This document shows, one piece after another, positions 1-34,503 of a stretch of 34,503 bases of DNA; positions within the stretch are counted from its first letter, which is position 1, and the number at the start of each line of letters is the position of its first letter. The stretch lies in the NCBI GenBank assembly GCA_964501035.1, contig CAZCRK010000012.1:1-34503 (forward strand). Direction: 5' to 3'. The notes below the pieces were generated by a model. It was not told the DNA's origin. It saw only the letters and a list, made by a program, of their open reading frames with translations, and did no database searches. The translations under genes and the position numbers were made by a program.

Positions 1-75
1 GCTCCGGTACCTGGACTCGAACCAGGGACACGTGGATTAACAGTCCACTGCTCTAACCAACTGAGCTATACCGGA
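1..75 (-). tRNA. tRNA-Asn(GTT); 3' CCA cut by window edge
   Basis: Reverse complement TCCGGTATAGCTCAGTTGGTTAGAGCAGTGGACTGTTAATCCACGTGTCCCTGGTTCGAGTCCAGGTACCGGAGC folds as a cloverleaf: acceptor TCCGGTA/TACCGGA, anticodon stem GTGGA/TCCAC with loop CTGTTAA (GTT), T-loop TTCGAGT. Confidence 0.97.
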
Positions 76-91
76 ATAAACTATGCTCTAA

Positions 92-109
92 ACAAGCCTA
101 AAAATTTAG
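92..109 (-). promoter_or_regulatory. Candidate tRNA promoter (-10 TAAATT plus downstream motif)
   Basis: Minus strand CTAAATTTTTAGGCTTGT, 16 nt upstream of tRNA-Asn; 15/18 identical to the motif at the equivalent position upstream of tRNA-Phe (24188-24205). Confidence 0.5.
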
Positions 110-158
110 GGCAAGTTTATTAAATAGATGAAATATTATTTTAAAGAATTTTATTTTT

Positions 159-2246
159 TTAATCACCACTTCTTGATGATTCATATTCAGCTATTACTTT
201 TTGAGCCTCATTATGAGGCATGTCCTCATAATGTGAAAAGTCTTGAGTAAACATTCCTCGTCCACTTGTCATTGATTTTAATGCTGTAGAATAATCATGT
301 AAGTTAGCAAGTGGTACTTCAGCATTAATTATTTGGAAATGACCATCAGAATCCATACCAGAAACTTTACCTCTACGTTGAGATACGTCACCCATAATAT
401 CACCCATCATTTCATCGGGTACTTTTACCTGAATTTTATAAATTGGTTCAAGTAATTTGGGTTTTGCTATTTTAAATGCATCTGTAAATGCATGTTTTCC
501 AGCAATTTGAAATGCCATATCATTCGAATCAACAGGATGCATTTTTCCATCGTAAAAATCAATTTTTAAATCAACTACTTTACACCCGGCTAAAATTCCA
601 TCAATGCATAAACTATCAATCCCTTTTTCAACAGAAGGCACAAACCCTCTATCAACATTTTGCCCAACCAAAGAATGTTTAAAATCAATACCTGAACCAC
701 GAGTTCCAGGTTCAATACGTAACCAAACCTCTGCAAACTGTCCTGAACCACCTGATTGTTTCTTATGACGATATTTAGCATCAGAATTTGTAGTAATCGT
801 TTCACGATATGGTACTCTCGGAGTTTCTTTATTCATTTCAACATTAAATCTATCTTTAATTCGTTCTAGTACGGTTTCTAAATGAAGTTCACCCTGACCA
901 GAAATAATAGTTTGTTTGAGTTCAGGATCAACTCGATATTGAAAAGTGGGGTCCTCTTCATGCATTGTAGATAACCCTATTGCTATTTTTTCTTCTTCAC
1001 CGCGAGCTTTTGGTAAAACTGCAATATGCATATTTGGTTTTGGGTATTTAATTTTTGGAAGAATAATTGGACTTTTAGCTGAAGCCATTGTGTCACCTGT
1101 ATGTGTGTTTTTTAACTTCAATGCCGCGCCAATATCTCCAGCAATTAATCTAGAAGCATCTTTTCTGTTTTTCCCATTCATGTAATATACTTGTCGCATT
1201 TTTTCAGATTGATTTCGGGATGTGTTTTGCACATCGTCCCCTGTGTTTACTGCACCAGAATAGACTCTGAAAAATGATAATTCACCCACATGTTCTTCAC
1301 TGATTGTTTTAAACACAACCGCAGATAGATGATCATCAACAGAAGCACCATGATGAATTTCTTCGTCAGAATCAGGTTTAGTGCCATATACTTCTTTGAA
1401 ATCTCCCGCACAAGGGGCGTATCGAGCTAAAATATCCATTACACGTTTTACACCAATATTTTTCTCTCCAGAAGTACAAAATACTGGAATAAGATTTCGT
1501 GACTGAAACGCTGCATGAAGTCCACTACGAAGTTCATCTTCAGTTAACTCACCAGCATCAAAAAACTTTTCGAGAAGTGTATCATCAGATTCTGCAATTA
1601 GTTCAATTAATTCTTCATGTAAAGAGTCAAGTTTTTCTCCCCATTCACCATCAGCTTTTGCTTCAGAATAATCACCAGAACCATCTGTCTTAAAAGTATA
1701 AATTTCTTTTCGTAAGACATCTGCAGTTTGATTAAATCCTTCACCTTCATTTACAGGAATCATAAATGGGAAAACGGTTCTTCCATACCGTTCTTGTAAT
1801 GATGCCAATACTGTATCAAATTTTGATTGATCTCTATCCGCTAAATTCACAATGATTAATCGAGGGATTGCATCTTCTTTTGCATAATCCCATATGAGTT
1901 CTGTTCCAACCTCTATACCTTCTGTTGCATTTACAACTACAGCTGCAAAGTCAGCTACACGTAAAGACGACTTTACTTCGCCATGAAAATCAAGATATCC
2001 CGGTGCATCTAATACATTAAACTTTTTTTCTAACCATTCAAAATTAAGTAATGATAACGAAATGGAATGTTGATGTTCTATTTCATTTTTTCTATAATCA
2101 GAAACTGTAGTTCCTTCACTAATGTTACCACGTTTATGGATTACACCAGCATTCAGTAACATAGATTCTGCTAAAGATGTTTTCCCAGACGCTGAGTGGC
2201 CCACTAAAGCAAGATTGATAACATTTTTTGTTGTATATTCTTTCAT
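159..2246 (-). CDS. fusA2: Elongation factor G paralogue (EF-G2 / EF-G II type)
   Basis: 695 aa with EF-G domains I-V (SGQGELHL, PRVPYRETI, KKQSGGSGQF, HPVDS, LLEPI). G-motifs are divergent: GHSASGKT, DAPGY, NLAD. Not in an rpsL-rpsG-fusA-tuf operon. SD AGAAAGGA upstream. Confidence 0.93.
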   Translation of the reverse strand: MKEYTTKNVINLALVGHSASGKTSLAESMLLNAGVIHKRGNISEGTTVSDYRKNEIEHQHSISLSLLNFEWLEKKFNVLDAPGYLDFHGEVKSSLRVADFAAVVVNATEGIEVGTELIWDYAKEDAIPRLIIVNLADRDQSKFDTVLASLQERYGRTVFPFMIPVNEGEGFNQTADVLRKEIYTFKTDGSGDYSEAKADGEWGEKLDSLHEELIELIAESDDTLLEKFFDAGELTEDELRSGLHAAFQSRNLIPVFCTSGEKNIGVKRVMDILARYAPCAGDFKEVYGTKPDSDEEIHHGASVDDHLSAVVFKTISEEHVGELSFFRVYSGAVNTGDDVQNTSRNQSEKMRQVYYMNGKNRKDASRLIAGDIGAALKLKNTHTGDTMASAKSPIILPKIKYPKPNMHIAVLPKARGEEEKIAIGLSTMHEEDPTFQYRVDPELKQTIISGQGELHLETVLERIKDRFNVEMNKETPRVPYRETITTNSDAKYRHKKQSGGSGQFAEVWLRIEPGTRGSGIDFKHSLVGQNVDRGFVPSVEKGIDSLCIDGILAGCKVVDLKIDFYDGKMHPVDSNDMAFQIAGKHAFTDAFKIAKPKLLEPIYKIQVKVPDEMMGDIMGDVSQRRGKVSGMDSDGHFQIINAEVPLANLHDYSTALKSMTSGRGMFTQDFSHYEDMPHNEAQKVIAEYESSRSGD

Positions 2247-2260
2247 TATATATCCTTTCT

Positions 2261-2297
2261 AAAATATAAAATCCGACATAATACTGCCGGATTTTAT
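2261..2297 (-). terminator. Intrinsic terminator-like hairpin in the fusA2 5' leader
   Basis: Minus strand AUAAAAUCCGGCA-GUAUUA-UGUCGGAUUUUAU followed by AUUUU: 13-bp stem with one G-U pair and a U-rich tail, ending directly before the fusA2 SD. Confidence 0.75.
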
Positions 2298-2305
2298 TCC
2301 AAATT

Positions 2306-2383
2306 TCACAATGTAGTACCCAATTCCCTGGAAGGAATTGGGCTGTAATATCTGCCCAATTCTGTAATAACAATTTTTTTCAT
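2306..2383 (-). CDS. Putative 25-aa leader peptide (uORF) of fusA2: MKKIVITELGRYYSPIPSRELGTTL
   Basis: ATG at 2383-2381, TGA at 2308-2306, purine-rich AGGGAA upstream. Overlaps mutually exclusive hairpin segments and ends 8 nt before the terminator arm. Not in the supplied ORF track (below its length cutoff). Confidence 0.55.
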   Translation of the reverse strand: MKKIVITELGRYYSPIPSRELGTTL

Positions 2384-2446
2384 CTGCACAATTCCCTATT
2401 CAAAAGGGGTTGTAAAGTAAGTGTAAAACTGGCAACTAAACAAGAC

Positions 2447-2719
2447 CTAATTGTCCTTAAACAATGTGGTTTCTTTTTCTTTCTCAATCATTTCTCTTAA
2501 TACAGGTTTAACGTATATCGAGTCTAGTTTTAAATTGGAAAATGCCTCCACCAAACATTTGACTCTATGCTCCATCGGTTTATTTTTATTGACTACAATA
2601 ACAGACTCATTTTCTAAAATACAATACCCACCTTTAAAATTACCTTTACCTTGAACAATTCGAATGCTCATTTCTTCTGCTAACTTTTCAAACTCTGAAA
2701 ATAAATGGGCAGGTTTCAC
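2447..2719 (-). CDS. Small conserved hypothetical protein (FCB-type)
   Basis: 90 aa, overlaps the manC stop by 4 nt (GTGA). The motif GKGNFKGGYCIL...IVVNK resembles a small protein family I recall from Bacteroidota. Confidence 0.8.
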   Translation of the reverse strand: MKPAHLFSEFEKLAEEMSIRIVQGKGNFKGGYCILENESVIVVNKNKPMEHRVKCLVEAFSNLKLDSIYVKPVLREMIEKEKETTLFKDN

Positions 2720-3780
2720 AGATATTCATCTTTATTCATAGACTCAAGCATTTTAACAACATCCTTAACACCTTCAGACATTGATAAAGGAACTACTAAT
2801 GTTGCATCATCTAGATTAATGACTGCCATGTTTTCAACTCCAACTACTGCAGTGAGACGATAAGGACTAATTACTAAGTTATTAGACGAAGAAATTGAAA
2901 GTACATCACCATCAATTACATTCTTTTTTCCAGAACTTAAAATATCAAAAAGTGCTTTCCATGAACCCAAATCATTCCATTCAAAATTGGCCTTGATGGT
3001 ATGCACATTTTTGGCTTTTTCAAGAATTCCATAATCAATACTTTCTGGTTGTATCAACTCCCATTCTCTGTCAAGCACAATATCGTATTTATCGGTTCCT
3101 AATGCATCATAAATTGCATCCAAGGAATCATGTAATTCACACATGAAGGTTTTCATTTCAAGCAAAATTAATTTGGCTTGCCAAATGAACATGCCAGAAT
3201 TCCAAAGAAACTCACCACTTTTAATAAATTTTTCAGCTGTCTCTAAATGAGGTTTTTCAGCAAATGTTTTTACCTTAAACACATTTTCAGAAATTCCATT
3301 TTTGGTTCCATCAAATTGAATGTATCCATATCCCGTCGAAGGGAACGAAGGTTGCACACCCAATGTCATAAGAACAGCATTGTTTTTTGCCGTTTCTTCC
3401 GCTTCCTTTAATGCAGAAAAATATTCACTCTCACCTTGAATTAAATGATCAGCTGGATACACCCCCATAACAGCATTTTGATCACGATGGTACACATGCA
3501 ATGCTGCCAATCCTATTGCAGGTGCTGTATTTTTACCGCTTGGTTCAACAATATAATTTTGTTTAGGAATTTCTTTGATTTCAGTTTGTATCAGTTTGCA
3601 TAATTGGTTAGATGCAACTATTAAAATTTGCTCTGGATTGGATATTTTCATTAATCGTTTAACTGTTAATCCAATCATGGTATCTTCACCCAAAATGTTA
3701 AGCAATTGCTTGGGTTTGTTTTTTCTACTTTTTGGCCAAAAGCGTGAACCACTTCCTCCAGCTAAAATTACATGGTACAT
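2716..3780 (-). CDS. manC: Mannose-1-phosphate guanylyltransferase
   Basis: ILAGGSGSRFWPKSR..PKQLL, EPSGKNTAPAI, PADH, FAEKP, WNSGMF, SIDYGILEK, WNDLGSW. No C-terminal PMI cupin. Confidence 0.95.
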   Translation of the reverse strand: MYHVILAGGSGSRFWPKSRKNKPKQLLNILGEDTMIGLTVKRLMKISNPEQILIVASNQLCKLIQTEIKEIPKQNYIVEPSGKNTAPAIGLAALHVYHRDQNAVMGVYPADHLIQGESEYFSALKEAEETAKNNAVLMTLGVQPSFPSTGYGYIQFDGTKNGISENVFKVKTFAEKPHLETAEKFIKSGEFLWNSGMFIWQAKLILLEMKTFMCELHDSLDAIYDALGTDKYDIVLDREWELIQPESIDYGILEKAKNVHTIKANFEWNDLGSWKALFDILSSGKKNVIDGDVLSISSSNNLVISPYRLTAVVGVENMAVINLDDATLVVPLSMSEGVKDVVKMLESMNKDEYL

Positions 3781-5325
3781 TTATTTTTCCTCAATATTAT
3801 TTAAATATTTTATATCAATTCCTTCAATATCCCAACGAGCTCTTACTTCCACTTTATCCGGATAAAAAACAAATTTTGAAGCTCTTTTATAGGGTTCTAA
3901 AGTTCCTGGGAAATAAGCATTATGGTGTAATTCATTTAGCTTTTCATATGCCCATAGGGTATAGAACCCAGATGGTAAATTTTCTAATCTGAATGTTCCA
4001 TTTTTTACAGTTGAGAAATAAGAAACTTTGGTTAAATCGTTAATTGCTTCAATGCCAATTTTAACCTGAGTATCAAAATCAACTGAACCTAGAATGTTCC
4101 CACCAATGCTTGATTCAACTGAAGAAATATTGTGAGATATAGGAATGTTTATGGTTGAATCTGGAAAGAAATTTGAATAATAATCAGAAAATGTGTTTGG
4201 TAAAATTTCTACACTTGTAATCGAATCTGGAAGATGACTTATGAATACTTGTAGGGGAGTATTTTCCATTAATGAAAATTGATATGCATTTGAATCAACA
4301 AAACCAAAAACGTGTTGATTTTCAATTATTATAGGTTCATTAAATTCTAAAACGAATTCACTACTGTTTGTATAAGAAGAGGAAATCACTGGTGAAAGGG
4401 TGTCAACAATTTCAGGCATTATAAATTGAAATGGTTTAGTTGTGTATGTTTCAACACTATTTTCTAGAGTCTTTGTAATTGCAACGGAATCCCCAACCAT
4501 ATAGGGGGTGCTATTATGTGATACTAAAATAGTTTGGAGTTGTGTGCCATCATTTAACTCTGCAATTCCAAAACTTTGATTTATCAATTCTATAGATTGA
4601 ATTTGTTTATGTTCGATTGGATAATGAAGAAACATTTTGATAGGAGGTAGTTCTTGGTTCTCAATCACTTGAATACTATCCATCATCATCATTGAATACC
4701 GAAATTGTCTTATATTTTCAAGTGGATTATCAAGATTACCTTCTACCCCAAGAATAAAATAATTACCCGGAGTTAAAAAGTCAAATGAGAAATTTCCAAA
4801 TTTTGAGCTTTCTGTTTTACGCACCAATTGGATTGAATCTTGAATGGGATATTGAAACAACCCCACTAGGGACACCTTATTAGAATCGATATTTACAATT
4901 GATCCTGAAATTGAGCCAGTAGGAATAGTTTGTCCCGTTGAAAATATAAATTGAGATGGTGATTGCATTGTATTGCCTTGGTAATCTCTAATATTTCTAG
5001 AAATATCAATTCTGATTACAGATTGATTTTCCCATTCTTCTTCAGGGATAATAATAATTTTTTTACTTCTAATTTTCACACGATAGGTTTGGTTCTCTAT
5101 CATAACAGAAGACGGAATAGAAACTGGATCAACCATTTCATTAAAATAAATAGTAATTGGAGTATCTTTTTCTATGTGGAGTGATTTATTTTCAGGTTCA
5201 ATTTTAGTAATTATAGGTCCTTCTTTGTCTTCGGGGCCACCTGATGCAGTTCCTTGAGCTGCACACGAAAAGAAGAAAAGAACACATAATATTAGTAAGA
5301 AGTTGGATTTAATATGCGAAATCAT
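3781..5325 (-). CDS. Lipoprotein with Big_5/SbsA-type Ig-like domains
   Basis: Lipobox FFSC-A then ASGGPEDKEGP and I.I.FNE, typical of the conserved FCB Ig-like lipoprotein; second DTLSP...LEFNEPI repeat; C-terminal VRARWD. Confidence 0.8.
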   Translation of the reverse strand: MISHIKSNFLLILCVLFFFSCAAQGTASGGPEDKEGPIITKIEPENKSLHIEKDTPITIYFNEMVDPVSIPSSVMIENQTYRVKIRSKKIIIIPEEEWENQSVIRIDISRNIRDYQGNTMQSPSQFIFSTGQTIPTGSISGSIVNIDSNKVSLVGLFQYPIQDSIQLVRKTESSKFGNFSFDFLTPGNYFILGVEGNLDNPLENIRQFRYSMMMMDSIQVIENQELPPIKMFLHYPIEHKQIQSIELINQSFGIAELNDGTQLQTILVSHNSTPYMVGDSVAITKTLENSVETYTTKPFQFIMPEIVDTLSPVISSSYTNSSEFVLEFNEPIIIENQHVFGFVDSNAYQFSLMENTPLQVFISHLPDSITSVEILPNTFSDYYSNFFPDSTINIPISHNISSVESSIGGNILGSVDFDTQVKIGIEAINDLTKVSYFSTVKNGTFRLENLPSGFYTLWAYEKLNELHHNAYFPGTLEPYKRASKFVFYPDKVEVRARWDIEGIDIKYLNNIEEK

Positions 5326-5406
5326 ATCACAAAATTTCGGAATATTTGCAGGGTTTCACAAGGATTTGTTTTTTTGAATTTATTTCAAATTCATAGCATT
5401 ATTTCT

Positions 5407-5434
5407 TTGCAAATTGATTATTTCACACTAAATT
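5407..5434 (+). promoter_or_regulatory. Candidate sigma70 promoter giving a leaderless yqgE mRNA
   Basis: TTGCAA(5407-5412)-16 nt-TAAATT(5429-5434)-5 nt-ATG(5440); no SD before the start codon. Confidence 0.45.
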
Positions 5435-5439
5435 GAAAC

Positions 5440-5991
5440 ATGGGACAAAGCTTTAAAAATCACTTCCTTATATCTATGCCGCATTTGTTGGATCCTGTTT
5501 TCAAACATACAATTTTACTCTTATGTAACCATGATGCAGATGGCGCAATGGGAGTTATAATTAATAAACCGATTCCATCTGCAAATGTGGAAGAAATTCT
5601 ACAAGAAACTGGGTTGGTTAATATAAATCCACATCCAGAAGTTTATTTTGGTGGACCGGTAAGTGTAAGTACGGGTATGATTTTACACGATTCAAATTAT
5701 AATTCTGAAAACTCACTTCATATTTCAAGCCAAATCAATATTACTTCAAACGAACAGGTAATTGAAGATATTAAATCTGGGAATGGCCCTCAAAAATTTA
5801 GGTTTGCACTTGGTTATGCTGGTTGGGGGGCAGGGCAACTTGAACGGGAAATTGAAAATGGTGATTGGTTAATGATGCCAGCAGATTTTGATTTTATTTT
5901 TAATACACCTGATAGAATTAAATGGTCGTCATCTGCTCAACAATTTGGAATCAATATCTCAGATTTTTCTGGCCCAACTGGCTTGGCCTAA
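5440..5991 (+). CDS. yqgE: YqgE/AlgH family protein (DUF179)
   Basis: FLISMP..DPVF, HDADGAMGVIINKP, YFGGPV, LGYAGWGAGQLEREI..GDW. Confidence 0.95.
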   Translation: MGQSFKNHFLISMPHLLDPVFKHTILLLCNHDADGAMGVIINKPIPSANVEEILQETGLVNINPHPEVYFGGPVSVSTGMILHDSNYNSENSLHISSQINITSNEQVIEDIKSGNGPQKFRFALGYAGWGAGQLEREIENGDWLMMPADFDFIFNTPDRIKWSSSAQQFGINISDFSGPTGLA

Positions 5992-6672
5992 TCATAATAA
6001 TCCTGAATCTGCAAAACTTGTAACTTCATCTCCAGCAATGATAAAATGATCGTGTACAGTAACGTCAATGTTTGCACATGCTTGTTGTAATTTTTTTGTG
6101 ATTTTAATATCGTCCTGTGATGGATTTGGATTTCCGGATGGGTGATTGTGAACAAAAATTACGGCAGCGGAATCTTTTTCTATGATGAGTTTTATGACTT
6201 CTCTTGGGTAAACTGCAGAGGTTGTTAATGTTCCTTCAAATAAGGTTTCCATACTTTGAATTTGGTTTCGTCCATTTAGTAAAATGATTTTGAATACTTC
6301 TCTATTGCATCCTGAAAGTTCATGTTTTAAATATCGTAACACATCTGGTGAGGATGAAATAAAATCTGCATCAATTACCTTTTCTTTAAGATACCTATTT
6401 GCAGTGGATTGAATAAGTTTGAGTCCAAAAATGTTTGACTGACCGATTCCATCTATATCTAATAACTGTTTTGGAGAAGCTTCCAAAACCCCACGCAAAT
6501 TTTTAAACTTTTTGAGTAATCGTTTTGCAGTAGGTTTTTGATCTCGTCGATGGTCTGCTAATTTTAGAAGTAATTCAATCACTTCATAATCAAGAAAACC
6601 ATCTAATCCATTATGGAGAAATCGTTGTCGCAGTCGAGCGTAATGGCCAATCTTTGTATTTTGTTTTTGCAT
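5992..6672 (-). CDS. radC: RadC family JAB-domain protein (full length, with HhH region)
   Basis: GHYARLRQRF, IDGIG HhH, VYPREV, HNHPSGNPNPSQDD, VHDHFII. Confidence 0.95.
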   Translation of the reverse strand: MQKQNTKIGHYARLRQRFLHNGLDGFLDYEVIELLLKLADHRRDQKPTAKRLLKKFKNLRGVLEASPKQLLDIDGIGQSNIFGLKLIQSTANRYLKEKVIDADFISSSPDVLRYLKHELSGCNREVFKIILLNGRNQIQSMETLFEGTLTTSAVYPREVIKLIIEKDSAAVIFVHNHPSGNPNPSQDDIKITKKLQQACANIDVTVHDHFIIAGDEVTSFADSGLL

Positions 6673-6739
6673 GGAACACCCTATTTATTAATCGATAGAA
6701 AATAGGATGCTTGGCTAATATAAAAAAAGATTTAAATCT

Positions 6740-8731
6740 TTAACGAATCCACTTTAGAGGAGAATCAGGTGTTTCATGATTACCTTTTGAAACATTGTTT
6801 CCATGATTGAAAACTAAATATCCATATTTACCGTAGTGGGGTACTTTCCGAGCAAGGGGTGTAAGTTCGCCTGCTCGTTTTGAATATATCATTAATCCGG
6901 GATGCCCATTTTCATGTTCAAATGCCCATACAACACTATGTTCATAGGCATCAAACGAGTTTCCATATATTTCTAACGAGCCATTGACTTTAATGTTTTT
7001 TAAACTTTTTGGAACAACACCTAAATATATGATTGGAGCATCTGGGACTTGTGAGTTTGGTGTAATAATTTGCGGATTATTTGATTCATTTATATAACCA
7101 TTAAATGATTCCACTAATTTATTCCATTCTTCATTTTTTTCTGGAATTACAAAATTAAAACTAGATTCACTCAACAACTGTCTAATGGTCATATCCAATT
7201 CTTCAGGATGAAGTTTTCGCATTAAGTGATAATCTGGATCAACTGAAATTTCATTAACTCCATCTGTATTGACAAAAGTTGATTCTGTGTTTGAAAATAA
7301 AGTACTCGTGAATGTACTGCCATTGCTTTGTGAGACTGTTATAGGTATCCACATAGGTTTAACATTTTCAGATTGTACCACAAACAAAGAATCATTTGAT
7401 TCTGTTAAACGTATCAAGGGTACGCCAGGTTGGTTTACCCATGCTTCTTGGAATAATGATAAATCTTGTTTACTTATATTTTCAAATGCATATATAAAAT
7501 CAGACCAGGTGCCATGTCCCCATTGTTCATTTTCTATTACAGTTTGCAATGCTTTGATAAATGCATCATGTCCAATATGTTCTTCAATCATGTGGAAAAT
7601 CATAGCAACTTTTCCGTACCCAATCGAGCGAGTTGCCATATCTGTTCTACTTCTGAATTCAGCTGGAGCAAAATCATTGGATTCATTCACATACACAGAA
7701 AAATCTTTCAAAATATCTTTCCTATATTGCTTACCTAAAACTGGACTACGTTTTAGTTTATACAGATAATCTGCTTGGTATGTTGTTAATCCTTCACACC
7801 AATTACCACCATCACCCACATTTACTGAATTGCCCCACCAATTATGGAGTACTTCATGTCCTAGTGATGTAAAAACAATAAAGGGTAAATGAATTACAGA
7901 CCGTCCTAGAACGGTATATGATGGCATTCCATATCCTGTTGGAAAGAAGTTTTCGACAACTGCAAATTTAGAGAATGGGTATGGAGATAACATTTCAGAA
8001 TACATATCAACATATTCCATGCTTTTTTGAAGATAGTCTGTAGCCAATAAAGAATCTTCTGGAAAAAAATATGTATAAAATTCTACTCCATTATGAATTT
8101 GATTTTGTACATCCCATTTTGCAGCTGTAATAAAAATACCTTCAACAGGGTGTTCTGTTTTAAACTTAGTTGTTCTAATCGGAACTTCTTTTGAATTTAA
8201 TATTTTTCCTTCAGATACTGCTGACCACCCTTGGGGTAAATCTACATGTGTTGTAAAATGAACTAATGTTTCATCTGCCATAGGGTAATATCCTGCACTT
8301 GGAGAAAGAAACACACCTTCTTCAGAAATAGTTGCATTTATCTCCATGGCTATTTTTTCACGACTAAAACTTGCACTTTGTGTATCCTGGTTAAGTATTC
8401 CTGAGTATTTTAACTCCATTGTAGCATGTTTTTTATCAAACCATCCACGTTTAACAGAATATTTTACAAATCCTTCTCCAAAATCTTCATCAGAATTAGA
8501 TGTTGAAAATGTTTTTTCCTTTCCGTTGATTTGAAGTGATTCGATTTTTAACAATTCAGTTAAATGAAAATCCCACATTTTTGAATCAGTTTCAATTTTA
8601 AACAAATCTTCTACTGAAATGGAATGATTAGTCGGATCTATTTTAAACAAAATATCATGTTGGTTGATTTTACTATCTGCAAAAATCAAGGAGGTTAAAA
8701 CAAAAAACAATAATGAAGTAATTTTAGCCAT
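6740..8731 (-). CDS. Secreted M1-family (gluzincin) aminopeptidase
   Basis: Signal peptide; PYPFSKFAVVENFFPTGYGMPS, HEVLHNWWGN...WCEG (HExxH plus downstream E), catalytic-Tyr region IGYGK. Confidence 0.9.
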   Translation of the reverse strand: MAKITSLLFFVLTSLIFADSKINQHDILFKIDPTNHSISVEDLFKIETDSKMWDFHLTELLKIESLQINGKEKTFSTSNSDEDFGEGFVKYSVKRGWFDKKHATMELKYSGILNQDTQSASFSREKIAMEINATISEEGVFLSPSAGYYPMADETLVHFTTHVDLPQGWSAVSEGKILNSKEVPIRTTKFKTEHPVEGIFITAAKWDVQNQIHNGVEFYTYFFPEDSLLATDYLQKSMEYVDMYSEMLSPYPFSKFAVVENFFPTGYGMPSYTVLGRSVIHLPFIVFTSLGHEVLHNWWGNSVNVGDGGNWCEGLTTYQADYLYKLKRSPVLGKQYRKDILKDFSVYVNESNDFAPAEFRSRTDMATRSIGYGKVAMIFHMIEEHIGHDAFIKALQTVIENEQWGHGTWSDFIYAFENISKQDLSLFQEAWVNQPGVPLIRLTESNDSLFVVQSENVKPMWIPITVSQSNGSTFTSTLFSNTESTFVNTDGVNEISVDPDYHLMRKLHPEELDMTIRQLLSESSFNFVIPEKNEEWNKLVESFNGYINESNNPQIITPNSQVPDAPIIYLGVVPKSLKNIKVNGSLEIYGNSFDAYEHSVVWAFEHENGHPGLMIYSKRAGELTPLARKVPHYGKYGYLVFNHGNNVSKGNHETPDSPLKWIR

Positions 8732-8732
8732 T

Positions 8733-9224
8733 TTAATATCCTAAAACATCATTCCAATTATCAATTACACTTTGTAATCTCGCATCAACTTTCATCTCAC
8801 CATCAACAGTTATAGATTCAATTACATCACCTTGAACAATGCTGTTTACAATTTTTTGCCCATCATTATCGGTTGCACCAAACACGGTATGCTTATTATC
8901 TAGCCATGGTGTTTCAATATGTGTAATAAAAAACTGACTTCCATTTGTGCCAGGTCCAGCATTTGCCATAGATAAAATTCCGGGTTTATCATGCTTTAAG
9001 TCAGGGTGAAATTCATCCGAAAAATTATATCCTGGTCCACCAGTACCAGTTCCTAAAGGGCAACCACCTTGAATCATAAAATCATCTATTACTCTATGGA
9101 ATTTTAATCCATCATAATATCCATTTTTTGCTAAGTTTGTAAAATTTGCTACAGTAATGGGTGTTTTATCATCATACAATTCTATTTTGATGTTCCCCTT
9201 GTTTGTTTTAATTGTTGCTTTCAT
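8733..9224 (-). CDS. Cyclophilin-type peptidyl-prolyl cis-trans isomerase
   Basis: [58 protein letters not shown]. Confidence 0.97.
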
Positions 9225-9232
9225 TTCGTCCT

Positions 9233-11857
9233 TTATTTAGTAATAACAATTGTATGGTTTTCTGGAAGTTTTAAATAAGTGTTGGCTATGTGTTGAATAT
9301 CTTCAACATTAATATCATTCTGGTTTGAATATCTGTTTAAGGCATTTTCATAATCACCAGTAAAAAACTCATAATAACCCATATAAAATGCCTGACCTAT
9401 ACGGGTTAAATTTCGACGCATATATGCCCCTTTATTTGAGTTTACAGTTCGGGTAATTTCATCCTGAGTAATGCCTACCAATTTAGCTGGGTTAAAATAT
9501 GATTTCAGCTCCTTAACGACTTTATCAATATTTTCAACACCCGTCCCTATGGATGCGACTAACCACGCGGTATTACCTTCATATCCCTCGCTTAGTCCAA
9601 TGGAATATGCCAAGCCTTGAGATTCACGTAAATCCATCATCATTCGATAGGATAAGATATCAGTCATTAATGAGAAAACTGGTTTGTCTTCATCTTTTAT
9701 GGTAAATGTGTACCCCAATTTAATTTGAGATTGTTCTTTCCCTAGTTCAATTATTTTTTCTTGAAATTGTGGTTGGGGTAAAATTGGTTCTACAATTCGT
9801 TCGATGGGATTTCCTTTTGTACTCCAAATAGAGTTAAAGGTATCTACCAAATCATTATGAGGAATATTTGAAGAAATAGTGATAACATAGTTTTCAGGTG
9901 AAAAATATTTTGACTGGAGCTGAGTTAAATTATCTTTGTTTATCAATGAAACGGATTCAGTATTTCCACTCACTTTTTGAGTAATAGGGTTATTTTCACC
10001 TAAAAATAACTTCCAAAATGTACTTGAAATTGCATTTCTGCTAGAATGTCCTTGCATTTGCAATTTGCCCATTGCTTGTGAAACAGCATTTTGTACATTA
10101 TCATCAGTTAATGTTGTATAATCCATCATATGTGTCAGTAACTCAATACCTCGTTTAGCATCTTTTTCTAAACATTCGAAACGAATATAACCATATTCTG
10201 AAGAGTTGTAGTAATTATCATATGGTATAAAGCCCATATCTACATACTTTGTTTGAGCACCTATTTTTCCTAATTCTAATTTTAACTCATCAGATGAATA
10301 GGTATCGGTTCCACTTTCTAGTAAAGTATGCAAAATTTCAGCACCACCAGTTAAATTGCCTTCTATGTTGTTACGATTTTTAATCATCACATGCATACCA
10401 AACATTGGCGAACCCCCACCCGAAGCTGTTATGAGTGTTGCTCCTGATGGTAACACGGATTTATCATAAAGAACTCTAGAATCGCCTTCGTTTTGTAATT
10501 CACTTTTCTTTGACAATACAATATTAAATTGCAAAGGGCTTAGTTGAGTTAATGAACTTAGACTTTGTTTTAAATTTTCAAGTTTATAATTATTAAGATA
10601 ATAATCATGTTCTAAAATCCATCTTCCACCATTTTGTGCAAGGTCTGAAGCTTTCATCATTGCATAATAATGGGGTTGATCTAAATAGGCAAAATCTTCA
10701 ACTTGATTTTCTGTAACCCATACTTTTATTTTTTGAGCAAGGTTAGTTTTGTATGTTAACTGTTGGTAAAAATCTGTAATTGCTAATTGTATTTTATCTG
10801 AGAGGGCAGGTAAATGACTTTCATCATTCGTTGTAAAATTGGCAATTAATAGAGGAATATCCCCATCATTGTTGATTGAAAAACTCAGCTCATTTTCCGT
10901 GAATAGTGATGTAATTTCCTCATTCATAAAATGTACAAGTAAATACTTAGAAATTTCATCAAATTGAATCTTGTTGTTTTTGGTTTCAAAATTATATACT
11001 AATTGAGCATAATTCTTAGATACAGATTGATAGTCAATATTTGTTATCATTTTAGTATTATCAAATTGAATATTTTCAATGGGATTCTGAAAAATTGGTT
11101 TTGGTGGTTCATCTCCGTAATACTTTTCAAGCATGGGTTTAAGTTGGTTTGAATCAAAATTTCCAATAATGGTCAAAATCATATTGTTGGGAACATAATG
11201 GTTTTTGTAAAATTCAAAAATATCATCACGTTTCATGTGCTCAATTGTACTTTTTGTTCCCAATGTTGGTAAACCTGCACCTGTATTACCTAGATTCATT
11301 CTATTAAAGAAATTTTGCACGTGATACGTTTCACTATCTCTATCTTTGAGAATTTCTTCAATCACGATACCCCGTTCTTTTTCTAGTTTGTCACTGGGAA
11401 TAATCGAGTGAAAAATCATATCTTGTTGGATATCCATTCCTTGTTCAATATATTCAGATGGCAAAAGAAAAATAAAGTCAGTGAATTGTTTCCCAGTGAA
11501 GGCATTACTATAGGCTCCCACAAGATCCGTATCTTCATATAGTTTATCTTGCGTTCGTGTTTCAGTGCCATTAAACAGTAAATGCTCAAGCATATGTGAC
11601 ATACCAGATGTGCTATAGTTTTCAAATGCAGATCCAACACGAATAGTCATATTTAATGCAACCATTGGGGATGAACTATTTTGAATTGCCAATACTTCAA
11701 GTCCATTTTCTAAATAAAAAGTCTCTGCATTTTGTGGGTATGGAATAATTTCACTATTTTGAATTGAATTCTTTATTCTATCCGCTTGAATAGAAGGTGG
11801 GGTACATGCTGAAACAAACAATCCTGCGACAATTACACCTAGTTTTATAGTTCTCAT
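9233..11857 (-). CDS. M16 (insulinase/pitrilysin) zinc peptidase, lipoprotein
   Basis: Lipobox FVSAC; inverted zinc motif [19 protein letters not shown]; second M16 half lacks the motif but keeps [10 protein letters not shown]. Confidence 0.92.
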
Positions 11858-11903
11858 AGTTTTCCTTGAATAATTATTGATACTACAATTAACATTCTAT
11901 CAA

Positions 11904-13226
11904 TTACAGTGTTAACTCAAATGATGTTAACAGAATTCCAGGGCAGTGAACACCCCCTAATTCTCGACCACCGTACGTTTCGATATCTGGATGAAAATCT
12001 AATGAGTCACCAACAGCTTCTAGATTTCCTCCAAAAATGTTGTATAAACTGTCATCAAAACGCATGTTTTCAATTGGTGCAACAATTTCGCCATTTTCTA
12101 CCCAAAAGCAAGCATATCGAGTCATGCCTGTAATGCGACCACCGATATTATCACTCCAATTCAAGTAATGCAGATTCCCCAAGAAAATACCCGTACCTAT
12201 TTCCTGTAAAACATCATTTGATGCTAGTGTACCTGGTTTCATTTCACATGCACGCATATATTCACCATCGCCTGCAAAATTGGAAGTTTTATCATATTCT
12301 TTTGCTGTTCGAGTACTAATCAATGTGTTTTTCAGAACACCATTTTCAATTAGAGATAATTTTTCAGGAGCTATTTCTCCATTACCATTAAATCGTTGAA
12401 CAGAGCCGTGGGTAAAATTTTCAGAAATAGAAAACAAAGATGATAACTGAATATTTTCACTTCTCATCTTTCCAAAAGCTGATTGTCCCTGTTGAATCGA
12501 AGCTTCACTTATTCCATTCCATGAGAACATATGTAGTATGTCACTTACACCCGCAGATGCAATATATGTACGGTAATTTCCTGGATCAATTTTTACGGCA
12601 GGTTGGTTCATCATTTTAAGTTTGTTAACAGAATCTGCCATAAATGATTCGTACTTAGATTGATCCCAATTTTTCCCAGCAAAAGTAGCTTTCACCATTT
12701 TTTCTTCGGGTGTTATAAGGGAATAATCCAATGAAAATGAATCAGTTGCAAACCAATGTTTTTGACCAGCAGAGTTAGTATTTCCAACGTAAACACGGCC
12801 AGATGCCCAGATACCAGCTAAATCCACTCCATGCATTGCTGGGGTGAGCGCATCCGCTGCTTTATCAATGGGAAGTAAAGACCCACTATGTGATTCTTGA
12901 CTTGAACCTTTGTTCTCAGGATACACAATATATGGATCTTCTGGAAGGTGTTGAATTTGACCTCGCATTGATTCAATTTCAGAGGATAAATTTTCAAAAT
13001 CTATGTCCATATTTTGAGTTAATGTGATACTACAACTCATGTTTCGATTATTGGAAATATATTCGATAGAAATACTCATATCATCTACTAAACCAGTTTG
13101 GCGTATTTTTGCATTATTGAATCGAATAAACTGACTATTTTCAGCACCAAAACTTAATTTTAAATGTTCACCATTTTGTAAATGGCTCATAATTTTATCT
13201 GATAAATTGAAAAAATATTCTCTCAT
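11904..13226 (-). CDS. tldE: TldE/PmbA-family protease subunit
   Basis: IRFNNAKIRQ, LIENGVLK, LHYLN..D...GRITGMTR, VENGEIVAPIENMRF; no HExxxH; 3 nt downstream of tldD. Confidence 0.85.
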   Translation of the reverse strand: MREYFFNLSDKIMSHLQNGEHLKLSFGAENSQFIRFNNAKIRQTGLVDDMSISIEYISNNRNMSCSITLTQNMDIDFENLSSEIESMRGQIQHLPEDPYIVYPENKGSSQESHSGSLLPIDKAADALTPAMHGVDLAGIWASGRVYVGNTNSAGQKHWFATDSFSLDYSLITPEEKMVKATFAGKNWDQSKYESFMADSVNKLKMMNQPAVKIDPGNYRTYIASAGVSDILHMFSWNGISEASIQQGQSAFGKMRSENIQLSSLFSISENFTHGSVQRFNGNGEIAPEKLSLIENGVLKNTLISTRTAKEYDKTSNFAGDGEYMRACEMKPGTLASNDVLQEIGTGIFLGNLHYLNWSDNIGGRITGMTRYACFWVENGEIVAPIENMRFDDSLYNIFGGNLEAVGDSLDFHPDIETYGGRELGGVHCPGILLTSFELTL

Positions 13227-13229
13227 AAT

Positions 13230-14654
13230 TTACGCTCCACCAAAAATTTCTATATTATCAAACCGACACACAGGGGATGCATGTCCTACACGAATAACCT
13301 GGTTTGGTTCTCCTTTTCCACAATTAGGTGTACCGTGAACGCTAAATGTGTCCCTATTTCCAACCATGGATAAACTATTCCAAAATGGATTGGAAATTCC
13401 GCGATAATTTGGATTTTTTACTGTTTTTGTTAGCTTACCATTTTCAATAAGTTTGCCATATTCAGCTCCAAATTGAAACTTATTACGATAATCATCAATA
13501 GACCATGAACGGTTTGTTTCCATAAACACCCCACGTTCAGTATTTGAAATAATATTTTCAAATGAGGACTCACCGGGTTCAACATTCAAATTTGCCATTC
13601 TATCAATAGGAGCTCGGTTCCAATTGCTTGCTCTAAAATTTGCAACACCCTTTAATCCAGATCGAGTTTGACTTTCCATTCCGCCTAATCCTCGAACAAG
13701 TAAACCATCTTTTATGATGTATTCTTTTTGTGCTTTTAATCCACCATCATCAAAGGCATAAGAAGCTAACTCATTGGGTACTGTTGGGTCAAACGTTACA
13801 TTTAATAGTTTTGAACCATATTGCAATGTTCCAAAATCTTTGGGTCGAACAAAGCTATACCCTGCATAATTCCGCTCATCGCCTAAAATTCGGTCAATTT
13901 CAAGTGCATGTCCTATGCTTTCATGGATTTGTAACATCATTTGATCAGGAGCTAAAACTAGAGAGGTCGTTTCTGTGGGGCATTCTTCTGCAGATAAAAG
14001 TTCAATTGCTTGTTCTGATGCTGTTTGACAATCCTGTAACAATTGGGTTTCGTCTAAAATTTCTAATCCCGCTTGTAGCCCACCACGACCACCATTAGAT
14101 CGAGTTTGCGTAACGGAACCATCTTGAGCAGTTGCCGAAAAATAAACATCAGACATCAAAAATGATTGATGGGCATCGCTACCATTTGTGCATACATAAT
14201 GAAAGTCTGTTTCAACAAAAATACTATTTGCACTAACACTTACAATTTTATCTGAAATTTTAAGTGCCTCATTTGCTTTAATGAGGAATTGGTTTATGTC
14301 ACCGACACTCATTGTATTTCGTGCTAATTTAAAGGGAGATTGATATTCTCCTATTGCAACTGGTCGTACAGATTGATCAAAAGAATAGATAGAATATTTT
14401 GATGCTAGTTTTGCCTGTTTCAACGCGTTGTCAACAGCATTTTGAATGCCTTCAAGTGTTAAATTCTGTGTGCCATAGTATCCAAACTGACCATTATATA
14501 GCACTTCAACCATTATACCATGTGTATTTCCAGTATGGTTTGCTTGGGGTTTTCCATCTCGTACAATATGATACGTTGTTGCTTCTTTTACTTCACGAAG
14601 CCCTACCCATTCTGCTTCAGAACGGATATTGCCAAGTAGTTGTTTTAGATTCAT
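13230..14654 (-). CDS. tldD: TldD-family metalloprotease
   Basis: QIHESIGHALE (HExxGH), RAPIDRMANL, SWSIDDYRNKFQFG, CGKGEP. Start set at ATG 14654 (AAAGG upstream) rather than 14687. Confidence 0.93.
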   Translation of the reverse strand: MNLKQLLGNIRSEAEWVGLREVKEATTYHIVRDGKPQANHTGNTHGIMVEVLYNGQFGYYGTQNLTLEGIQNAVDNALKQAKLASKYSIYSFDQSVRPVAIGEYQSPFKLARNTMSVGDINQFLIKANEALKISDKIVSVSANSIFVETDFHYVCTNGSDAHQSFLMSDVYFSATAQDGSVTQTRSNGGRGGLQAGLEILDETQLLQDCQTASEQAIELLSAEECPTETTSLVLAPDQMMLQIHESIGHALEIDRILGDERNYAGYSFVRPKDFGTLQYGSKLLNVTFDPTVPNELASYAFDDGGLKAQKEYIIKDGLLVRGLGGMESQTRSGLKGVANFRASNWNRAPIDRMANLNVEPGESSFENIISNTERGVFMETNRSWSIDDYRNKFQFGAEYGKLIENGKLTKTVKNPNYRGISNPFWNSLSMVGNRDTFSVHGTPNCGKGEPNQVIRVGHASPVCRFDNIEIFGGA

Positions 14655-14834
14655 TATGCCTTTATCCCATTTAAAATATAGACTCATAATTTATAACGTA
14701 ATTAAAACACGTAACCATAAATTGAGAATAAATTATTTTACATTTTTTTGATGTTGTGATGGGTTTATTCCTGTAAATTAGGGGCTGTAGTTTACATTGT
14801 TTCTTTATCATTAAATAAAAATTTAAGGTTTTAT

Positions 14835-16757
14835 ATGAAATTCAAACTTTATTTATCTATACTTACATTTATCAGTTCATTTTTTATTGGATGTGGAGGA
14901 AGTAGTAATTCAACTCCAATAGCGTTACGTACTAAACCAGTTTCAATGAAGCAATTTGACACTCCACAAGGGGCAGACCCTAGTATATCTGCTGAGATGG
15001 GAGGAAATGGATTTGAAAATATTGCTGAAGGGCTAGGTTTTGAAACATATTCACCTGAGCCAGATGGTGACCCAAATGCAAAAAAGGGTGGACGTTTTAC
15101 GATGCGTTTTACTGAGTTTCCTGCTACACTTCGTCCAATTGGTAAAGATTCATCCTCAGAAATTGTGTGGATGCTTTCAATTTTTTGTTATGAAAGTCTA
15201 ATAGGATACGATTCTGAAATTGGAGAAATAGTTCCTGGATTAGCGACGCACTGGAAAATAAGTGATGATGGACGTACATTTCAGTTTAGAATAGATCCAA
15301 ATGCAAGGTGGTCTGATGGTAAACCCGTAATTGCTGAGGATGTGGTTTCTACATTCCATTTGAATATGAATGAAGGAATTTTAGAACCTCGTTTACAGGT
15401 GCAATATGGAAAATATTCCGTTCCGAAAGCAATCAGCAAGTATATTGTTGAAGTATCATCCAATGAAAAACATTTTAAAAATTTCTTGGATTTTGGTTGG
15501 AGTTTACAAATTTTCCCCTCACATATTATTGGAGATTTATCTGCTGAAGAATACTTAGAACAGTTTCATTTTGATATGATGCCTGGTAGCGGACCCTATA
15601 CATTTATAAAAGATAAAATGAGAAAAGGTAAATCACTCACATTGGTTCGCAGAAGTGATTGGTGGCAACGTGATTATGATCGAAATATTGGTGGTTATAA
15701 TTTTGATGAATTTAAATTTGTTATCGTGAATGATGATAGGTTGACGCTAGAAAAATTCAAGAAAGGTGAGCTTGATTATTATACAGTTGGTCGTGCTCAA
15801 TGGTGGGTTGAAGAATTTGATGTGACGGATACTGAATTTGATTTTCTGCACAGAGGATTGATACAAAAGAAAAAAGTATTTAACTATAAACCGAAGGGTA
15901 CATCTGGCCTTGCCTTTAATATGCGTCGGGAACCATTTAACGATATTCGTATTCGAAAGGCATTTGCAAAAATATGGAATCGGGAGCAGTTAATTGAAAA
16001 ATTATTTTTCGATGAGTATGTACCGCTAAAATCATTCTTTCCTGGTGGTCCTTACGAAAACCCAAATAATGAACTTATTACATATGACCCAGATGGTGCA
16101 GTACAATTACTTGCTGATGCAGGTTGGGTACATAGAAACAACGAAGGATGGCTTGAAAAAAATGGTAAAATCTTTGAAGTAGATTTTGGAATTGCACAAT
16201 CTTATGAACGTATTTTTACTCCATTTCAAGAAGATTTAGCAAAAGTTGGAATAAAGATGAATTTAAAATATGTCACAAGCCAAACAATGTTTAAAAAAGT
16301 ATTAAATGAAAGAGATTTTGATATTCATTATCAATCTTGGACAATGCCATTATTCCCGGGTCCTGATAAACATTATGGATCAGAAATGGCTGATATTCCC
16401 GGTACTACAAATATAACCGGTGTCAAAAATGCTGATATTGATGAAATTTCCAAAGCATATAATGAAATGTTTGATGCAAAAGATAGAACCAAAGCATTGC
16501 AAAAAATTGATAGTATCCTCCATGAAATGGTACCGTATGCTCATGGCTGGGGTGCACCCTATACAATCAGATGTGCATACTGGAATAAGTTTGGGATGCC
16601 AGAATCTGTGATTGGATATTCTGGTGATTGGTATACAACCATGTCATCATGGTGGTACGAACCAGAGTTAGCAATTCAAGTTGAACAGGCTAAAAAAGAT
16701 AATTCAATGTCATTTCCGTATGTTGAAACTGAATACAGGTATCAGTTAAAAAAGTAA
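14835..16757 (+). CDS. Peptide ABC transporter substrate-binding lipoprotein (SBP family 5, YejA-like)
   Basis: Lipobox FFIGC; DPNAKKGG, GLATHW, ARWSDGKPV.AEDV, GSGPY, FNMRREPFNDIRIRKA, YWNKFGMP. Confidence 0.92.
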   Translation: MKFKLYLSILTFISSFFIGCGGSSNSTPIALRTKPVSMKQFDTPQGADPSISAEMGGNGFENIAEGLGFETYSPEPDGDPNAKKGGRFTMRFTEFPATLRPIGKDSSSEIVWMLSIFCYESLIGYDSEIGEIVPGLATHWKISDDGRTFQFRIDPNARWSDGKPVIAEDVVSTFHLNMNEGILEPRLQVQYGKYSVPKAISKYIVEVSSNEKHFKNFLDFGWSLQIFPSHIIGDLSAEEYLEQFHFDMMPGSGPYTFIKDKMRKGKSLTLVRRSDWWQRDYDRNIGGYNFDEFKFVIVNDDRLTLEKFKKGELDYYTVGRAQWWVEEFDVTDTEFDFLHRGLIQKKKVFNYKPKGTSGLAFNMRREPFNDIRIRKAFAKIWNREQLIEKLFFDEYVPLKSFFPGGPYENPNNELITYDPDGAVQLLADAGWVHRNNEGWLEKNGKIFEVDFGIAQSYERIFTPFQEDLAKVGIKMNLKYVTSQTMFKKVLNERDFDIHYQSWTMPLFPGPDKHYGSEMADIPGTTNITGVKNADIDEISKAYNEMFDAKDRTKALQKIDSILHEMVPYAHGWGAPYTIRCAYWNKFGMPESVIGYSGDWYTTMSSWWYEPELAIQVEQAKKDNSMSFPYVETEYRYQLKK

Positions 16758-16762
16758 ACTAA

Positions 16763-18025
16763 ATGACTCAGTATATAATTCGAAGACTACTGTTAATGAT
16801 TCCAACATTCCTTGGAATAACCGTACTAGTGTTTACCATTCTTCAACTGGTTCCAGGGGGGCCGCTCGAACAAGAACTTCTAAAAGCTCAAGCAGCACTC
16901 ATGGCAGGTGGCGAAGGAGGAGCAAGTGGAAGCACAAATGAATCGGGGCTTGCTGAATTGCCGGAAGAATCAGTTCAACGCCTTAAAGAATTTTATGGAT
17001 TAGATAAACCTGGACCCATAAGGTATTTAATTTGGCTTGGTGTTTGGCCAAAAGAAATCAATCAATACCGTGTTAAATTTGAACCCGGTCAAACGGAAGC
17101 ACAACACAGATTATCTGCACGCCAATCTATTGATTTAAATTTTATAAATGGAACCCCAACTATTGTAAATAATAATGAATTTAAAAAACCCTGGAAAATA
17201 GAGGTTTCTGAGGTTAATGATGAGGGAATTACAACTTTAAAAATTTACAAAACAGCATTTCAGGGTATTCTCACAGGTCATCTTGGGAAGTCATATACGT
17301 ATGCAGAATCGGTTTGGCAACTCATCAAAGAACGTTTGCATATTTCAGCATATTTTGGGTTAATAAGTTTTGTGCTGTCGTATTTAGTTTGCATCCCACT
17401 TGGAATTACAAAAGCATTAAAACATGGGTCTAAATTTGATGCAATATCTAGTACAATTGTTTTTATAGGGTATTCAACTCCAGGATTTATATTAGGTGCA
17501 ATGTTGCTTGTGTATTTTGGTGGCGGAAGTTTTTGGGATGTATTCCCATTGGGTGAGTTTCGATCTGAAGATTTTGAATATTTTACATTTTGGGAAAAAG
17601 TACAAGACCAATTGCATCACACTGTTTTACCTGTAATTGCATATATGGTGGGAGCATTCGCATCCTTAACTGTTCTGATGAAAAATTCTTTATTGGAAAA
17701 TTTGAGTCAAGATTATGTACGAACAGCATTTGCTAAAGGGTTAACAGAAAAACGTGTTGTATTTTTTCACACTGTTCGAAATTCCCTTATACCCTTAGCA
17801 ACTGGTATAGGTGGTCTAATCGGAATATGGTTAGCTGGTTCATATCTCATTGAGCGTGTATTTAATATAAATGGAATAGGTATGCTGAGCTATATGGCTG
17901 TAATCCAAAGGGATTATCCCGTTGTAATGGGGTTTTTAGTTATAGGGACTATCATTCGATTATTAGGTAATTTAATTTCTGACATGTGTTATGCAGCAAT
18001 AGACCCAAGGATTCGATTTAAGTGA
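16763..18025 (+). CDS. Peptide ABC permease (YejB/OppB-like)
   Basis: YIIRRLLLMIPTFLGIT..PGGP, DYVRTAFAKGL EAA loop, QRDYPVV, IDPRIRF. Confidence 0.93.
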   Translation: MTQYIIRRLLLMIPTFLGITVLVFTILQLVPGGPLEQELLKAQAALMAGGEGGASGSTNESGLAELPEESVQRLKEFYGLDKPGPIRYLIWLGVWPKEINQYRVKFEPGQTEAQHRLSARQSIDLNFINGTPTIVNNNEFKKPWKIEVSEVNDEGITTLKIYKTAFQGILTGHLGKSYTYAESVWQLIKERLHISAYFGLISFVLSYLVCIPLGITKALKHGSKFDAISSTIVFIGYSTPGFILGAMLLVYFGGGSFWDVFPLGEFRSEDFEYFTFWEKVQDQLHHTVLPVIAYMVGAFASLTVLMKNSLLENLSQDYVRTAFAKGLTEKRVVFFHTVRNSLIPLATGIGGLIGIWLAGSYLIERVFNINGIGMLSYMAVIQRDYPVVMGFLVIGTIIRLLGNLISDMCYAAIDPRIRFK

Positions 18026-19077
18026 TGATTTTTAAGAAGAAAACCAATTCACACTCTATTCTGCAAAAGAGAATACGAAAATTTAAAACCATGAAACGAG
18101 GGTATTACTCGTTTATTATCTTAATTTCCCTATATTTGCTCTCGTTTTTAAATCCTCTATTCATCAATAATAAAGCCTTAGTTGTCAAGTATGATAATGA
18201 GTATTTTTTCCCATTATTTTCATATTATTCTTCGGATACATTTAATCAAAATGGATATGGTGAAGCAAATTACAGAGAGCTTGATAAATCTGTTGAAAAT
18301 GAAGATGGAAATTGGGTCATAATGCCGTTTTATCCCTACCATCCAAATGAGTCTCTCCTTAGCGAATTAAAAGGTGAACCTCCACATGCACCCTCATCTG
18401 AGCATTGGTTTGGTACTGACAATAGAGCTCGTGATGTGTTTGCACGGTTAGTATATGGATTCAATATTTCAATTTCATTTGCACTTGTAGTAACCTTTTT
18501 TGCGTATATGATTGGAATTACAATTGGTGCTACACTAGGATTTTTTGGTGGTAAAATTGACATATTTGGTCAACGGTTTATTGAAATTTTTGCTTCTATT
18601 CCTTTTCTATATACGATGATTATTATTAGCTCAGTTATGCAACCCAGTTTTTGGTTATTAGTTGGAATATTATCCTGCTTTGGTTGGGTAGGAATGACAT
18701 ATTTTATGAGAGGTGAATTTTACCGAGAGAAAGCAAAAGACTATGTATCTGCAGCTGTGTCTATGGGGGCAAACAATAGACGAATTATGTTTAAGCATAT
18801 TTTGCCAAATGCACTAACTCCAATAATATCTTTTGCACCATTTGCAATTGTGGGTTACATCTCATCTCTTGTATCTCTTGATTTCTTGGGATTTGGTTTA
18901 GCACCACCAACACCATCATGGGGTGAAATTGTGAGTCAAGGTATTTCAGATATTAGATATTGGTGGTTAATTGTTTCTCCAATGGGAGCTACGTTTACTA
19001 CTTTGCTTTTAATTACATTTATTGGGGAAGGTGTACGTGAAGCCTTTGATCCTAAAGTATTTTCCAGGTTGCGTTAA
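18022..19077 (+). CDS. Peptide ABC permease (YejE/OppC-like)
   Basis: KRGYYS, HWFGTDNRARDVFARLVYGF, KHILPNA, SLDFLGFGL..PTPSWGE, GEGVREAFDP. Confidence 0.93.
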   Translation: MMIFKKKTNSHSILQKRIRKFKTMKRGYYSFIILISLYLLSFLNPLFINNKALVVKYDNEYFFPLFSYYSSDTFNQNGYGEANYRELDKSVENEDGNWVIMPFYPYHPNESLLSELKGEPPHAPSSEHWFGTDNRARDVFARLVYGFNISISFALVVTFFAYMIGITIGATLGFFGGKIDIFGQRFIEIFASIPFLYTMIIISSVMQPSFWLLVGILSCFGWVGMTYFMRGEFYREKAKDYVSAAVSMGANNRRIMFKHILPNALTPIISFAPFAIVGYISSLVSLDFLGFGLAPPTPSWGEIVSQGISDIRYWWLIVSPMGATFTTLLLITFIGEGVREAFDPKVFSRLR

Positions 19078-20063
19078 TGTCACATAAAAAGCTGTTCGAA
19101 ATAAAAGATTTAAAAACATACTTCTACACCGAAGCAGGAACAGCAAAAGCTGTTGATGGAGTTTCCTTTGATATTTATCAAGGTGAAGTATTAGGAATCG
19201 TAGGTGAATCAGGTTCTGGAAAGTCTGTTACATCACTTTCAATTAACAGATTGATTCCAAATCCACCCGGTGAAATTGTAAATGGTGAAGTCCTTTATAA
19301 AGATACCAATTTACTTGATTTATCGTACGAGGATATGCGTAATTATAGGGGAAAAGACATTGCAATGATTTTCCAAGAGCCCATGACATCGCTTAATCCT
19401 GTTTTTAAAATTGATGTTCAGATGAATGAAGTATTAATGAAACATGAAGGATTATCATGGGAAGAAGCATCCGAGCGAAGTATCGCGTTGTTAGATGCGG
19501 TGGGAATTCCAGATGCTAAAAGTCGGATGAAGGATTATCCGCATCAGTTTTCAGGTGGTATGCGACAGCGTGTTATGATTGCCATGGCCTTACAGTGTAA
19601 TCCATCATTACTCATTGCAGATGAGCCAACAACTGCTTTGGATGTAACTATTCAAGCACAGATTCTTGAGTTAATGGTCAAAATGCAGAGAACTCGGGAA
19701 GAGGCAGCGATTCTTCTCATTACGCATGACCTAGCTGTAGTTGCTGAAATGTGCGATAGAGTTATTGTGATGTATGGTGGAAAAATTCAAGAAATTGCAC
19801 CCATCGAAGAGTTATTTGCAAACCCGCAACATCCATATACCAAAGGGTTAATGCATTCAATCCCATCTCCGGGTGGTGAAAAACAAAATAGACTTGAAGC
19901 GATTAGAGGAATGGTACCACCCATTTTAGATATGCCTGTTGGATGTAAATTTTGTACCCGATGTGATGAAAAATTAGATAAATGTGATACAATTGAACCA
20001 GATTTAATGGAAGTTTCAAGCGGACATCAAGTTCGTTGTCATTTACTAGAGGAGAAAAGTTAA
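19077..20063 (+). CDS. Peptide ABC ATPase (OppD/DppD-like)
   Basis: Walker [28 protein letters not shown]-terminal HPYT and Cys cluster (GCKFCTRC...C...C). Confidence 0.95.
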
Positions 20064-21082
20064 TGACAACACAACCTATTCTTAAAATTCGTAATCTTCA
20101 TGTACATTTTCCCATTTTTGGTGGAATATTTCAACGAAAAGTTACAGAAGTGAAAGCGGTTGACGGGATTTCATTTGATGTGTATCCCGGTGAAATACTA
20201 GGTATTGTTGGAGAATCGGGATGTGGAAAATCCACTGTGGGTAAAGCGCTCATCAATGTGCTACGATTAACAGCACCAGATGTTGAACTCTCTGGACAAG
20301 TATTTCTAGAAAATAATGGTGAATACATTGATTTATTATCTCTAAACAAAAAAGAGATGAATCATTACAGACCGCAAATTCAAATGATTTTCCAAGATCC
20401 ATTTTCATCATTAAATCCTCGAATGTTAGTAGGCGATATTGTTCAAGAACCAATGGATTTACACACATCATTATCTGAAAAAGAAAAAAAAGAAAAAGTT
20501 GCGTATTTGTTAAATAAAGTGGGACTATCAACAGAGCAAGCAACCCGATACCCCCATGAATTTTCAGGTGGTCAACGCCAACGAATAGGAATTGCAAGAG
20601 CCTTGGCAACTGAACCACGCATGATTATTGCTGACGAACCCGTTTCTGCATTGGATGTTTCTATTCAAGCACAAGTAATAAATTTAATGATGGACCTACA
20701 GGAAGAGTTTAATTTATCCCTTATTTTTATTGCACACGATTTATCCGTAGTTGAACATATTTCCAACCGAATTGGTGTTATGTATTTGGGGAATTTAGCT
20801 GAACTTGGTAATTCTGATGATGTGTATCATAATCCTAAGCATCCATATACTCGCAGTTTATTGTCAGCTGTCCCCATACCGGACCCTAAAAATAGAAAAG
20901 ATAGACAGCGTATTGTACTGAAAGGGGATGTTCCTTCACCTTTGGCAAAACCAAGTGGTTGTGGGTTTAGAACTCGGTGTCCGATTGTTAAGGATGAATG
21001 TGCGAATGAAATTCCTCAATTTGAGGATGTTGCAACCAACCATTTTGTTGCATGTCAGTATCATGCAGAACCCATTAGTTAA
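20063..21082 (+). CDS. Peptide ABC ATPase (OppF/DppF-like)
   Basis: GESGCGKS, FSGGQRQR, ADEPVSALDVS, HPYT, GCGFRTRC. Start set at ATG 20063 (TAATG overlap, GAGGAG SD). Confidence 0.95.
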   Translation: MTTQPILKIRNLHVHFPIFGGIFQRKVTEVKAVDGISFDVYPGEILGIVGESGCGKSTVGKALINVLRLTAPDVELSGQVFLENNGEYIDLLSLNKKEMNHYRPQIQMIFQDPFSSLNPRMLVGDIVQEPMDLHTSLSEKEKKEKVAYLLNKVGLSTEQATRYPHEFSGGQRQRIGIARALATEPRMIIADEPVSALDVSIQAQVINLMMDLQEEFNLSLIFIAHDLSVVEHISNRIGVMYLGNLAELGNSDDVYHNPKHPYTRSLLSAVPIPDPKNRKDRQRIVLKGDVPSPLAKPSGCGFRTRCPIVKDECANEIPQFEDVATNHFVACQYHAEPIS

Positions 21083-21095
21083 TTTTTCTTCTCCG

Positions 21096-22526
21096 TTAGT
21101 TTAGTATAATACTAACAAGAGCTACAACATCCAACACATTGACATGTCCATCTGAATTTATATCTGATTCTGGAGGGAAATCAAGTTCAAACAAAATAAT
21201 ATTTACCAACGCAACTGCATCGAGAACATTTACCAAATTGTCACCATTGATATCACCCTGAACTAAAGTTCCTAAGTACACATTTTCATCTCCATTTTGA
21301 TATGCTACATATCTAAATGGAACAAAAAACATTTCATCTGTCGTGCCTTCTCCCCAAAATGACCATGTGGGGGGATTACTTGGATTATTTGGATTGTCTA
21401 CAGTATTATCATACGTGCAATTTGCTACAACTTGTGTTCCTGCCGGCAAGTGTATCATGTATTCAGGAGAGTAAAAAAATTGCCAATCAAAATTCCATTC
21501 ATCAATTTTTATAATTGGAATCTGTCCATTATTATTTGGGAGATTTGCATAAATTTCCCATGACTTTCCTAGTAAATGAGCATGAGGTAAAAATTGGATT
21601 AAACTGATATCTTGTGTAATATCCCAAGTTGTGGTTACGTCTGTAATTTGATCTGGGGGTAATGCAAATTGAAAATTAATCATAACATGTTCTTGGACGT
21701 ATCGTTCTACAGGCTCATCCTTGAAAAAAATATTTATAGAAGACTGGTCTGTATGTTCTGTGTTTAATGGTGCATAATGAATTTGAACAATTATGTCGGA
21801 ATTTGCTGGAATCTCTTGTGCAAGTCCTGTTGGCCATTTCCTAGCTATAGTTCCTGGAGCATAACCCCCCAATAAATCAGAAATTAAAACTATTCCGAAA
21901 CCGCCATAACATTCATATCCATAATCAGGATCTTCAGCATCCATTGCATCAGCACTACCTTCGGGCACTGCAACAATCAATGCATGATGAACCGCTTCCA
22001 GATTCCCCGGACGAAACTCAATTGCATCAATATTAACATTCGAGTCAAAATTAGTTTCCAAAATAAAACACCTATAATCATCATTGTAATTACCTTCAAT
22101 AGTATAAGGCTCGTCCATTTCAAGGATTAAATCTGGTTCTCCAATTGTGGAACCTTCAGGAAAATTTGGTATTGGAAATTCATTTTCTGGATTTCCTTGC
22201 TCTGCTCCGGTATCCACCCATTCTATAAATGTATGAATTTGATCTTCGGTTAAAAACATTGCATCCAGCAAATTACTATATTCCATATTGGGTGGCCAGG
22301 GTGGCATAATAGGATTTCCATGCCGTTCATCATCCCCTGCAATTGCATACGCAATCCAGTATCGATCTGCAAAAACTTGTTCATAATTAGTTAAGGGTAA
22401 GAAAGCTCCAATTTCACCATCTCGATGACATTTTGTGCAGTTTTCATAAATAATCGGAGAAATGTCCTCACTAAAATTGACACCAAAACCAAGCGCCGTA
22501 ACTAGAATTAAAGTTAAATTTTTCAT
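21096..22526 (-). CDS. Secreted heme c + copper type II (PHM/DBH-like) monooxygenase with C-terminal dockerin
   Basis: Signal peptide MKNLTLILVTALGFG; CTKCH plus MPPW; DDYRCF; VHH, QIHY, PHAH and DEMF copper-ligand pattern; WNFDWQ..Y; duplicated D-x-N-x-D-x-x-VNVLD dockerin at 21099-21257. Start set at ATG 22526. Confidence 0.85.
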   Translation of the reverse strand: MKNLTLILVTALGFGVNFSEDISPIIYENCTKCHRDGEIGAFLPLTNYEQVFADRYWIAYAIAGDDERHGNPIMPPWPPNMEYSNLLDAMFLTEDQIHTFIEWVDTGAEQGNPENEFPIPNFPEGSTIGEPDLILEMDEPYTIEGNYNDDYRCFILETNFDSNVNIDAIEFRPGNLEAVHHALIVAVPEGSADAMDAEDPDYGYECYGGFGIVLISDLLGGYAPGTIARKWPTGLAQEIPANSDIIVQIHYAPLNTEHTDQSSINIFFKDEPVERYVQEHVMINFQFALPPDQITDVTTTWDITQDISLIQFLPHAHLLGKSWEIYANLPNNNGQIPIIKIDEWNFDWQFFYSPEYMIHLPAGTQVVANCTYDNTVDNPNNPSNPPTWSFWGEGTTDEMFFVPFRYVAYQNGDENVYLGTLVQGDINGDNLVNVLDAVALVNIILFELDFPPESDINSDGHVNVLDVVALVSIILN

Positions 22527-22532
22527 AGTAGT

Positions 22533-22561
22533 AATATAATTGATAATCATTACTAAAACAA
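22533..22561 (-). promoter_or_regulatory. Candidate sigma70 promoter giving a leaderless monooxygenase mRNA
   Basis: Minus strand TTGTTT-17 nt-TATATT-6 nt-ATG(22526); no SD. Confidence 0.45.
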
Positions 22562-22633
22562 AATTTTGAGAGTTTTGGAATTTCTATGTAATTTATATTT
22601 AGGAAGATATATAGGATTGATAAAGGATGTAAA

Positions 22634-23629
22634 GTGAAAAAAATAATAGCAATAATTACACTATTTTCGTGTGGTTTTTCACAAAACAATGTATGTTTTG
22701 AAGTTGAAACAAACCCTTTTGCTGGCATTGCATTGTCAAGTTTTACTAAATATATTCGAGTTTTAGATTGTATTGATGTGTTTGCTGAATCACAGGTTTC
22801 AGATGAAAAAATTCTTCATACTGCTTCAGTTGTTGCTGAACTTCTCGATAATGATGAAAATGGAATAGTGGATGATCCAGCATTAGAAATATCTCTTAGA
22901 AATCTTGATACCATGATGCCAATATTTAATTCTGAATGGTCATCTGGTCAAAATAATGTATTTGATTATTATAATGGATGTTTAGGTGCAGCCTTATATA
23001 AAAATGAAATTGATCCTTCACAGCCCGGCCATTGGGGAAATGATGCAACAGTAGAAGAAGTATTGCATACTATAAATGCTTGTGGCCATGTAGAAGTGTA
23101 CCCTGATGTATTTAGTTTATCACCGAATTCATCGCCTTTAACTGATGCAATGGATATTGCACGAGGTGGACAATTTATCAATATCCCAAACAACTATCCG
23201 GAAGAAGCGTGGTATCATTACGATGATTGGACGTGTGATTATGAATGTATGGCAATGGAATATTTGTATTGGTGTGTTGTTTCAGATATGGGGATACTCG
23301 ATGATACTCAAACGTGTAATGGTATTGATAATGAATGGGAGTTATGTACTCCGGAATTGTTTGAATCAACAGATATTGCGATGTTTGAAATTGTAAATAA
23401 TCCAGAAAACCATTTACCTCAATTTGCACCAGATGGGAATTATTGTCCGAGTGAAAATACGTTGATTGGCGATGTAAATGGTGATTTGATGGTAAACATT
23501 TTAGATGTAATTACGTCTATCAATTTAATATTGAATGGTGAGTATGCCCTAGAAGCTGATTTAAATGAAGATGAGGTAGTAAATATTTTGGATATTGTTG
23601 GTCTAGTGAATATTATTTTAGGAGAGTAA
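22634..23629 (+). CDS. Secreted acidic protein with EExxH metallopeptidase-like motif and C-terminal dockerin
   Basis: GTG start with AAAGGA SD; signal peptide ending GFS-Q; ATVEEVLHTINACGH and later MEYLYW; dockerin GDVNGDLMVNILD...ADLNEDEVVNILD at 23468-23626. Confidence 0.8.
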   Translation: MKKIIAIITLFSCGFSQNNVCFEVETNPFAGIALSSFTKYIRVLDCIDVFAESQVSDEKILHTASVVAELLDNDENGIVDDPALEISLRNLDTMMPIFNSEWSSGQNNVFDYYNGCLGAALYKNEIDPSQPGHWGNDATVEEVLHTINACGHVEVYPDVFSLSPNSSPLTDAMDIARGGQFINIPNNYPEEAWYHYDDWTCDYECMAMEYLYWCVVSDMGILDDTQTCNGIDNEWELCTPELFESTDIAMFEIVNNPENHLPQFAPDGNYCPSENTLIGDVNGDLMVNILDVITSINLILNGEYALEADLNEDEVVNILDIVGLVNIILGE

Positions 23630-24040
23630 ATGAAGACAGGTATTATAAATTTTGTAATATTTATGCTTAGTATGATTGTTGGTATGATAGTTAATTTTAC
23701 AATAATCATAATTGGAAGTAAGATAATTAGTGTACCTAATGGAATCAATGTGATGGATGCGAATTCTTTAAAAGAAAACATACATTTGTTTAAAGTATAC
23801 CATTTTATATTTCCATTTTTAGCCCATGCGGGTGGTACGTTTATTGGTGCAATATTGGTATCAAAATTTGCAAAATCATTTCAGTTTGTTTTTGCTATGG
23901 GTATCGGACTATTCTTTCTATTTGGAGGAATAATGAATATTAAAATGATTCCAGGCCCACTTTGGTTTAATATTCTTGATGTAACAATGGCCTATATTCC
24001 GATGGCTTGGTTGGGCTGGAAAATGGGAGCAAAGGATTAA
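23630..24040 (+). CDS. Hypothetical integral membrane protein (about 4 TM)
   Basis: 136 aa hydrophobic; AGGAGA SD; FPFLAHAGGTFIGA and P.WF...D...AYIPMAWLG motifs. Confidence 0.85.
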   Translation: MKTGIINFVIFMLSMIVGMIVNFTIIIIGSKIISVPNGINVMDANSLKENIHLFKVYHFIFPFLAHAGGTFIGAILVSKFAKSFQFVFAMGIGLFFLFGGIMNIKMIPGPLWFNILDVTMAYIPMAWLGWKMGAKD

Positions 24041-24066
24041 ATTAACTCACGGTTATTGCACAAAAC

Positions 24067-24098
24067 CAAAACCCCCTCGTTTTCACGAAGGGGTTTTG
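24067..24098 (-). terminator. Intrinsic terminator of tRNA-Phe, probably bidirectional
   Basis: Minus strand CAAAACCCCUUCGU-GAAA-ACGAGGGGGUUUUG then GUUUUG: GNRA loop and U-tracts available on both strands, between convergent genes. Confidence 0.85.
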
Positions 24099-24100
24099 AG

Positions 24101-24173
<73 letters not shown>

Positions 24174-24187
24174 AATTAAGAACCTTG

Positions 24188-24205
24188 ACAAGTCCGAAAA
24201 TTTAG
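24188..24205 (-). promoter_or_regulatory. Candidate tRNA promoter (-10 TAAATT plus downstream motif)
   Basis: Minus strand CTAAATTTTCGGACTTGT, 14 nt upstream of tRNA-Phe; matches the motif at 92-109. Confidence 0.5.
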
Positions 24206-24311
24206 AAACAAACACCCTTATTGACCACGAAAAAAATCTATTATTTTCAAATAAATAATTTCTTTCAAAATGAAAGTCGTTTTAAGTTACCCTCTCGAAG
24301 GGGAGTAGAAA

Positions 24312-24935
24312 TTGAAAGTTATACTTGCAACACATAATAAGGATAAACGAAAAGAGTTAGCAGATTCATTTGCAGACCTAGGTTTAAACATCCTTTCCTT
24401 AGATGATTTTCCACAGGTGGGTGACATTGTTGAAGATGGTTCAACTCTCGAAGAAAATGCACTCATTAAAGCACGAGAAGTGTACCGATTGACAGGATAT
24501 CCAGCAATATCAGACGATACAGGTCTTGAAGTAGATGCATTGGATGGTAATCCTGGAATATATGCTGCAAGATATGCAGGAGAAAATTGTTCATATTCAG
24601 ATAATGTAAATAAATTGATTTTAGAAATGAAGGAAGTTTCTAAGAACAAGCGGTCTGCAAAATTTAAAACAGTAATGGCTTTTGTGGATGGTAAATCGGA
24701 ACTTGTTGCAAAGGGAGAAGTAAAAGGTGAGATTACTGAAACTGCAAAAGGTGTTGGGGGATTTGGATATGACCCCGTATTTTACTACCCTAAATTGAGG
24801 AAAACTTTTGCTGAAATGAGTTTGATAGAGAAAAAAAGTATTTCTCATAGAGGAAATGCCATGAGACATTTAAAAGAAAAATTAAAAACATATTTATCAA
24901 TTCAGAATCATTCTGTTTCAAAGGAGCACGCCTAG
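24312..24935 (+). CDS. rdgB: dITP/XTP pyrophosphatase (RdgB/HAM1)
   Basis: LATHN..K, EENALIKAR, SDDTGLEVDALDGNPGIYAARYAG, GFGYDPVF, SHRG. TTG start with GGGGAG SD. Confidence 0.96.
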   Translation: MKVILATHNKDKRKELADSFADLGLNILSLDDFPQVGDIVEDGSTLEENALIKAREVYRLTGYPAISDDTGLEVDALDGNPGIYAARYAGENCSYSDNVNKLILEMKEVSKNKRSAKFKTVMAFVDGKSELVAKGEVKGEITETAKGVGGFGYDPVFYYPKLRKTFAEMSLIEKKSISHRGNAMRHLKEKLKTYLSIQNHSVSKEHA

Positions 24936-24953
24936 AGATTTATTGCTCCAGTT

Positions 24954-27900
24954 GTGATTAAAACATCTAAAATATACTCAATTTTACTAAAGTGGTTTTT
25001 TGCTTTAGTGGGATTATTATTACCACCAATTCTACTGGCAGGTGAAGGAAACCCTGCACTGTATTTTGACAGGTCAATTCATTATTGGAACTGGTTGCCC
25101 CAAATTGTTCAACCTTTAGAAAACAATGAATTTAAAACCCTATCGTTGAAAAGTACACACCAGCTTAAACACTTGCATGGTATAAACACATTTAAAAAAG
25201 TTACCAATCTAAAGTCAAATAGCGAACTGGGGTTGATTGACAACACATTAGTTTTATACAAACGATATAGTAATGAAGATTTATTGATTCCATCTATAAT
25301 GACATTTGATTGGTATAAAGAACAATCAATTTTAGCGAATCAGATTATCCAGTTTAGAAAAAAAATTATTCAACATTATACTCGGCGAAGGAATACCCAA
25401 AACTCTCACCAAGGTTCAGCAATAAGTTTGATAAATAAACAGATTGGAAATACCAATGTCGCATTGAATATCAAGGGAAATATTTCGATAAACGGTCAGA
25501 TGATTTTTGAAGATAAAGACAATATTGCGTTGAATAGTCAAGAAAATAAATCTTGGGATTTGGACATTAACCAAACTCAAAAGTTTAACATTGAGGGGAT
25601 AATTGGTGAGAAGTTGAAAATAAAAGTAGATCAAGATTCGGAATCTGATTTTGCATGGGAAAATAATCTTCTATTGGAGTTTGACGGAGACGATAATGAT
25701 ATCATTCAAAATATTGTTGCAGGGAATATCAGCTTAAATTTACCATCAACTCAATTTGTGAGTGTAGGTTCTGGTAATCACGAAGGGTTGTTTGGAATTA
25801 AAATGACCAATCAATTGGGACCACTTTCTATTCAAACTATTGTTTCAAGAGAGCAGGTTCGAAAATCCGGCCGGTCGATGAGTGGTGGCGAAATGTCGGA
25901 AGAGACATCTATAAATGACTATTCATTTATTAAGGATAGATACTTTTTTATTGATGAAGATTTTAAACGAAATTTTTATCCTCTTTTACCCGATTACAAA
26001 CATACATTTGAAAGTGAACATGTAATTGGTGAGTATGAAGTGTTTAAGCGTGTAACAGGTTATAATTCATTGGAAGTTGGTATTTATAAAGGTACCGCGT
26101 TTAAGAATCCACTCGATTCGACGAGCTTTAGTGATGATGGTAATTGGAAACGATTGACTGAGGGTGTAGATTATGAGATTGATCCATTTTTAGGGTATAT
26201 GAGATTGAATACTCCAGGAAGCAGTGATGTGGTTGGTATTCATTATAAACTAGCTGAATATTTTGCTGATTCAACCGAACAATTTATACTGTATGAAGAC
26301 CCATTGTTTTCAACTGGCACAAATATTGATGCTCTCTTAAATTACGAAGATTATGATGTGTGCTTGAATGATAATGGATGCACTTCAAATGATTCGCTCT
26401 TAGTTGTTGATGTAGATTTTACAGATATAAATGGTGATAATATATACACCGCTCCACCAGAAATAGCTCTAAAATTGATTAAAACCCAGGGGACATCTAC
26501 TCCAAATTCTGAAACGTGGCCACTTATGTTTAAAAATGTTTATTCATTAGGGGGGTCTGGTATCGATTTGAATTCCCTGGAAGTGGAAATTGTTCATGCT
26601 GGAGGTGATTTGGGAACTGAAACTCACAGTGATGAAGGACATTCTTTTCTCTCAATATTTGGACTAGACACTCTTGATGTAAATGGTAATTATATTCCAA
26701 ATGGTGACGGAAAGATAGATTTGCACGGTAGTTTGATAAATCAAAAATATGGTGAGTTATTTTTACCATTTTACTTACCATTCGCATATGATAATCCTGA
26801 TGATAGTAATGCAGATGTTTGGGGAAATAATCATAATGATTTAAGTGGGATTATTGAAGCTGAATATAATGATTCTGACAACAGTTTTGATAGTGATGAT
26901 AGTGGTCCTGCAATGTATTATTCGAATACCAATCAAGATATTACTGAAGAGCATGAATTCCAAATAGTCGTAAAAAGTTCTGCGCGGTCTTCAACTATGT
27001 CACTTGGATTTATGATAGTCGAAGGCAGTGAACAAGTTGTCTTAAATGGTAGAACTCTGGTGAAAAACGTAGATTACACCATCGATTATTTTTCAGGAAC
27101 GCTCAACTTTTTAACCCCTGATGCAACAGATCCAACAGCCAATATTCAAGTAAGTTATGAAGAAAATGAACTCGTTTCTTTTGACCAAAAATTATTAACA
27201 GGAACACATTTTAAATATGAAATTGATGATAAAAGTTTTTTAAGCGGTGGATTATACTACTATAATCAATCCATAGCTGATGAAAAGGTTGATATTGGAT
27301 TTGAACCAATGCAAAATTTTATCTGGAATTTATCAGGGAAGTATGAGAAAAATGTAGATTTCTTAACCACAGTTGTTGACAAACTACCATTTATTGAAAC
27401 AACAGAGCCATCCCGATTTAAAATTGAGGGTGAAGTGGCGCAGGTATATCCAAATCCCAATCCTTTAGAACAAGCATTTTTAGATGATTTTGAGTCTTCC
27501 AAACGGTCGAGCACTCCGAGTATTTTACAACGTCAATGGAAAATGGCATCTCCACCAAAACGAGTAAATAGTGATAGTTTGTATTCTATTGATAGTCGAG
27601 GTTTTTTAGCATGGTATAATCCGTATGTTGATGTATCTACAACAGATATTTGGCCGAATATGGATGTGTCAACTCAAGCAAATAATACTACTACCAAAAC
27701 ATTGTGGTTGGAGACATTTTTCCATGGAGAAGGGAATGATACCTTATGGAATGGTATTACTACGAGTCTGTTTTCCAGTGACTATGATCAAAGTACAAGT
27801 AAGTTTATGGATATATGGCTAAATGTAGAAACAGTTGAAGAGGATATAATTTTTCATATTGACTTGGGTAATATTAGTGAAGATATGAACAATAATGGAG

Positions 27901-30900
27901 AGTTGGACACCGAAGATCAGTTATCTCTTGGTGGACAATTAGGAAATGGAATTCTCGAAGAAGGCGAAGATACTGGATTAGATGGGTGTGAGGATATCTA
28001 TGAAACTGGAAATCCATATTTTCCATGCCTTCCAAATGATTATACTAATGAGAACCCTGGCATTTATGCTGATTCAATTCATGTAAGCATTGTAGACAAT
28101 CCTGACCCGAACCAAGATAATTGGGTGTATGACAACTCGGATGAAGATTATCAGTTTATTAATGGTACGGAAGGAAATAGTAATGCCCAGGGTTACTTGT
28201 ATCCTGATACTGAGGATTTAAACGGTGATTTAAGTTTAGATTATATTAATGAATATTTTACTTATTCATTTGATCCAAAGGATGAAACTTTAGAGATACT
28301 TGAAGATGGGAATGGTTTAGATTGGAAGCTTTTTCGAATTCCATTATCTGAATTTACCAATGTAGGTGATGGAAAATGGACGGATGTGAAAAATCTACGG
28401 CTTTGGGTTGAAACAACTGAACATAGCATCGACCAATCTAACATCATCAAAATTGCTAAGTTAGAAATTGTTGGAAACGAGTGGCAAGAGATGGCTCTTA
28501 CTTCATTTGACGACCTCGCTGACCCAGACGCTATTGATAATTTTGAAGATGATGAGATTCCATCTTTTACAATTGAAGTTATTAACTCTCAGGAAAATAG
28601 CGAATATGAATCTCCACCTGGAATTGTTGAAGAATATGATGAAATTACTGGTACTACCCAACGAGAACAATCCATCGTTTTATCGTTTAAACATATTGAT
28701 GAAAATAGTGGAATTCCAGCAGACTCTGTTGTTTTAATTAAAAAGAATTTTAATTATTCTTCTTTATCCAATGATAAAAAAAATAGTTTCTTTGCTTATG
28801 ATAATATGGAAATGTTTGTTTATGGAGATAGCGACGAAGAAAGTGGTGGTGGCTCGTGGCATAACGACATTACGGATGTTGAACTGCTCTTTCGATTTGG
28901 AAAAGATGATGATTATTATGAAATCCGTCAACCAATTTATGACGAATGGGATGAAAAGAATAATGTTAAGTTAAATTTGGATGAGCTCACTCGGTATAAA
29001 CTGAATATAGACTCGGTAGAAGAGTTAAATGATAGCGGTTTAGATGGAGTCATAGATGCATTCGAGTCAGGGTGTTATGAAAATGATGAAACAAATCCAT
29101 CAATTCCAGATACATTGATTGCTCTGGGTTACACCTATGAATCACTTTGGGATAGCTGTGAAGTACATTTCAACACAGAAGATTTGGGTGATTTTACAGA
29201 TGTTATTGTATGTGGGAATGGAGATATTTTAGAAAATCATGAAATTTCTGAGTTTGAATTTTCTATCTGTAGAGATGNNNNNNNNNNNNNNNNNNNNNNN
29301 NNNNNNNNNNNNNNNNNNNNNNNNNNNNNNNNNNNNNNNNNNNNNNNNNNNNNNNNNNNNNNNNNNNNNNNNNNNNNCATGATTGTATTGAATCGTTAAT
29401 CGAAGATGGCTCTATAGACATTGGTGATTGCGAAGGTCCAGTAGAAGATTTACCTGATGAAAATGGATTCTATAATGGTATATTTGATGTTCCAAGTGAG
29501 TACAATAATATTAATGATTTTTGGTTTTGGGAAAACAATGAATCAACAGATATTAGCACAGCATGTAATTATTGCACAGAGTTACGTGTTAAGGGTGAAC
29601 CAGCAATAAACAGAATAGAATATATTATGGTGGGTGTTGTTAATGAAACAGATGAAACCGTATTTGGTAGAATTTTCCTTGACGAGCTTCGGATGACGGG
29701 TGTGAAACATGAAAAGGGTCAAGCAATGCGGGTAAGTGGACCAATTGACTTTGCAGATTTATTGAAAATTAATTCATCATATAGTTTGGAAGATGCAGAT
29801 TTCCATAGATTACAAGAGCGTCTTGGGACTGGTAGTTCAACCGAATCATTTTCATTTTCAACAAGTTTTTATCCGCATAAATTTTTACCCTCTCAATGGG
29901 GTATAAATACGCCAATAACGATCAATTATTCATCCAACATATCTTCCCCAAAATTCAAACCAGGAACCGATATTTTACTCGGTAGTATTGATGAAACACC
30001 AGAGGAGCTTAAATCTATATCCGAGTCTATTTCATTTTCTACTGGATTTAATAAAACATCCCGTAGTGATAATTGGTTCATGCAATATACAGTAGATAAA
30101 ATTGATGTTGATTTTTCAATAAAGAAAACTACAAAATCATCTACTACAGTGGAAAATGAAGAAACAATTGATTCTGACTTTTCAGCAAATTATCAAGTGA
30201 ATTTTAACAAGGATAATTATATTTCACCTTTCAAAATTGCTGAAGATGTTCCTCTAATTGGAAAATCTTTATCTGAAACAAGGTGGTATTTTTCACCTGA
30301 AAAAATAAAAGCGACCATTAAAATTGATGACCACGATAAAATATCTTTTCAAAGAAGTGGTACAGTAACGCAAGATACTAGCATGGGCATGACACGAACA
30401 TTTTTGATTAATTATAAGTTAACAGAAAGTTTGCAATCCAATTATAATAATAGTATTCAAAGTAATTTAACAGCATACATGAGTGATAAATTTGGTTTTA
30501 TTAGAGATATGAATCCGGGTGTAATTAAATCCTTAACAGAGAATTTTTCAAATACATTTTCTCCCAATTTTATGGATTGGCTTAAACCAAAATTTACCTA
30601 TAATCCAAAATACACATGGAATTTAGTAAACCAAACAGATTCCATTCCTTCAGCAAATGTATCGAACAATAGTAAGTTAACCGCTTCATTTAATTTTTCT
30701 CCGAAAGAATTGGTTGAATTAGTATATAAACCGGAAAACTCTGCAGGGTCTTCAAGGTCATCAAGCAGGCGTGGGAGGAGAAGAACAAGTAGACAGGAAG
30801 AACAAAAACAAAAACGATTAGAAATTAAGAATCCAACATTAAAAGCTATTTTTAATTCTATACACAAAGTTTCGTCAAAAGTTTCTAAGGTTAATTTTAA

Positions 30901-31846
30901 TTATAATTTTAGTTCAACACATTCACATAGTAATATTTTCGCAGATTTAAGTCCTAGCTATTGGTATCGTTTGGGATTGTGGTCGGATCCTTTTCAAACG
31001 AGTTCTTACTATAATTTAGGGGATGGTCAAGTTGGTTCTTATTCTCACTCTTACACACAAGATTACAAGATAAGTACTAGTATCAATTTGACATCTAAAT
31101 TAACACTTACAAATATGGAATATAAAAATTCTGTAACAACCAATTTATCGTCATCAAGTGACCCAACTGTAAATATTACAGAGACATTTTTGCCGTTAGG
31201 ATTAACAGGTAATGATGGAATACCCATTTTTGGATGGTCTATCAATTTATCTGGATTTGAAAAGTATGGATTCTTCAAAAACTGGTTGAAATCCCTTAGT
31301 TTTTCACATACGTACAAAGGTGAAAGAACGGAATCTTTTAAAAATGATGAACAACAAAAATTAGATTTTACACGATATTATTCACCATTATTTGGATTAG
31401 TAGCAAAAACAAAGGGGCGTAATTCAGTTACCTTTAAGTTAACCTATAATATGAAATTAGACATAAATAATACAGGTACTCAAACAGAACGAGAGTATAA
31501 AAATCAGTTAACAAGTTCATTAGATTATAAAAAATCAGGGGGTTTAAATCTACCAATATTTTTCTTTAGAGATTTTGTAATTGAAAATGATATTGATTTC
31601 AGGTTAGATGTGTCATATGATAAAAACTACACTTTGTTTTCATATGTAAATGCAAGCGATATAAATGAGTTTGATCTAACATCTTTTTCAAATTCAATTA
31701 GTATAAAACCTCGAATTAATTATAGTTTTACTCGCTATGTAGATGGTGATGTATATTTTAACTACATTATATCTGATAATAATTCTGTTGGAAAGAAAAC
31801 TGAAAAGAATTTTGGATTTACAGTCAAAATTAAAATTCAAGGATAG
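24954..31846 (+). CDS. sprA: Type IX secretion system translocon SprA/Sov homologue; one gene interrupted by an assembly gap
   Basis: N-part: AGNISLNLP, GLFGIK..QLGPL, GSEQVVLNGR.L...DYTIDYFSG, LDDFE, LAWYN, DLGNISED, PDTEDLN, WKLFRIPL, VGNEW, YYEIRQP. After the gap the frame is open from 29378 (HDCIES...) through LRVKGEPAINRIEYIMVGVVN..GRIFLDELR to a terminal beta-strand FGFTVKIKIQG. The two ORF-track entries (24954-29399, 29627-31846) are halves of this gene. Confidence 0.88.
29278..29377. other. Scaffold gap (100 N, true length unknown)
   Basis: Run of exactly 100 N, a standard placeholder length. Confidence 0.99.
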
Positions 31847-31861
31847 AAAAAATTAAATAGT

Positions 31862-32779
31862 ATGAGAATAAAATTAATTATATTGTGTATCAATTTGACG
31901 ACTCTATTGGGGCAAGGAATTCCATATTTTAATGGGCAAAATGCAATGAAGTACTTAGTGGCACAATGTGATTTAGGGCCACGATATCCAGGTAGTGAAG
32001 GGCATTCTTTAGCACGAGAAATGTTTATTTCACATTTTAATCAATTTGCAGAAAAAATAATGATTATGGATGTAACAATCCCACATCCCTATTCTAGTGA
32101 TTCGCTTGCTCTTACAAATATTATGGCACGGTATAATATGTCTGCAAATCAACGGATCATGCTCATGGCTCACTGGGATACCCGTGCAATAGCTGATATG
32201 GACCCTGACTCAACGAACCATAATACACCAATAATAGGTGCAAATGATGGAGCAAGTGGTGTAGCAATTTTAATGGAGTTAGCACAAATTTTAAGGGACT
32301 ATCCATTAACAAATTTGGGTGTTGATTTATTGCTAGTGGATGGTGAAGACATAGGTAAAGCTGGTGATGCAGACAATTTTGGTTTAGGAACAAAAGAATT
32401 TGCACAAAATATTCCTGCACCTATTCCCAATATGGCAATTTGTTTAGATATGGTTGCGGATAAACATCCAAGATTCCCTATTGAAGTGAATTCATATTTC
32501 CAAGCACAGTTTTTAGTAAAAGAAATATGGTCAATTGCACATCAACTTGGATATGATGAATTTGAAAATTCATTTGGTAGGGCAATAACTGATGACCATA
32601 CGGTACTCTATAAATATAGTAAAATACCATCAATTGATATCATTGATTTTGAATACCCTTACAAAGGGGAAAATTATTGGCATACCCTTGAAGATACCCC
32701 TGAAAATTGTTCCGCAGAAACATTGGGTATGGTGGGAACTGTTGTTACAACATTTCTGTATCAAAAGGATCAGCAATGA
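31862..32779 (+). CDS. M28-fold protein, probable type II (animal-like) glutaminyl-peptide cyclotransferase
   Basis: Q...GPR.PGSEGH, AHWDTR, GANDGASGVA, DGED, LDMV, ITDDH, IDIIDF, YWHTLEDT. Confidence 0.8.
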   Translation: MRIKLIILCINLTTLLGQGIPYFNGQNAMKYLVAQCDLGPRYPGSEGHSLAREMFISHFNQFAEKIMIMDVTIPHPYSSDSLALTNIMARYNMSANQRIMLMAHWDTRAIADMDPDSTNHNTPIIGANDGASGVAILMELAQILRDYPLTNLGVDLLLVDGEDIGKAGDADNFGLGTKEFAQNIPAPIPNMAICLDMVADKHPRFPIEVNSYFQAQFLVKEIWSIAHQLGYDEFENSFGRAITDDHTVLYKYSKIPSIDIIDFEYPYKGENYWHTLEDTPENCSAETLGMVGTVVTTFLYQKDQQ

Positions 32780-33606
32780 GTAATGGTAGAACATGGGATA
32801 TTCTAGTTTTAAAAGGCGAATCAGAAAGTGTAAGTATTTTCACATCATTCATATCTGATTTTATTTTAGGAGTAAATACGGACAGTAAATCATCGAAAGT
32901 ATGCCTTTCTGAAAATGCTAAGGAAAATGTTGAAAATTTGCTGAGTCAATGGCAACAAAAGTTAAAGTTACATATAACTTGGGAAGTTGTTGAGGATGCT
33001 AATTGGCACCTTGCTTGGAAAGATAATTTTACTCCAGTAAAAGTTGATGATAAAATTGTGGTTGTTCCAGATTGGGATACAAACGTCTATGATTGTAAAC
33101 ATGTTATTAAAATAAAACCTGGAATGGCATTTGGAACAGGACACCATGAAACAACATTTTTGATGTTAGAATCTATGTTAGTTTATATGCAAAAAGGGAT
33201 GTCGGTAATAGACATTGGAACCGGAAGTGGGATTTTAGCAATTGCATCACATCAATTGGGTGCATCCGATGTATTAGGTACAGAGTTTGATCCAGTTTGT
33301 GAGGAAAATTTTAATGAAAATTTAAAATTGAATAATATAGAATCTAATGTTTCTTATGTACCAACTAACTGCCTTAAATGGACGGATTATTCTCAAGATA
33401 TTATTTTAGCAAATATAAACAGAAACGTAATTATAGACTTACTTCCAAAATTAAAAAATAGTCATGGTACGATAATTATTTCGGGTGTGTTAATCACCGA
33501 TGAAGTGGTAATTTCTAAATTATGCAACGATTTAAATTTATCAGTTATAAGCCGAAAGACTAAGGGAGAATGGATGTGTTTAACATTGAGGAAACAATGT
33601 AAATGA
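32776..33606 (+). CDS. prmA: Ribosomal protein L11 methyltransferase
   Basis: NW..AWK..F.PV, IKPGMAFGTGHHETT, DIGTGSGILAI, ILANINRN, SG, GEW. Start set at ATG 32776 (ATGA overlap). Confidence 0.93.
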   Translation: MSNGRTWDILVLKGESESVSIFTSFISDFILGVNTDSKSSKVCLSENAKENVENLLSQWQQKLKLHITWEVVEDANWHLAWKDNFTPVKVDDKIVVVPDWDTNVYDCKHVIKIKPGMAFGTGHHETTFLMLESMLVYMQKGMSVIDIGTGSGILAIASHQLGASDVLGTEFDPVCEENFNENLKLNNIESNVSYVPTNCLKWTDYSQDIILANINRNVIIDLLPKLKNSHGTIIISGVLITDEVVISKLCNDLNLSVISRKTKGEWMCLTLRKQCK

Positions 33607-34469
33607 AACTAACGTTGAGCATATTGGTATTGTTCCTGTTTGGAGGATGTACTAATGATATTCTTCTTCCAAATGATGATGGATACCAGACAGACCCCCC
33701 AGAATTTGAAACATTATATTTTGATTTTAATCCAAGTTCAGAAGAAATTTATTTCTATGCTGAAATTGTTAATGAATCAGAAAATCTTTATATTGATTCA
33801 GTATGGGTTGAGTTAAGTAATAACTCTGGATTTGAACAATCATTTACTTTACAAGAGCTAGACAATAGTGGAACAATTAAAATATTTTCAATCACCGAAC
33901 AACTTGTTTCATTTTGGAATGATGTTTATTATGCAGAATTTAACTTTACAGATAGTAATGGACAAGTTTATGTTTCTATTTCAGCAACAAAATATTTGTC
34001 AGTAGTTACTGAAAATGTACATCCTGAAATTGTAAACATTTTAATGCCAACAGAGTTTCAACTTAGTCAAAATGAATGGTCTGAATTAAACATTGAATTA
34101 ACAGTTTTAGATTTAAATGGAAATGATAATATTCAATCGGTTAAATATGAAATCCAAAGAATTTTTGAAGGGTGCAATGACGACTGTATTTATGATTCTA
34201 ATTGCAATGACCCAATTGAAGATTCGGAATTTATTTCAGATGACACCTGGAAATTTGATTTTAGTGAATATTCTTCTAATGGTTTTTTATATAATGAAAG
34301 CATTTTGATGCGACCGTTCGATGGAAGTGAATACGATGATGGTGAAAACCAATTTGATGCAAAAGATTGTGGACGAACTGGAATTATGTTTTTCAAATTT
34401 ATTGTTACAGATAATGATGGGTTATTGATTGAATCTGATGAGATATTATTAGAAGTAACTGCCCCATGA
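33603..34469 (+). CDS. Acidic hypothetical lipoprotein (beta-rich, Ig/PKD-like C-terminal pattern)
   Basis: Lipobox LFGGC; V.DLNGNDNIQSV and F.FIVTDNDGL patterns; Cys cluster GCNDDCIYDSNC. Confidence 0.8.
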   Translation: MKLTLSILVLFLFGGCTNDILLPNDDGYQTDPPEFETLYFDFNPSSEEIYFYAEIVNESENLYIDSVWVELSNNSGFEQSFTLQELDNSGTIKIFSITEQLVSFWNDVYYAEFNFTDSNGQVYVSISATKYLSVVTENVHPEIVNILMPTEFQLSQNEWSELNIELTVLDLNGNDNIQSVKYEIQRIFEGCNDDCIYDSNCNDPIEDSEFISDDTWKFDFSEYSSNGFLYNESILMRPFDGSEYDDGENQFDAKDCGRTGIMFFKFIVTDNDGLLIESDEILLEVTAP

Positions 34470-34503
34470 GATTAGTTTTTATAATATCTGTTTCGTTAAC
34501 TTG
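34466..34503 (+). CDS. 5' fragment of next gene (MRLVFIISVSLT..., signal-peptide-like)
   Basis: ATGA overlap with the previous stop; frame open to the window end. Confidence 0.5.
   Translation, partial: MRLVFIISVSLT

Follow-up and report, generated by a model that had tools for sequence, protein, structure and literature searches.

How do bacteria decide when to produce an alternative elongation factor G (EF-G)? Paralogs of this kind are widespread, the timing of their production is little known, and the one well-studied case of their control, that of Bacteroides fusA2, acts at the promoter. We address this question at a locus near one end of a 34,503-nt stretch of DNA (contig CAZCRK010000012.1 of assembly GCA_964501035.1, positions 1 to 34,503; hereafter the window). 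An earlier sequence-only reading had proposed that a leader-peptide attenuator senses elongation or translocation status here and sets the level of an EF-G2. We describe the gene and its leader, follow the leader through related genomes and metagenomes, and weigh the mechanisms by which it could act. The leader emerges as a covariation-supported cis element dedicated to the EF-G2 gene.

An EF-G2-type gene behind a structured leader

The gene in question (159..2246, minus strand) encodes a 695-aa EF-G paralog of the EFG-II (EF-G2) kind, as judged from Pfam, NCBIfam and its G2 motif. Its Pfam domains (GTP_EFTU, EF-G_D2, EFG_III, EFG_IV and EFG_C) make up the full EF-G set, and among NCBIfam models it fits NF009381, 'elongation factor G', best (873 bits, cut-off 583); with the EFG2_Bacteroid model (NF058620) it scores 717 bits, under the cut-off of 1000. 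At the position of the canonical EKERGITIT the protein has EIEHQHSIS and holds no RGITI motif. Loss of RGITI is given as a hallmark of the EFG-II subfamily (PMC3150367), and on this criterion the EF-G2 identity given in the sequence-only reading stands, EIEHQHSIS having replaced ERGITI. A genome of the same genus (G001) carries a canonical fusA within rpoC-rpsL-rpsG-fusA-tuf; a second EF-G was not found in the window's own assembly (G000), which is 95.7% complete. Orthologs of the paralog are present in 44/74 genomes of the order and 194/307 of the class. Because RGITI is lost, the canonical fusA lies in the str operon of the sister genome, and orthologs extend across order and class, EF-G2 is a fair label for the 695-aa gene.

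Three genes precede the leader on the minus strand: a Big_5 protein gene (5325-3781), first in the local gene order, then a nucleotidyl transferase gene (3780-2716) and a 90-aa ORF (2719-2447) whose GTG start overlaps the TGA of the nucleotidyl transferase gene. The 90-aa protein falls into no Pfam or NCBIfam family and its 14 homologs have no informative name; here, as in most of the class, its ORF is the upstream neighbor. A gap of 200 nt separates this ORF from the EF-G paralog, and the minus strand of the window, read 5' to 3', presents a promoter-like site, an upstream ORF (uORF), a hairpin, a U tract, a Shine-Dalgarno (SD) site and the ATG of the EF-G paralog. No terminator was found between the 90-aa gene and the leader in the window.

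All features of the leader lie on the minus strand. The predicted promoter consists of a -35-like hexamer, TTGTTT (2438..2443), and a -10-like hexamer, TACTTT (2414..2419), 18 nt past it; at the expected transcript start is a C-rich box with a U run, ACCCCUUUUG (2401..2410). A weak SD-like AGGGAA (2392..2397; anti-SD pairing of -5.3 kcal/mol) precedes the uORF MKKIVITELGRYYSPIPSRELGTTL (2306..2383), which comprises 25 codons and a TGA, with its ATG at 2383 and its stop at 2308-2306. Within the uORF lies a hairpin, which we call hairpin A, of 10-11 bp with the arms GCCCAAUUCC and GGAAUUGGGU (2318..2343; -16.0 kcal/mol). A GGGCAGA box (2351..2357), the consensus in alignments A2 and A3, covers the codons Gly10-Arg11 and sits 13 nt before hairpin A. 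An A/U-rich spacer containing the uORF stop (2298..2317) leads to hairpin B and its U tract (2261..2297), which resemble an intrinsic terminator, with the GC core UCCGGCA/UGUCGGA and a stability of -15.7 kcal/mol. The hairpin B stem (2297-2266) has 13 bp, including one G-U pair, and a 6-nt loop, and its tail AUUUU runs to 2261; it begins 8 nt (2305-2298) after the uORF stop, and its GC core 14 nt past that stop. The SD site of the EF-G paralog, AGAAAGGA (2253..2260), follows directly.

The sequence-only reading had already placed AGGGAA, the uORF, the 8-nt gap, the 13-bp hairpin, the SD site and the ATG on this strand, and each of them was found there; it missed hairpin A, the best conserved part of the leader. 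Overall, the 221-nt leader folds at -55.1 kcal/mol against a mean of -41.0 kcal/mol in 200 dinucleotide shuffles (z -3.4), surpassing all 200. An Rfam search, also suggested in that reading, matched no family to the leader: at gathering thresholds, Rfam 15 reports only two tRNAs in the whole window, and for the leader at E up to 10 the best match has 20.6 bits against a threshold of 110. A simple terminator scanner did not list hairpin B (2297-2261) in the window, a miss that likely reflects a maximal stem taking in part of the U tract. From its sequence, we predict that hairpin B terminates transcription.

Contig pieces from three runs of a single study, labelled metatranscriptomic but flagged as probably DNA, cover 2162-2704 and give no ends, strand or level, so nothing is concluded from them. 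These three probably-DNA runs contain 4-7% of the sequence words; the search of sequencing runs listed no RNA run with raw reads for the region. One of the pieces (2244-2447) spans the entire gap between the 90-aa ORF and the EF-G paralog, and another (2184-2355) bridges hairpin B.

The leader forms a conserved module within one order

The uORF and both hairpins recur upstream of orthologs in 22 genomes and at 19 metagenome loci, which answers the conservation check proposed in the sequence-only reading. Thirty-three ortholog upstream regions were inspected first (23 of relatives and a further 10 of the order), and at 19 of these loci hairpin A, hairpin B and the uORF occupy the same distances from the start codon. 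The RNAalifold consensus of 18 aligned leaders consists of exactly these two hairpins, and 12/18 pairs display compensatory double changes. An independent MAFFT alignment has 92.8% of cells paired, against 28-54% with the partner slid; 12/20 pairs change on both sides, and the covariation score of 0.489, against 0.264 in shuffles, is reached in 0/500. When 32 distinct sequences are pooled, in an alignment that was fitted to a covariance model and hence leans towards structure, 93.6% of cells are paired, 14/20 pairs change on both sides and the score is 0.431 against 0.243 in shuffles, again reached in 0/500. The hairpin covariation for which the earlier reading had proposed to look is thus present.

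Both hairpins contribute to this signal. In hairpin A, 8/10 pairs show both-side changes and 92.8-94.4% of cells are paired; GCCCAAUUCC/GGAAUUGGGU in one leader corresponds to GCCUGGUCUC/GAGACCGGGC in another, an example of compensatory change. The distance between the GGGCAGA box and hairpin A is fixed in most lineages. We considered a pairing of the GGGC box with the hairpin A 5' arm and rejected it, as only 57.6% of cells can pair, which is under the shuffle mean. In hairpin B, 4-6/10 pairs show both-side changes and GGAUUUU is invariant or nearly so; across leaders the terminator-like stem measures 8-13 bp, with a GC core and a U tract, and the spacer that separates it from hairpin A is mostly 13-22 nt in leaders other than that of the window.

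A covariance model of the module, R1, returns one strong match (41.7-85.4 bits) per genome in 22/74 genomes of the order. Every strong match lies directly upstream of the EF-G2 ortholog, so that the leader is specific to this paralog, and the single strong copy per genome rejects a repeat or mobile element. The R1-positive genomes belong to 10 genera and to 4 of the 5 families of the order: all 9 genomes of family f3, the genera g1 and g3 and most of g7 in f1, g14 in f2, and 2/3 of f4. In the GC-rich family f5 the module was detected in 0/16 genomes. A metagenome scan of 80 out of more than 443 related stretches found the module at 19/80 loci, where it ends 13-23 nt before the gene start. Two genomes of g7 (G007 and G018) hold a degenerate form, at 30-34 bits, in which hairpin A is lost and the uORF and terminator are both kept. 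Thirty-six module-free loci, searched with filters off, gave nothing above 20 bits. Among 77 genomes of other orders, R1 had no match at an EF-G2 ortholog; three weak matches (37-41.5 bits) in these genomes were on contigs not bearing the ortholog. Matches of about 30 bits elsewhere are probably plain terminators.

Upstream of the uORF, a promoter-like site is conserved as well: TTGNNN-N17/18-TAnnnT occurs 20-38 nt before the uORF ATG in 21/22 leaders, and most leaders have a CCC(C) run right behind the -10-like hexamer. At the other end, the hairpin B stem stops only 13-33 nt from the ATG in 22/22 leaders, bearing out the earlier remark that no room is left for a promoter past the terminator; the EF-G2 gene must therefore be reached by read-through. 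In other orders, a sigma-70-like site, mostly TTGATT-N17/18-TACACT or TACAAT, precedes the ortholog at 19/20 loci and is followed by a related start-site element, C-rich and then GUUUUU. The same 90-aa gene precedes the ortholog there, and the UTR, of 70-130 nt, is without the uORF-hairpin-terminator module. Because these orders share the promoter and the gene but not the module, the module seems to have been inserted into a 5' UTR that predates it. The idea that hairpin B is the terminator of the upstream operon was rejected, as the module is intact in two leaders from two families (L014 and L016) despite a divergent neighbor.

The open frame of the uORF is conserved rather than its peptide

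An ATG uORF spanning hairpin A is found in 22/22 genome leaders and 15/15 metagenome leaders (37/37); the sequence-only reading had proposed to test this conservation of the uORF. The uORF ATG lies 31-52 nt from hairpin A, most often 40 nt. Lengths range across leaders from 21 to 41 codons, and close relatives keep them (25/25, 30/30, 41/41, 27/27, 21/21 and 22/22 codons). With the 60 nt upstream shuffled, such an ORF arises at a rate of 0.09-0.44 per leader; the chance product over 10 genera is 9e-7, which exaggerates the significance, as it assumes that the genera are independent.

The encoded peptides behave differently from their frame. Codon changes between close relatives number 22 synonymous vs 72 non-synonymous in the uORF, and 59 synonymous vs 12 non-synonymous in the first ~20 codons of the main ORF, both counts coming from the same ten pairs of relatives, which are partly non-independent. 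In two leaders (L040 and L122), the hairpin A loop has lost 1 nt, which puts the C-terminal part of the uORF into another frame, and the ORF stays open. The only recurrent residues are G-[RK] and P-[IV]-S, both of which overlap conserved RNA positions. Neither a run of regulatory codons nor a conserved arrest motif was found in the uORF peptides, which differ widely. Stalling at YYSPIP, which the earlier reading had offered as a possible trigger, does not carry over to other leaders: the string is not conserved, and RVIRPIL, NFSPIS, QIHPIS and YLSLVS are found elsewhere.

As length is kept while non-synonymous changes prevail, it is the open frame that is conserved, and with it apparently its translation, and not the peptide sequence. 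A uORF that regulates in cis shows such a pattern, which speaks against a functional small protein as well as against an arrest peptide of defined sequence. We consider the uORF to be a candidate translated frame on these grounds. Its retention argues for translation, and the absence of a recognizable SD-like site in 13/22 leaders argues against it; the remaining 9/22 have a site of -3.4 kcal/mol or better. The main ORF has an SD of -4.6 kcal/mol or better in 22/22 leaders.

A ribosome-dependent attenuator with termination as the predicted default

Folding of the segment from the hairpin A 3' arm to the hairpin B 5' arm gives no excess stability over shuffles (z -2.1 to +1.5, with +1.5 in the window). 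Masking of the hairpin A 5' arm, to mimic a ribosome, leaves the terminator core with a probability of 0.86-1.00 in 22/22 leaders. These models suggest that there is no stable antiterminator and that termination is the default state, in which case its relief would have to be physical or kinetic.

We lean, with modest confidence, toward reading the leader as a ribosome-dependent transcription attenuator that is not of the trp type. Transcription would start at a promoter ~25-30 nt upstream of the uORF, and a ribosome would translate the uORF through the stable, conserved hairpin A. RNA polymerase would then meet terminator B, ~15-20 nt before the EF-G2 SD. Termination would be the default without an antiterminator, and it would be relieved by a ribosome that reaches or covers the 5' side of hairpin B while this hairpin is being transcribed, much as in pyrBI. 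Hairpin A could be a roadblock or a site of pausing and thereby fix the distance at which the ribosome trails the polymerase, and the output of EF-G2 would then report the speed and frequency of ribosome passage through the leader. In this reading uORF translation would alter termination, in one direction or the other.

A pyrBI-like scheme fits best because termination is the predicted default, the uORF ends near or runs through the terminator stem, and the two genomes that have lost hairpin A keep the uORF and the terminator. The uORF stop falls 4-16 nt before the hairpin B stem in 14/22 leaders, and in 8/22 the uORF enters or crosses the stem (5 read through it and 3 reach into it). Where the uORF ends with respect to the terminator differs from one lineage to another, a poor fit to a single precise geometry. 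Given the size of a ribosome footprint, a ribosome at the uORF stop in the window would touch only the A-U base of the hairpin B stem. The attenuator that the sequence-only reading had proposed thus survives in its uORF-terminator architecture, its conservation and its need for read-through; its sensed signal (translocation, GTP or an antibiotic) and the direction of its response are conjectural, and YYSPIP is lost as a stalling motif.

A more specific version is speculative, and we rate it as doubtful. By the geometry of a ribosome footprint, the Gly-Arg/Lys codons would occupy the P and A sites when hairpin A reaches the mRNA entry site. Hairpin A, 13 nt (half a footprint) past these codons, might act as a translocation meter: the advance of the first ribosome would depend on translocase activity, and its pace relative to that of the polymerase would determine whether the terminator forms and thereby the EF-G2 level. 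If this were true, EF-G2 could change the speed of passage through hairpin A, and an autoregulatory loop would be possible.

Alternative explanations

A trp-like attenuator with a kinetic antiterminator seems improbable to us. It holds that a ribosome on the hairpin A 5' arm frees UUGGG, in the A 3' arm, to pair with UCCGG, in the B 5' arm, giving read-through, and that a ribosome at the uORF stop covers the A 3' arm and gives termination; slow translocation would then switch EF-G2 on. This helix, of 5 bp and mostly G-U, can form in 95.6% of cells over 32 distinct sequences, against 9-62% with the partner slid, and the CC and GG cores of hairpins A and B never swap orientation. The columns concerned are nearly invariant, however, and show no covariation: shuffles pair in 94.5%, and 47/500 reach the observed value. 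The helix is also weak, at -3 to -12 kcal/mol, and no better than in shuffles, and at equilibrium the terminator wins in 22/22 leaders. The hairpin A 3' arm is the best upstream partner of the hairpin B 5' arm in 8/22 leaders, yet in the window it ranks 8th of 82 windows. One genome (G030) favors the scheme, its terminator being a partial copy of hairpin A and its alternative helix having 7 pairs. The layout of the uORF tells against it again, as the uORF enters or crosses the terminator in 8/22 leaders, and in the 5 that cross it an unstalled ribosome would block the terminator too.

It is likewise improbable, in our estimate, that the sensor is a bound factor and not the ribosome. Hairpin A, the GGCAGR box or both would be bound by a small ligand or by a protein, be it a ribosomal protein, EF-G2 or some other RNA binder, and binding would control termination or translation of the uORF. 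Both the GGCAGR box and the base of hairpin A (GCC/GGC) are indeed conserved in sequence more than a plain stem requires, and protein-mediated leaders have been predicted for rpsL/fusA operons (PMC2965389). Hairpin A nevertheless varies freely in its loop and upper stem, and a conserved bulge or internal loop is absent, which makes a ligand pocket unlikely. A pure RNA-protein switch, moreover, would have no need of the uORF that all 37 leaders keep, and the leader has no match in Rfam.

A constitutive, leaky terminator or insulator is very unlikely. Hairpin B would then block read-through from upstream and fix a low EF-G2 level with no signal-dependent switch, and the uORF and hairpin A would affect only mRNA stability or leader translation. 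Such a role suits a window in which the 90-aa gene has no terminator of its own before the leader and in which no alternative structure was found; the piece at 2184-2355, from a run labelled metatranscriptomic and flagged as probably DNA, also bridges the terminator. Against it, the module remains in front of the EF-G2 gene even beside a divergent neighbor, other orders have the same promoter and gene without a terminator, and a fixed attenuator needs no uORF of conserved start position and length.

That the uORF encodes a small protein with a function and has a terminator to itself, read-through into EF-G2 being incidental, is hardly credible: all leaders do have an ATG ORF (21-41 codons) that is followed by a terminator, but its codon changes are mostly non-synonymous (72 vs 22), the peptides differ in length at the C-terminus (21 to 41 residues), the 1-nt loop deletion in L040 and L122 shifts the frame of its C-terminal part, and its conserved residues fall on paired nucleotides of hairpin A.

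Relation to known systems

The pyrBI attenuator of Escherichia coli has a leader ORF and a terminator and no antiterminator, and its leader ORF crosses the terminator. The candidate attenuator described here resembles it in the short leader ORF, the intrinsic-type terminator directly before the structural gene, the lack of a stable antiterminator and the proposed relief by a trailing ribosome. It departs from pyrBI in that the uORF crosses the terminator in only 5/22 leaders and reaches the stem in 3 more, its stop lying 8 nt short of it in the window. There is also no evident UTP-sensing logic, a conserved hairpin lies inside the uORF, and the target is a translation factor. With the trp, his and thr attenuators it shares a uORF, a terminator and predicted default termination, and the chain of A 5', A 3', B 5' and B 3' arms is formally possible; unlike them, it has no run of regulatory codons, its peptide drifts, and an antiterminator lacks statistical or thermodynamic support.

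Leaders that pair an ORF with a terminator are also described for genes that act on the ribosome. The tet(M) gene on Tn916 has the leader ORF orf12 and a rho-independent terminator, and regulation through the speed of leader translation has been proposed; according to that work, the mechanism is poorly established and the leader RBS gave no toeprint (10.1101/2021.03.24.436905). The likeness lies in a leader ORF and terminator before the gene of an EF-G-family GTPase. The two differ in that tet(M) is a mobile, tetracycline-induced resistance gene, and the leaders have no similarity in sequence or structure. For ARE ABC-F genes (msrD, vmlR and others), a leader uORF and a terminator gate transcription or translation by ribosome behavior, according to two reports (10.1101/2021.11.29.470318, 10.1101/2022.12.05.519065). 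These too are translation factor genes with a leader uORF followed by a terminator, but they need drug-dependent arrest at defined peptide motifs, whereas the peptide here drifts and has no known link to an antibiotic.

Attenuators upstream of EF-G genes have been predicted before. The premature-terminator leaders of rpsL/fusA belong to the canonical str-operon fusA and are considered to be mediated by a protein (S7), with antiterminators and no uORF (PMC2965389). By comparison, the target here is an EF-G2 outside the str operon, with a uORF and no antiterminator. The fusA2 of Bacteroides thetaiotaomicron is activated at its promoter by BT4338 on carbon limitation, and the words leader, terminator, UTR and attenuat- are absent from the paper (PMC6989115). 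It encodes an alternative EF-G of the same broad kind as the paralog in the window, whose model score is under the cut-off; control there is at the promoter, and here a leader attenuator is the candidate. Among the matches listed in a literature search that left most subscription journals outside, no publication tied EF-G2 or fusA2 to a leader peptide, a uORF or an attenuator.

The design of this leader differs from that of textbook amino-acid attenuators, with a uORF running through a hairpin, a terminator, no antiterminator and no codon run. If ribosome progress controls read-through, the leader would give the gene of a translocase a natural sensor for the capacity of elongation or translocation, a circuit that has been proposed for resistance factors and not for a housekeeping-type EF-G paralog. 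The sharp phylogenetic boundary of the module, confined to 4 of the 5 families of one order, offers what looks like a clear example of how a 5' UTR already in place acquired a regulatory module by insertion.

Conserved and variable elements of the EF-G2 leader

The GGGCAGA box (2351-2357, minus strand), which encodes Gly-Arg within the uORF, lies at a constant 13-nt distance 5' of hairpin A (2318..2343, minus strand) in most lineages. Two genera depart from this arrangement: g3 carries GCGAAA (Ala-Lys) in its place, and in g7 a G-[RKT] pair is found 12 nt farther upstream than the box elsewhere. Pairing of the box with hairpin A was tested and was unsupported.

In genome G030 (ortholog loci L015, L062, and L127), the counterpart of the terminator-like hairpin (hairpin B; 2261..2297, minus strand, in the window) partly duplicates hairpin A; AUGGAUGAAAUUGGGC is common to both arms, and the two hairpins are therefore able to cross-pair over 7 bp. 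One base pair of the terminator's GC core, columns 84/100 of the pooled leader alignment A6, is a G-U wobble in 18 of the 32 distinct sequences, even though stronger pairs are seen among the rest.

Within 2401-2419 (minus strand), the -10-like hexamer gives way immediately to a conserved C-rich run and then a U run. The window version is ACCCCUUUUG, set in otherwise AT-rich surroundings, and loci from other orders (L081-L100) have a C-rich stretch followed by GUUUUU at the equivalent site. This element is reminiscent of a GC-rich discriminator or of an element at the transcription start site.

One ortholog locus, L010 (G002:C3), has a different leader comprising a terminator-like hairpin only. 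Its 15-codon uORF begins within the 5' arm of that hairpin and overlaps the main start (ATGA), and the gene match contains one in-frame TAA.

Genes neighboring EF-G2 and canonical fusA

Directly upstream of the EF-G2 gene lies a 90-aa ORF (2447-2719, minus strand); it starts with a GTG that overlaps the TGA stop of the gene before it, which encodes the nucleotidyl transferase. It had no family match in Pfam or NCBIfam, and none of the 14 homologs recovered carries an informative name. Related C-terminal ends (..Y[LIV]xPALRxxI..) also precede the ortholog in most loci of other orders, and the ORF product may therefore be a partner that has been conserved alongside EF-G2.

A TIGR00484 search of the window's whole assembly (G000) did not find canonical fusA; the best match was the EF-G2 gene itself, which at 622 bits fell short of the cut-off. 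In G001, a genome of the same genus, canonical fusA is present in a str operon. The missing gene in G000 probably reflects an assembly gap.

The window holds two tRNA genes, one at 24101-24173 and the other at 2-75 (minus strand), ~85 nt 3' of the EF-G2 stop codon. Contigs from three sequencing runs of one study cover the latter more than any other part of the window; they contain mismatches and therefore probably derive from other organisms.
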